From an uncultured Nitrososphaeraceae archaeon (GTDB lineage: Archaea; Thermoproteota; Nitrososphaeria; Nitrososphaerales; Nitrososphaeraceae), in the NCBI GenBank assembly GCA_963837175.1, contig CAWIMJ010000050.1:1-64000 (forward strand): a DNA stretch of 64,000 nucleotides, given 5' to 3'. Below, piece after piece: positions 1-64,000 of the stretch. The stretch's first letter is position 1. Every line of letters begins with the position of its first letter. The position numbers and the translations under genes were made by a program. Below the pieces are notes generated by a model. That model was given only the letters and a program-made list of their open reading frames with translations, was not told the DNA's origin and searched no databases.

Positions 1-54
1 CAGAAATATCATTATATTTAGTAGATTTAAGAAACATGATAGCATTGAATTAAT

Positions 55-460
55 ATATGCAAAACCCGCATAATATTGTTCCGTGGATGTGATCGCTTCT
101 GCAATTTGCAATGTAACCACTGTTATTGATGGCTTAATAGAAAAGATAATGAACAAGAAAACCTAACTCCAAAAGGTTGGAGAGAAATAATCAGAAAAAC
201 TTTCAAGAAGCAACATGTTTTTATTGTAACTCCTCTAGTAAGAGCGGAACCTACAATGAGGCCAGATATGGTGGAAGTATTCTGTCAAGAAATGCCTAAT
301 AGAGTATGTATTGTTTCAAATGGGACTTATCCTTTAAAGAGATTTGATAAGCTTTATTTTTACTAGATTTCTTTGGATGGCAGAGAGAGGATTCATGACG
401 AAATTAGAGGAAGATGTTCCTATTCAAAGACTCGACAAAATAGCTTAGAATACATCTTAG
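55..460 (+). pseudogene. Radical SAM protein remnant
   Basis: The frame of the 373..582 ORF reads C-N-L-Q-C-N-H-C (CxxxCxxC) from position 100, then EPTMRPD, IVSNGT and ISLDG..HDEIRG. In-frame stops at 127 (TGA) and 364 (TAG) look like mutated Trp codons. The 3' part is lost and the boundaries are approximate. Confidence 0.8.
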
Positions 461-656
461 GGTATTGTATTAGTTCCTACTGTTTTCTTGTAAGAATCAG
501 TGATGTATTGTTATTTGTTATTGTTCTTTGTGCAATACTAATTGCAAGGTCTTATTATAGCTTGCCAGGGATTTTACTATAATTAGTGGTTGTATTTATA
601 GCAGAACAGTAATAGCCAACGTGTATAAGCAGGGATAAGAAGGGTATATAATAGTC

Positions 657-2882
657 ATGGTTAGTAAAGATGATAACAATCTTTCCATAAAGATACTTGA
701 GGCATACACTAGAGATGTAGGTCGTGGAACTATCAGAATTGACTATGATTCTATGGATTCTTTGAGTGCATCTACAGGTGATGTTATCGAGATTAGAGGC
801 AAACGTAGAACCGTTGCTAAGTGTTTACCACTTTATCCTTCAGATGAAGGTAAGGGGATAATAAGGATTGACGGACTTGTTAGAAACAATGCAGGTGTTG
901 CTATTGGCGATACAGTCGTTGTAAGAAAGATTAAGGCAGTTCCAGCTGAAAAGGTTATAGTTGCTCCTTTAGAGGCTATACCTCCTATAGATGAGCGATA
1001 CCTTGCCGATGCTCTTGAAAGTGTTCCTCTAATAAAAGGTGATAATGTAATGGTACCTTATTTTGGAGGTAGACTTACATTCCAGGTTATAGGTGTGACT
1101 TCACCATCTGGTGCTACATCTGCTGACGCTGTTCTTGCGACTCAGAAAACAATATTTCATATAATAGATAGAGACGAAGCATTAGGAAAAGGAATTCCAC
1201 AGGTTGCATATGAAGACATTGGTGGTTTAAAAGAAGAAATCCAAAAGGTCCGTGAGATGATTGAGCTTCCATTAAGACATCCTGAAATTTTTGAAAAACT
1301 AGGTATTGAAGCGCCCAAAGGTGTACTTCTTTATGGTCCTCCTGGCGCAGGTAAAACCTTACTGGCAAAGGCAGTTGCTAACGAAAGCGACGCTCATTTT
1401 ATTAATATTTCAGGACCGGAGATAATGAGCAAGTTCTATGGTGAATCAGAAGCACGAATAAGAGAAATCTTTAAAGAAACGAAAGAAAACGAGCCATCAA
1501 TTATATTTATTGATGAAATTGATTCTATTGCTCCAAAACGAGAAGATGTAATGGGAGAAATGGAGAGAAGAGTAGTCTCACAATTATTATCTTCGATGGA
1601 CGGTCTTGAAGCAAGAGGTAAAGTCATTGTGATTGCAGCAACAAACAGACCAAATGCAATTGATCCAGCATTAAGGCGTCCTGGAAGATTTGACAGAGAA
1701 ATAGAGATTAAGGTACCTGATAAACGTGGCAGATTAGAGATATTGCAGATCCATACTAGGAACATGCCTCTAGATACAGATGTAGATCAGGATAGAGTTG
1801 CAGCAGTCACTCATGGTTTTGTAGGTGCTGATCTTGAATATTTGTGCAAAGAGGCAGCCATGAAGTGTTTAAGAAGATTGCTGCCTGAACTTAACTTGGA
1901 AGAGGAAAAGATTGCACTTGAAATATTAGAAAAATTAGTTATAATTATGAATGACTTTGAAAATGCACTAAAAGATGTAATGCCATCTGCTATGAGAGAA
2001 GTCTATTTAGAGACACCTGATATTCACTGGAAAGATATAGGTGGATTAGAAGAAGTTAAGCGTGAGTTACAGGAAGCAGTAGAGTGGCCATTGCGGTACT
2101 CAGAGTTGTACAAGAAATTAGGACATAGTATCCCAAAAGGAATTCTGCTGCATGGACCTTCTGGTACAGGAAAGACAATGCTCGCAAAAGCTGTAGCCAC
2201 TGGATCTGATGCCAATTTTATCAGCATAAAAGGGCCGGAGTTGCTTTCAAAATGGGTAGGTGAATCAGAGAAAGGAGTTAGAGAAGTATTTAGAAAAGCA
2301 AGACAAGCATCTCCTTGTGTAATATTCTTTGACGAAATAGATTCTATTGCTCCTACGAGAGGAGGAGGGGGAGAAGAGGGAATGGATGGAGAAAGAATAT
2401 CAATAAATACTGGTACAGAAAGGATCATATCTCAGCTTCTCACAGAACTAGACGGCATACAAGAGCTGCAAGGAGTAATTGTGCTCGCCGCAACTAACAG
2501 AGTTGACATGATTGACAGGGCATTATTAAGACTAGGAAGATTTGACAAAATTGTATTTGTGCCCAAGCCTGATAAAATGACAAGAGAGCTGATTCTTGAA
2601 TTAGATGTAAAACATAAATCTATATGTTATGACGTCAACCTGAAAATGATAGCCGAGGCAACAGAAGGATTCAGTGCTGCGGATGTATCGGCAATTACCA
2701 ATACTGCAATTTCTCTGTTATTACACGAGTACCTAAAGAAGTATCCTATACCAGAAGAAGCAGCAAAATGTGCTTCTGAGGCAATTGTTTCAATGCGCCA
2801 CTTTCAAGAGGCAATCAAGAAGCTAAGAATACAGCGAGAAATGAAACGAGAAGAAAAATCAAATCTATCACAATACAGGTAA
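657..2882 (+). CDS. cdc48: Cdc48/VAT-family AAA+ ATPase
   Basis: N-domain plus two AAA modules ([16 protein letters not shown] and [15 protein letters not shown]), SRH motifs, C-terminal YR tail. Confidence 0.95.
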
Positions 2883-3126
2883 TGAAATAATACTAATAGC
2901 AACATCAATGTTGATAGGCGAAAAAATAAATATAATACTTGCAATACTTTAGTTGATTTTCGGGCTTTGCAGAAGATTCTATCCTAACACTGATTCTATC
3001 ACGAGACTATATGGCTTGACGTGTAAACAAAAGATCATAATCAAGTATGACCTATCGATACGATAGGATAAAAGGCAATATGATAAGTGAGGAAACTAGA
3101 AAAGATATCGAACCTCCTAATCTCCT

Positions 3127-3819
3127 GTGAGTAAGTGTTTTATCAGTGGACTTACACTTAATAGTGTCTTTGATGTAGTAATAATGTTTATTTTGGCTGA
3201 AGTTAAACAATTAAACGCTGAGGAGCGATATAAGATAGAATCGCGTCTTGCTAACTATAATATACCGTCCCAAATTTTAGAAATAGTTGCAGAAAGTTGT
3301 GGTTGTAAAATGGAATATGGTTCTGTTAGAATGGGAACTAAGTTAGCAGCTCGACTTTCTAGGTTGAACGGTCAATCAATTAGGCTCCTTCAACAGATAT
3401 TCCTTGACTGTGAAGATTGTTTTTCGACTTTTAGACTTGCAACTTTTTTTTCTTCCCTCTACAATCCAAAATCTTACATTCTTGTCATGGAAAAAGATCT
3501 ATGCGGTAAATCAGGTACCAAATACACTTTTGATGTTTGTATTTATCAAAGAAACACGGAAGATTTAATTGCTGTCGGAGTGCAAAACAAGAATGTAGAA
3601 AAAGCTGCAGATTCGAAGTCTTTACAAACATTTTTGACATCTATTAAGGATATTTGTGCCGTTGAAAAGTATATGCAAAGAATGTACTATGTATCTTCAG
3701 CAGGCTATGAGAATAATGATTATGTACAATTAATAAAAGATCAGCGCATAGACGACAGAGAAATCAAATTTCTAGAATATAAAGATAAAATATACTTTGA
3801 GCCCAAATTTCTAAGGTGA
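3127..3819 (+). CDS. Hypothetical protein with a C-terminal PD-(D/E)xK, Mrr-like nuclease-fold domain (start possibly ATG 3184)
   Basis: GKSGTKYTFDV...GVQNK and YYVSSAGY resemble Mrr-type restriction endonuclease motifs. Confidence 0.5.
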   Translation: MSKCFISGLTLNSVFDVVIMFILAEVKQLNAEERYKIESRLANYNIPSQILEIVAESCGCKMEYGSVRMGTKLAARLSRLNGQSIRLLQQIFLDCEDCFSTFRLATFFSSLYNPKSYILVMEKDLCGKSGTKYTFDVCIYQRNTEDLIAVGVQNKNVEKAADSKSLQTFLTSIKDICAVEKYMQRMYYVSSAGYENNDYVQLIKDQRIDDREIKFLEYKDKIYFEPKFLR

Positions 3820-4139
3820 ATTGTAAATTGGTAATAATTATCACATCACAGGAATATTTCGTCCTAAATTCTAGCTCAAATTTTTCTCTCTATCTTTACA
3901 GTTTAGCCTCCCTAGGATTACTGAAGATATGTACCTCCCATATGGTAATATGACCAAAGACGATATACTATATGCACAAATCCACAAACTCGAGCGCAGG
4001 CAGCGAGTAAAATTACTTCATTACTGAGCATTTAATCTGTATTTGAGATGAGGTTCAGCGCAAGCGGCTACCCCATTCTTTTCACATGATATCTAAAATT
4101 TATCCATAGTCTAGATTAAAATGAAGAAAGAATTCTGTC

Positions 4140-4583
4140 AGAAGTTTTGAAAAATTGTTAATGTTGTACAGAAAAACAATGCAATGCATTTCAAGCTTTT
4201 GCAAGCTCAGTATTAAATTCTGTCGCCGGCTCAATTGTTCTATCATATATTTTCAAGATTTCTCTTGTTGCATCGATTAAGTTGATTGTCAATCGCTTGT
4301 TGATAACTGCTCTTGTGACTATACTATTAGTTATTTCATTTGATCGCCTGGCAAATCGTTCTATGTGTGATATTGTTATGTGATTGTTTGTTATAAATTG
4401 TTTTATGAAGAATTGTACTCTAGATTATATTCGTGTTTGAATGCAATGTATCTGTAGGTTCAAGAATACTTACCGGTATTGGTGGTTCAACCTTTGCAAA
4501 TTCATTTAATGCTCGTGTAAAGGCCTCGCCTAGTGTGTCATTAAAGCCATGGTTGTTAGTTGTAGCTGTTGTTCTTTGTTCAT
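4140..4583 (-). pseudogene. Degraded helical, phasin-like Nitrososphaera-family gene
   Basis: Minus strand reads MNKEQQLQLTNHGFNDTLGEAFTRALNEFAKV, then frameshifts and stops, then RFARRSNEITNSIV...LTINLIDATREILKIYDRTIEPATEFNTELAKA*; the 3' boundary is approximate. Confidence 0.55.
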
Positions 4584-4975
4584 ATCATTCGATTTATTGT
4601 CTATTATTTTAATGATGTTTGGAATAGCAGAAAGACATGGTATTTTAGTTGATAATTGTATTAATAATATTTATGACAACTAGTTCCTCTCAAAACAGAG
4701 CCATCAAAAGATAAGCATCTGTCAGTATAAACAAATATAAGTTATTGATCTGTGCCTCTCAAAATTTATAAAGGTAAATAATTTATTAGATTTTTATCAA
4801 TCATTGGTGATAATATCATTATAGAAATATGCATCTTAAACAATTCACCCTTTTCTCTATAGATTTTGGCAAAAAATCTTTGCGTACCTTTATGTCCAAC
4901 ACGTGGTAGATTTGTTTTTAGAATTTCAATGCACTTATTAATTTTGGAACTCTGATATAACTTGAAAAAGATTAG

Positions 4976-5221
4976 CTATTTTTGGAAGCTAATTTGACTG
5001 TATGCTTGTAAGAAATGCAAACCTTTGTCGGTTGTTCTATAAGTTCGCTCTTCTTCTCGAAAGTCTATTAAGTTTTTTTCCAGTAGAAAAGACAGATATT
5101 GTTTCAATTGAGGGTAAGAAAGAAATGCGTTGTACATTATTTTTGTCTTATTAACTCCATCATTATTATTAGCAATTCCTAAAATTAAGGCAATTATTTC
5201 AGTTCTGCTTCTATTTTTCAT
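4976..5221 (-). CDS. Winged helix-turn-helix transcriptional regulator (small archaeal family)
   Basis: MKNRSRTEII...KTKIMYNAFLSYPQLKQYL...YRTTDKG is the typical Nitrososphaera wHTH pattern. Confidence 0.85.
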   Translation of the reverse strand: MKNRSRTEIIALILGIANNNDGVNKTKIMYNAFLSYPQLKQYLSFLLEKNLIDFREEERTYRTTDKGLHFLQAYSQISFQK

Positions 5222-5474
5222 TTGTCATCACTATATATTATTGCTAGAGTATTAAATTAGATGAACAAAATTACAAGTATTATTGTATTTCTAATTCTGT
5301 TTTATATGATAAATCGAGTCGGACAACATTTCTCCAATATGGAACATAAACTTTTCGATAGTAACAATTTCTAAGGTATCTACATGGATCTTCTGGTTGT
5401 TTCTTTTTGATTAATTCTTAAAAAATTGATCCGTTGCTATGGTTAGATAAATATTAGATAAATAGATATTATAC

Positions 5475-6164
5475 GGCTCTGTTCAGTTAACTACAATCTT
5501 TTTTCAATCTCCTTGTTATGCATATTAACAAACATATTAAACCAATTCATTATATGCTTTAATTTACATTTCTCTTTAGTACATGGAAAATAATCATCAA
5601 AACTTTCAGTTCTATCCTTTATTATGTATTGAATTGTTCTTTCGATGATGCTTTTCTCATATGAGGAATGAAGATGATGTTTTATCTTAAGGAATTTGCA
5701 GGCTTGAGGATACCAAGTACCACCGTCTGTTGATATTCTATGTTTTCCATATTTTCTAATTAAATTCTGAAGGAATTGTTCTGCAATAAGCATGTTTCTT
5801 TCTATAGAAATACGAATACCAAAGATTCTCCTATCTAATGGTTCAATTGCAATCCATAGCCATACGTATTCATTACCTGCTTTAACTAGAGTTTCATCTA
5901 TAATGAATTCAGATACTCTAATTCTCTTCTTTTGAAATATTTTTTCTGGTCTGTACTGCTGAATCCAATTCCATATGAAAACATGATTTCTTTTAATAAA
6001 TGGAGATAAGAGTTGTGATGCTTTCCTTAGTGAAAGACCTGAAAAGTATAAGTGTAATGCGTAATAAACATATTTTGAAGGTGTTCTGCTTCTTTTGAAT
6101 ATGACCATATAATAAAGAAGTGGAACATCTTTAGCTATAGGTTTAGTGTTAAGTGAACAGAGCG
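5475..6164. mobile_element. IS6-family insertion sequence, 690 bp
   Basis: Terminal inverted repeats GGCTCTGTTCAGTTAAC (5475-5491) and, reverse-complemented, CGCTCTGTTCACTTAAC (6148-6164). Perfect 8-bp target duplication TATTATAC at 5467-5474 and 6165-6172. Confidence 0.93.
5491..6108 (-). CDS. IS6-family DDE transposase (start ATG 6108; the ORF-track start lies outside the element)
   Basis: GLSLRKAS HTH and IDET, STDGG, IERTIQ DDE triad of IS6/IS240 type. Confidence 0.9.
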   Translation of the reverse strand: MVIFKRSRTPSKYVYYALHLYFSGLSLRKASQLLSPFIKRNHVFIWNWIQQYRPEKIFQKKRIRVSEFIIDETLVKAGNEYVWLWIAIEPLDRRIFGIRISIERNMLIAEQFLQNLIRKYGKHRISTDGGTWYPQACKFLKIKHHLHSSYEKSIIERTIQYIIKDRTESFDDYFPCTKEKCKLKHIMNWFNMFVNMHNKEIEKRL

Positions 6165-7035
6165 TATTATACATTTGTAAAGAATTTAAATCAAATCAGT
6201 GCAATACAGTTTCCTGTAAAGTTTTTTGGTATGTCATTTGAGGTTCTTTGTGCTGCACTAGTATTATCAAGGGGCATGCGTCTTTTTATCTATATAATTG
6301 GAAATTAAAAAATATTGTATATTGATTGTCTATTTCGGAGGAAAAATTTAGATTATTTCTGTCTTTTGTTAAATATATAAGATGAGCCAGCAATAAGCTA
6401 TCAAACAGTTGTAGAAGGTCTTATTCATGAGGACTAACTTCTCTAAGTCTTTGAATGACATAATAATATAACCAACTACAATAGCTTTAAGCTTACTCTC
6501 AACAATAGAAATGGATTCAGATGAGTTTTGGTCATGTAAATAAATGAAAATCAACTGTTATACGAAATCATTGCATCCACAGATTCTTCATCGTATTCTT
6601 CTCTGCTTTAATCATCTCTTTTCTTTCTTAAGTAATTGTTGGATAATTGATTATCTTTTTAAGATATGCTCTTAGTAATCGGAAGATGGAAGGAGATAAT
6701 AATATTACGATAATCCTACTGGATAAAAGAAAAAACTTAATTTATGACAATAACGAATGTTGCATTGTCAAATTGACGAACTAGCGAAACGATACAACTA
6801 ATATCCTGATTTCTAGATAAATCTTAGATGGAATTACTTTCAAGATCAGCTAAGTAATATGACTACATCCAGAACCAGCACAAGCCTTATTTCAAACAGC
6901 TTTTGATAAGTATTGATAATGCTATCTTAAAAAGATAACTGACAATATCGATAACTAATATAAATGTTCGATCATCTGTTTTTGCTATATATAATATTGG
7001 TCAGCGCTTACGATTTACAACAGGTATGAAATTCA

Positions 7036-7269
7036 CTACCAATGTTGAGTTTGGTGCTGTCTTCCTACCCTCTGTCCAGTATTAACGGTTGTCTCTCTTG
7101 GTGGAGTGGGGCTATCATTTTCGTGTCCGGGATGTGATCTGATGTGGAACCAGTATTGCGAATTTGTGATTGTATTTTTACAAATAGGACAGTTTGCATA
7201 TCCACATTTATGATAGCCTATAAAGTTAGGATGAATTGTTAAGCCACATTTATCACATTTATTAGTCAA
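7036..7269 (-). CDS. Small zinc-finger protein (probable TTG start at 7269)
   Basis: CDKC...HKC and CPIC...HIRSH motifs. Confidence 0.6.
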   Translation of the reverse strand: MTNKCDKCGLTIHPNFIGYHKCGYANCPICKNTITNSQYWFHIRSHPGHENDSPTPPRETTVNTGQRVGRQHQTQHW

Positions 7270-7818
7270 AATATATTCAGTTTTGTTTAACATTAAGTAC
7301 CATAAGGATGTATTGGCTAGACCAAGTCTGTTTTGTGAACATTTCTTCACAGCGGTAGCCCTAGATTATTGTTTCTCTGTTTTCTCTGCAGGGGTAAAGA
7401 AGGTTTGGGTAACTCTACCAATTTATGTTCTAAACAGCTATAATAATAGCAAGAAGGTTTAATAAAGTATAAGGAGTAGAAAACAAAAAATAAAATGCCA
7501 TTGATTATGCTAAATTGTAAACTTGAAATGTGTTCCTTGATTACAGACAAAGGTATCCTGGCGTGCTCACTAGTAACAGTATCTTCACCTGGATCCCTAA
7601 TTGAATAATCAACACCTTCAAAACCAGCAATTCTATCAGTTCTTCTTATTCTATTGATTTCATCATTTCAGAGTAAAACCTGCCAGGACATCATTTTGAG
7701 CTGAATCTTTTAGATTATACTCAGTTGCATTTGCAGGCAGCAAGTAACTGCCATTTATCGTGTATTTGTGGATTATTGAGCTATAATTTATGTACCATCT
7801 TTCATAATCTATAATAAT

Positions 7819-9363
7819 ATGAAAAGAAATATCAGATTGGATCAGTGTATTGCTATACTCAGAATAGTTTTACTTTCAATTCTGGTTTTAACTTCTATAT
7901 CTAGCGGTTATTATTCTTCCTTATTACTACCTTCTGCTAGTGCATCAACATACGTGCCGACACTGAGTTATAATACTGATGAGGGTACACCATCAATCAT
8001 TAGCGATCTCACCTTAAAAGTAGAAGAAGTCGTAACAGGATTGGATCTACCTACTACTATGGCATTCTTAGGTCCTAATGACATATTAGTTTTGGAGAAG
8101 AATAAGGGTACTGTTCAGAGAATCATTAATGGTACAATGCTTCCAGAACCACTGCTCGATGTTAATGTCGCGACTTCTGTTGAGAGATGTATGTGTGGAA
8201 TTGCTACTGTATCGAAGAATAGTAGTAACATTGGGTCAACATATGTATTCTTATATTTTACTGAAGCGCAAGTAACAGATAGTGAGGATGTCATTCAAGG
8301 AAAAGATCCATTAGGTAACCGCCTTTATAGATATGATCTAGATAATAATAATAATAAACTGATAAATCCTGTACTTCTTCTTGACCTCCCTGGTACACCT
8401 GGTCCACGTCATAATGGTGGTGCTATCATGGTTGGACCTGATAATAACATCTATGTTCCTATCGGAGATGTAGATGGATCTGGTATGGGAGAGGCTTCGC
8501 AAACTAAAGCTCAGAATTATGTTAATGGAATAGAACCAGATGGCAGGAGCGGTATCCTTCGAATTACACAGGATGGTAGACCTGTAGGAACTAGTGGTGC
8601 TGCTGGTGGTGTGGGTAGTAGCAGTAGTGGCGGTGGCATTATTGGTGATTCTTATCCTCTAAATCTATACTATGCATATGGAATACGAAACAGCTTTGGA
8701 TTTGATTTTGATCCTGTAACAGGAAAGCTATGGGATACAGAGAATGGTCCGGGTGATGGTCCAGGCGAAGGAGATGAGATTAATTTGGTAGAACCTGGAT
8801 TTAACAGTGGATGGCAAGAAGTGCATGGTATGGCTTCTATTGCTATTGCTGCGGATAACAATAATAATGATATTAACCCTAATGATTATTTAGTCGATTT
8901 TGAAGGAAAAGGAAAGTATAGTGATCCTGAATTTGCATGGATAGAGACTGTCGGCCCTACTGCATTAAAGTTTCTTAATTCAGATAATAAATTAGGAACA
9001 CAATATGAAAATGATATGTTTGTAGGAGATGTTCATAATGGAAACATATACCATTTTGACTTGAATGAAGCTAGAACAGATCTAATTCTTGGTGGTGGAT
9101 TGCTAGCTGATAAAGTGGCAGACTCAGATTCTGAACTAGAAGAAGCTGGTGGCGGTGCTGGTATAATATTTGGCAAAGGTTTTGGAGGAATCACCGATCT
9201 TGAAGTCGGACCAGATGGATATTTCTATGTTGTTTCGATTGGCAAAGGTGCAATATACAGAATAGTACCTGGAGTCAATGATGTTGATAGATCTATAATA
9301 GATAAAGACGATGAGCAAGGTAATAATGATTATGATATTGGATCAGAAGATGATGACGAGTAG
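7819..9363 (+). CDS. Secreted PQQ-dependent sugar (glucose/sorbosone) dehydrogenase-family beta-propeller
   Basis: N-terminal hydrophobic signal; GLDLPTTMAF, HNGG, YGIRNSFG, ENGP, DEIN..PGFNSGW motifs; acidic tail. Confidence 0.9.
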   Translation: MKRNIRLDQCIAILRIVLLSILVLTSISSGYYSSLLLPSASASTYVPTLSYNTDEGTPSIISDLTLKVEEVVTGLDLPTTMAFLGPNDILVLEKNKGTVQRIINGTMLPEPLLDVNVATSVERCMCGIATVSKNSSNIGSTYVFLYFTEAQVTDSEDVIQGKDPLGNRLYRYDLDNNNNKLINPVLLLDLPGTPGPRHNGGAIMVGPDNNIYVPIGDVDGSGMGEASQTKAQNYVNGIEPDGRSGILRITQDGRPVGTSGAAGGVGSSSSGGGIIGDSYPLNLYYAYGIRNSFGFDFDPVTGKLWDTENGPGDGPGEGDEINLVEPGFNSGWQEVHGMASIAIAADNNNNDINPNDYLVDFEGKGKYSDPEFAWIETVGPTALKFLNSDNKLGTQYENDMFVGDVHNGNIYHFDLNEARTDLILGGGLLADKVADSDSELEEAGGGAGIIFGKGFGGITDLEVGPDGYFYVVSIGKGAIYRIVPGVNDVDRSIIDKDDEQGNNDYDIGSEDDDE

Positions 9364-10136
9364 TAACGCTGATGGTGGAGATAGTGATTTTGTATGGAAT
9401 TGTTAGAATATTCTGTAATGACAAGAAATTCTAATATTAATACGGTTGTTTATTGAATTAAGAACTTGAAGCGATGATTTAAAACAGTGTTTACGATTAG
9501 AAAAAGTCTTCTGATAGAACTCAAACATTCCTATGAATAGAGGAGAACTGGAAACGAAGAGACGTGTTCTTACAGACAGGAATAATAATCCATTATCTGT
9601 TGTTACCACGACATATGAAAATACATATGAAAATACACTTGAAATGAAGACTCAACTATAAAGAACATTAGACTCATTTATTGAAATTACTCCTTCCATA
9701 TAAAAACAAAATCTGTCTCTGCAAAGAATAGAATTATTCAAAGAGTGTAAATATATTAAATTAAAAGACGACATGATACGTATAACAAGACCTTAAAAAC
9801 AGAATAAATAATTCAGACCAACTGAGGAAAAACTGCCAGAGAATGGATATCATACAGCAACAAAATGGAATCTATAGAAAGAGGAGCCTTATGATTCAAC
9901 AAGTATCAAGAAATTGATGTAAATATCAAAATAAAACACAAGAGAACGCTATCTCTGTTTAGTGCACATATTTGCTTGTGCTTTATCTCTTTTGCAAATG
10001 ATACTGCTGTAGAAAAAATTATAATAATATGTATAAAAATATATTATAATATTTTAGATAGATATAATTTTAATATAAATTCTTTAATTTCTCCAATGCT
10101 TAGTTTTATTGAATATTAGAATCTTTTTTTCCATTT

Positions 10137-10247
10137 TTACTTTCCATGTTCTTTTCGATTATGCTCTTGAAGCTCGTCTAAGGAATTAAAAGTCATGTTG
10201 CCGCCGCATTCTTCACAGCGATATTGACTACCGGTAGATGATGACAT
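10137..10247 (-). CDS. 36-aa C2H2 zinc-finger microprotein (below the ORF-track cut-off)
   Basis: MSSSTGSQYRCEECGGNMTFNSLDELQEHNRKEHGK* has CxxC...F..L..H....H with ATG start and TAA stop. Confidence 0.7.
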   Translation of the reverse strand: MSSSTGSQYRCEECGGNMTFNSLDELQEHNRKEHGK

Positions 10248-10884
10248 GAATATACATACACTATCGTATGATTTAAAGACTGCGGATCGCACAAATCATT
10301 TAGATCAACAATATGAAATTTAATCCAGATCGTATGGATAACCTTTGTTGACAACACGATCCATACTATTTGAGAATAAGTTGTGTTGTTGCTAGTAAAC
10401 TTCATATTATTAATTCCAAATTGCCTTATATCATTAATAAATGTCCATTCCTTTTTGACATCAATAACAGTACCAATTTTCTGAGGATCTTTATTCTTCC
10501 ACAAATAGCCTACCTATCCTGCACTTGCATCTAGAGGGTTTCTTTTTAGGTTTGACAACATTTTCTATTATTGATGGATACATGTGTTCTACTTACAATT
10601 ACAAAAGAAGTTAATTCTTCTGATAATCAAATTCTAAAGATAAAAAAGTATAAAGTTTGAAGATAGTCTGCTAAGGTACAATTAACATAGGCATAGGTTG
10701 ATAATCACGGGAATCACTGGTTTAAAAGATAACACAAAATGAAAGTGGTCGAATCAAATTAAAACATAAGGAAGTAATTCCATGTATGTTAGATAATAGT
10801 CATTTAAGATTTAGGAAATAATTCTTAATCCTCTTTGTCATCCCGTTTAATTTATCAATAACAAAAAAAGAAGGAAAACAGAGT

Positions 10885-11790
10885 CTAATTTAAGTCAAAT
10901 TGTCTTTTTAGATCCTTGAATCTATTTCTGACAGTCACTTCTGTTACACCCGCTGCGTTTGCAATATCTATCTGGCTTCTATTTTCACCAGTCTTAAGAC
11001 ATGATAAATAAAGTACTGTTGCTGCAATTCCCATAGGGTCTTTTCCAGCAGATATTTCTTTTTTAGTAACATCGTTCATAATATTTATCGCTTGGCGTTT
11101 TGTCTTTTCGCTTAGGTTGATCTTATTTGATATTTTAGCAATACATTTCAGAGGATCAACTATTGGAATTTTAACATCAAGTTCAAAGAACATTAACCTG
11201 TACATTCTTGCTAGTTCTTTTCGTTTGATATTGCTAATTGTAGCAATATCCTTTAACGTTCTTGAAATTCCCATCTCTCTGCATGTAATGTAGAGAGAGG
11301 CAGCTAATACTGAGTTAATTGTTCTTCCACGCACCATTCCACTTACTTGAGCCTTCCTATAGATGTAAGCAGTCTTTTCTATTATGGCATCAGATAATCC
11401 GAGCTTATCCTTTAACTTATCAAGGTGCTCAAAAGCTTGTCTGAGATTTCTATCAGTAGAGGTATGAGCTTGTGTTCTATAATCCCATGTCCTTAATCTC
11501 TCCATAGTAGTACGCATTGCTGCATCTAAAGCCTGTCCGCTAGCATCCTTATTTGTTCTTCCAATTATTGTTGCAAGTCCTTTATCATGTCTAGCTAGTG
11601 AGGTAGGCATTCCTGTTCTGCTTCTATCGTTTACTTCATCAGCAGTAAAGGCTCGCCACTCTGCTTGTGTTTCTAGAGCCTTCTCTGATATCACCTGACC
11701 ACAGTGACTACAAATTATCTCGCCTGATTCAGGATCTGTGACCATCTGATCTTGGCTACTGCATAGAGAACATATGATTGAAGTTTGCAT
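10885..11790 (-). CDS. tfb: Transcription initiation factor IIB (TFB); start uncertain, 11790-11832
   Basis: Zn ribbon CSLC...CSHCG, B-reader EWRAF, two cyclin repeats (GRTINS, GKDPMG), GVTEVTVRNR HTH. Confidence 0.95.
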   Translation of the reverse strand: MQTSIICSLCSSQDQMVTDPESGEIICSHCGQVISEKALETQAEWRAFTADEVNDRSRTGMPTSLARHDKGLATIIGRTNKDASGQALDAAMRTTMERLRTWDYRTQAHTSTDRNLRQAFEHLDKLKDKLGLSDAIIEKTAYIYRKAQVSGMVRGRTINSVLAASLYITCREMGISRTLKDIATISNIKRKELARMYRLMFFELDVKIPIVDPLKCIAKISNKINLSEKTKRQAINIMNDVTKKEISAGKDPMGIAATVLYLSCLKTGENRSQIDIANAAGVTEVTVRNRFKDLKRQFDLN

Positions 11791-12753
11791 TTTTGTCTTT
11801 TTGAAGAAAGAGATATTATGTTTGCATTTCACATATTTAAATAAACTGGATTATAATCACGATAAAGCACTAAAAAATGATGAAACACCGAAAACCAGAT
11901 TTAACAATGGCATTTTAGAAATTGTATTTACTAAAAGGGCGGATAAAGATGAAAGGCAAGCAAATAAACAGTATGAACAATTTTTATTTATACGGGTTCT
12001 AGAATAAAAGATGAGCTTTCGTACGTTCATGGCATTCTACTACAAGATTGACTTCTGCGTTATGTGGTAAGCGATCGGCTTGTTCAAGCAACTGATATAC
12101 CACAATCTGTCTGTGACGTCATGTAAAAATACCTCTCAGGTTGAGCCGAATGAAATTCATAGAATAAAATAACATTTAGGACGCGGTTACCTACCTATCT
12201 TTACTGATTCAAACCCTAAACCCATGCTGATAAGGAACCTGCATCCATCCTAAGGACAATATCCGGCCAGTCAAAATTGATCTGTACGTTAGGAATTATA
12301 ATAATGAGATCTAATTCTTGCCTTCCATGAATGATAGATATTCTTTCTGATTTCTGCTTAGATTAAATTTTCTTATGCCATATGCTTTATTTTGAGTACA
12401 TACTGATAGTTTCATAAATTTTTATATACTTATCAAATCTTTTAAGAAGAACCAATGGACTTGAATTACCATATTATTATCGCTTCAGTGTTTTGTTGAT
12501 CTATAAGAAGGATAAGAAGACATTATATTACTTTTCTATTGCTGTATGATCATCTGATCAGGATTTAAAGCTTTTATTACTAAGGAATAAAATTGTAGAT
12601 TTACAGTCACATCATCATAAATAAATAATATACACAAGAGAAAGTCATTATGCTAAGATATGAATAAAGAAACATGATGGAGGTCAAGTTAGTAATTTTG
12701 ATTTTATGCCAGATTATAACCTTTTATATCAAATTTGGTATAACAAACAAACA

Positions 12754-12903
12754 ATGAATGCATTCGATAAGCATAGAAAAAACTTCACCGCCTGGTGTGA
12801 GGATTGTAATGAAGTATTTGATGTATTATGGACTGCCAATATCCATCGCGATCAAATGGGACACAAAATAAAAGTAACAGAATTCTGGATTACAGGCAGG
12901 TGA
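12754..12903 (+). CDS. Small C2H2-like zinc-binding protein
   Basis: CEDC...F......A..H....GH motif; ATG at 12754. Confidence 0.55.
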   Translation: MNAFDKHRKNFTAWCEDCNEVFDVLWTANIHRDQMGHKIKVTEFWITGR

Positions 12904-12946
12904 AGAATGTACTATGGCTGTTTCCAAAAGTAAAATTGCTTAAATG

Positions 12947-13873
12947 CTAGCCTTTCCTTACTCCGGTAAAGGACGCATTAAGTATAATCTTTCGTGTGAT
13001 TTTAATTACTTCATAGATAGCAGTTCTAAGATCACCTGCCACACTACCAAGCATTCTTACTAACACGCCAGAACTATAAGGAAGGATTGTCGCTCCTCCT
13101 GAAATCTTAAACTTATGGATACTTGAATTTATTGCTTCATTTAATTCTGCCACATATTTTGACATCGTAAGTATATACATGCTTCCAACAACACTGAAAG
13201 TGCCAAGTATTCCAAGTGTATTCAAGTTGCGTTTCTTGGGTTCTAATATTGCAATATCTATACACCTTATTATCTCTTTTTGATTCTTTGCCAAAGCTTT
13301 CATATAGCATATATCATATTCAAATGATTCTCCTCTGGCAACCCTGCCTGGTACTATGATTTCAGAATAGACCATGGTTGCATTATCATGAACATTCAGG
13401 TTAACTGTCTGGTAAAAACGAGAGTTCCTATAAGGGATTATTTGGTCTGGAATAAATTCAAAATAGCAGCCGTCGTCTACATCAACATTAACTATCTGTG
13501 TGGCATAATTATTTTCCATTCTATAAACTCTTGTTGCACCTTGTGTTGTTATATGGGCATATGCGTTATTCTTCAATTTTATATCCATCCTGTATCTATC
13601 CCCCTGAAGAATGCCTCCAGAAGGGGATATTATGTAAATGTATGCCATAGATGGTATGGACTCTTCTAGGTATAGGGCTCTCTGTGTGAACAAGGGAACC
13701 TTCGAATATTGTTCTTTGACAACGGTTTTTCCTCTCCCTATATCTTTCTCTAATCCCAATATCAGGGCGCCTAGTTTTCCTGCTTTTCCTACTTCAAGTT
13801 GCTTCAATTTTGAGTCGTATGCTAATATTTCCGGGGGTGTATCTACCGGAATGTAAAATTCTATGTTGTTCAT
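12947..13873 (-). CDS. ureD: Urease accessory protein UreD
   Basis: SPSGGILQGD, TTQGATRVY and PGRVARGESF motifs; operon context. Confidence 0.93.
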   Translation of the reverse strand: MNNIEFYIPVDTPPEILAYDSKLKQLEVGKAGKLGALILGLEKDIGRGKTVVKEQYSKVPLFTQRALYLEESIPSMAYIYIISPSGGILQGDRYRMDIKLKNNAYAHITTQGATRVYRMENNYATQIVNVDVDDGCYFEFIPDQIIPYRNSRFYQTVNLNVHDNATMVYSEIIVPGRVARGESFEYDICYMKALAKNQKEIIRCIDIAILEPKKRNLNTLGILGTFSVVGSMYILTMSKYVAELNEAINSSIHKFKISGGATILPYSSGVLVRMLGSVAGDLRTAIYEVIKITRKIILNASFTGVRKG

Positions 13874-13897
13874 TAATGTATTATGACGACGACCCAG

Positions 13898-14551
13898 TCA
13901 TTTTGCAATAGCCTTTGGAGGAGACTCAAAGAGAACCTCTTTTATAATATGCTCTGTTACTTCTTTGACTCCTTGACCTGTCTTGCAGTTCACAAAGACA
14001 TAGGGTTTGATTCCTCTTACAGCCTTAGCATCTCTTTCCATAATCCCAAGATCTGCTCCAACATGAGGTGCAATATCAATCTTATTTATTACCAAGAGAT
14101 CACAGCTTTCTATGCCCAGACCTCTTTTTCTTGGATATTTATCGCCGCCAGAAACATCTATGATATAGATAAAATAATCAGCCAGTGCAGGGCTAAACGT
14201 GGTAGTAATATTGTCTCCTCCACTTTCAATTATAATCAAATCGAGATCATTATGTTTTTCTTCCATCTCCTCTACTACCGATATATTCATTGACGGGTCT
14301 TCACGTATAGCTGTATGAGGACATCCTCCCGTTGCTAATCCAATTACTAAATCTTCTGCCATCAACCCCTTTTGTGTTGCTAAGTTTTGTCTCATTCTAT
14401 CTGCATCCTCTCGAGAGACTACATCATTTGAAATTATACCTGCCCTATAACCTCTAGATGATAGTATAGGAACGACTTGCTCTATAAGCATGGTCTTTCC
14501 TGAACCAACAGGACCACCAATTCCTACTCTAGGAATTCGTTTAGCACTCAT
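13898..14551 (-). CDS. ureG: Urease accessory GTPase UreG
   Basis: GGPVGSGKT, GGCPHTAIRED, ESGGDN and NKID motifs. Confidence 0.97.
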   Translation of the reverse strand: MSAKRIPRVGIGGPVGSGKTMLIEQVVPILSSRGYRAGIISNDVVSREDADRMRQNLATQKGLMAEDLVIGLATGGCPHTAIREDPSMNISVVEEMEEKHNDLDLIIIESGGDNITTTFSPALADYFIYIIDVSGGDKYPRKRGLGIESCDLLVINKIDIAPHVGADLGIMERDAKAVRGIKPYVFVNCKTGQGVKEVTEHIIKEVLFESPPKAIAK

Positions 14552-14569
14552 GCAAAAAGTACGGTGCGA

Positions 14570-15274
14570 TCAAGTAATAAACATTTTTGAATCCAATTTT
14601 TCATGTGAAATCTGAATAATATCTATTTCTGGAGCAAACTGCCACATACTTATTAACGGTCTATCAATGTTGTTTATCATCGTATCCAAAATAGTGGGTT
14701 TCAATTCATGAATGATTCTCTGGCCTTCAAAATGCTGTAACATTCCTAATCTTAAGGCTGCTCCAACTATGCTTACTGAAAAAGTATAAAGCATCATAAT
14801 AGCAGCTTTTTGCTTCGGTATCTTTAGAGCGTTACTTGCAACAGCCATTACAGTAGAATATACTCCTGCAGCTTGTCCTTGTTTTATTGCTTGTTGATAC
14901 TGATTCATTAATTCATTATCCGTTATGAATGAGGTTAAGCATCTTAATAGCTGGGTACCTGATCTAGTAGATGCGTCTCTTATTTCCTTAACAAGTTTCA
15001 TTGCATATATTATTTGATCTACTTTTAACAATTTGGATAAATCAGATTTATAAGCACATTCATAGGCGTTTCCTAGTGCAGTACAATCTGCCGGACCAAT
15101 TTGGTGTTCTATATACACCTTAATCAGATCACGCAATTCATTTGCATCATTTATCTTCTTGCTATAAAATAACGTTTCAAGGCCATTTGAGGTAGTATAC
15201 ATACCAGTTGGAAAAAAAGAATCAGAAATCTGTAGTATACTTATTTCTTGCGTGTCCATCTTGTCAATGCTCAT
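14570..15274 (-). CDS. ureF: Urease accessory protein UreF (start ATG 15274)
   Basis: LQISDSFFPTGMYTTSNGLE motif and C-terminal HEKLDSKMFIT. Confidence 0.93.
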   Translation of the reverse strand: MSIDKMDTQEISILQISDSFFPTGMYTTSNGLETLFYSKKINDANELRDLIKVYIEHQIGPADCTALGNAYECAYKSDLSKLLKVDQIIYAMKLVKEIRDASTRSGTQLLRCLTSFITDNELMNQYQQAIKQGQAAGVYSTVMAVASNALKIPKQKAAIMMLYTFSVSIVGAALRLGMLQHFEGQRIIHELKPTILDTMINNIDRPLISMWQFAPEIDIIQISHEKLDSKMFIT

Positions 15275-15779
15275 GTATTTCTGTGCCTTCTTCAGGTTCA
15301 AAGACCATCTTTGTGTTATTAATTTCAAGGTGTCCAGCTATAGGTGCAAAAAGTTTCCTAAATATCTCCAGTTCACTATCAGCTTGAATTGGAAAGTAAA
15401 TTTTATTTCCTTCTAACTTTAGAGGACGATGTAGGTTTCCTATTGTATGACCAACTCTTACTGGTATTTCAATGATATCGTGGTCGTGGATGTTATCTTT
15501 AATTTCGATTACCGCCACATTCTCTGGTTCCATTTCCACTATTACCATCTTCTGTTCTGTTACCATAATAACATCGCCATGTCTTAGGCGTGTTCCTTGT
15601 GGAAGGATCAGGGCAATATCAGTGCCTTTATTAGATGTCTTTCTCATCCTGACTCTCTGTGACTCTAATCTGCTGATTTTAACTACTTCACAAATTTTCT
15701 TATAAGACATCTCTTTGTATTTTTCGTTAAGAGTGATATTCTTGTTTATATTTCCAATTATTGAATCAATTGTGATCAA
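15264..15779 (-). CDS. ureE: Urease accessory nickel chaperone UreE
   Basis: LRHGDVI and GHTIGNLHRP motifs; short His tail. Confidence 0.93.
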   Translation of the reverse strand: MITIDSIIGNINKNITLNEKYKEMSYKKICEVVKISRLESQRVRMRKTSNKGTDIALILPQGTRLRHGDVIMVTEQKMVIVEMEPENVAVIEIKDNIHDHDIIEIPVRVGHTIGNLHRPLKLEGNKIYFPIQADSELEIFRKLFAPIAGHLEINNTKMVFEPEEGTEIHEH

Positions 15780-15782
15780 TTT

Positions 15783-16157
15783 CTATCCCTTTTTCCTACT
15801 CCTTTTAATTGTCGATCTCGATCGACGAATCTTTTTTACTCCCTTAATCATTTCTAATAATCTTTGAGTATAGTCAACGAAGCCAAGATGATCAAAAGAC
15901 GATCTATCAACAAATGCAAAAATAAGCCCTCGATCTCCTAATCTAACCTTGGCGCCATTTTCAAATTTTTCAACAATGATGCAATTTGTAATCTTATGAT
16001 CTGGGTAATCAAGATTAAGGTGTGACGCAGGATCAATGAGCCCCGACATAGATTGAAGTTTACCTCCTGCAATGACTCCATGTCTTATTTTCGCTGGATC
16101 GATTACGATCAAGTTCTCATCGACGTTAGACTCCTCGACACAATGACGAATCAACAT
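15783..16157 (-). CDS. Uncharacterised protein inside the urease operon
   Basis: 124-aa ORF packed between the chaperonin (12-bp gap) and ureE (3-bp gap), same strand. Confidence 0.75.
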   Translation of the reverse strand: MLIRHCVEESNVDENLIVIDPAKIRHGVIAGGKLQSMSGLIDPASHLNLDYPDHKITNCIIVEKFENGAKVRLGDRGLIFAFVDRSSFDHLGFVDYTQRLLEMIKGVKKIRRSRSTIKRSRKKG

Positions 16158-16169
16158 TATTGTATATAA

Positions 16170-17726
16170 TCACCTTTTTATCTCTGATACTGCCTGATGG
16201 CTCAGATCTTCTGCTGCTAGATTTCTATCTATTCTTAAAACAGATTTAGCTATCTCTCCTGCAGCCTGAAGAGCCATCGTCTTAACCAATAAAGGATCAA
16301 GCACACCCTTTTTCCACATATCTACTACTTTGCCTGAATCAATATCAATACCAAAACCACTAGGCGATGCTTTTGCTGCCATAACCTTTTCTAATCCATT
16401 ATATCCCGCATTTGTTAGTATTTGGCGCATAATGCTTTCTAAAGCTGAAGTGACAACCTCTAATCCAACCTGTTCAAGACCCTTCAATCTCAAATTATTT
16501 ACTTTCTCTATGACATGCAATTCTGCAGAACCTCCACCAGCAACAACGCCTTTATTCAAAGCAGCTTCGGCAGCATTTACACCATCTATAGCAGCCCTCC
16601 ATCGCTCAAGAGATGTCTCTTTAGTTGTACCAGATACAATCAGTGTAACCATATTTCTACCCAAGCCATTCTCTATGTATATTACTCCATTATCTTCATC
16701 TTCATATATATGACCTGCTCTGCCTAAAATATCTGTTTTTTTTAGATCTTCGATTGTTCTTACAGTCTTAGCTCCAGTATATCGTGACAAATATTCAATT
16801 TCTTCTGTTGATATACGGACGGCAAATATCTTTCTTGCCACAAGAAGATCCTCTATAACCTGATCCACTTCAGGTGATGCTATCAGGATGGTATTTGCAT
16901 CAGTTGCTATCATGGCATCTACTATTTCTTTTGATTTGATAACCCTATCATTTTCCATGCTAAGTATTTCTTCATACTTACTGTTGTCCTTAAGCCAAGA
17001 TTCTTTAATAGGTTTTAAATCTAATTTGGCAATCATGATCCTCGGTTCTTTTATTTCTAAAGGCATCTCGGGATCCATTCTTTTTCTTTCTAGGACTATG
17101 CCATTGATGGTCCTATCCTCCATATTGGTTCTTCTAATAACCATGATTGCCTTATCAAAGTTGTAGGAGCCATTATAAATCGCATTTTTTCCTACGGACC
17201 TCAGCGCTGCAATTACTAATGAGGAGAGTTTTTCTCCGTCGAGCTTTGATGATAGAGATGTCTTGATTATCTGTTCTAATTCAATATCATTTAGAGTAAT
17301 CTTATTGGCTTCTTTTTCCAGAAGCTGACATGCATGATTGACTCCGCTCTCTATACCTTCTACAACTTTTGTTGGATGAACACCTAGTTCCTTGATGAGC
17401 CTTTTGCCTTCCTTTATCATTTCAGCTGCCATTACTACCGCAGTTGTTGTCCCATCACCAACTAATTGCTCCTGTCTTTCCGCTATCTCTACAATCATTC
17501 TTGCAACTGGATGTATCGCCCTTAGAGAGAGCAAAATTGTTACACCATCATTTGAAACATGTCTATTCATAGCTTGATCTATTAGTAGCTTATCTAATCC
17601 CTTAGGCCCCAGCGTAGTTCTTACCGTATCAGCCACAGTCATCACCGCATTGGAATTGGACTCTAATGCATTGAACTCAATGTTCTCGGCCATGGGCCTC
17701 CATACACCGTAATTAGGATTTGACAT
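16170..17726 (-). CDS. Divergent Cpn60/TCP-1 chaperonin (thermosome-like, group III-like signatures) embedded in the ure operon
   Basis: [40 protein letters not shown] and LRID motifs. Confidence 0.92.
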
Positions 17727-17845
17727 CAGACATTACTCTCTAATACAGATCAAAATAAAGATATACCAAAAAAGATAGAAATTTTCCAGCCATAGTTGTT
17801 GCTGTGGCCGTTGTTGTTGTTATTACTGCTCTTGTTGTTAAACGG

Positions 17846-19573
17846 CTATGCCATGAAGTACCTTTGTGCTGAAGAGAGTTCCTTTGCAGGATCTACAGTT
17901 GCGATTTGACCGTCTAATTTTACTTCGTATGTCTCTGGGTCTATTGTTATCTCAGGAGTCTTGTCGTTCCACATCATATCCTGTTTGCTAATACTTCTGC
18001 AATTCTTAACGGGTAGAATCACTTTTTCCAATCCTAATTTCTCGGGGACTCCTAGCTCTATGGCTTTCTTTGACATAAAAGTAAACGACGTGCTCTTTAC
18101 TGCCTTTCCTAATGCTCCAAACATTGGTCTATAGTACACTGGCTCTGGAGTTGGAAGAGATGCATTTGGATCTCCCATAATTGACCATGCTATGAATCCT
18201 CCCTTAAATACCATCTTAGGCTTTGCAGGGAAGAATGCCATTGGATACATAACTATATCTGCATATTTTCCTACTTCAAGTGATCCTAGATAGTCTGAAA
18301 CACCGTGTGTTATCGCAGGATTAATTGTTGTCTTTGCAATGTATCTTTTTGCTCTGAAATTGTCATTATCGCCTGTCTCCTCTCCATATCTGCCCTTCAT
18401 CTTCTTCATTTTGTCTGCAGTCTGCCATGTGCGTATTACTACCTCGCCTATTCTCCCCATTGCTTGACTGTCCGACGAATACATACTCAATACTCCTTCA
18501 TCATGTAAAACATCTTCTCCAGCAATAGTTTCAGCTCTTATCCTTGACTCTGCAAATGCGACATCCTCCGGAACTGCAGGGTTAAGATGGTGACAGAACA
18601 TCAACATGTCAAGATGCTCATCTACGGTATTTACAGTGTATGGTCTTGTTGGATTGGTTGAGGATGGCAGAGCGAATTGTTCTTCAGCAATCTTCATAAT
18701 ATCTGGAGCATGACCGCCGCCTGCGCCTTCTGTGTGATATGTATGCACTGTTCTACCATCAATAGCATTTATAGTATCTTCTACGTAGGCGCATTCATTT
18801 ATTGAATCTGTGTGAATGGCTAGCTGTGTATCAGTAGCGTCTACCGCTTTTAGAGAAGCGTCTAATACTGCTGCAGTTGTTCCCCAGTCTTCATGATCTT
18901 TGAGTCCGCATGCACCTGCTTCTATCTGCTCCATTTGGGTTGCCAACGATGGATGAGAGTCATTCCCCTTTCCTAAAAATCCCCAGTTCATAGGTGTATC
19001 TTCTATTGCCTCTAACATTCTACTCATGTTAAAGACTCCTGGTGTACAGGTTGTTGCACACGTTCCATCTGCTGGTCCAGTTCCCCCTCCTATCATATTG
19101 CAAATGCCATTACTGATGGCATCTACGTACTGTTGTGGGCATATATTGTGAACGTGTGTATCAAAGTGTCCTGCAGTACAAATAGTGTGTTCGCCAGCTG
19201 TAGCTTCAGTGCATGCTGAAACAATCATCTTTGTATTTACTTTATCCATTACATATGGGTTGCCTGATTTTCCAACTCCAGCTATTTTGCCATCCTTTAT
19301 TCCGATGTCAGCTTTAACTATTCCTAGCACCGGATCTACAATAACTGCATTTGTAATTACATAATCAAGAGCGCCATCTGCATTTGTGACGCCAGAAGCT
19401 TGCGCCAAACCATCTCTTATTGTCTTTCCCCCACCGAACACAACTTCGTCTCCTGGTGTTATAAGATCTTTTTCTACTTCTATCATTAATTCCGAATCTC
19501 CAAGTCTGATTTTGTCTCCAGCAGACGGTCCATATAGATCTGTGTACTGCTTACGAGTTAACTTTAGAACCAT
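17846..19573 (-). CDS. ureC: Urease subunit alpha
   Basis: [33 protein letters not shown] and SSDSQAMGR active-site motifs. Confidence 0.98.
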
Positions 19574-19590
19574 TTCTTTATTCTCTCCTC

Positions 19591-19959
19591 CTATGCTCCC
19601 CTAAATCCAATGGTTCTGGCCTTCTCAAGTGAACTATTCTTTACTATTGATGATTTCAGGCTACCCATCGTTAGACCATTGAACCCATATACAATACGTT
19701 TGCCTCCTAATTCACATAATTCTACCTCCTTTGAATCTCCAGGTTCAAATCTTACTGAAGTACCTGATGGAATATTCAATCGGAATCCATATGCTTTTTC
19801 ACGTGGAAAATCAAGTGCTCTATTTACTTCAAAGAAGTGTGTATGTGAACCAACCTGACAAGGTCTATCGCCAGTATTCTTTACAGTAATGTTGACAGTT
19901 TTTTTATTTCCATTACAAGTAATGGGATTTGCTGATAATGTATATTCGCCTGGTGTCAT
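19591..19959 (-). CDS. ureB: Urease subunit beta
   Basis: [19 protein letters not shown] and [15 protein letters not shown] motifs. Confidence 0.97.
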
Positions 19960-20036
19960 TGTTCTATGAACAACCTCCTTCTTCCCAATTTTTTTTTAAT
20001 TCGAGATTTTGATTTTTTAATTACCATTTTTGTCAC

Positions 20037-20339
20037 CTATTGAACAGGATCGTGCACTGTTACTAATTTGGTGCCATCAGGAAATGTGGCCTCTACTTGA
20101 ACTGTATGTATCATTTCTGATATCCCATCCATAACATCGCCTCTCTTCACTACTGTTCTTGCCGAGCTCATGAGGTCAGCTACCGTCTTTCCCTCTCTAG
20201 CTCCTTCTACAACATAATTTGCTATATAAGCAACTGTCTCAGGGTAATTCAGTTTTACACCTTTTTTCTTTCTTCCTTCGGCTATTTGTGCAGCAGTCCA
20301 TATCATCATTTTATCAATTTCTCTTGGTGCTAACATCAA
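20037..20339 (-). CDS. ureA: Urease subunit gamma
   Basis: KLNYPE, EGAREG and [19 protein letters not shown] motifs. Confidence 0.97.
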
Positions 20340-20471
20340 TTTTCTAATATACCTCTGAGAGTACAGTAAACCTGAATTATTTTAAAGTTCAAAATATTAA
20401 CTTATATATAAAATAATATTTGCTTCGAAACGACTTAATAATACTGACAATCTTATGGAGCTGACTATTTT

Positions 20472-20489
20472 TTAGTCGACATCGACTAA
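20472..20489. promoter_or_regulatory. 18-bp palindrome TTAGTCGA-CA-TCGACTAA, copy 1, upstream of ureA
   Basis: Perfect 8-bp arms; identical to 22734-22751; a TATA-like TTTATATATAA (minus strand, about 20402-20412) lies between it and ureA. Confidence 0.75.
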
Positions 20490-20491
20490 TT

Positions 20492-21082
20492 TTATTCCAA
20501 CTTACTCACATTGAATGGGAGGACAACGCTCAGCCAAAAATGCATTTGTTCAAATTTTCCATTTTTATTCACTGGCAACGTAAAATCATATATCTTATTC
20601 ACTGTCTTAATTGTAAGAAAATTTTTCATTATCATTGTACCAACCATATTTGTTACCGTAGTTTCTATTCCCTTTCTAATAATAAATTCGTGTATATCTG
20701 AATACCAGATATAGTAGTTGGATCTATCTCTTTTTATTATGTCTGCTGGAGGATTCCGATACTGTTTCATCACATCGGATGGCTTTATTTTTTTTGATAA
20801 TACCATATATGGAAATGGCGCTATTCCCGCAACATAACCCATGTCTACAAACTTTTTTAGAAAATTCTTTTTGCTAACTATTATTCTAGTGGTTGTAAAG
20901 TCAAGAGAAAAATTCCTGCTCCATCCTCCTTTTTCCTCAGAGCTTAACCTTAGAATATTTTCTTCGAAATTTTTCTTTTTACACCACAAAATAAAGTCTT
21001 TAATTTTTTCTGAATCAGACTTGGAAGATAATTTGTTGTCCTCTGCTAATTTTAAAAACTGCTCAAATTCAAATGGTTTCAT
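20492..21082 (-). CDS. Hypothetical protein of the urea island (possibly PH-like fold)
   Basis: 196-aa ORF co-oriented between the urea transporter and ureA. Confidence 0.7.
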   Translation of the reverse strand: MKPFEFEQFLKLAEDNKLSSKSDSEKIKDFILWCKKKNFEENILRLSSEEKGGWSRNFSLDFTTTRIIVSKKNFLKKFVDMGYVAGIAPFPYMVLSKKIKPSDVMKQYRNPPADIIKRDRSNYYIWYSDIHEFIIRKGIETTVTNMVGTMIMKNFLTIKTVNKIYDFTLPVNKNGKFEQMHFWLSVVLPFNVSKLE

Positions 21083-21183
21083 TAGCTTAGTGACATTATA
21101 AATAATTTGTATGTAAAGGTATATTTTTATAATCTATTTAATAAAAAAAGAAGATGGAAACATAATTCCTCGCTTTTCTTCTC

Positions 21184-22299
21184 CTAGGGTGCCCGTGACC
21201 ATCCAATTCCTGCCGGAATGTTTGTAAAACCAGATACTCCTAGTAAGAATATCCATGCAGTAAATACAAAAGGTCCCGTCAGAGCTGGTAAACCCCACAT
21301 TCCAAAAAATCTTTGTAGAGCTGGCATTACAATTACACTACATGCCACTGTAGCAAATACAGCTAGCAGAAATGATTGGAGAGTGAGGGGAATGAAACTG
21401 GTTAGAGCTATCATGACAAGTACCTGATTAAATCCATGTAATCCCAATCTTATTTCTGCTGTTGGCAGTTTTGTAAGGATTGCAAGGGCTACTCCTATAC
21501 CTGAGCCTAGAAGTGCCATAAGGCCAGCCAAATACAGCGATGAGAATTCATTCCATTGTGCTGTGTAAGCGTTTGTATACCATGGTCTAGCCTGTCCTGT
21601 AATGATTGGTGCAATTTCAAATGCAAGTGTAAGACCAACTACCCAGAAAATTCCTGTTTTCCAATTCTCAACAAATGTAACTTGTGATACCCCTTTCAAA
21701 GTAGCTATCATAAATTCTTTTGCAGTCCATTTGAAATTTTCAACTTGAGTTTGAATTGGATTGCTACTTTCCTTAATCAATTCTTCCTCAGGTGGAGATG
21801 TAGGTAGTGCTGGCCATATATCGTGTCCAAATCTCTTGCTAGCATACATTAAAGCCCAAGTAGTAAATATAAAGGAAGATGTAAAGCCCGGTATAGCCCA
21901 TTTTGCTCCCTGAAAGAAGGTATCTCCCATAAGATGCGCCATCGCCATCCAAGTCACCGCAGTAGCTGCAGCACCAAAAACCGATAAGAAGAAGGTAGCT
22001 TTATTTGGTTTTACAAAAGGACCAGACCAAAGTGCCATGCCAGTCAAAATAGAGTTGTAACCAAATAATCCAAAAGCTACAAGTCCATACGGGGCACCTA
22101 AAAGGATGGCCGTTCCAGCGCCTATTAGACCCGATAACACCATCATTGCGCCTGCCTTTCTTGATGCAAGAAATACTCCTGCTAGTATCAATATTCCAGT
22201 TATTGGAGAACTGAATAAGGGCACTTCCGCAATTCCGTTGAATAGAGTAAAAAAGAAGTCCAATATGGGCTCTCCGGTAGCATAATTTGCGACTGTCAT
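21184..22299 (-). CDS. Urea transporter (UT/Yut family); start ATG 22299
   Basis: Duplicated UT motifs GLFGYNSIL/GLHGFNQVL, GIAEV/GVSQV, PGFTSSF/PALTGPF; multiple transmembrane helices; next to ure genes. Confidence 0.92.
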   Translation of the reverse strand: MTVANYATGEPILDFFFTLFNGIAEVPLFSSPITGILILAGVFLASRKAGAMMVLSGLIGAGTAILLGAPYGLVAFGLFGYNSILTGMALWSGPFVKPNKATFFLSVFGAAATAVTWMAMAHLMGDTFFQGAKWAIPGFTSSFIFTTWALMYASKRFGHDIWPALPTSPPEEELIKESSNPIQTQVENFKWTAKEFMIATLKGVSQVTFVENWKTGIFWVVGLTLAFEIAPIITGQARPWYTNAYTAQWNEFSSLYLAGLMALLGSGIGVALAILTKLPTAEIRLGLHGFNQVLVMIALTSFIPLTLQSFLLAVFATVACSVIVMPALQRFFGMWGLPALTGPFVFTAWIFLLGVSGFTNIPAGIGWSRAP

Positions 22300-22733
22300 G
22301 AAATTTCCTTCTGATGAAGTATTCTTTAATGATTTGTAAATTATATTCATTTATTAACCGATTATATTTCCTTCTTTCAACTGCTCATTAAAATATGAGA
22401 CAAAAAGGAGAAGATTTGCAAAATGAGTTTGCGTGACGTCGTACATGTCCCTTTTCCTTTTAAATTGAGATAACTTTTTATTGTATTATAAGATGATCGC
22501 ATGAAAGGTTTTTGTTGCTATAGTAATAACTATCTCAACATTTATTCGTTAATTCTATTGGTGATGTATTAGTTTTGGTATGCACCCCCAAATCAAAAAG
22601 ATGATATTAATAAAAATCGTATTTTTATATTAAGATCATTTCGAGATGTTCTATTGACCCACTTATTGGTGATGAGTTAGATAATAATTTTATTGTTAAT
22701 AGACTTATTCTTTAATCTTACAGTCGGAATTTA

Positions 22734-22751
22734 TTAGTCGACATCGACTAA
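22734..22751. promoter_or_regulatory. 18-bp palindrome TTAGTCGA-CA-TCGACTAA, copy 2, in the divergent intergenic region upstream of the urea transporter
   Basis: Exact copy of 20472-20489. Confidence 0.75.
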
Positions 22752-22789
22752 AATACTTAATCTTTTTTATCCATCACGTTATACAATAC

Positions 22790-22826
<37 letters not shown>

Positions 22827-22908
22827 ATCAACAAGAAGAAGCAATTTTTCCTCTAATTTAATAAATATCAGTTATATTATCCTTCATATTAAAAGATAGT
22901 GATAATAA

Positions 22909-23500
22909 ATGACGTCTGGCAAATATTTTAACAAAGGCGTAAAGGCATTAGATTCCCCACATATAGGCCATGTTGTAAGAGAAACTGACGAAAAAATAGT
23001 AGTATTTGGCGGTGGAGATGACAGATATGACATACCAAAGTCTGAAATTCAGCAGGTTGGTGGCAATGTCCTTATTGATCTTCCTCTACATGAAATAGTA
23101 AAGAAGTACAAAGTAAGTCGTCAAGAACCTTTGCCAACAGGTAAGGGAACACAAGATCCATGGACCCGGCCTGAGAACGTAGATCTCGCTAGTTATGAGA
23201 AGAAATATCCAAAGTCATTATTTAACAAGGGCGTTAGAACAAGGGATGAAGAACATATCGGACACGTAATGAAGGAAACTGATGATAAGATCGTTGTTTT
23301 TGGTCATTATGACTATAGATTTGATATTCCAAAATCCAAGATAATAGGCAGCAGGTAGGAATGTTATTCTCGACATGGATTATCCGGAAATATTCAATTA
23401 TAGAGTAGATAGAAATGCACCATTACCAGGTGGAGAACCTATTGATACATTAGCAGATGAAGAACAAAGAACATCGACCGAGGTACCTAAAGAACAATAA
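22909..23500 (+). pseudogene. Tandem-repeat PRC-barrel-like protein with a +1 frameshift near 23347
   Basis: Two copies of FNKGV...HIGHV..ETD.KIVVFG...R.DIPKS. Removing one G gives KIIAAGRNVILDMDYPEIFNYRVDRNAPLP, which matches repeat 1 and ends at TAA 23498-23500. Confidence 0.75.
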
Positions 23501-24334
23501 AATGCTTAACTTCTGGAAGAAAAGCTGAAATCATTAAAGCACGGTGGAAGCAGGAAAGCATAGAAATATGTATATATGTATATATATTTTCAGCGATCAC
23601 GAACCTTTACTTATGAAGCGTTGCTTCCTATCTACCTATCAAAGACAATTGTATTTGTTGCTATTAATGTGAAGAGAAATATTTATCATGCATCTGCCAA
23701 TAAAGATATATCACTAGTTCTGAGAATCGAACTATGCCAGTTCCTTTTAATGCCAAATCGTCAAGTGAACTGACAGATGTGAGGCAGCGTCGATGACATT
23801 CTACGTAGAATAGCTTTATACAAGCAAAAGATATTTTATAACTAATATTTTATGAAATGAATTCATGTTGTGAGCGATCTGGCTTTATATTGTTCTTCTT
23901 AGATGATGTACTACTGTAGACGATTCGAATATGCATCTACCTGCGTTCATGGATAGATTATTTATAGCCTATAATCTTTTACTTGCCATCAACTTTCTCC
24001 TAGAGAAGACATTAAAAGTTTTCCTGATATTCAAGCAATTCTTTTACACTTCCCTAGGAGCAATATTGCTACAGAAATGGTTCGTACTGTTGGACCAGTA
24101 TCAGTATCTTATCTATAAGAATAAATGTAATCAAAAGACCAAGATAATAAAACTATTCTAAAATAGATATGAATACAATTTCAATTTCAATACATTACCA
24201 AACTGTGAAACATAAAGATAAAGAAAAATATGAAAAATATACGATACAAATGTGAGCCTCTTTAGATTATAATAAAACTTTTCTGTTATCATATAACAAA
24301 CAATAGAAAATAAATATGTATAACCTAATTTGCT

Positions 24335-24877
24335 ATGTGTGTACCGATGGTCGACAACGTCGACGAATTAATATTATCTACACTAAGTAAGAATTCAAAA
24401 CAACATACAAAAGAGATCTGGGAATTCCTAAGAGATCATGGATGCTATATAAGTGAGAAAGAAATAGAGTCGAGAATTAGCAAACTAGAAGATAATGGAG
24501 TAATAACAGGATACACTATATCTGTCGACACAAAGAAGGTTAAACGTCGTGTAATACGTATTGCACTTATTACGTTCAAAACATCCCAGCATCTTAGGAG
24601 TAGAATAGAAGGGTTAAAAAAATATCTTGCTGATGCACCTTTTGTAATCTTCTCCGGGAGGACCAGAGGTGGATATGATTGGATAATTGTCCAAGCTTTT
24701 CTAACAGAAGAAATTGCTGATGAAGAAAGTGACATATATCGAAATCTTTTTGGAGATATTATTCAGTCATACGGGGTTTATGACTTTGTTTCAATAAAAG
24801 AGCCGTCTTTCCATGCTCTTATGCATACCGACAAGGAATATAAGAAATTTCTCAATGAATGGATCCCGACATTCTGA
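24335..24877 (+). CDS. Lrp/AsnC-family transcriptional regulator
   Basis: DELILSTLSKNS...RISKLEDNGVITGYT HTH and a RAM-like C-domain (GRTRGGYDW). Confidence 0.88.
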   Translation: MCVPMVDNVDELILSTLSKNSKQHTKEIWEFLRDHGCYISEKEIESRISKLEDNGVITGYTISVDTKKVKRRVIRIALITFKTSQHLRSRIEGLKKYLADAPFVIFSGRTRGGYDWIIVQAFLTEEIADEESDIYRNLFGDIIQSYGVYDFVSIKEPSFHALMHTDKEYKKFLNEWIPTF

Positions 24878-24906
24878 GAGGGTAGGTAATGTATTATATA
24901 GTTTTT

Positions 24907-25789
24907 TTATTGATTCTTGATGAATTTTCGGCTTGAATTTTTGAAACGTATGGTATCGTCAATCATGGCATGCACCTTTAATCTTAATCCCATCAAAAAA
25001 TTGGTCATTTCTGTTCTTTTATCGGGTTCAATAGTGGTATTAACTTCTTCAATTAGGTTATCCATTCGCGCAAGAGTGATCTTGAGGGCTAAAGATGTCT
25101 TTTTAGTAATACTAAGTGATTTAGATAGAACCTTAGGCCGGAAGGAATCACATTCAGCTATATTAACCTCTTTCAGGAGTGATTTTACCTCCCTTATCTG
25201 TCTAACAGTCAAATTATTATTTACCACGTGATTCATTATTTCTATTCGAGAATCAAAAGGTAAATTGGTAAGTTCTAATGCTTGGCTAACATTCAGACGG
25301 TTGTTAAAAATTTGTTCTTTGATATTCATCAGGCAGCTTTAAGAGTTGAATTCGATGCGATACATATACTTCGCTCATACCTATCTTCTTAGCCAACTCG
25401 CTTACACCTCCCCATCCAAAGTCTATGACATATTTTCTGAACGCCTCTGCTTCCTCAATGGGCTCCATGGTCTTGCGTTGGATATTCTCAGTAAGTTGTA
25501 TTTCATACGCTTGTTTGTCTGACATTTCACGAATTTTACATGGAATAAAGCGCCATCTCAGGGACTTGCAAGCATGAAATCGCCTGTGACCAGCCACGAT
25601 TTCAAAACCATGGGCAACTGGGCGTATTAAGATAGGCTGGAGTAAACCGTGTTCTTTGATACTACTAACTAATGCGTCATCATCATCATTAGAGGACAAT
25701 GCGTGGAATTTTTCTCGTATAGCAAATTGAGATTTACGTATCATCTTCATTTCTATAGGTTCCACTATACTTGTATCCACAAATTCCAT
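24907..25789 (-). pseudogene. ParB/Spo0J-like protein (CTPase domain, HTH, helical C-terminus) split by a +1 frameshift near 25325
   Basis: SIKEHGLLQPILIRP, EIVAGHRR, ENIQR and HTH ELAKKIGMSEVYVSHRIQLL. Removing one base joins LPDE to IKEQIFNNRLNVSQALEL. Confidence 0.85.
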
Positions 25790-26260
25790 GAATAGGGGGA
25801 GGATTGTTAAGTACTTATGTGTTATTATGATTTGAGGTATTTTTTCATTCTTTTAGCACAAAATACAAATATCACTATAGATATTGCAATATAACTAAAT
25901 ATTAGCTAAATATTCATTTCATGCAATTTTTTATGTTATTACACAAACTACAATTCTTTTGCAATTAGAGCCAGTTGTTTTTTCAAAACGACCATAATTT
26001 TCAAATCTGTTATTTGCCAAATAATATATCTTGCTACTTAAATTTATTTCCTTTCAAAAGAAAACGGACTACGTGTATCTGCTTTATATCATAACAGTTA
26101 TTGAAAGCCAAAGAGCATTCGATTGTATAGGATTTTCATACTTTTAATGTCCTCAGTATCTTTTATCAGATATTGTATTAGTCTTCAAGTAATAATAATC
26201 ATGAAATTTCTGCGTCTATCGACAATGTATTATCTAGTCAGTCAGAACATTGTGGCTTAG

Positions 26261-26950
26261 CTATTCTTGGTGAATCAGTTTTGAAAAATTATTATAAACC
26301 ACCTTACACTTACTGAATAAATCTTCATCATCTATTTTATCAGATGCAATGTCACACGTTTGGATATTTTCGTCTTTCATCTCCTTCGCATATTCTTTCA
26401 TCCATCTTTCTATCATTTCACGATTCACTTCGAGATGAAATTGGATACCGATAGCACTACCAATTCTAAATGCTTGGGGGTATAGTTTTGAGGTTGCCAT
26501 AATAATTGAGGTTCTGGGAAGATCATAGGTATCTCCATGCCACTGAAAAGCTCGTATAGTACTATCTTTGATACCATCAAACATATCTTTCTGTCCAATA
26601 GGAGTTATATTAACGTCATACCAGCCAATCTCCTTTCTCATACCCTTGTAGACTCTTCCCCCAGCCGCCTGAGCTATAAGCTGGGATCCAAGACAAATAC
26701 CCAAAAGAGGGATTTTCTTTTTTATGGAATCTCTGATTAGGACTTCTTCCTCCCTAAGATATTTTTTTTCCTCATAAACTGCCATTGGTCCTCCGAGAAC
26801 GACAATTGCCTTATAACTTTCTGCGTTGTCTGGAATAATATCTGTCTGTGCGTTAATAGTTTCGATTTTATACCCATCAGATTGAAATAATTCTTTTAAT
26901 GCACCTAATGTTTCACATTCAATATTTTGAATTGTTAGAATTTTCTTCAT
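26261..26950 (-). CDS. Class I glutamine amidotransferase-like protein
   Basis: LGGPMAVY, LGICLGSQL, QWHGD and QFHLE (Cys-His-Glu triad). Confidence 0.92.
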   Translation of the reverse strand: MKKILTIQNIECETLGALKELFQSDGYKIETINAQTDIIPDNAESYKAIVVLGGPMAVYEEKKYLREEEVLIRDSIKKKIPLLGICLGSQLIAQAAGGRVYKGMRKEIGWYDVNITPIGQKDMFDGIKDSTIRAFQWHGDTYDLPRTSIIMATSKLYPQAFRIGSAIGIQFHLEVNREMIERWMKEYAKEMKDENIQTCDIASDKIDDEDLFSKCKVVYNNFSKLIHQE

Positions 26951-27144
26951 TACTGAATATACAATGAAATATAAGAAAATAATATTTTTTATATTTTATT
27001 TTCAGTAAGATCATAAAGTTATTATCGCTACTAGATTCGATAAAGAATGGTTATTTGTATCGATGCTCTATGAAATGTTATTAAGCTATATCAAACAACA
27101 TTCTATAAAATTTATAAATGCAAGTAAAATTTTATTAAAGAATC

Positions 27145-28218
27145 GTGGATAAAAAGCACACTTTTACTGGCAAGAAAATAGAGCCTCCAAATATTCATTC
27201 AGAAATGACAGTTTCAGAATTGATTGATTTTTTTGCTTCCACAGGATATAATGCTCGCCGACTTGCTGAAGCAGCAGAAATTATGAAGGACATGATTGAC
27301 ACAAATTCTACTATATGCTTGACTCTAGCCGGTGCGATGACTCCAATAGGATTAGGAAAATCTATAGGCACTCTGATTGCAAATGGTTTTATTGACTGGA
27401 TTGTCACGACTGGTGCCAATGTGTATCATGATCTGCATTTTGCATACGATTTACCTGTACGTCAAGGTCACTTTGAAGTAGATGATGATATATTGTATTC
27501 AAAGCAAATTGTAAGAATTTATGATGTCTACATAAAGGAGATAGAAACATTACAGTCTCAGGATTATATCATTCAAAACGAATTTAAGAAAAAATCAAAA
27601 GAAATACCGAAAGTTGCATCAACTGCGGATATAGCCTATGCGTTGGGAAAGGCTGCTAATGAGAATTCAACATACCCTGAAAAATCATTTGTTGTTTCTG
27701 CATATCGTCAGAATGTTCCGATATATATACCAGCAATCAGTGATTCTTCAATTGGGCTTAATTTACTTCCATTATTATTTGAGGAAAAAGGAATACTTCC
27801 AAATGTAATTTTAGATGTCGCAGAGTCAGCCGCAATACTTTGGAAAAGCAGAAAATCTGGTGGAATCGAATTAGGCGGTGGCGTTCCAAAGAACTTTTTC
27901 CAGCAAACTGGACCAGCATTGTATCAAATATTGAAGCTAAAAGAAGGGGGACAAGATTACCTTATTCAGCTTACTGATGCAAGACCTGATACTGGAGGTC
28001 TATCTGGAGCGACTTTGCAAGAAGGGAAGAGCTGGGGTAAAATTAAAACATCCCACAGAGGAAATGTAATAGTTTATGGAGATGCTTCTGTCTATTTTCC
28101 ACTCTTGTGTTCTTATGCACTTTCGAAATGCAAATCAAGAAAAATCAAGGAGCTTTATAAAAAGAAAAATCCGTGGGTTATCCAAATGAAACAATTCTAC
28201 ATGAACAATAAAAAATAA
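27145..28218 (+). CDS. Deoxyhypusine synthase-like protein (possible homospermidine-synthesis enzyme)
   Basis: TTGANVYHD, DSSIG, GGGVPKNF, DTGGLSGA and SWGK motifs. Confidence 0.88.
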   Translation: MDKKHTFTGKKIEPPNIHSEMTVSELIDFFASTGYNARRLAEAAEIMKDMIDTNSTICLTLAGAMTPIGLGKSIGTLIANGFIDWIVTTGANVYHDLHFAYDLPVRQGHFEVDDDILYSKQIVRIYDVYIKEIETLQSQDYIIQNEFKKKSKEIPKVASTADIAYALGKAANENSTYPEKSFVVSAYRQNVPIYIPAISDSSIGLNLLPLLFEEKGILPNVILDVAESAAILWKSRKSGGIELGGGVPKNFFQQTGPALYQILKLKEGGQDYLIQLTDARPDTGGLSGATLQEGKSWGKIKTSHRGNVIVYGDASVYFPLLCSYALSKCKSRKIKELYKKKNPWVIQMKQFYMNNKK

Positions 28219-28411
28219 GCCATCAGCATAGGTAAAGTATTGATAAGGAGAAGTAATAAAAATTTAAAGATATGTGTTCCAACTTCATTGCACTATGAAA
28301 GATATGAATTGCATGACACATTAATAGTATAGGAATCATAGCAATAATTTTGAGACGGAGTATTGTGTGAGCATAATATATGAGAGAAAGTATAGTATAT
28401 TATTTTATATA

Positions 28412-28837
28412 ATGAGAATAAAACTGAAGTTTAGAAAAATTGTTGAAACGTGTATATATGCATATGAATTAGAAAAAATGAGGGATTTTTACGTTAATAC
28501 TATTGGACTCCAATTGATCGCTGAACAAAAGGGGAGACATATCTTCTTGAAAGTAGGAAAAAGTATGCTATTGATCTTCAATCCAAAAAATACAATGATC
28601 AAAAGCAATAGTGTATTTCCAATTCATGGTGCATTAACCCCACCTGCAATAGTTCATTTTGCATTAGAAATCGAAAAGGAAGATTATGAGAGTTCAAAAA
28701 ATATGTTGAACCAAAACAAAATAGAAATTGAGAAAGAAATAACATGGAAAAAAGGAACAAAATCTATCTATTTCAGGGATCCTGTTGGTAATCTAATCGA
28801 GTTTATTACTCGGAATAGCTGGCCAGTAGAAGATTGA
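28412..28837 (+). CDS. VOC/glyoxalase-family protein
   Basis: ETCIY, HFAL and SIYFRDPVGNLIEF motifs. Confidence 0.88.
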   Translation: MRIKLKFRKIVETCIYAYELEKMRDFYVNTIGLQLIAEQKGRHIFLKVGKSMLLIFNPKNTMIKSNSVFPIHGALTPPAIVHFALEIEKEDYESSKNMLNQNKIEIEKEITWKKGTKSIYFRDPVGNLIEFITRNSWPVED

Positions 28838-30361
28838 TTGATTGATCGATGAATTTAGATTTCTTTATAATTTTATAACTAATAATGTTAGAATATATAA
28901 TTCCATTAGAATCTCTTTGATGATTGGATATATACTGGTCTTGTAAAAGGAAATTCATAATAAGTCGTAACCCCTTTTCATTTCTTATCACAACGTATAG
29001 GGAAGAATCCAATACATAAAAGACAGAACAGGATGTGCTGATGATTATTTTCCATGTATAAAAGAGAAGTGTAGACTAGAGCAAATTATCAACTGGTTCA
29101 ATCTTTTTGTAGACTAACATAAAAAGAGGTGATTGTTTAAGTTAACACAGCAATTATACATGTAGTTTTTTCTATTGGAATGTAGTAGAATAGCTAGTCA
29201 AATATCCATGTTTTGCATAAATAAAGCGGTCCAAGAATGTTGTGTCAATAGCATTTGTGTAAAACTCACAATTGTCTTCACAATATCAAATGTTATGTTG
29301 GCAGAAGCTGGATTATTATATTCACAGTCTCTCTCAAAGCCCAAATATTTCTTGTCGTGGACGCTATAGTCACAATCTTGTCTACTGCAGTATTATTAGT
29401 AGCTTGTTGGTTTTATGACGACAATCATCAATAATCATTAGGAAGTTATGACAATGTGTTTATATACATTAATTAATTGGCGAATTATTGCCTCGTTGAG
29501 TATGACCTGCTAACCCTTACTCATAGAGCGGAGATATATACGTGTGTGTGTCAGACAATAATTTATATCACACGCTGATTCTAGTAATGTATTAGAGGAT
29601 GCTTTTCCACTCAACGAGGCTTTATATTCTATTCTCCTGACATCGCTTTAATACTTTTTTCCAAATTTACTCCATATTAAGCTAAGAAGATTGTGCATTA
29701 AGTTCGCAATCCATTGTCTACTCTCTGTTTTCGGAGCCTCAAGACTAACAAGCGATATCAAATCAATTCAGCAGGAGTGACTTCATCTTGAAATCTTTAG
29801 GAATAAATTTTGTGGAATACTGCAAAATGCTTATTATTATTTGGTTGTCCTGCTCAACAGTTGTCGTATATTTTTTGATAATCTTCGGCTATTGTCATTT
29901 ATCATATTTAATAACGGGATAGTCTAACTATTTGAAATTTAATCAGCAGATTGCTGTATGGTTTGTAAGGGTCTATTCATCTCTCTGTAATCGGTCACAC
30001 AATTCGAATCTACAATATGCTACTTAAAGTTGATAGAAATATTGTCATTTCTTCAAAAAGGTTTTTTCTCATTCTATTACTTAGTTTTTATAATCATTAT
30101 CTGAAAGATTGATCTCTCTCATTTTTGTTTTTGGTAGGAATTCTATATAATCTGAATATTTTTCGATATGGATACGTTAATCAGTCAGTTAATTTATCGA
30201 TGCAGAATATCCCGGCGCTGTTATAATCTCCATTGTTTTATCAAATGATGTATCGTTATAAGTAAATAATATTCTCATAAGTAGTTACAGTTTCAGCACT
30301 ATTCAACAGTTTCGTTTGGTTTATTCTAGTTAATAAGTAGTATTCTGTAATTAATTCTAGG

Positions 30362-31075
30362 TTGGTAACATCGATATCACTAATAATAGCTGAGGCAGCA
30401 TTAGAAACTGTACCAAAGCAAATAGCTAGTCATCCTGCAGTTAAAAACCAAGCTCAAAAGCTTGGCAGAAATCCTAGAGAAATTTTACTTGACAAAAGTT
30501 ATCACCATTCTGCAATGCTGAGATCTGGATTAGAATCATATTGGAAGCGTGGCAGACCAGATATAATCCATTTTGCCCTGATGGAGGCATTGTCTACTCC
30601 GTTGTTTCTTAAAAATAGGTTGAAGGTATATGTTCACACGGTAAAAAATAAGTTAATAGTTATTGGTGATAATTTGCGAATACCAAAATCCTACTTTCGT
30701 TTTGAAGGTATTATGATAAATTTATTCAAAGAGAAGATAATTAAAAGCGCTGATGACAAGAATATGCTTTTAGAATTACACGACAATATTACATTTGAAC
30801 AATTCATAATAAATGAAGTAAGACCTGACAAGCTGATCGGCCTCTCTAGCGATGGAGTTAAAAGCAGTGCAGAAGCAATAGTGTCTAGAAACAGTATTAA
30901 AAACAATAACCACATTGCATTTGTGGTAGGGGGATTTCCAAAAGGTCATTTTTCAGAGAATACAAGCAGGGTATTTAGTTGTTCATTTTCTATTGGAGAA
31001 TTAGAATTGGAGGCACACGTAGTTATTGCAAGAATACTATATGAATGTGAGAAAGTTCTTGATTTGCATAATTAA
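30362..31075 (+). CDS. nep1: Nep1/Emg1 rRNA pseudouridine N1-methyltransferase
   Basis: EAALETVP, LLDKSYHH, RGRPDIIH, RIPKSYFRF and VGGFPKGHF motifs. Confidence 0.92.
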   Translation: MVTSISLIIAEAALETVPKQIASHPAVKNQAQKLGRNPREILLDKSYHHSAMLRSGLESYWKRGRPDIIHFALMEALSTPLFLKNRLKVYVHTVKNKLIVIGDNLRIPKSYFRFEGIMINLFKEKIIKSADDKNMLLELHDNITFEQFIINEVRPDKLIGLSSDGVKSSAEAIVSRNSIKNNNHIAFVVGGFPKGHFSENTSRVFSCSFSIGELELEAHVVIARILYECEKVLDLHN

Positions 31076-31415
31076 TTATCAAACACGACTACTACTAAAT
31101 CTATCGTTATACATCTCCTTCTTTTCTTTCGTTCTTATGCTGGATAGATGTGGTTTGAATCTCTCCTTACCAATCCCGTTGCTGTCTACTTATAATTGCT
31201 GAAATACTCGAGTAAGAATATCAGGAAATGCCTCCAATCTTGTACGGTTCTCTACTGAACACATCTATGGACGTGTTGAAAATGAATCTGTAAATAGACT
31301 CGTGACGTTGTTGCAATCATAAAAGGTTAGGGTCTATCAACGATAAACAATTATTGTTTATACCTCTCAGTTATAGGGTGGACTGTATATGTCGGCAATG
31401 ATGATGGCGGGAAGA

Positions 31416-32426
31416 TTATGAAGAATTGGATGAAGAACAAGCACCAGCAGCACTATCAATAATACTATTTATGAAATATTTCAGTAGCCTCTCATAAAGC
31501 TTGTTAGCTTCGTTTAATATGAATTTCTTATAACCCTCAATATGCAATTGTAGCGATTGTTTTGTTACTATTGTTGGTGATGATATATCAAAGACTAAAA
31601 GATCATCGTATTTGTCCGGATTTGTTCTTAATACTTCAAATACTGATGCAAGAGCGAATTGTAAGAGTACTTTACCATCTATCAGAACAACTCTAACTTC
31701 TTCTTCAATAGCCCTTTTGATTTTAAGATATTCTTCATTATTGCTCTCGAATCGGCTCACAAGGCATTCTAGCCTGGATATTTCATTATTGAGAATTTCT
31801 GACTCTTGTCTTTTGCGTTCACATAATATATGGTAGGAGTTCAGCAGCTGCTTGAAGCTTACTGTTTGGTCGTCCACGTTATTCAAGAGCTCCTTGGATC
31901 TTTCTATTTGGAGGTTCAACTCATATATCTTATCTCTGCGCCATTTACGCCCTTTTTCAAAGGATGATAATCCAGTATAATTATACTCATCAGCTAATTG
32001 GAGAAGATTAATAACGTGCTTTACACTTACACCTTCTTTCTTTGCTAATCTGATTAACTTTAGAAAATATCCTGTGCCCTCATCTCCTAACTCTTCATAA
32101 GCCAAAAAGAATTTATGCAGTCGCTTTAGCTTGCAATATTCTATATACAGCTTATTTACTTCTGGCTCTCTTAAATATAGTGTGACGGCCACTTCCACGG
32201 GTGTCCTACCTTTAGAAAATAGTTCGTAGGCTTTGGAAGATATCTCTCCTTGCTGTTGATGATTTTGATATTGTAGTCTTCTGGCTTCTTCTTCCTTTAT
32301 AATAGCGTTTATATCACTGGGTGATATTCTTTCTGTTTCTGCAATTTCAGCATAAGTATTGTGCTGGTTAAAATACAGAGCTATTATCCGCTTTTTTCTG
32401 TCAACACTTAATTGTATTATTCTCAT
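31416..32426 (-). CDS. HTH plus coiled-coil hypothetical protein (Nitrososphaeraceae multicopy type)
   Basis: N-terminal HTH (TYAEIAETERISPSDI), second HTH (KAYELFSKGRTPVEVA), long coiled coil. Confidence 0.7.
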   Translation of the reverse strand: MRIIQLSVDRKKRIIALYFNQHNTYAEIAETERISPSDINAIIKEEEARRLQYQNHQQQGEISSKAYELFSKGRTPVEVAVTLYLREPEVNKLYIEYCKLKRLHKFFLAYEELGDEGTGYFLKLIRLAKKEGVSVKHVINLLQLADEYNYTGLSSFEKGRKWRRDKIYELNLQIERSKELLNNVDDQTVSFKQLLNSYHILCERKRQESEILNNEISRLECLVSRFESNNEEYLKIKRAIEEEVRVVLIDGKVLLQFALASVFEVLRTNPDKYDDLLVFDISSPTIVTKQSLQLHIEGYKKFILNEANKLYERLLKYFINSIIDSAAGACSSSNSS

Positions 32427-32639
32427 ATAATAAAGACCAATTACTTATAAAGGGAACGTTTTTTGTAATACTATTTGCTTTCATTTATATATCCACATAT
32501 TTCCTTATTACCATCTACTTTCTTCTTTATAGTAACGCTTAATAATGTACTATAGTTTGAGCATCTTTAAAAATTTATAATTATAGTATTCAAACCTAGG
32601 AGGAAGAAAGGAGTAAAAGTAACAATCCTCCTATACAAA

Positions 32640-33027
32640 AGACAAACCTTGGAGTTTGCAAAGATCGAATACCAACTGAAGAAAATAAGATCAGATCAAA
32701 CAACTTCTGACCGATGTTGAAGACACAGGCTGATTCACAGATTCTATCACTAACAAATTCTCCTCCAAAGCAACCAGAGGAAGTGCTTTGACCTCGGCCT
32801 CGATGTATCCATATGACAACGATGCCATGGGCGATTTTTCACATAAGCCAGCAGAAGTGTATGTTGAAAAGCCGCCTGCGTGATACTGGAACGCGACAAG
32901 CGAGGAGATCAAGCTCATTCTGAGGGATTTATATAACATGAATAACTAGCCCATGACCACCAGAAAGATTCGCGAGATGGCGTACAGCCATCTCATCAAC
33001 GCCGGCTTTCGGGGCTATAATGACTAA
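32640..33027 (+). pseudogene. GC-richer coding remnant of unknown family
   Basis: One frame reads ...YPYDNDAMGDFSHKPAEVYVEKPPA*YWNATSEEIKLILRDLYNMNN*PMTTRKIREMAYSHLINAGFRGYND* with scattered stops. Confidence 0.4.
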
Positions 33028-33317
33028 ACCAACTTATTATCATGTTTGTTAAGATACAAACGTAAGCGAGTACACTAATAGCAGTAACAAGAATTAAAAA
33101 AGAAGATTGATTTGATTATTATTATACTAAAGACATTTTCTTCTTTTTATAGGAAGGTATCTTCCAACAAATGGACTTTTATATCTCATTGTTTTAGAAA
33201 AAAATTGAAGGACAGCTGTCATCAACAGAAGCACAATTTTCTGATTTCAAGGCAGATATAAACCCACGATCTTGGCTCTTACAATATCGCCGTAATTCAA
33301 TTGGTTACATTATAAAA

Positions 33318-33845
33318 ATGCTTTTGTTCTATCATGGAATTGGCTTTATTCTTATGCTAATAGGAACATCTGTCGTCGAAAAAGTATTTTTGGATTATGA
33401 AGAACCTACACGTCCCCTATATCTTAGTTTAGTGTTATCCGCTGGACCCATTGAGGAAACTATTTTTTTTGGTATTCCTTTTTATGTCTTTGCCAATAAT
33501 TTAGTGGTTTTGGCAGGCGGTATTATATGGGCAATGTTACATATTCTGAATACTAATACGTTTGAAATGAGTGCCCTTGCTTATGCAAACTGGTTATTCG
33601 TTATACCTTCTCTTTTTTTCAGTCTCAGAACTTGGATCAGCGGAAAAGGTTGGTTTGCAGTACTTACTCATTCTATATGGAACGGAATTTTTTTTGCTCT
33701 AAGTTGTATCTCTGGGCAAACATTTTGTATAATCAGTTGGTCTCCGGCAGATTCTCCCGGAATTATAAATAGTATATTTGTCTCTGGAGGATTGCTCTGT
33801 TTAACCTATTTGTTATATAGAAGAAAACAAAATAAAGAAAAATAA
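33318..33845 (+). CDS. CPBP/CAAX-family intramembrane metalloprotease (frame open upstream to 33198)
   Basis: GPIEETIFFG, WAMLH and HSIWN motifs; transmembrane helices. Confidence 0.85.
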   Translation: MLLFYHGIGFILMLIGTSVVEKVFLDYEEPTRPLYLSLVLSAGPIEETIFFGIPFYVFANNLVVLAGGIIWAMLHILNTNTFEMSALAYANWLFVIPSLFFSLRTWISGKGWFAVLTHSIWNGIFFALSCISGQTFCIISWSPADSPGIINSIFVSGGLLCLTYLLYRRKQNKEK

Positions 33846-34949
33846 TATCTTTCTCTCTCCAACTTTTTCCAATTTTTATCCTGAACCTAAAAGGGTATCA
33901 ATGAAATATGAATTTTAACAGTTTGGGAACACAGATTTATCATTATATAAAATGATATTACTATTACTCTACAACATTTGATACATTTTCGAGAAATTCA
34001 TGATCAACAAACATCAAACGGACGCTAATGCATGTTATTAATGCTTTATTCTTTATTCATCGAATAATTTTATATTACATACCTAATACACAAGAGATAA
34101 TCTATAGTTAAAGCGTATATGCATGCTAAGTTAATTATTCGACATACAATATATTTTCTAGTAATGCATTGTCTACCCTAAAGTTATTTCAAGAGTATGT
34201 TGCCAAATACTTCGCATTTACTAATGCAAATACGTGTTAGCATTTGACTTGGACACTGACACTGACTTAAAGAATACCTTTCAAAAAGGCAGCGAAAAAA
34301 ATGAATATTAATATCTTTTACAATTTAAGCAATACGTAGTATTGAATGCATAAGAGTTAGAAAAGAAAAGTGAGAGTAAATTTATAGAATATCAATACTG
34401 CACAAGACACTTTATTATTGCTTGCGTTATTGGCCATCATCTCTTGTGTACATTTCAAAGCTAACTCAGAATTGAATGAATATTCAAATTGGATTAAAAC
34501 AGCAACCGTCAAAACACGAATATAATAATATTGGTCCTGATTCTTGTTATATGAGTTTCCATTAATTTTATACTTTCGTGCTATATATTTACGTTTTTGG
34601 GGAAGTTTTTCATTATCTTTGCTCTTAAGATCTTTAAATCTGGATTTTGATCGTGATCTTCCAACAGACTTAACTTTTTTATCTTATTTTTTTCTCTCAA
34701 GGTTGTAAAAATATACACCGTTTCTTCGAATACATCTTTATAACACTAGCTTAATTTTTATGGATTAATTAATAAAAAATAACGTGTATACGCCTTTTTA
34801 CAGCTAGACTATATTATTAATATGGAGACAAGTGATGGTATAAAAAAATGATTATTATTTGTAAAAGGATCAACGAGAATTTAATGAAAAGAGCGCAGAG
34901 AAATAAAAATACTAGACAACTTTCGCAACCAAGTAGGAATGCTGCCATA

Positions 34950-35117
34950 ATGTTCACTTATTATGTCATACTAAAAGAATGCGGTCATAGATCATATAAT
35001 ATAAAAAATGATAACATTGAGGACAAAATCATACACCATTGCTATTGTGACCAATGTCAACAAGTTAGAACAATAAAGACTTTAGGCTTCATTCTAGAGA
35101 ATAACATGTCACATTAA
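34950..35117 (+). CDS. Small Cys/His-rich putative zinc-binding protein
   Basis: ECGH...CYCDQC motif; the alternative start is 34848. Confidence 0.45.
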   Translation: MFTYYVILKECGHRSYNIKNDNIEDKIIHHCYCDQCQQVRTIKTLGFILENNMSH

Positions 35118-35500
35118 CTACCTTAAATTTATTCGTCTAAACCATTAGAATGGATTTTTGAGGAAATAACATTTCATTCAAGACAACAAAAACAAATGCA
35201 AGTTTTGTTATGTAAGGTTAAGTAATGATTGCTTATTTTTTTATATTCACAAATTCTTCAACTTTTTTGCCTTTTAATCTATATTGAATTTGTAAATGAA
35301 GTTGTGAGTACCATATATCATCGTTAAAAACGCACTATTATTACAAATATTTAAACGTCACCAAAATTTCTTAAATGCCCCTGTCTTATCGATATTTACT
35401 AAACACTAAACACTAAACAATATAAGTGTCTACCACAAGTTCTAATTCGCTGGGCTTTTCCAATACATAATATAAATAGCATCATTACTAACTTTCTATA

Positions 35501-37612
35501 ATGCAAGAGCATGGCAATCGTGGTAAGGTTGAATCTAAGACAAACAGGCTTAAGAATGAAAGTAGCCCGTATCTATTGCAACATGCTAATAATCCTGTTG
35601 ACTGGTATGCATGGGGGGAAGAGCCTTTTCAAAGAGCGAAGAAAGAAGACAAACCTATATTTCTTAGCATAGGATATAGTGCATGTCACTGGTGTCATGT
35701 GATGGCCCATGAATCCTTTGAAGACGATGAAATAGCGAAAATAATGAATGAAAATTTTATTAATATAAAAGTAGATAGAGAGGAAAGACCAGATATAGAT
35801 GATATATATCAAAAAGTTAGCCAAATTGCAGTAGGAACAGGCGGCTGGCCACTATCTATATTCTTGACACCCGACCAAAAGCCTTTCTATGTGGGGACAT
35901 ATTTTCCAAAATATAGCAGGTATGGTATGCCTGGTTTTGATACGATATTAAATCAGCTAGCCGAAGCATATAAATCGAAAAAACAGGAAATCCATACTAC
36001 AACTTCTGAATTTATGCATGCCTTATCACATAGCGCAAAAGATGTAGAGGAAAAAGAAGAAAATATCGAGCGATCAATATTAGATGAGGCAGCCATAGGT
36101 TTGTTGCAGATGGGAGACCCTATATATGGTGGGTTCGGCCAAGCACCAAAATTTCCAAATGCATCTAATCTTCTCTTTCTTCTTCATTACTATGATATTT
36201 CAGGAATAAGCCGATTCAAAGATTTTGTCATGTTTTCTGCAGATAAGATGGCCGCTGGTGGTATTCACGATCATCTTGGTGGAGGATTCGCTAGGTATTC
36301 AACTGATCAAAAGTGGCTTGTTCCTCATTTTGAAAAGATGCTTTATGATAATGCTTTATTGACGCAGCTCTATGCAGAACTCTATCAAGTCAGCGGTAAT
36401 ATAAAATACTTGAAAATAGTAGAAAAAATTTTGGAATATGTGATTGCAGAAATGACCTCTTCTGAAGGTGGGTTTTACTCCGCTCAAGATGCAGATTCTG
36501 AGGGCGAAGAAGGTAAATTTTATGTCTGGTCGAAAATGGAAATTGACAGCGTATTAGAAGATACGATTATTTCTGAAATCTTTTGTGAATATTATGGAAT
36601 TACAGAGGCTGGTAATTTCGAAGGGAAAAACATACTCAATATTAGAACCTCGTTAGACTCTTTGGGACAAAAATATCATATGACAACTGAGGCAATAGAA
36701 GGAATCCTCAGTGATGCCTCAAAGAAACTTTTTGAAGTTAGAAGTAAAAGAGTAAGGCCAGGGCAAGATGATAAGATACTGACTTCTTGGAATGGACTTA
36801 TGATATCAGCTTTTGCCAAAGGCTATAAGATTACTGGAAATAAAAGATATCTTGATGCTGCAATTAATGCAGTAAACTTCATTGAGTCTAAAATTGCAAA
36901 AAATGATGGTAGATTGCAAAGAACATTTAAGGATGGAATTTCAAAATTAAATGCATATCTTGATGATTATGCATTTTACGTCAATGCATTGTTGGATGTA
37001 TTTGAGATCTATTCACAACCGAAATATCTTCAAAAAGCAATGATTTATACCGACTTTATGATCCAGCACTTTTGGGATCCCAACGAAGGCAGCTTTTTCT
37101 TTACTTCAGATGATCATGAGCAGTTGATTGTCAGAACAAAGAGCTTTTACGATCTTGCTATACCAAGCGGTAATTCTATGGCTGCGTCAAACCTCCTTAG
37201 GCTATATCATTTCAATCAAAACAGCAACTACATAGATAAGGCGGAGCATATTATGCGAGCAGGAGCAAAAACTGCAGCAGAAAATCCGTTTGGATTTGGA
37301 CAGCTATTAATAGCAATGTATCTTTATATAAAGAAACCCGTTGAGGTAACTATTATAAGAAAAACTGAAAAGAGAGCGAGTTCTGAGATGGTAAATTGGT
37401 TAAATAAGCAATATATTCCAAATGGTATTATTGCTATCATTGACAACAAATCACAATTACAAGAGCTGCAAAACTATCCATTTTTCAAGGGAAGAAATTT
37501 AGAGCAGGAGAATCAAAAGGAATCTGAGTACGCGTTCGTTTGCAGAAATTTTTCCTGTTCTCTTCCTATACACTCGATACAGGAATTGGAAAGGCATATT
37601 AGAATGCCTTAA
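35501..37612 (+). CDS. Thioredoxin-domain protein, YyaL/SSP411 (DUF255) family
   Basis: [38 protein letters not shown] and [12 protein letters not shown] motifs. Confidence 0.95.
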
Positions 37613-37708
37613 TTGCATTCAAATTTGGATTATCATTTGATTTTTTTATTTTTTTATTTATTTATTTATAGGTCCAATTCCCTCAGAGTGGCTAAAGAAC
37701 GATTTTGA

Positions 37709-38260
37709 TTATGTGAATGTACCGTCGGTCTCTAATATTTTTGCATAAACAAGTATTGCTGCAACAGTCTTAGCGTCTTGAAATTCTCCATTGATGCATT
37801 TTTTGATTGCAGAAGTATATCTCATGCGCTTAACTATAATGTTTTCATCGTCATCAAGATCTTGTGGTCTTTTCTTTATCTTTTTCAAATTTGTTGCAAC
37901 AAAAATATGCATTAATTCGGTGTCATATCCAGGTGCTAAGTACCATTTCATTACTGGAGATACCTTACCTGTGTACCCGATTTCTTCTCTCATTTCTCTT
38001 AAAGCTGCCTGCTCTGCTGTTTCATCCCTTTCTATCTTTCCTGCAGGTATTTCTAAAATGTTTTTTCCTACCGCATGTCGATACTGTGTTACAAAAAGTA
38101 TGTCTGTGTTATTAAGAACAGGAATAACCCCTATAGAGGGTAAATGTTCTACTATTTCTTTTTCAATTATCTTTGAATTTAACTTAAACTTGTCTAACCT
38201 GAGTGATATGTTCCCTGAATAAATTTTCTGACTCTTTATTAGTTTGACTTTACTCTTCAT
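37709..38260 (-). CDS. Nudix hydrolase (ADP-ribose pyrophosphatase-like)
   Basis: Nudix box GKIERDETAEQAALREMREEIG, plus QYR and DAKT motifs. Confidence 0.92.
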   Translation of the reverse strand: MKSKVKLIKSQKIYSGNISLRLDKFKLNSKIIEKEIVEHLPSIGVIPVLNNTDILFVTQYRHAVGKNILEIPAGKIERDETAEQAALREMREEIGYTGKVSPVMKWYLAPGYDTELMHIFVATNLKKIKKRPQDLDDDENIIVKRMRYTSAIKKCINGEFQDAKTVAAILVYAKILETDGTFT

Positions 38261-38749
38261 TTATTTTTTCAAATTTTCTTCATTTTTCTGAATGCTTAAA
38301 CTTATCGATAATAATAGTTTCCATATCCCAAAGTTATGAAGAGAGAACTGCGTTGTAATCTTAATTATGCTTATGACATACATTAGGTCTTGACACTTGT
38401 TATGTCATCTGGTAGTTGATTATTCATCAATCTGTTGGTTTAGGTATATCAAACATTGAGAGGTTTCTTACAAGATGTTTTGGAATTCATTTAAAAATAT
38501 GAAAACGTGATATTTAATAATCAGAGAACAATACTTTTAGTTTATGAATCTTTCAACTTTACTGTGACTAAACATCAAGCCGTTTAATTTTCTATTTAGG
38601 CATTATTTTTGAAATATTATATACTTAAATTAAGTATATGAAATTTCTATAATAGTATATGCATTATTTATGTTCTAATATCGGTGAATATATATAAAAC
38701 AGGCTTAAAATTACCAGGATTTATAATATGATATTGCCAAGACTATGCT

Positions 38750-39007
38750 ATGAGGACACAACCTCTTCTTTTCTTTTACAGAAAAAAACATGTTAACGAT
38801 CAGGACTTTACCTTGTTACAATATTTTTGGGCTAATACCGCTTTGGCAATATTAATTACTATGCCTATGGTGGGATTAATGTTATACTTTCATCTCAACT
38901 ATAATAATTTGCTTTCTGGAACGCTCATAGGCTTTTCAATTCATATAATAGTATTAGCATTCTCAAAACGGCTTTCATCAATGTTAATAAACCTTGTTTC
39001 TATCTAA
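38750..39007 (+). CDS. Small membrane protein with two transmembrane helices
   Basis: Two hydrophobic segments; ATG start. Confidence 0.55.
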   Translation: MRTQPLLFFYRKKHVNDQDFTLLQYFWANTALAILITMPMVGLMLYFHLNYNNLLSGTLIGFSIHIIVLAFSKRLSSMLINLVSI

Positions 39008-39319
39008 CACTTTTATTTTTATTCTTGTACTAATTTCTATTTTTGGTTCTGTTGAATCATCCGTTGTTTTATTCCGTTGTTGGGATTCAGTTGGTAACTC
39101 CTTATTCTTTGGTGCAGGAACTTTCTTCGGAACTAATATTCTTTTAGAATGTAGGAATAGCTGTTGATACGCTTGATATAATTTCTTTTGCTTCATCAAT
39201 ATTGTGTCTGCATGGAATCCACATTCATAGCAAAGATATGCTTCTAACCTAGGATAATCTTCATTTATTACTTGATACATTCTGATATTACAGAAAGGAC
39301 ATCTAACTCGCACTATCAA
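38984..39319 (-). CDS. Zinc-ribbon cargo protein whose frame runs out through the transposon left end
   Basis: CPFC...CYECG; the C-terminal LPTESQQRNKTTDDSTEP is encoded by the end repeats and the stop lies in host DNA. Confidence 0.65.
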   Translation of the reverse strand: MIVRVRCPFCNIRMYQVINEDYPRLEAYLCYECGFHADTILMKQKKLYQAYQQLFLHSKRILVPKKVPAPKNKELPTESQQRNKTTDDSTEPKIEISTRIKIKVLDRNKVY

Positions 39320-39725
39320 GTTTCTTTACTACCTCTTTAAGTACTGTCAAAATATCTAGTAAGAGAGTGTTAGTCGAATCTAAACGTGAATGCAATTCTG
39401 AAATTTCCTTTTCTAGTTGTGATTGTGTAATTGTTTCCTCAATTACATCTGTTACCCTCATTCTGGCAAGTCGACTGAATATTCTACTCTCAGTTTCATC
39501 TAATTTGTCATCACGTAACTTACCTGAGACATACTGCTCTATATCAGAAAGCAGATTTGAACGTTCATTTATGGCGAATTCTCCTAAATCTGATTCTAAG
39601 TCAGGTAGTTTTATGAACTTTATTGACCCATCTATTAATCCTCTTACGAATCTTCTAACTTCCTCATGTCTGAACTCGCTCGTAAAGACATCAAGATTAT
39701 CTTCCTCATTTACCATTTCTGTCAC
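39303..39725 (-). CDS. Hypothetical acidic, coiled-coil cargo protein
   Basis: 140-aa ORF overlapping both neighbours, operon-like. Confidence 0.7.
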   Translation of the reverse strand: MTEMVNEEDNLDVFTSEFRHEEVRRFVRGLIDGSIKFIKLPDLESDLGEFAINERSNLLSDIEQYVSGKLRDDKLDETESRIFSRLARMRVTDVIEETITQSQLEKEISELHSRLDSTNTLLLDILTVLKEVVKKLDSAS

Positions 39726-39882
39726 TCTTCAGCTTTCTCTCTGATTCTCTTTCTAACCATGCATCTATGGCTTGAATGATTGCATCAGTCAAAGCACCAC
39801 GCCTAGCACCCATACGTCTTCCAACTTCCATACGTAGTTTCTTTTCTTTATCATCAGGTAAGATAACATCTATTCTGCCCAT
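39706..39882 (-). CDS. Ribbon-helix-helix (CopG/Arc-like) regulator, 58 aa, missed by the ORF track
   Basis: MGRIDVILPDDKEKKLRMEVGRRMGARRGALTDAIIQAIDAWL fits the beta-alpha-alpha RHH pattern. Confidence 0.85.
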   Translation of the reverse strand: MGRIDVILPDDKEKKLRMEVGRRMGARRGALTDAIIQAIDAWLERESERKLKSDRNGK

Positions 39883-39890
39883 CTTTATCT

Positions 39891-39987
39891 ATGTGTATTA
39901 TACTCTTATGGTATTAATAAACATATACACATAATACACACAACCACAACACTTTAATATGAATGTGTATAATACACATATGTGTAT
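39891..39987. promoter_or_regulatory. Cluster of five ATGTGTAT/ATACACAT boxes in the divergent RHH-transposase promoter
   Basis: Copies at 39891, 39925 (reverse), 39963, 39972 (reverse) and 39980; 39963-39979 is a palindrome with a 1-bp spacer. Confidence 0.65.
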
Positions 39988-41144
39988 AACACACAGGACA
40001 AAGGGTATTCGGAAGCTTGGATGAAGAGAGGTATGGCTATCCTCGAAAGCAGCAGGATAACTGAACAAGAGGATGGTAGCTTTGCCGTTCCCTCTCAGAC
40101 GAGTACTAAGATAATCTATGAAGTTAAACTTATCGAAGTATATGGGTATGTTCATGTCCTGATTTCGAATATAGAGAGGTAGAATGTTGTAAGCATATTT
40201 ACTCTGTTAGATTCTGGATTGCTACTAATACCTATTTACAGAACAACAATCCCAAACCAAAAGTATTAGCTGATGATTCTATCCCGTGTGACAGATGTGG
40301 TTCTATCAGAGTTATCAAGTTTGGCCTTGATTGTGGTAAGCAAACCTACTACTGTAAAGACTGTCAACACAAGTTTAGACAACCATCATTGCTAAAGAAA
40401 GCAACGTTTAGTCCTGAATTGATAACTCTAACATTAGACCTATACTTTTCGGGATTATCACTTGGGAAAATAGCTAGGAATATTGGAGACCACTTTAACA
40501 TAGACATTAACTTCTCAACCATCTATGATTGGATCCAAAGATATATTCCAATCATATCTGAGTATGTAAACTCACTAACACCACAACTATCTGATACATG
40601 GCATGCTGACGAGATATTTGTAAAGATGCACGGTGGACTGACATACAAAGGCAAGACTAATCTAGCATTTCTATGGAATGTCATGGACAGGGATACAAGA
40701 TTTCTGTTAGCATCCAAAATATCTGAAGCTAGAGATATCAACGGTGCAGTAGCAATATTCAAAGAAGCTATAAAGAATGCTCATGGTAATGAACCTGAGA
40801 AAGTGTTAACAGATTCATGGAGAGCATACAGACAGGGAATAAGCGAGACATTCAAGAACATCAAACCTGAGCATGTAGCCAAATGCGGTATTGGTAAGCC
40901 GCATGCCAATAACAATAGAGTCGAAAGACTGAATGGAACTCTAAGAGAAAGAATCAAGGTGCAGAGAGCATGGAAGAAACACACTTCACCAATAGCAGAA
41001 GGACAGAGAATTCAGTATAATTTTGTCAAGCCTCACATGGCTTTAGAAGATGAGACACCTGCTAACAAAGCTGGAGTAGAAGTTAAAGGAAAGAATAAGT
41101 GGTTAGGCCTACTAAATTTATCTACAAAAAGGAACACAAAATAG
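39982..41144 (+). pseudogene. IS6-family transposase with N-terminal SWIM zinc finger and zinc ribbon; 1-bp deletion near 40138
   Basis: Joined frames give FAVPSQ...WVCSCPDFEYREVECCKHIY (SWIM), CDRCGS...CKDC (ribbon), GLSLGKIA HTH, and WHADE, TDSW, NNRVERLN (DDE). Confidence 0.88.
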
Positions 41145-41232
41145 GCTAATATCCTTTATATATCGATAAAACAATAGAATAGATTGAGGATTGATATGGG
41201 ATCCTCCAAAATCAAAAATAACCCAATGGAAA

Positions 41233-41375
41233 CAAAGCTAGCGGCTTGCAGCTTTGCTCGTGCTGTGTATATTATATAATATAATAATCCCTTCAATCCT
41301 TCTCCAAATGATTGCTCGTAGGTAAAAGTCGGGGAGTAAGCGGTGAACCGTCTACTACGGTGGATGGAGTCCTAA
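41233..41375 (-). ncRNA. Candidate structured RNA downstream of the RNase H-fold cargo gene
   Basis: GC-rich non-coding segment with an ACCGT-N5-ACGGT hairpin (about 41347-41361) and a CAAAGCT...AGCTTTG hairpin (41233-41256); the strand is uncertain. Confidence 0.3.
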
Positions 41376-41378
41376 TTA

Positions 41379-41842
41379 TTATAGAAGACGTAAGCAATTC
41401 ATTTCCTTTGTGATGTTTGGATTATGAGTAATTGTAATCTCGCGATGTCTTGCAGCTTGAGATATCTTATGTGCTTCTCTAACTTCTCTACTATATTTTA
41501 GAGGCAAAAACTGAATTATAGGTTTGGTTCTATCACTGCCTAGATTAAAGACACCAAAGAGGCGCTCCATATATCTTTGAATTTCGTCAGCTCGTCTACC
41601 TTGAAAGTCTTTATCAATCTGAATGATATCATGCGCCTTCAATAAAGTATTGGATGTTTTAAAAATAGAATGGCATAGAGTTTGTCTACCCAATTCCGTG
41701 TGATATTTCTGAACTGATTTTGATAATCCTGATTTATATATACTCCAGTATGTTTTAGTTAGTTTTGTCTTCTTACAGCAACTATCCATACATCGGGGTT
41801 TCTAAGAATCTGGCCGCTGGTATCTATAGCTACTATTGCCAA
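41379..41842 (-). pseudogene. RNase H-fold (DUF3800-like) cargo gene with a nonsense codon (41759-41761) and a 1-bp deletion (A-run 41661-41665)
   Basis: Reconstructed 154-aa protein MAIVAIDTSGQILRNPDVWIVAV...IIQIDKDFQG...REVREAHKISQAA, with a D-x-S-G first strand and a second acidic strand. Confidence 0.6.
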
Positions 41843-42282
41843 CCAACTATTTCGGTGAGCTGGTAGAATGTCTCACTAATTAGTGTTTAAATGCACCCCT
41901 TACCAACTGAATCCCAACAACGGAAATTCAACAACTGATTTAAACACCTGAAGAGTCAACAGAACCCTATTTATTATAGAGATAATAATATTTTATTAAT
42001 AATTACACGATAATACGGATTATTTGAATAATAATTGTAATTAATCTCTACTTATAATGATAGACTTTATTCTTATTGACTCAATATGCGCTATAGCACA
42101 TAGATTTTGAGATTTGCCAAATCTGGAAACTTTGCCTGCAATCAGCTTAAACACCACCAACCCACTTAGAATCCTATATGCCATTAAAGTTTATTGTGAA
42201 ATATGCCGAAATATAAATACTAAAGTTGTGTTTGTATTTCCATCATGGGATACAGTCCCAACTTACAGATAAGAAAAGAACC

Positions 42283-43540
42283 TTAAAATCCCGCTCTAAC
42301 TGGATCATCTGGCTTCATTAGTTCTCGCAATAAAGTTGTTGCATATGATCCCTTTGGAAGTTTAAAACATACTGTAAGCGATCCTCTAAATGTGAAGTCT
42401 TTAGACCACAGAGGCGCTTGTCTAAAACCTCCTTGAGCACTTAATTCTTGCATCTCTTTTATGTAAAATTCTCTTGGTGTTATGCCTTCCATACTCATTA
42501 TTTTTTCTGTAATTGTGTCAAATCTTCCTTTGCCTGGTTGAAATGTATATCCTATTAGACGAATTGCTGGAACTGTTTGTGAATTTGAATCCGAACTCGA
42601 ATTATATTTTCTTATTCTGCCAAAAATTGATGAATTCTCTATTTCAAAGCATAGATCGCCTTCCTTGCTCTTTAGTACATTTTCACCATTTAAAACTGCA
42701 ACGCTCAAGGATCTATTAAAAATATATGCCTGATAAGCCTGAACAAATAACCTTCGGATGTTAATTGGAATGGATCGCAATGCTCGCTATCGGTCCCTTG
42801 CCCTTTTCTAATACTGACATTACTTGGTATTCTATATCCATCCGTTTAGGAAGTTCTCTAATAATTTGAGAATAGTTCTTTGGATCACGGCTTTTATTCC
42901 TTATCTCAATGCTCAGAGTGGAATCATATTCAGTGGTAAAAGTTAACAGAAGTTCTACTGCTTTTTGAAAATTGCGTTTTACAATTTCTTTTCCGACTAG
43001 ATGAGTAACCATTCTTTCACTTCCGAATCTTTGCAATCCATAAAAATTTGCTATAGTTTGTATCTCTGGTAGAAATGAGGTAATGTCTGAAAGGATAGGA
43101 TTGTTAATGGTAATTGTAAATGCATTTCCAGATAGAGAAGATTTTCCTATTGGGGCTTTAGTAAAGCCTTTCAAAGTTAAACGCGTATGCGCTGTTGTTG
43201 CTTCGTTTATTATATTTTTTGTCTGCTCTGAGCTAGCGTATTGTTTTGTTATTGCTTTCGCATCTTTTAGACCAATAACTTTCAGTTTAATACCAAGCTT
43301 CCTTTTAATCTCAAAGATTGCATGGTTTGAATCAATATTTCTTTTGTCCAAAATGTATAGTGGATATTTATGATGCTCATCTTGGATGGATGATATGTTG
43401 GCTAGGAAAGATGTATCTATTATCTCCGAAACTCTAAACTCCTCGTTACTACGCTTTATAGAACCACGGATCCCTTTATAGTCAGTACAGTAGCATTCAA
43501 TGCCAGCAAGTTTGTCAATTTTTGGAACTTGGGTATTCAT
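42283..43540 (-). pseudogene. truD: tRNA pseudouridine(13) synthase TruD/Pus7 split by a +1 frameshift near 42786
   Basis: GLKDAKA, GNAF, NFYGLQRFG, LFVQAYQAYIFN and LPKGSYAT motifs; removing one base restores GPIAALRSIP. Confidence 0.9.
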
Positions 43541-43869
43541 TCATTTTAACATCTCGGGTATGTTAAAGAATCCGATAAAGAGTAATCGAATTTGTGTAAC
43601 ATAGGTATATCATAATCATGAATAAAAACAAACAACAAAATATAAATTTAAATCATAGTAACAGACAGATCTACTATACCATATTTTGCTGATATCATTC
43701 TTGTAGTGATCGTCACCGTCGTAATCCTTGTCAACTTGGATTGTTGTATTGTTGTTCTGTAGTAACGTATAAGTTTGCTGACACTTAAATTAGAGGATTA
43801 GACAAATTCTATTATAGTAGTCTGAATACTAGAAGAAAGGATTTATATCAATTCAAACCACATGAATGT

Positions 43870-44262
43870 ATGGGTTTAGGACAATATATGGCTAAAGAGT
43901 TTATGAAGGAATTGGGTAATAGATCCAAAGAATTCTATGAATTTATAGTGCCAGCCATAGACATGGTCGAAGATGGCAATGACCTAATGATTTTAATTGA
44001 TCTGCCAGGTTTTGCTAAGAAGGATATAAAGCTTAGGATAGTAGGAAATTTGTTGTCGATTAATGCAAGAAGAGAAACAGAAGAGAACATGGGCACTGTC
44101 TATTATAGACAAAGACCTACTGTGATAGAAAAGAAAATAATATTACCAATTTCATTGAGTGATGATGATGATGGAAAGGTAATTGGTACAGCCAAATATG
44201 TAGACGGCGTTGTAACACTGAGAATGCCAATTCCAATGTCAAGTAATATTCCAATAATATAA
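43870..44262 (+). CDS. Small heat-shock protein (Hsp20 family)
   Basis: IDLPGFAKKDI and AKYVDGVVTL alpha-crystallin motifs. Confidence 0.92.
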   Translation: MGLGQYMAKEFMKELGNRSKEFYEFIVPAIDMVEDGNDLMILIDLPGFAKKDIKLRIVGNLLSINARRETEENMGTVYYRQRPTVIEKKIILPISLSDDDDGKVIGTAKYVDGVVTLRMPIPMSSNIPII

Positions 44263-44578
44263 TAAGTAGGGTTTAACATAATAGATAGAAAATCGCCCTT
44301 GTTTGGATAAATGACCTAACTTCATTTTATCTCTCTGTGATCTCTCTCTTTTTCGCTCTTTGCTTTAGTTTATTAAAAATTTTGTATTCTTGTGTTTATG
44401 GCAGTGTCTTGAGTTGATAGCTAGGTATCAAAGACATTGTATTAGTTTCTGATCATTTAGTATAACAAAATATGATACTTGCGAGTTGGATGGTGGCAAA
44501 GTCTTGGATTTTTATGGACTGAATTAACAACGCATTTTAATAGGTGGATATCATATCACTTGATAAATAGTAATTGCA

Positions 44579-45013
44579 ATGTCAAATAAAGTGTTGGCAG
44601 GTAATAATGGTGGTTCATGTTTAGAAGTACCTCCACCTAACAAAAGGCGAATCCTGGTTGTAGATGATGAACCTGATATTGCTTCAATTTTCAAAATAAG
44701 CTTAGAATATAATGGATTTGAGGTTGACGCATACAATGATCCACTGTTGGCATTATCCAGCTTCAAAGCCGATTTCTATGGGCTTCTGCTTCTCGATATT
44801 AAAATGCCAGGAATGACTGGCTTTGAGTTGTATAAGGAAGTAATGAAGATAGACAATAAAGTCAAAGTCTGTTTTTTGACAGCATACGATCTTTCTTATG
44901 ATGAATTCAGACTACAATTACCTGCATTGAGCGTAAAATGTTTTCTAAGAAAACCAATCTTAATTCCTGATCTGGTAAAACGGATAGATTTAGAACTATC
45001 TCATAACAAATAA
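44579..45013 (+). CDS. Stand-alone response regulator receiver
   Basis: VVDDEPD, LLDIKMPGMTG, FLTA and KP motifs. Confidence 0.92.
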   Translation: MSNKVLAGNNGGSCLEVPPPNKRRILVVDDEPDIASIFKISLEYNGFEVDAYNDPLLALSSFKADFYGLLLLDIKMPGMTGFELYKEVMKIDNKVKVCFLTAYDLSYDEFRLQLPALSVKCFLRKPILIPDLVKRIDLELSHNK

Positions 45014-45415
45014 ATAATAAGATACACCCATTTCCATCTTTTATTGTATGGATACTGACGTCAATACATGCTGTTATGGTATGATCGCAAGTGGTAGAGC
45101 AAAATGGGCGCCTCTACGAAAGAAAACAAAGCGCTAATGAGAGAAACTAAAACTATGCTTACAGAGAATCTTCGTACCGCTATCGACAAGTCCATCAGAA
45201 GTTGAACAACTTATAAACAATATAAATGACAACCTAGATCGAGCAAAGCAGCTATTCAATGGCACATCATGTACAAAAAAGGCTTGATATGTGTTTGTAT
45301 TTAGTGGTTTTCCAGTTAATAATAATTATTGTGCGTCATTGTAATAAGGATAACAATACAAAATACTAGTTGGTTATCGAAATACAAATAAAGCCCTGTG
45401 AGTGTTTTACCCGTT

Positions 45416-46732
45416 ATGAGCGCGAGTAAAAAACCACATTTGAACTTGGTGGTTGTCGGTCATGTCGATAATGGTAAATCAACTACGGTAGGTCATTTGA
45501 TGGTCGATTTGGGTGTTATTGACCAAAGAACTATTGACTCATTTGCTAAGGAATCGGAAGCAACAGGAAAGGGAGACACCTTCAAGTATGCATGGGTTTT
45601 AGACAGTATTAAGGACGAACGTGATAGAGGCATTACTATTGATCTTGCTTTTCAAAAATTCGAAACTCCAAAATTCTTCTATACTTTGATCGATGCTCCT
45701 GGTCATAGAGATTTTATAAAAAATATGATTACGGGTGCATCTGAGGCAGATGCCGCCATTCTTGTTGTTTCAGTTAAACCAGGTGAAACAGAAGCTGCTG
45801 TAGAACCTGGTGGCCAGGCAAGAGAACATGCATTCCTTGCTAGGACTCTCGGAGTAAGTCAAATTGTAGTCGCCTTGAATAAGATGGATGATACTGGTTA
45901 TTCTGAAGCACGTTATAAAGAAGTCAAAGAGACAGTTGAAAAAATGTTGAAACTTGTTGGTTACAATATAAGTAAGGTGCAAATCATTCCTATTTCAGGA
46001 TGGAAAGGTGATAATCTAATAAAGAAGTCTGAAAATATGCCTTGGTATAAAGGTCCTACCCTTGCAGAAGCGTTGGACTCATTTGAACCACCAGAGAAAC
46101 CAGTAGGTAAGCCACTCAGAATTCCTATCCAAGATGTCTATTCTATCACAGGTGTAGGCACAGTACCTGTAGGTAGAGTAGAAACAGGTACCATTAGTGC
46201 AAATGATAAAGTAATAGTGATGCCAGCAGGTGTAACAGGAGAGGTTAAATCCATTGAAACTCATCACACACAAATGCAATCCGCAGAAGCTGGTGATAAT
46301 ATTGGCTTCAATCTGAGGGGTGTTGACAAGAAATCTATAAAGCGTGGAGATGTAATTGGTCCGGTAAATAACCCGCCTACTGTTGCAAAAGAATTAGAGG
46401 CACAAATTATAGTCATCCATCATCCAACCGCTATGGCACCAGGTTATACTCCTGTATTACATGCTCATACAGCTCAGGTGGCAGCAACTTTATCAGAATT
46501 TGTGGGAAAGATCGATCCAAAAACAGGCGGTGTTGTTGAAGAAAAACCTAAATTTTTGAAGACAGGGGATGCTGCAATAGTTCGAATAAAACCAGTAAGA
46601 CCTTTGGCCATCGAAACATTCAAAGAGTTTCCAGAGATCGGCAGATTTGCTTTAAGAGATATGGGAACGACGATCGCTGCAGGTGTTGTGAAGGCAATTA
46701 CTGAGAAATATGATCCCTCTTCTAAAAAGTAG
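45416..46732 (+). CDS. tuf: Translation elongation factor EF-1alpha
   Basis: GHVDNGKST, RGITID, DAPGHRDF and NKMD motifs; ATG 45416. Confidence 0.98.
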   Translation: MSASKKPHLNLVVVGHVDNGKSTTVGHLMVDLGVIDQRTIDSFAKESEATGKGDTFKYAWVLDSIKDERDRGITIDLAFQKFETPKFFYTLIDAPGHRDFIKNMITGASEADAAILVVSVKPGETEAAVEPGGQAREHAFLARTLGVSQIVVALNKMDDTGYSEARYKEVKETVEKMLKLVGYNISKVQIIPISGWKGDNLIKKSENMPWYKGPTLAEALDSFEPPEKPVGKPLRIPIQDVYSITGVGTVPVGRVETGTISANDKVIVMPAGVTGEVKSIETHHTQMQSAEAGDNIGFNLRGVDKKSIKRGDVIGPVNNPPTVAKELEAQIIVIHHPTAMAPGYTPVLHAHTAQVAATLSEFVGKIDPKTGGVVEEKPKFLKTGDAAIVRIKPVRPLAIETFKEFPEIGRFALRDMGTTIAAGVVKAITEKYDPSSKK

Positions 46733-46741
46733 GGAATAGAA

Positions 46742-47053
46742 ATGGCTCAAGAGGCAAGAATTAAGCTTACGAGTACTAATCTGTCTACACTTGAAGGTGT
46801 CTGCACCGAGATTAAGGGAATTGGAGAAAAGAACGGGATTAGACTCAAGGGTCCACATCCTCTTCCTACAAAAAAGATGAAAGTGGTTACTCGCAAATCG
46901 CCATGTGGACAGGGGACAAACACTTACGATAAATACGAACTTAGAATTCATAGAAGAGTCATCGATCTGGGAGCTGATGATAAGTCAATTAGACAGTTAA
47001 TGCGATTAAAAATACCTGATGACGTATACATAGAAGTATCACTTACTCAGTGA
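46742..47053 (+). CDS. rps10: 30S ribosomal protein S10 (uS10)
   Basis: GPHPLPTK, RKSPCGQG and RIHRRVID motifs; follows tuf. Confidence 0.97.
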   Translation: MAQEARIKLTSTNLSTLEGVCTEIKGIGEKNGIRLKGPHPLPTKKMKVVTRKSPCGQGTNTYDKYELRIHRRVIDLGADDKSIRQLMRLKIPDDVYIEVSLTQ

Positions 47054-47487
47054 GACCTGTATAAAATGGTGTCAAGTTTCTTTATTACTTTAATCCTTTA
47101 AGACTAGTTAATTTTCTAAATATTGTCTTTGATGGGTAATAGGACATATTATTATAGCATCGGATGTAAGATATAAAAATAAATAATAAAAAAATCAAAT
47201 AATATTCTAAAGATTGTGGGAATATGTATACAGCAACAGCTTCATTATCATATTTGCCAATATATCTCCACCCATCAGTTATCGGTTCTTCAGTAGTTCT
47301 CGCAGATTCGTGCAACATAGATCTGTGGAACTTTAGATTGCCTGCTATATGTGCAGTAAAATTGGTTGCTGTGTCAATCCTGTGTATGTATGTGTATCTC
47401 TAAGGTTAGCTTAATTTCCTTTGATAGTATCTTCTTATTCCTCATCAATTATATCAAGTTTCTTAAGACGTTGATGGCAGGGTATTC

Positions 47488-48173
47488 TCAGCTGAAGGGA
47501 AACACAAAAGGAGCATCACCATTATTTTCTGCTGATGAGGCTTTACCATTCTTTAAAGAATTACTGTTGTATGAAGTAGTGGTATCATTTACTTTTGATG
47601 TTGGTATTGGTTGTTCTTGTTGTTGTTCTTGATTCTTGTTCATCACGCCTAAGACAATTACGCTATTCCATTTTGTTAAGTTAGCAGGACTACTGAGACA
47701 AGATAATTTAGAAGTTAGTTCATTTGTTCCATTTACAATGAGATGGTAATTGTGTGTATATGTAAAATTCCATGTTGAATAATCATTTACTCCACCACTA
47801 CCAGTTGCACAGCTTTTTGAAATGGTTTTATATCATTTACATCGGCATACACTGTACAATCAGAAGTAGCATTATCTGTAGATGTACCAGAGATAGTGAG
47901 TTCTCCGACTGGAACATCTTGACCCTGTTCATGTGAAGTAATCTTTAATCCCAGTGGATTTTGTAATTGTGCATATATTGTAGTGTTAGTCAAAGTAACA
48001 GAAACAAAGATGATTATTGCTAAAGTAACGAGAGCGTAAATTGCCCTAAGAGTCTTATGAAATGAGAATGATAATAATGCCTTTTTCAAACTGTTTACAT
48101 TGCTTTTTAACAATTGGCAATATATAACCATTAGATTGCGATAATTCCGACCTCGATGGTTAAAAGATTTCAC
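47488..48173 (-). pseudogene. Secreted Ig-like Nitrososphaera-domain protein, frameshifted near 47810; start uncertain
   Basis: Signal peptide, then KITSHEQGQDVPVGELTISGTSTDNATSDC; the other frame continues TGSGGVNDYSTWNFTY...NELTSKLSC to TGA at 47488. Confidence 0.75.
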
Positions 48174-48527
48174 TTTAGGAGTTTATTTTAGCATATACCA
48201 AAGCGTCGTTAGTCTTGTCTAATTCTTATAATAACAAATTACATATTATATTTTTCCTAAAGCTGTAAAAGCGTATCTTGTTTAATTTCACGATGATTCT
48301 TTCTGATATAGTAACTGACAATTATGTTATACACATTACTTTTTTATGCTCTGTGGTAAGAGAAAAGGACAACCAATACAGTAGCAAGAAATGAGATACG
48401 ATATGATAAGTCCCGATATCGCAATTGAGCAATATGTTAAGTTACCAATATTATACAACCCTTTCAATGAATTTTGACTATACTTCCTACAAAATTAATT
48501 TAAATAATGAGATAATCTCTTATAATA

Positions 48528-49070
48528 ATGAATTTTAGATCTGCAGTCAAAGTATCTCTAGGAAATCTTATCGTATTCATACTGACATGTGCCTTAATGG
48601 GTATATCTTTTGCTCAAAGTAATTCAGATATTGATTTGTTGTTCCACCTGATAATATAACTGTCGCGACGGGAGCTTATGTCTTACAAGGCACAAGTGAT
48701 GACGGCATCTTCAAAGTACTGGTAGATTGGAAACAAAATTATCTAGACAAAGAAAATACTTTTGATCTAACATTTATAGATTCCAATTCTGGCGTACACA
48801 TTGAAAATATAAGCTATGATATAATGTTATTTAAGGATGATCAGCATATAGCAGAATCACACCGACCTGCTCAGACAGCAGGACAACAAAAGTTTGTCTT
48901 TCCTGATCAAGGATCTTATACTCTAAGAATTGAGAAAATTAACAATACAGGAGCAGGCATTGACATACCACTCAAAGTATTACCTAATTCCCTTTAACAT
49001 ATTTGCATTAATGATAGTTATACTACTATTTTAGTAGGATAATATTTCTACAAGTCTAAATTGGCAGATT
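48528..49070 (+). pseudogene. Secreted surface protein with a probable PEF-type C-terminal sorting signal, multiply frameshifted
   Basis: ATG 48528 and signal peptide, frameshift near 48635, open frame ...SYDIMLFK...GSYTLRIEKIN...IPLKVLP, then a degenerate (E)FP and hydrophobic tail. Confidence 0.55.
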
Positions 49071-49587
49071 AGGAAAATAAAAAAAATAGGGAATTGAATT
49101 TTACATTTTTTAATATACACATCCAATAATAAATATTATTGGTGCCTCTATCACTATTTCTTGTGACTATTCTTTTGTAACTTCATTTTTATCTAATTAA
49201 CAGCCGATATCCTTTTGACAAAATTGAACCGCTTATCTAGATACCTTTTACAGGATATTCTAGTAGCTCTTTTATTATATTATATAATAATAATCTAATA
49301 TATTAATCAATTATTTTTATAACTACCTATTATACGATCGTTTTTATTATAAGATTTCCAAAGGAAACTGATAAAACTCAAAATATGGTCATGCATATTT
49401 GATGATTGGTGTATTGAAGCAGTTAGTTTATAAATGAAATAGCTCGATAAATGTATAATTCTTGTAACTTGTTGAATTTGGATTAGATAGTATGACATTG
49501 ACGTCATTTATCAGTCTAATGGTTTATTATGGTGTTTAATACCATTGTTTACCAATATTTATATGTCAGTAATGTTCTACATCCATT

Positions 49588-50196
49588 GTGTCAACAAAAA
49601 AAGAAGAACGTAAAGAAGAGACAACAGTAACAACATCACAATCACAATCGCCATCACAGACAAGTGAACAGCAACAACAAGCTGTTAATAGGGCATTACA
49701 AGAAACCAAAGATAATATCAGAAAAACATCAGATGAGGCAAGAAATCAAATTCCACGATATACTCAAGCCGTCAATGATTATCAAGAGCAAACTATTCAA
49801 GCGACCAGAGAAATTGCAGATAACTATATAGATTCACAAAAAGAGATTATCAACTCATTCCAGTCGGCATTGATTCCTCAGCTTGAGAATGCAAACAGAG
49901 TATTATGGTCAAATTGGGTATCTCCAAGACACTTTACTGAAACATATGCAAGAATAGTAAGCAGCTTTGCTGATAACACGATTGCAGCAACCAGACTAGC
50001 AAATAATGCTATATTTGCAAATATGGAAGCGTTCAAGACATCTATGCAACATGCAAAAGAGAATGCAAAGGAATTATCAAGAATAGGTGTTAATGCTGCG
50101 AAGACATTCGAGCAGACTACAAGAGATGCTGACAGATCAGGTAATACTGTAAGTGGCTACTCTGTAGAAACAGAAGGACGACAAAGACGCTATTAG
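49588..50196 (+). CDS. Helical Gln/Ala-rich, phasin-like Nitrososphaera-family protein
   Basis: VNRALQETKDNIRK..DEARNQIPRYTQAVNDYQEQ pattern; all-helical composition. Confidence 0.75.
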   Translation: MSTKKEERKEETTVTTSQSQSPSQTSEQQQQAVNRALQETKDNIRKTSDEARNQIPRYTQAVNDYQEQTIQATREIADNYIDSQKEIINSFQSALIPQLENANRVLWSNWVSPRHFTETYARIVSSFADNTIAATRLANNAIFANMEAFKTSMQHAKENAKELSRIGVNAAKTFEQTTRDADRSGNTVSGYSVETEGRQRRY

Positions 50197-50742
50197 GTAT
50201 CAAGAACACAGATATCTTTTTTTCTCTTTTATTTTATAATAATTTATTATCATTCTATATAAGAAAAAAGTCTACATGATATCACTACATTAAAGAGTAT
50301 ATTCCATACAGTTTTCCTTCTTAAATCATCGTTAACCGTGGCATACAAGAAAGAGAGTTTAGCAAAAGGCTATAACTAAAAATTTATTTATTCAATTAAT
50401 TTGTTTTAGAAATTAATAATAATCCATAGTCGTCTATATCTTTGTCCAGTAAAAGGTCCCACAATATTAGAGATCAATAGCTAATGATGATACTATATAC
50501 AAATTGCTACCAAATTGATACAAATTAATAATTTGAAAAAATAATATATATATGATACAAAACTGTAAGTTATCAGTAAAAATTTTACTCTTGCTTTATC
50601 TTAATTGATTACCCATAATAATTTATATTATTCATTGTTATAAATAGCAAAAAGGGAAAAAATTATGAAATATTATGTATCATTCACTCCTATCTTCGAT
50701 CCTCCCGATAAATACCAATAGATATATAACTTATTATAAGTT

Positions 50743-51264
50743 ATGATGACAACAGTGCACATTATGGATATAGAGAAGTCTGTTATTGCCAAGTCAACAG
50801 GGCAACAAGATGAGAATGACATGAAGCCTCAAGACGCAGTACTATTTACTGTCTTACTCTCAGAAAAAAAATTATCTAAAAAGGAAGCTAATTACAGGGA
50901 AAAATATAACGAAAACACGAAAAACAGTCATTCTTGCATAAAGTGTAAATTTAATTTAGCTGATGAAAAGATGTGTCATGTTGTCGAAGGTGAAGTCAAT
51001 AATGATCTTGGTATTTCAAACTATTTCTCACCGAAAGGTGATGGAATGTTGCCAGGCGATATTGTATGGGAGTTCGTCAAGAAAACAGGAAGAAAACTGA
51101 AGTATGAAGAGGGACATGTTATTGAAAAAGGTGCAGAAGAATTCCAGTGCAAACACTGCAAATACTACATGTATTCCCATAGCTGTCTATTAATAAATGG
51201 TAGCTTTGAGCCGGAGATGAGTTGTGGATTCATAGTAAAGATCGGTAATGGGACGATTGTTTAA
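50743..51264 (+). CDS. Tandem HiPIP-like Cys-motif protein without a signal peptide
   Basis: KLSKKEANY...CxxC-x9-C-x13-S, and a second repeat CxxC-x8-C-x12-C. Confidence 0.7.
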   Translation: MMTTVHIMDIEKSVIAKSTGQQDENDMKPQDAVLFTVLLSEKKLSKKEANYREKYNENTKNSHSCIKCKFNLADEKMCHVVEGEVNNDLGISNYFSPKGDGMLPGDIVWEFVKKTGRKLKYEEGHVIEKGAEEFQCKHCKYYMYSHSCLLINGSFEPEMSCGFIVKIGNGTIV

Positions 51265-51839
51265 ATCATGTCAAAAGCGATTACCACTTGATTGTTTCTA
51301 TACTGCCTAACATAATTTCGTATATCCTTTAAAACCAAGTAAAAGGATTTTTTAAGCATAGTAAAGCTTACATATTAAGAAAAATCTGTAAACGAACTTT
51401 TGTTAGTTAGTATATAAATATAAAAATATATTATTAGTAAAATGCTAGATTTGAACAATTAGAATATAAGATGATTCAAATGATACGAAGTCTTCATTCT
51501 AATCTTAATTTGACCAACAATTGCTTCTACATTTTTAAGATATCCACAATCCAGTCGATCTGTAAAAATATCATTACACAGGAAAAGCATGATATAAATG
51601 CGCTCTTTATCTTTAAAATGAAATATTTAGAACTGACAATATACATTTGCTTTTTTGACAAAGCACAAGAGATTATCTCATTTCAAGTTATTTGGATATA
51701 TTAAATGGCCATTGTATACTTTATACGCAAGAAAACATATGGAAGAAAAAGGGGGTTTTAGGAATTATCAATCAATAATACTAATGTAGTTAAAACTGAC
51801 CGTTCTGATGATGACAATAATAACAATATCGTAGATGAC

Positions 51840-52799
51840 ATGAGAAACCAAAAGGGACATGAATATGATAATATTTTCGATGTGGCTATAATAGGTGCTG
51901 GATTTGCTGGGTTGTCTGCTGCATTGCTCCTTGGAAGATATCTTCTTCCCACGATAATTTTTAATGGCGGAGATACAAGAAATTCGATGAGTAAACATAT
52001 TCATGGGTATCTAGGTTTTGAAAATTTACCGCCAAAACAATTTATTCAAAAAGCTTGGGCAGATGTACTGCAATATGATTCAATCAAGGTAATAAAGCAA
52101 AAAGTTGATAAGATTGAAAGGTATGATCAATTCTTTCTGCTGATTACTGAAGGAGGAAGAAAGTCGGTAAAAGCAAAGTATATAATAATTGCAACAGGCA
52201 TTCAAGATGTAAAGCCCAACATAAAAAATTTCGAAGAATTTGACGGAAATGGAATATGGCATTGTCCTCACTGTGATGGGTTTCAAACTACCAACAAAAA
52301 ACTATCCATAATTACATCTAAAAAGAATAATCCCTTACGCTATGCAAAAGAGTTCTTGGGTTGGACTAAAGAGATAACCTTGTTTATGCAAGATGATGAT
52401 GATAAATATCACTTAGCAGATAATGAAAGAACCGAAGCCAAGACCTTGGGTATGGAGATAGTTGAAAATGACCAAGTAACAGAAATAATTGGGAGTCAAA
52501 GTGGATTTCCTGAAGGAGTTGTTTGTAAAAGTGGAAGATTCTATGCTACACAGGTAATATTTTATCATCTTGGATATTGCATTCAAAATCATCTTGCAAA
52601 ACAAGTAGGTTGTGAACTTGATGAAGGGTATGTTAAGATAAATGCCATGCAGAAAACAACCGTACCTAATGTTTATGCAGCTGGAGATATAGACACAGAC
52701 AGACATTATGTAGTCTTGGCTGCAGCTAGTGGTGCATTAGCTGCAATATCTATTTATGAAGAAATGTTAAAAGATGCAATTAGAATGATAAAAAGTTAA
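51840..52799 (+). CDS. TrxB-like FAD-dependent disulfide oxidoreductase
   Basis: GAGFAG, IATG, redox motif CPHCDG and YAAGD. Confidence 0.9.
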   Translation: MRNQKGHEYDNIFDVAIIGAGFAGLSAALLLGRYLLPTIIFNGGDTRNSMSKHIHGYLGFENLPPKQFIQKAWADVLQYDSIKVIKQKVDKIERYDQFFLLITEGGRKSVKAKYIIIATGIQDVKPNIKNFEEFDGNGIWHCPHCDGFQTTNKKLSIITSKKNNPLRYAKEFLGWTKEITLFMQDDDDKYHLADNERTEAKTLGMEIVENDQVTEIIGSQSGFPEGVVCKSGRFYATQVIFYHLGYCIQNHLAKQVGCELDEGYVKINAMQKTTVPNVYAAGDIDTDRHYVVLAAASGALAAISIYEEMLKDAIRMIKS

Positions 52800-53381
52800 C
52801 ATACCAATCAGAGTGTTATTTTTGGGCATCATTTGCATTGACAAATCTGTGGATTAATTGGAGCCGTGGTAGTATAAAATAAAATTGATGATAGATGATA
52901 ATACGTTTTTCTTTATTTTTTTTATCTAAAATGATGGCCAAATCATACCTACTAGAATTATACAAGAAAAGAAGACTGTCATACACTATTCTTATACTAG
53001 AGCGTAAAGAGAAAACCTTCAAAAAGACATCCGAAGATATTATTTAAGTTTCTTTTTCCATGATTCCCATTTTGATAATACATACTATTTTACATATCTC
53101 TATTCCTCAAGGATCTTTTTGCACTGTTATTTGAAGTGTTAATTATACTCTTCTAGTTCTTACTGTTCTTACTGAAGCTGATGATTTGTTTTTACTACCT
53201 TGATGAACAGAAAGAAAAGTAATTTTGAGCGTCCACGGTGTCAGAGTAAGTACATGTAATTCAAGTGACTTAAGGATATATGTATGATATTACAAATAAC
53301 AAATCAACAAGTAAAGAAAATTGACAGTTCAATTTTAGATTAATTATATGCTAGTAAATGTCTGGTATTTTGAAATTTGCC

Positions 53382-53720
53382 TTAGGTACTATTAATGAGA
53401 GTTTGTAAATTATGAAATAATGGTTTTATCTCTGAGATAGGACCTTGTATTTCAATCCTTGTAGTACCTTGTATATAGATTCTTGCTGTTCTAAAAATCA
53501 AACCCTTTTCCGTATATTCAATTCCCTGAAGCCTGTCGAGGCGCTCACTAACAATATCATCTGATTTTAGAAGGTGTCCTCTTTGTGCATATAATATTAT
53601 CCGTTTATCTGATATCAGAACTTTGTATTTTTTAGCTGCATATTGTACAAAGGTTGTGCTGTGAAATTTCACGTTTTCTAGAGGCAGCAAAAAATCCTGT
53701 AACGGCATTTGTTTTAACAT
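53382..53720 (-). CDS. Bacterial-type PH-domain protein
   Basis: LLPLENV...ISDKRIILY...IEYTEKGLIF pattern. Confidence 0.65.
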   Translation of the reverse strand: MLKQMPLQDFLLPLENVKFHSTTFVQYAAKKYKVLISDKRIILYAQRGHLLKSDDIVSERLDRLQGIEYTEKGLIFRTARIYIQGTTRIEIQGPISEIKPLFHNLQTLINST

Positions 53721-54316
53721 TAGGAATTTTCAGAATACTATATTTAGCAAAAACAGTTGCAAGAATTTACCAAAATTGGTAACTAATCCAAACGATCATA
53801 TGTTACATAATATTGTTCTATGTACCGTTTAAATATATGAACACGAACAACACCAGGATCGATTAGGATTTGCCTTCGTTGTCTATTGTGTATAACAACA
53901 GGCAAGGCGATTGCTACGACGGTGTTTTATATTGATAATTTATTAAAAAGCTTAAACTGCATTGATAGATTTAGAAACAGAATCTATACTTTCTTTTTTA
54001 AATATATTTATAACTTTATTATAGAACAAGAACTTTCGATTGTTGTCTCCCTTTCATGTCATTCATTGAACAGCTTACCTATTGTGACATAAAGCAATAC
54101 ACAATGTGTGTGTATCTGTGTGTGCAAATGTATGTTCTGCAACTGCTGTTGTTGTTATTAATGGGATATGTTATCTAAACACAATAGGACTTTATTTTGA
54201 TATTACAAAATCTAGAATAAAGTGAGCAGTTAAATTAACACCCAATTTGCATTTAAAATAAAATTTTAGTTCTATATTTCATCCATTCATAGCAAATTGT
54301 AGCGGTCAGAGCCGGA

Positions 54317-54634
54317 TCAAGAAGATCGACTTAATTCATGTCTTTCTATAGGCTCAGTTCCATTCTTGTAGGTAACTTTCAATAAATCACCTACTTGATA
54401 TTTACAATTAGAAATGGTCCTAGGATGATCAGATGTATCTACCACACATATTGCATCATTTTTACTGACTACTTTTGCTTCTTGCGTTACATTTTGCCTA
54501 AATAGATCAGCAAGAGGAAAGCCAAATATAAATTGGATAAAAAGAATAGTACCTATTATCGCTAAACCAAAGATTATGAGTAACTTCTTACCAGAAATTC
54601 CTTTTTCATTGGAAGAATCAAATTCATATCCCAT
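54317..54634 (-). CDS. Membrane-anchored small exported protein
   Basis: N-terminal transmembrane helix, then a beta-rich domain with a Cys pair. Confidence 0.7.
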   Translation of the reverse strand: MGYEFDSSNEKGISGKKLLIIFGLAIIGTILFIQFIFGFPLADLFRQNVTQEAKVVSKNDAICVVDTSDHPRTISNCKYQVGDLLKVTYKNGTEPIERHELSRSS

Positions 54635-55185
54635 GCTATGATAAGGATATAGTATGTAAAAAAGTATATCTCATTTATGGAATATCGGCTATATATTTAA
54701 GAGTAGTAGTGTTATCTTCTCGGGACTGCGATGTTTTTGTTGAGTCTAGGGGAAAGATAGGTCAAGACCCATTTTTTTGATGGATGGTTCGAATAACCAA
54801 TAGATTTGCATAGTGATAAATTATTTTGTAACATTTTATTTACTTAGAGGAGTATATGGTATGTTAATACTATTTTAAGCGATTTTTTAAAACTAACATA
54901 AAGTCAGAAAGAATTAAAAGATGAGAATAATCTCGAAAAAATAAAAATTAAAAGAAGATAGATAAATAAAAATAAGGGTAAACAAGAAGCATAATATAGC
55001 GCTTAATTTCATCTCCTTACATACTGAGTATAATTATCACGGTTTATACAATTTAAGAGGAAGAACAACAAGAGATTTAGATAGAATGTAGTATACACGC
55101 ACACAATCTGAAAGGTTATTATTAGTTTACGATGTAATAGTTATATGAAGCATTTAATACATTCATATTCGAAATTAAATAAGCA

Positions 55186-57912
55186 TTGACTCAGCAGGAA
55201 TATTTTCAGTCAGATAAGAGAAAAAGAATAGGTGACTTACAAGAGCTACCAGAAAATACACCTTCACTTTTACTTTCAGCAATCTATTTAGGGGACGAAC
55301 AAAAGGTATATCTTAAGTTTTATGATTCTAATTCTAGTAGGATTTACTTTTGGCGTGACAGAACTAATCACAAACCGTATTGCTATACAAAGATGCAATA
55401 CAGAAATGCAGCTGAAAAAATTGCTGAAATAGAAAAAAAATATTCATTAGAACTGACAAAAAAATCTGACTTAATATCTGACAAGGAGATAGATATACTA
55501 AAAATAACTGCTCCTGACCCATTATCGATTGGAGGAACTGAAAATAGCATCAGAGAAAAAGTAACATCTTGGGAAGCAGATATAAAATATCATGAAAATT
55601 ATCTATACGATACAAGACTTATTCCTGGATCATATTATATTAGGAAAGGAGAAGAAATAAAACAATTCGAATACGAAATTTCTAATAAGGTTCAAGAGGA
55701 GCTAAAAAATCTATTATGGAATAAAATAAAAGAAGACGAAGATAAAACTAAAAACAGAGAATATCGACAATACATTACTAGCTGGGCTAACCTTCTCAAT
55801 CAGCCTATTCCTGATCTTAAAAGAGTTTCAATAGACATTGAAGTTGAATCAGAAGAAGGGAGAATGCCTACTCCACGAGAGCATGAGAGACGTATTATCG
55901 CAGTTGGATTTGTGGCAAATGATGGATTTAAAAAGGTACTCGTCCTAGAACCGGACAAATCTCATGATGATGGTTCTTCATTTATTCCAGAGGCTGAAAT
56001 TTGCAAGTCAGAAAAAGAGTTATTAGAAAAAACGTTTCAAATCATTAATTCTTATCCGATCATCGTTACCTACAATGGTGACGATTTCGATCTTCCATAC
56101 TTGTATGCTAGATCTCAAGATCCAAGAATTGATCCTATTGGCAAGGAGATAATACCAAAGGATGATATTCCAATAGTAATTAAAAGAGAGACTTTTGTAA
56201 AGCGTGGTATACAGGCAGAGCCTGTTCAAACAAAGCATGGATTGCATCTCGATTTATTTAGAACATTCCAGAATAGATCGGTACAAATCTATGCTTTTAG
56301 TCGCAAATACACAGAATATACACTTAACGCAATTTGTGAAGCTCTGTTAAATGACAGCAAAGTTGAATTCGATGGTGATATTAGCGAACTCCCCATTCAA
56401 AAGCTGGCAGAGTATTGTCTTAAGGATGCTGACCTGACTTTTAGATTGACGAGTTTTAATGATAATTTATTAATGAAACTTTTAGTGGTTATCTCCCGGA
56501 TAGGTAGATTATCGATCGATGATGTTGCTCGCTTTGGTGTTAACCAATGGATAAGAGGAATGTTATATTATGAACATCGTCAGAGAAATGCGCTTATCCC
56601 ACGACGAGATGAACTTCAAGCGAAAGGAAGCTCATCGACTACCGCAATTATAAAAGAAAAAAAATATCGCGGTGGTTTGGTAGTGGAACCTGCGCTAGGT
56701 ATCCATTTCAATGTGGTTGTTGTGGACTTTGCAAGTCTATATCCAAGTATCATCAAAGTACATAATCTTTCGTATGAAACAGTAAATTGTCCACATCAAA
56801 GTTGCATGAATGACTCAGGCCAGCGTATACCAGGAACTACACATTGGATATGCAAAGAAAAGAGAGGTTTGACTTCTCTTTTGATCGGCTCACTACGAGA
56901 TTTACGAGTGAATTATTACAAATATCTTTCTAAAGATAAGACTATACCTGTAGAAGAGCAGCAATTATACAACGTCGTAAGCCAAGCTATCAAAGTAATT
57001 CTTAATGCCAGTTATGGAGTAATGGGTGCCGAAATCTTCCCGCTCTATTGTTTGCCTGTAGCTGATGCAACTGCCGCAATCGGAAGAACAACGACAACAA
57101 AAACGATCGAAAAATGTAAAGAGATAGGAATTGATGTAATATATGGTGATACAGACTCACTTTTTTTAAAAAACCCTTCTTCAAAGAGTGTTGATGAAAT
57201 ATCTGTATGGGCTAGAAATAATCTTGGTATAGATCTTGAAATTGACAAGCAATATAGATATGTCGTATTTAGTGATCTAAAGAAAAATTATTTAGGGGTT
57301 CTAGCAGATGGTACAGTAGACGTCAAAGGTCTAACAGGAAAGAAATCTCACACTCCTCCATTTATACGGAATGCATTTTACAAAATATTGGACATTTTAG
57401 GAGGTGTAAATTCAACGAATGATTTTGAATTTGCTAAAGAACAGATTAAAAAGATTCTTCAAGAAAATGCTAAAAACCTGGAACGCGGAAAGATACCTCT
57501 AGCAGATTTAAGTTTTAATGTCATGGTAAATAAATCCCCAAATAAATATGGTAAAAAGACTACATCATCTGCTAATAGTAGACCATCTTCGCTCGACGGT
57601 AATAGAAATGACCACCACGAAGTTGAAACATATAAAGGGTTACCTCAGCATATCAAAGCTGCAAAATTACTGCTAGATAGTGGAAAGGAAGTAAAAGCTG
57701 GAGATATAATTTCCTATGTAAAAACAAAAACTGGAGACGGAGTTAGACCCGTTGATCTTTTAATAAGGACAGACGATATAGACACTGAAAAGTATCTTGA
57801 TACAATGGAAGCAACTTTCGATCAGCTTCTCTCATCCTTAAACTTCGATTTCAAATCTATATTGGGCAAGCCACGACAATCTAATTTAGACGAGTTGTTT
57901 TGGAGTAGATAG
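55186..57912 (+). CDS. polB: Family B DNA polymerase (PolB1-like)
   Basis: Exonuclease motifs DIEV, YNGDDFD, YCLKDA; polymerase motifs DFASLYPS, KVILNASYG, YGDTDS, KKNY. Confidence 0.97.
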   Translation: MTQQEYFQSDKRKRIGDLQELPENTPSLLLSAIYLGDEQKVYLKFYDSNSSRIYFWRDRTNHKPYCYTKMQYRNAAEKIAEIEKKYSLELTKKSDLISDKEIDILKITAPDPLSIGGTENSIREKVTSWEADIKYHENYLYDTRLIPGSYYIRKGEEIKQFEYEISNKVQEELKNLLWNKIKEDEDKTKNREYRQYITSWANLLNQPIPDLKRVSIDIEVESEEGRMPTPREHERRIIAVGFVANDGFKKVLVLEPDKSHDDGSSFIPEAEICKSEKELLEKTFQIINSYPIIVTYNGDDFDLPYLYARSQDPRIDPIGKEIIPKDDIPIVIKRETFVKRGIQAEPVQTKHGLHLDLFRTFQNRSVQIYAFSRKYTEYTLNAICEALLNDSKVEFDGDISELPIQKLAEYCLKDADLTFRLTSFNDNLLMKLLVVISRIGRLSIDDVARFGVNQWIRGMLYYEHRQRNALIPRRDELQAKGSSSTTAIIKEKKYRGGLVVEPALGIHFNVVVVDFASLYPSIIKVHNLSYETVNCPHQSCMNDSGQRIPGTTHWICKEKRGLTSLLIGSLRDLRVNYYKYLSKDKTIPVEEQQLYNVVSQAIKVILNASYGVMGAEIFPLYCLPVADATAAIGRTTTTKTIEKCKEIGIDVIYGDTDSLFLKNPSSKSVDEISVWARNNLGIDLEIDKQYRYVVFSDLKKNYLGVLADGTVDVKGLTGKKSHTPPFIRNAFYKILDILGGVNSTNDFEFAKEQIKKILQENAKNLERGKIPLADLSFNVMVNKSPNKYGKKTTSSANSRPSSLDGNRNDHHEVETYKGLPQHIKAAKLLLDSGKEVKAGDIISYVKTKTGDGVRPVDLLIRTDDIDTEKYLDTMEATFDQLLSSLNFDFKSILGKPRQSNLDELFWSR

Positions 57913-57940
57913 CGTTATGGTTGTTCAAAAAGCAGGTGTG

Positions 57941-57977
57941 ATATATATCTATCTATCTACCTATCTATCTCTCTATA
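57941..57977. repeat. Imperfect (TATC)n/(TA)n microsatellite downstream of polB
   Basis: atatatatctatctatctacctatctatctctctata. Confidence 0.7.
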
Positions 57978-58653
57978 TTTATTTATTATATCATTATGTG
58001 TCTAAAAATACTACCATACAAGCATTCTTCAATGATTTTATTAGGATTCTATTATTTGAAGAAAAGAGTATTTGGTGATGATTCTATTAAATTCAAATAA
58101 AAAATAAATTTGTTGATCTAGATATGAGATAGAAACACACAAAAAAAGCAAATGGCAAAAGAACTAAGATTTCTTATTTAAAAGACTTTATTTATAAAAT
58201 TCATCCATTCTTTCACTGTGCGAAGAGAAGAATGTATCAATGGATATTTGTGCTTTTGAATTGATAATGCCATCTGACAGATTGAATGAAAGGAAAGGGA
58301 TTTGTTGATCCAACAAATCCCTTTATACTTATGGTGGGATGGGTGTATTTCTTACTCTAAAAACATTCAACCTATTATTAATTATAATTTGAAAGGTTTG
58401 ATCCTATTTCCTATGTGATATGAATTTAAATCAGAAAATAGAAAAAAAGTCTATTATTATTATATTTTATCGTTAAACTGAATTATCAAGCTACAGATTT
58501 ATTACTAGTGGGAGCACGTTAATAGCTTTAAAATAAAGTAAGAATTAATTTCCTTTATAATCTGAATTAGCCGAGAATTAATACATAACTTAGTGTGGAT
58601 ACATACTAGACAATCCAATTTTAATCGAAGAAAAGCATTTAAATCTTTTTAAT

Positions 58654-59637
58654 TTGTGGTTATCATTGAAGACTACTTTAAATTTTCTTGAGCCTCTATT
58701 TATCATTCCTGAAAAAACAAATGCTGGATATAGTTTTGCAGATACTCCTTTCAGGATAACATTCGATGAGTCAACTGTTGTGTTGTATGGTGTGCCCTTA
58801 GATATTACAACTACTTTTGGCAAAGGAGCTGCAAGAGGGCCGGAGGCCATTAGGCTGACTTCTGCTCTTCAAATTGAAACGTTTCTTTTAGATGAAAAAG
58901 TCGATATCTATGAAAGAGCCAAAATTTTTGATCTAGGAGATTTAAGAATTCCTCTACCAAAAAATAAAAAAGTAAATGAAAGTTCTATTATTCACTCTCT
59001 CAAATACCTAGATAAGACAATTCCTGAAATTACTGACAGATTAGTCAGATCAAATAAATTACCTGTAATCATGGGTGGAGAACACACCGTGACATACTAT
59101 TCTCTCAGACCATTAGCAAAGATAAAACCAATTGTTATTCACTTTGATGCACACAGGGATATGAAACCTGAATACAATGGTATGAAGATCTGTCACACTA
59201 CTCCTTTTTATCATTTAATGAGAGAAGGATATATTCCAGGCTCCAATATTATCCAAATTGGAATAAGGCAAACTGATAAGCAAGAAAATAAGATAGCAGA
59301 AGAAAATGGGGTTGTGACATTTGATGCTTGGGAAATACATCGAGATATTGATAATGTATTAAATTATCTTAAATCTGCAACTTTTAACAAGAAGGTATAC
59401 ATATCATTCGATATAGATGTGTATGATATTCCATATGTGCCATGTACTGGTACCCCAGAACCATTTGGGTTGAATCCCTTTGAAATTTTAGAAATAATAA
59501 AAAGTTTAGATAAATCCTCAAAACTTGTAGGCATAGATATTGTCGAAGTCGGTCTAAGAAACAGCGATTATAGAGAGGGAACACTTGCGACACAAACGTT
59601 ATTTAGATTACTCTCACATTCTTGTATTACCCATTAA
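58654..59637 (+). CDS. speB: Agmatinase/ureohydrolase (arginase family); start uncertain
   Basis: GGEHTV, FDAHRD, SFDIDVYD and PCTGTPEPFG motifs. Confidence 0.88.
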   Translation: MWLSLKTTLNFLEPLFIIPEKTNAGYSFADTPFRITFDESTVVLYGVPLDITTTFGKGAARGPEAIRLTSALQIETFLLDEKVDIYERAKIFDLGDLRIPLPKNKKVNESSIIHSLKYLDKTIPEITDRLVRSNKLPVIMGGEHTVTYYSLRPLAKIKPIVIHFDAHRDMKPEYNGMKICHTTPFYHLMREGYIPGSNIIQIGIRQTDKQENKIAEENGVVTFDAWEIHRDIDNVLNYLKSATFNKKVYISFDIDVYDIPYVPCTGTPEPFGLNPFEILEIIKSLDKSSKLVGIDIVEVGLRNSDYREGTLATQTLFRLLSHSCITH

Positions 59638-59805
59638 TAGATAATTTGTAACTCTAGGATCATCTTATTACATTCTAAATTTCTTTAAAATAGTCAGTCT
59701 TTCTAGTACCCACGGTAGAATATAGTATATAATATACTAAAATAATTAGGAAAAAATGAAATAGCAAATATGAGGGGTAAATGATATGAAAATCAAAAGC
59801 AACAA

Positions 59806-61242
59806 TTATTGCCCATCGATAACTGATCTAAAGTATATATCGCCGTTTCCTGTTGTAGTATCGCTCCATACTATATATCCGTTATCTTGAGACGTTGCTA
59901 TGCGCGGTAAGATAGAGTTTCCTTGATTATTACTTAAATTAACGGCTTGACTGAAATTTTTACCCTCATCATTACTAACGGTAAAAAAGATGTCAAATAT
60001 TCCTGGATATGTGCGTATGTAGAGGCCACTCCATACTACATACAATTTAGTTTCTGATGCAGCAATTTGCTGATAGTCTGCCACTTCGCTAGTATTTTCA
60101 CTTAAAATTTTTGTATCTGTTGTATTTGCTCCATTATATAAGATTCCTCTAAATCTCACTTCCCAATTTAAAGAAGTGCCCTCTCCTGCAGTATTATCTT
60201 CCCAAACAGCATACATATTCTCTCCAGATATGGCTGTCTGTGGATCAAATGAATCACCTGGATTTTTTGTTAAAACCTTTGTATTTGTAAAGTTAGAGCC
60301 TCCATTAGTACTCACCCTAAATAGTAGATCAAAATTCTTAGAAGAGTTACTATTTCCAGAACGGGAGTTATCTTCCCAAACGATATAAACTGTATTCCCA
60401 GAAGCAGCGAGTTGCGGAGAATTTGCGTTCACATCATTCTTTTGACTCAGCACTCTAGTAATATTAAAATTATTGCCATTATCATTACTAGCCCTAAATC
60501 TTATTCCTCCTCTATCAGCGGTTTCATCTCGCCATACTACGTATATATTATTCCCTGTAGCCTCAACCTGCGGAAAATGCGCCGATCCATTGAGATTTCT
60601 ACTCAAATTTTTGAGCGAAGCAAATGAAGTACCATTATCTGCACTCGATTTAAAATATATATCGCCGTTTCCTGTTGTAGTATCGCTCCATACTATGTAA
60701 ACGCTATTTCCCATGGCCGTTATTTGAGGATGCGTTGAGCTACCGTTATTATTGCTCAAGTCCTCAGTAGGATAAAATAAATTACCTTTATCAGAACTTC
60801 TCTTAAAATAAATTTGATCCCTTCCTGAACTATTGTCAGTCCATACAACATAGACGTTATCTCCTTCTGCTGCTATCTGTGGATTGTCAGATCGTCCAAC
60901 GTTATTACTCAAGTTTTTGATGCTGTTAAATGAAGTACCATTATCTGCACTTGCTGAAAAGTAAATGTCATCGTTTCCTGAACTATTATCACGCCATACA
61001 ACATAGACATCACTTTCAAAAGTCGTAATTTGAGGATTAAATGAAAAGCCAGTATTGTTGCTTAAATTAGTAAGATTACCCAAGAGCTGAGCATGAGCGG
61101 GTTGAAATAACAATAATAATGGTAACGTATTAGTAGAATTAACAAATACTAAAAAAATTGTTAGTGTTGCTAATATAATACCTAGAGTATAGATATTTAA
61201 TTTATCTGTAAAAAATATAGGCAGGACAATAGTCTCTTTCAT
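59806..61242 (-). CDS. Secreted BNR/Asp-box repeat beta-propeller (sialidase-like) protein; start probably ATG 61242
   Basis: Seven repeats of NLS...S..PQI....N.VY.VW.D...G..DIYF..S.D.G..F. Confidence 0.88.
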   Translation of the reverse strand: MKETIVLPIFFTDKLNIYTLGIILATLTIFLVFVNSTNTLPLLLLFQPAHAQLLGNLTNLSNNTGFSFNPQITTFESDVYVVWRDNSSGNDDIYFSASADNGTSFNSIKNLSNNVGRSDNPQIAAEGDNVYVVWTDNSSGRDQIYFKRSSDKGNLFYPTEDLSNNNGSSTHPQITAMGNSVYIVWSDTTTGNGDIYFKSSADNGTSFASLKNLSRNLNGSAHFPQVEATGNNIYVVWRDETADRGGIRFRASNDNGNNFNITRVLSQKNDVNANSPQLAASGNTVYIVWEDNSRSGNSNSSKNFDLLFRVSTNGGSNFTNTKVLTKNPGDSFDPQTAISGENMYAVWEDNTAGEGTSLNWEVRFRGILYNGANTTDTKILSENTSEVADYQQIAASETKLYVVWSGLYIRTYPGIFDIFFTVSNDEGKNFSQAVNLSNNQGNSILPRIATSQDNGYIVWSDTTTGNGDIYFRSVIDGQ

Positions 61243-61825
61243 GATAGGATCTTCTTTGTCATAGTTAAGGGAAACGACCTTTTTAAGTTTCTTAACCGAA
61301 CGAAAGTATTGAATGTAATACTTGAAACATTTAAAGCACATTTAGAGCAATAAAATTATGGTCACTTAAAATTCATTTAGATATACGTATAATGTTGTTA
61401 TTGTTAGTTGCTATCGCAAATAATATAGCATACTCTTAAGTTGTTGGAATTAATTTAATTATTGTGTCTTGCTCAGTAAAAAGAGAAAGAATACAAAGAT
61501 CATGTTTTATGAAATTATACCATTTTCACAATTTTCTCTACATTAAATAATCTTGTTTTGACACGATTGTTTTATCGAGACGCTATACCAATTTTTATTT
61601 TCTAATTTCTATATTGAATGATGCCTGCATCAAGTTTTATACTGTACACGTTATGTTACTATTTATTCTAATTATTAATTTTATATGTAATATTTTTTTT
61701 CTTAGACTATGATAACCCATATATAAATATTATTTCAATATATCTATTTCCGCAAAAAAATTGTTATTTTTTATCTACTAGTTTAATCAATTGGAGAAGA
61801 TATAGATATTGTAAGAGCAGTGGCA

Positions 61826-63379
61826 CTAGTAATTGCTTCTAATTTCAATTTCTTTTGCTGCTCCGGGGTTTTGCCGCATACTTGCAAAAGGATATATTTT
61901 AAAATTAAACTTAGTTTTGTCATCTGGAACAAGTATGTCTAGTGTTTGTGAATTATCATAGAGAGATTTCATTACAGTCGAGGAACGTCTTTCAGTATTT
62001 GACATGAGTTTCTTAAACTGTTGGTCGGCAATGAGAATATATCTTTCAGTTTCGAGCGGCTTTCCACTGAACATGCTTCTGTCATAAAAGGCCTTGTCAA
62101 AGCCGTGTCTGGGCATCGTAAAATAAATTGGAGATGCTACCAATGATACTGCAGTAGTACTATTAGTATCATCTTTATTTGGTAACTTTTGAACAATTAC
62201 AGCCAATGCTTTATACACAGATGAATTTACATTTGTCGTAATTAACATGGTAGTAGATACCAATCCAAAAATTATAATTCCTGAAATTATAGCAAATGGC
62301 AATGTTTGCTGAAGATTATATTTCTTGATAATTTTTATTTTACTTGGTAGCTCTACAAGAAACCTAGATGCTGCAATACAGAATGCAGGAATTAGCGGCA
62401 TCACGTGAAATGCCGATACATAGCCTATAAAATAAAGAAATATGAGAAATGGAACAACCCACAATAAAAGAAAGAAATCTCTTTTTACCGCTGCATAAAT
62501 CAAGCCAGCCGTACCAAGCACAAGCAAAATGGGATCATTTTGAAAAAAGGTTTTTATTGTTCCACTTAATGGACTACTTGGTCGTCCCGTCGTTTGCCAT
62601 AAGACACCATGTATCCATTGATCAAATTCTCCAATTATCATGGCATGAGCAGGCCAAATTAATGGAATTAAAATAACAGGGATAAACCATAGTCCAAGAT
62701 TTCTTAGCTTATGGCCATTAGTATTATTAGTATAAATTAGAAAACCTACTAGCGGAATCATTGTAAAGACAGGAACTTTTGTAAAGATTGACAATCCTAA
62801 AAATGCGCCAGAAAGTAAAATCATAGAAATTGCTTTATATCTGGCAGCGTTATTGTTATTTTCTATCTTCAAGTCTTTTACATAAATTGCCAAAAGTATT
62901 GAGGTTAGAAGGAAAGGCACTTGAATTGTCTCCAAGAATATCCTTCTAAAGAGCCAGCCATAAGGTATTACAGCAAAGAGAATAGCTGCAACTAGAGCAA
63001 CATTTCTGTTATGATAGCGACGCTCGGTTATCTTGTAAATAAGAAAAGTATCAGCTACTGCAAGTAATCCCATCAACACTCTTGGAACAAGATAAAGCAT
63101 CTCTACTGAGTGCAGTACACCATTACCAGTATCAGAAAGGTTCAATGAATCTGGATAACCAACAATTCCTAATACACCTGCCAAGAAAATTTGTCCAAAA
63201 TATGGAGCTGCATAGCGGTGTAGCGGGTCTATCCCTGTACCATCCAAAATAGACATTGCCTTTCGCATATAGTGACCTTCATCAATATGTGCAGAGGGAA
63301 ATCCTAAAGGATTCCAAAGATGAGTAAATGCTGATAAAGCTAGTGGTATTGCCAGTAGCAAAATGTTTCTTTGCCGCAC
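61826..63379 (-). CDS. GT-C glycosyltransferase (family 39/ArnT-like)
   Basis: IDEGHY, PYFGQIFL and LSIFTKVP motifs; many transmembrane helices. Confidence 0.85.
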   Translation of the reverse strand: MRQRNILLLAIPLALSAFTHLWNPLGFPSAHIDEGHYMRKAMSILDGTGIDPLHRYAAPYFGQIFLAGVLGIVGYPDSLNLSDTGNGVLHSVEMLYLVPRVLMGLLAVADTFLIYKITERRYHNRNVALVAAILFAVIPYGWLFRRIFLETIQVPFLLTSILLAIYVKDLKIENNNNAARYKAISMILLSGAFLGLSIFTKVPVFTMIPLVGFLIYTNNTNGHKLRNLGLWFIPVILIPLIWPAHAMIIGEFDQWIHGVLWQTTGRPSSPLSGTIKTFFQNDPILLVLGTAGLIYAAVKRDFFLLLWVVPFLIFLYFIGYVSAFHVMPLIPAFCIAASRFLVELPSKIKIIKKYNLQQTLPFAIISGIIIFGLVSTTMLITTNVNSSVYKALAVIVQKLPNKDDTNSTTAVSLVASPIYFTMPRHGFDKAFYDRSMFSGKPLETERYILIADQQFKKLMSNTERRSSTVMKSLYDNSQTLDILVPDDKTKFNFKIYPFASMRQNPGAAKEIEIRSNY

Positions 63380-64000
63380 GTTAACTCTAATATATTGACT
63401 TAGGTACAGAGTTTATACTTACTTTATTGTCCTTTTTATATCTTACATTCTTCGACATCTTAAAAGCAAAGTATATTTTTCCCAGTATGACTTAAATCAA
63501 AACTAGCGGGGAATATTCAGATCAAAAAAATGATAAGGTGAAATGTCCCTCATCAATTTCTTTTATTTTTGCTTTCTATATGTGACACTTTCTTTACAAC
63601 GAGAGCTTCTACTCGTTATTAATCTATAAGAAGAATAGCCTCTGAGAAAATAGATGATTTCACAGATTAAAATTGAAAAAGATTATTTCTCGATTTGGAT
63701 TTTTATAGAATTTTCTAATGGTACAACATTCTTGGTGATTCTATTTCTTTGTAAAGAAACACAATTTTTGTAATAGCAAAACAATTCCTGAAAAATGGCT
63801 ATGATAGTCTTATATTTGAAATCTGAATTCAGAATTAAGACAGCTTATTAACTTGATGCTATCTCCTATCGCAGCAGAAGAGTATAAACAAATTAATGCG
63901 GCTAAGTTTTGATATAGCTATATACAAAAGCAACCAAATAGTTGGCCATACATGATGCATAATTTCTCAGTTCAAAATGTTTGTAAACATTATTTTTAAT

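Follow-up and report, generated by a model that had tools for sequence, protein, structure and literature searches.

A conserved palindrome at archaeal urea-use genes as a candidate site of a ParA-less ParB-family protein with an Lrp-type partner

The urea-use locus of an uncultured Nitrososphaeraceae archaeon carries two copies of an 18-bp palindrome, TTAGTCGACATCGACTAA, which is probably the site of a dedicated, ParA-less ParB-family protein belonging to a urea-use regulatory module with an Lrp partner. The locus lies within a 64,000-nucleotide stretch of DNA, hereafter referred to as the window. A first-pass annotation had proposed a ParB-regulated urea regulon, with the Lrp protein as the simpler alternative binder; that proposal gained comparative support from conservation of the site, genomic co-occurrence, paralog-specific sites and protein family membership, and ParB is the preferred binder. 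The palindrome-ParB pair is thereby put forward as a strong candidate for the switch that turns urea use on and off in these nitrifiers.

The two exact copies, PAL1 (20472-20489) and PAL2 (22734-22751, both read on the + strand), are the only ones in the window, as exact and mismatch scans bore out, and the sequence differs from its reverse strand solely at the two central bases. Dinucleotide shuffles gave an expectation of 0.02 matches at ≤3 mismatches, and none of 100 shuffles reached 4. Across the whole genome (3,810,681 bp in 58 contigs, 34% GC), PAL1 and PAL2 were the only matches at ≤3 mismatches, and likewise the only exact matches in 3.81 Mb to the degenerate 12-bp core of the conserved element, G[TC]CGAC[AG]TCG[AG]C. 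The full palindrome consensus is TTAG[TC]CGAC[AG]TCG[AG]CTAA. Additional GACTA/CAGTC half-sites that had been remarked on beside each copy did not hold up, as they lacked conservation even among genomes of the same genus; the genome contains around 2,700-2,800 of each such 5-mer.

PAL1 adjoins the stop codon of hyp196 and precedes the ureA start (20339) by 133 bp, in agreement with the earlier estimate of about 130 bp. The minus-strand urease cluster (13898..20339; assigned from ORFs, Pfam and synteny in relatives) runs from ureA (20037-20339) through ureB (19591-19959), ureC (17846-19573), a thermosome-like chaperonin (16170-17726), hyp124 (15783-16157), ureE and ureF to ureG (13898-14551). 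Between the urea transporter and ureA, on the same strand, hyp196 (20492..21082) encodes a conserved 196-aa protein with orthologs in relatives at 36-85% identity; it matched no Pfam or NCBIfam family and is confined to the family of the window, with no copy at the second-family loci considered below. The transporter, also on the minus strand (21184..22350), was correctly recognised as a member of the UT family (PF03253, E 2.3e-52). PAL2 sits in the divergent region between this gene and hyp149, 158 bp from the latter and 384 bp from the first ATG of the transporter (22350); the previously given distance of about 435 bp is that from an internal Met.

Two putative TATA-like elements can be placed on the minus strand between PAL1 and ureA. 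The proximal one (20378..20386), a conserved TTTAAAATA-like element, precedes the start codon by 39-50 bp in 35 of 37 promoters, and the distal one, TTTTATATATA (20403..20413), lies between PAL1 and the proximal element and is conserved in many aligned ureA upstream regions. RNA contigs on the ureA side end at 20345 and 20327, which is a weak hint of a proximal promoter element.

Comparison with relatives marks the palindrome as a deeply conserved element under strong selection. Within the family of the window, the stretch ahead of ureA contains the core in 47 of 49 distinct cases, and that ahead of UT contains the site in 22 of 34; a further 15 loci had it upstream of ureA in every case and upstream of UT in 12. 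The motif thus occurs at orthologous ure promoters, and it is not scattered without relation to nitrogen genes: among loci of relatives fetched by the motif, 28 of 29 were urease or urea-transporter loci, and further copies sit at P-II, nickel-transporter and DUR3-like genes. Genera whose neighbouring hyp196 proteins share no more than 36-40% identity still have the exact 18-mer in common. At ≤2 mismatches, 84 of 201 genomes of the family had a match (reversed control, approximately 28 genomes by hand count), and at class level 34 of 301 genomes matched at ≤1 mismatch (control, 2), although the genomes are related, and these counts and those given below overstate independence. In the second family the site is found between the ureC stop and a different, DUR3-like SSF transporter.

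Copies away from urease and UT genes were found at P-II genes (12 loci, plus L056, L067 and L083), at a ZnuA-type ABC operon adjoining NikR, at an SSF transporter and at Usp. In the second family the urea locus itself includes P-II, a Usp domain and a NicO-like protein. Judged by their neighbouring genes, the non-urea copies fit one theme with the urea genes. The available portions of a transcriptome study of N. viennensis and N. piranensis report that the strongest responses to switches between ammonia and urea were those of ut, ure, glnB (P-II) and amt1 (bioRxiv 10.1101/2023.08.04.551995). The position of the site relative to promoters is flexible, at 16-92 bp from a proximal TATA-like element that is itself fixed relative to the start codon, and 65-440 bp from UT starts. 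Some sites lie downstream of P-II genes, and some between convergent genes.

The parB-family gene (24907..25789, minus strand) encodes a CTPase-fold N domain, an HTH and, at the C-terminus, a helical hairpin. The window's copy is broken into two ORFs by a single surplus base at ∼25323-25326, a base that the contigs X1, X5 and X15, from two DNA assemblies and one RNA assembly of other samples, do not have. Its initial description as a ParB-family gene with a GHRR motif and no parA neighbour proved correct (PF02195 and PF17762; no adjacent parA). An intact 299-aa ortholog scored 127.5 bits on TIGR00180 (cut-off 58.45), Noc and Spo0J matched ParB at E 1e-31 to 1e-28, and a Foldseek search with an ortholog model returned the ParB-parS complex 6t1f (TM 0.79) and the KorB-KorA-DNA complex 8qa9 (TM 0.75). 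By its domains the protein is a canonical ParB, with the proviso that the canonical C-terminal domain was not detected and that the ortholog model has a helical hairpin in its place. GHRR and ENxQR were each present in 26 of 27 ParB sequences, whereas the ParA-binding motif was found in 0 of 27. GHRR occupies Box II, where canonical ParB has an acidic residue. As that residue matters for CTP hydrolysis, nucleotide handling by the GHRR-type protein may differ from that of canonical ParB.

Convergent with parB (tail-to-tail) is Lrp180 (24335..24877, plus strand), which by sequence and fold is a divergent Lrp/AsnC-type protein with an HTH and a RAM-like domain. The original Lrp/AsnC call stood on remote sequence similarity and fold, but not on Pfam, where there was no match at E≤0.01. 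Lrp180 matched LrpA (PDB 1i1g) at E 6.7e-6 and NCBIfam LrpA at 5.4e-8, the latter under that family's cut-off; the approximately 38 top Foldseek hits of an ortholog model were all Lrp/AsnC, and the HTH and RAM fold was full. Its recognition helix is acidic (SExEIESRI), with three conserved glutamates.

The pairing of the two genes is conserved in relatives, and in three families the two are encoded 1-16 kb from the site, in keeping with the predicted linkage of parB to ure loci; in G414, 105 kb separate ParB and ureC. By hand tally, ureC was present in 43 of 44 ParB-positive genomes of the second family, and ParB in 1 of 98 ureC-negative genomes. All 11 second-family genomes with a site at ≤1 mismatch were ParB-positive. 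When loci chosen by the analyst, mostly from single-contig genomes, were compared, the core was found in the ureC-SSF spacer of 8 of 8 ParB-positive ure loci versus 0 of 12 ParB-negative ones, and five of those 12 have the same ureC-SSF adjacency, yet no site. On gene content, the ParB module is accessory in the second family, since 39 of 82 ureC-positive genomes there were without ParB. No genome was seen with Lrp180 and without ParB.

Paralogs of ParB provide a further comparison. An Lrp2-ParB2 pair (∼40% and 45% identity) adjoins a cyanase and an FNT transporter, with TTAC[TC]CGGCGCC[GT]GGTAA in the shared promoter region of the locus in five genomes, one of them unpublished. The ParB3 clade has TTACYCGACGTCKGGTAA-like sites 100-440 bp from the gene in all four of its genomes (one unpublished), and no Lrp-like neighbour in any of them. 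As far as their sequences tell, the paralogs have paralogous sites, each of the three ParB clades having its own related palindrome adjacent. Two recognition-helix substitutions common to ParB2 and ParB3 track an operator position that their two sites share, a covariation that spans three clades only.

We propose that in ammonia-oxidising archaea the ParB and the Lrp/AsnC-type protein encoded a few kilobases away would form a urea-use regulatory module. Urea transporters (UT or DUR3-like SSF) and urease would be among its targets, joined in various genomes by genes for P-II, nickel uptake and Usp. We infer that a ParB dimer would recognise the palindrome through its HTH domains, and that the conserved nucleotide-binding N domain would close the dimer into a clamp able to move onto flanking DNA in the manner of KorB, VirB and BisD. 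From there the clamp could alter the output of promoters, whether near to the site or farther away. The Lrp-type partner has a ligand-binding RAM-like domain and probably either reports nitrogen status or helps to anchor ParB at promoters, and some lineages do without it. Control could run in either direction: the genes may be repressed in the presence of ammonia, or activated or freed from silencing on urea.

Regulation of nitrogen and amino-acid metabolism in archaea falls most often to Lrp/AsnC proteins, which bind palindromes. Lrp180 matches ParB in most genomes in the closeness of its linkage to the site, it is the more conserved of the two (63-87% versus 52-67% identity), its fold comprises a full HTH and RAM, and an Lrp is also included in the paralogous pair beside cyanase. 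It might therefore be Lrp180 that binds the palindrome sequence-specifically, as a classical metabolite-sensing archaeal regulator with ParB as an accessory or unrelated neighbour. We nevertheless think this unlikely. Three genomes that are 97-99% complete (G059, G038 and G105) have no Lrp180 at E≤1e-3, G232 has only decayed remnants of it, and in G129 and G137 it was not found or is decayed; all six retain ParB and the site. The conserved glutamates of its recognition helix also speak against it, as does the site itself, whose conserved GC-rich centre and degenerate AT-rich flanks form a pattern that typical Lrp boxes lack. Variable promoter spacing and sites 3' of genes are likewise a poor fit to a classical operator binder. 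We lean towards ParB as the binder because several lineages lost Lrp while keeping ParB and the site, because the Lrp-less ParB3 has its own related palindrome, and because the site-to-promoter distance is variable; the recognition-helix covariation between ParB clades and sites, and the lack of any genome seen with Lrp180 but no ParB, point the same way.

If ParB is the binder, the palindromes could still be parS-like sites of chromosome organisation or segregation that play no part in transcription, with the urea genes as mere syntenic neighbours. Sites of ParB-family proteins are usually grouped around the parB gene, there are few palindrome copies per genome, some of them between convergent genes, and a thaumarchaeal Spo0J/ParB is read as a partition protein in the accessible text of one report (PMC9289680). 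This account seems very unlikely, given the lack of a ParA neighbour and of the ParA-binding motif, and a presence of ParB that tracks urease as a housekeeping function would not. Sites remote from parB are still at P-II, nickel-transporter or SSF genes, the site has moved to a different type of urea transporter in the second family, and a ParB paralog adjoins cyanase; a survey, in the part available, also considers a segregation role improbable for the canonical ParBs of archaea (PMC12704722). There is a slim chance that some other, unlinked transcription factor binds the palindrome and that the ParB-Lrp pair is near the urea locus for another reason. Co-occurrence is not binding, and in three genomes with the site neither ParB nor Lrp was detected (G029, 94% complete in 520 contigs; G010, 72%; G362, 97%), but such a factor would have to account for the split between ParB-positive and ParB-negative loci and for three ParB clades each beside its own related palindrome. 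Scarcely credible is a nucleic-acid hairpin, acting as a terminator or RNA stability element 3' of hyp196, P-II and ureC rather than as a protein site. The palindrome does adjoin the stop codons of these genes and folds at -7.5 kcal/mol (z -2.2 to -3.5) into a stem of 7 bp closed by a 4-nt loop. However, all seven stem pairs are kept in only 39 of 121 distinct sites, while core base identity is ∼95-100% (not an independent figure, as the core was part of the selection of these sites). Moreover, the asymmetric centre is found in both orientations relative to the gene, PAL2 and many UT/SSF sites are not at the 3' end of any gene, and the presence of the palindrome depends on ParB.

A ParB acting at this palindrome with an Lrp-type partner can be compared with several known systems. 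The NrpR-type nitrogen repressors of methanogens would also be archaeal regulators with a palindromic operator tied to nitrogen-assimilation genes, but they belong to an unrelated protein family and their operators overlap promoters. Lrp180 shares the HTH and RAM fold of archaeal Lrp/AsnC proteins (FFRP; LrpA, LysM, ST1022), members of which sense amino acids including glutamine, as the titles of PDB entries 2efq and 9w4w indicate. It departs from them in falling under the Pfam and NCBIfam thresholds, in its C-terminal extension and acidic recognition helix, and in being always paired with a ParB.

Closest in sequence to the archaeal ParB are the bacterial ParB/Spo0J-parS and Noc-NBS systems (Noc 7ng0, E 1e-31; Spo0J 6sdk and 1vz0), in which likewise a genome carries only a few palindromic sites, strongly conserved and in part close to the gene. 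The archaeal protein differs in having no ParA, ParA-binding motif or N-terminal extension, in a presence that tracks urease and is not universal, and in sites that are intergenic at functionally related genes. VirB of Shigella and BisD of ICEclc, as far as the accessible accounts describe them, are likewise ParA-less ParB homologs with specific loading sites upstream of target promoters and action at a distance, serving as CTP-dependent, ParB-like transcription activators or anti-silencers. Those accounts place them on bacterial plasmids or integrative elements, where they act against H-NS or in transfer competence, whereas the archaeal parB is a stable chromosomal gene across three families, tied to urea metabolism. 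KorB-KorA of plasmid RK2 offers a parallel: again a ParB-family protein with a CTPase-fold N domain and HTH is encoded together with a small HTH partner, the short palindrome is GC-rich in the middle and AT-rich in the arms, and the distance to the promoters varies. In the portion of the work available, KorB is a CTP clamp and KorA its clamp-locking co-repressor (PMC11790492). The archaeal system, by contrast, is chromosomal, is not a partition protein, has a predicted helical-hairpin C-terminal domain, and would work on nitrogen-substrate targets within TBP/TFB transcription, with a partner that is no KorA homolog but an Lrp/AsnC protein with a ligand-binding domain, dispensable in some lineages.

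The palindrome TTAGTCGACATCGACTAA consists of two 8-bp arms around an asymmetric 2-bp centre. Exact matching placed it at 20472-20489 (PAL1), between ureA and the gene for a 196-aa protein (hyp196), and at 22734-22751 (PAL2), in the divergent spacer between the urea transporter gene (UT) and a 149-aa ORF (hyp149). Shuffled sequences gave an expectation of 0.02 matches at up to three mismatches, and the four strand-matches observed were reached in none of 100 shuffles. The first-pass annotation had described two copies and no other full copy in the window. This is confirmed, and it extends to the whole genome (58 contigs, 3,810,681 bp, 34% GC, with the window on contig C50), where no site other than PAL1 and PAL2 matches at up to three mismatches or fits the degenerate core G[TC]CGAC[AG]TCG[AG]C exactly. 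Extra half-sites proposed to flank each copy did not hold up, being unconserved even within the genus. RNA contigs from two metatranscriptomes left 22312-22914 (including PAL2) and most of the Lrp-like gene uncovered, but such contigs cannot show absence, and the points where they end, 20345 and 20327 near the ureA start and, in both runs, 21151 past the UT stop, are weak hints at most. PAL2 has a (TTA)n microsatellite at a distance of 40 bp (22790-22830); metagenome contigs from other samples break at 22781-22841, and the repeat tracts there differ among genomes of the same genus.

The urease cluster lies on the minus strand in the order UT (21184-22350, PF03253), hyp196 (20492-21082, no known family), PAL1, ureA, ureB, ureC, chaperonin, hyp124, ureE, ureF and ureG, with the thermosome-like chaperonin (PF00118) and the 124-aa hyp124 embedded between ureC and ureE at 15783-17726. 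This embedded pair is present at ureC-ureE in all examined loci of the window's own family, the Nitrososphaeraceae (hereafter the first family), and both genes are missing from the ure clusters of a second family of the same order with small marine-type genomes (f2). Throughout the first family, hyp196 is kept between UT and ureA at 36-85% identity, with only Nitrososphaerota hypotheticals as relatives in the protein atlas. The first family also carries two urease types, with ureC at least 82% or 67-71% identical to that of the window; the former type is linked with the ParB-Lrp pair and the palindrome, and some genomes have both. Divergent to UT across PAL2, hyp149 (22909-23358) is built from a pair of similar halves, and the genome holds paralogs of it on contigs C57, C56 and C47; its position beside PAL2 is confined to the window's genus.

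The Lrp-like gene (24335-24877, plus strand; product Lrp180) is convergent with the parB-family gene (24907-25789, minus strand). Comparison with an intact ortholog from the same genus showed that parB is split by one extra base at ∼25323-25326 into overlapping ORF halves, 25304-25789 and 24907-25329. The extra base is missing in contigs of two DNA metagenomes from different studies and of one metatranscriptome, so the frameshift probably arose in assembly or as a private mutation and is not a feature of the population.

The palindrome is widely conserved at urea genes. In the first family, 84 of 201 genomes matched the 18-mer at up to two mismatches, against approximately 28 of the 201 (hand count) for a reversed control pattern, with exact copies in five genera; the exact 18-mer is common to genera whose hyp196 proteins are only 36-40% identical. 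Almost all of the relatives' loci fetched with the motif (28/29) were urease or UT loci, the site lying between the hyp196 stop and ureA in 22 and before UT in six. In counts over distinct upstream regions, made with the degenerate core at up to one mismatch, it was found at −95 to −158 of ureA in 47 of 49 and at −65 to −440 of UT in 22 of 34. The ure promoters of relatives thus do carry the palindrome, for which the first-pass annotation had proposed to scan Nitrososphaerota genomes. The same holds for loci fetched via ParB or ureC instead of the motif, with the site before ureA in 15/15 and before UT in 12/15.

Further copies of the site point to a wider gene set. Among 20 loci with extra sites, 12 have it downstream of a P-II gene, 40-100 bp beyond the stop codon, as do loci L056, L067 and L083. 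Elsewhere it occupies the spacer that separates a NikR gene from a ZnuA-type ABC operon (L050, L103 and L104), lies 104 bp before a gene for a DUR3-like symporter of the SSF family (L091), or is flanked by convergent Usp and topoisomerase genes (five to seven loci). The urease cluster of f2 is organised differently, the site following the ureC stop and preceding the gene for a DUR3-like SSF transporter, and its urea locus also holds P-II, an SSF-Usp fusion and a NicO-like putative nickel transporter adjoining a second site, a content that unifies the odd contexts of the first family. One f2 locus (L099, 7118-9430) has, immediately next to the Lrp gene, a second SSF transporter with a fused Usp domain, and one GC-rich f2 genome carries tandem sites 45 bp apart in the ureC-SSF spacer (L105, 9194-9256). 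The site-associated gene set agrees with the published transcriptomes of N. viennensis and N. piranensis. According to the accessible text of that study, ut, ure, glnB and amt1 respond to switches between ammonia and urea, and ammonia-oxidising archaea (AOA) keep urea use repressed as long as ammonia is present; the same text names no regulator or cis element for the response (bioRxiv 10.1101/2023.08.04.551995).

The parB and Lrp-like genes form a conserved tail-to-tail pair located 1-16 kb from urea genes in three families, with between-genus identities of 52-67% for the parB orthologs and 63-87% for the Lrp-like orthologs. The linkage of parB to ure loci, on which the earlier proposal depended, is therefore found well beyond the window. 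Urease is patchy in f2, which gives a comparison of ParB and site there some power. By hand tally, ureC was present in 43 of 44 ParB-positive f2 genomes, and a ParB match, a weak one, was found in just one of 98 ureC-negative genomes; a further 39 ureC-positive genomes were without ParB. All 11 f2 genomes with the site at up to one mismatch were ParB-positive. The ure loci of 12 of the 39 ureC-positive, ParB-negative genomes were then compared with those of eight ParB-positive genomes lacking a site match at that threshold, single-contig genomes being preferred in both sets. The core was present in the ureC-SSF spacer of 8/8 ParB-positive and 0/12 ParB-negative loci. Nine low-GC ParB-negative loci gave no core match across 15-19 kb, and ureC and SSF are adjacent in five of the ParB-negative loci. 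Together with the 11/11 count, this indicates that the element exists only where the ParB-Lrp pair exists, with the counter-cases of three relatives' genomes (G029, G010 and G362) in which the site is present and ParB and Lrp were undetected; the genomes, drawn from samples of 201 and 301 AOA genomes, are related, and the co-occurrence counts are therefore not independent. When site variants were set against lineage, T or C at position 5 gave no usable protein covariation, because a single genome can hold both. A low-score match to the site precedes parB in locus L126.

The half-site derived from 121 distinct sites is T T A G T/C C G A C/T, with positions 4 and 6-8 nearly invariant, these positions having been part of the selection. 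A fixed orientation of the CA/TG centre relative to the gene proved wrong; both orientations occur, also at the ureA promoters of one genus, indicating that the site is functionally symmetric. An inverted repeat past stop codons could be a hairpin terminator or another RNA element, in which case pairing should be conserved, and all seven potential stem pairs are intact in only 39 of the 121 sites. It is base identity that is kept rather than pairing, as expected of the site of a dimeric protein. A classical archaeal operator at a fixed position relative to the BRE, TATA box or transcription start is likewise poorly matched, the spacing from the site to a fixed TATA-like element varying between 16 and 92 bp. 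Distances to UT starts run from 65 to 440 bp, and elsewhere some sites lie between convergent genes or 3′ of genes; this variable placement fits a factor that is mobile on DNA better than an operator of fixed geometry. As for the identity of a protein binder, hyp196 was rejected because the f2 loci without it still have the site.

The window's parB gene had been assigned to the ParB family from its GHRR motif and helix-turn-helix (HTH), and the assignment is borne out. The N-terminal CTPase-fold domain (PF02195) was matched by the N-terminal part of the window protein (E 3e-20) and by the intact ortholog (1.3e-22), the latter also matching the central HTH domain PF17762 (E 1.5e-17) and TIGR00180 (127.5 bits, cut-off 58.45). 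A Foldseek search with a model of the ortholog returned 6t1f (TM 0.79), as well as 7nfu and 8qa9. Of the ParB nucleotide-binding motifs, GxRR and ENxQR, which we take to be boxes II and III, appear as AGHRR and ENxQR in 26 of 27 sequences each, with His at the box II position where an acidic residue is usual. The C-terminus matches no Pfam domain and is modelled as two long helices, 213-250 and 253-289 (pLDDT ∼86-94); on this model the C-terminal domain is non-canonical. Reading the gene as part of a ParABS partition system is contradicted by its surroundings and sequence. The window parB has no parA beside it, as the first-pass annotation had observed, its neighbours being the Lrp-like gene, GATase and deoxyhypusine synthase, and the ParA-binding motif [LFI]G[KR]G[LFI], defined from PMC12704722, was found in 0/27 ParB sequences.

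The partner gene had been called Lrp/AsnC, a call that stands by fold and fails to reach any curated family model: Lrp180 gave no Pfam match at E ≤ 0.01 and scored 32.9 bits against NCBIfam LrpA, below the cut-off of 250. The Lrp180 structure model has helices at 6-19, 25-34 and 41-53 followed by an E-H-E-E-H-E order, that is, an HTH and a RAM domain, and the top ∼38 Foldseek matches were all Lrp/AsnC proteins (E 1e-8 to 1e-5). Judged on its modelled fold, Lrp180 is a genuine Lrp/AsnC protein. It could itself bind the palindrome, yet its recognition helix has three conserved glutamates and the gene is dispensable where ParB and the site are retained. A search at E ≤ 1e-3 detected no Lrp180 in G059, G038 and G105 (97-99% complete), only longer, 30% identical proteins stand for it in G129 and G137, and in the complete genome G232 it is a decayed remnant with three stops; all six retain ParB and the site. 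Lrp180 without ParB was seen in no genome examined. Based on the loss of Lrp, the protein features and the variable spacing, we favour ParB over Lrp180, with moderate confidence, as the probable binder of the palindrome. Lrp may then serve as a sensor or co-factor beside ParB.

Paralogous pairs offer a further view of this preference for ParB. Some genomes hold a second pair, Lrp2-ParB2, ∼40% and 45% identical to the first, which in five genomes (G046, G008, G023, G011 and the unpublished G035) adjoins cyanate lyase and an FNT transporter. The common promoter region of cynS and FNT holds TTAC[TC]CGGCGCC[GT]GGTAA, a palindrome of the same 18-bp architecture as the urea site that differs from it at positions 4 and 8 (L085 12900-13380; L087 6034-6051; L088; L132 1158-1175). 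Only matches with zero or one mismatch were used for this type, because those with two were about as frequent as in the reversed control; cyanase-type matches of g15 in a 3HCDH/DUF2070 spacer look like chance. A conserved ORF of 112-115 aa lies between the paralogous Lrp and ParB genes at the cyanase loci. A third clade, ParB3 (340-357 aa), is accompanied by a TTACYCGACGTCKGGTAA-like palindrome of its own, at a distance of 100-440 bp from the gene, in all four genomes in which it was found (G124, G148, G049 and the unpublished G077; L128 856-2036, L129 1355-2569, L130 6016-7494 and L131 6065-7237). The neighbourhoods in these four genomes hold no Lrp-like gene, and their other contents vary (glycosidase-like, amine oxidase, hydrolases and one P-II). 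Both ParB2 and ParB3 match PF02195. The three ParB clades thus each have a cognate palindrome near the gene, three related 18-bp palindromes in all, as a matter of co-occurrence only. The recognition helix reads KSEQYVSS in ParB2 and ParB3 versus KSEEYVSH in the window-type ParB1, a difference of two substitutions, and the ParB2- and ParB3-type sites have their position-4 base in common. Across just three clades, such covariation of helix and site is consistent with ParB being the protein that would read the DNA. The window's own genome encodes a further ParB paralog on contig C34 (67501-68250; 41% identity over 253 aa).

Overall, the interpretation of the palindrome as part of a urea regulon is supported. 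We class the module as a putative ParB regulator on archaeal chromosomes that is dedicated to metabolism and has an Lrp partner and operators specific to each paralog. It appears not to have been reported previously: a literature search confined to main texts retrieved no description of the motif or of a link between ParB and urease. The available part of a recent survey describes canonical HTH-bearing ParB proteins as scattered in archaea, seldom accompanied by ParA and improbable as segregation factors, and that part does not mention Nitroso- names, urea or Lrp (PMC12704722). In the accessible text of a comparative-genomics paper, the thaumarchaeal gene was read as a partition protein (PMC9289680). 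A fuller mechanism can be offered only tentatively. It is possible, if doubtful in all its parts together, that the chromosomal, ParA-less ParB clamps of AOA (ParB1 for urea, ParB2 for cyanate and ParB3 for another target) load at their own diverged parS-like palindromes and slide to promoters at variable distances, while Lrp/AsnC, as the sensor of nitrogen status, holds the clamp or lets it go. Such a system would be an archaeal counterpart of KorB-KorA and would explain why Nitrososphaera and Nitrosopumilus prefer ammonia to urea.

In soils and oceans alike, archaeal nitrification draws to a large extent on urea as its fuel, and the present analysis contributes to the question of its regulation a precise candidate operator, two candidate trans factors and a defined gene set. 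If the mechanism is true, it would give the ‘orphan’ canonical ParB proteins of archaea their first assigned function. Gene regulation by ParB clamps, so far known from plasmids and mobile elements of bacteria, would then also reach core metabolism encoded on the chromosome and work with the transcription machinery of archaea. In addition, how ParB DNA specificity evolves could be studied in a natural setting on the three paralog/operator pairs. By sequence, the nearest relatives of these proteins are Noc and Spo0J. KorB-KorA, VirB and BisD come closest as working analogues; the accessible literature describes them as ParB-family CTP clamps that control transcription on bacterial plasmids and mobile elements, and the module resembles KorB-KorA in the conserved pairing of its parB gene with a partner gene.
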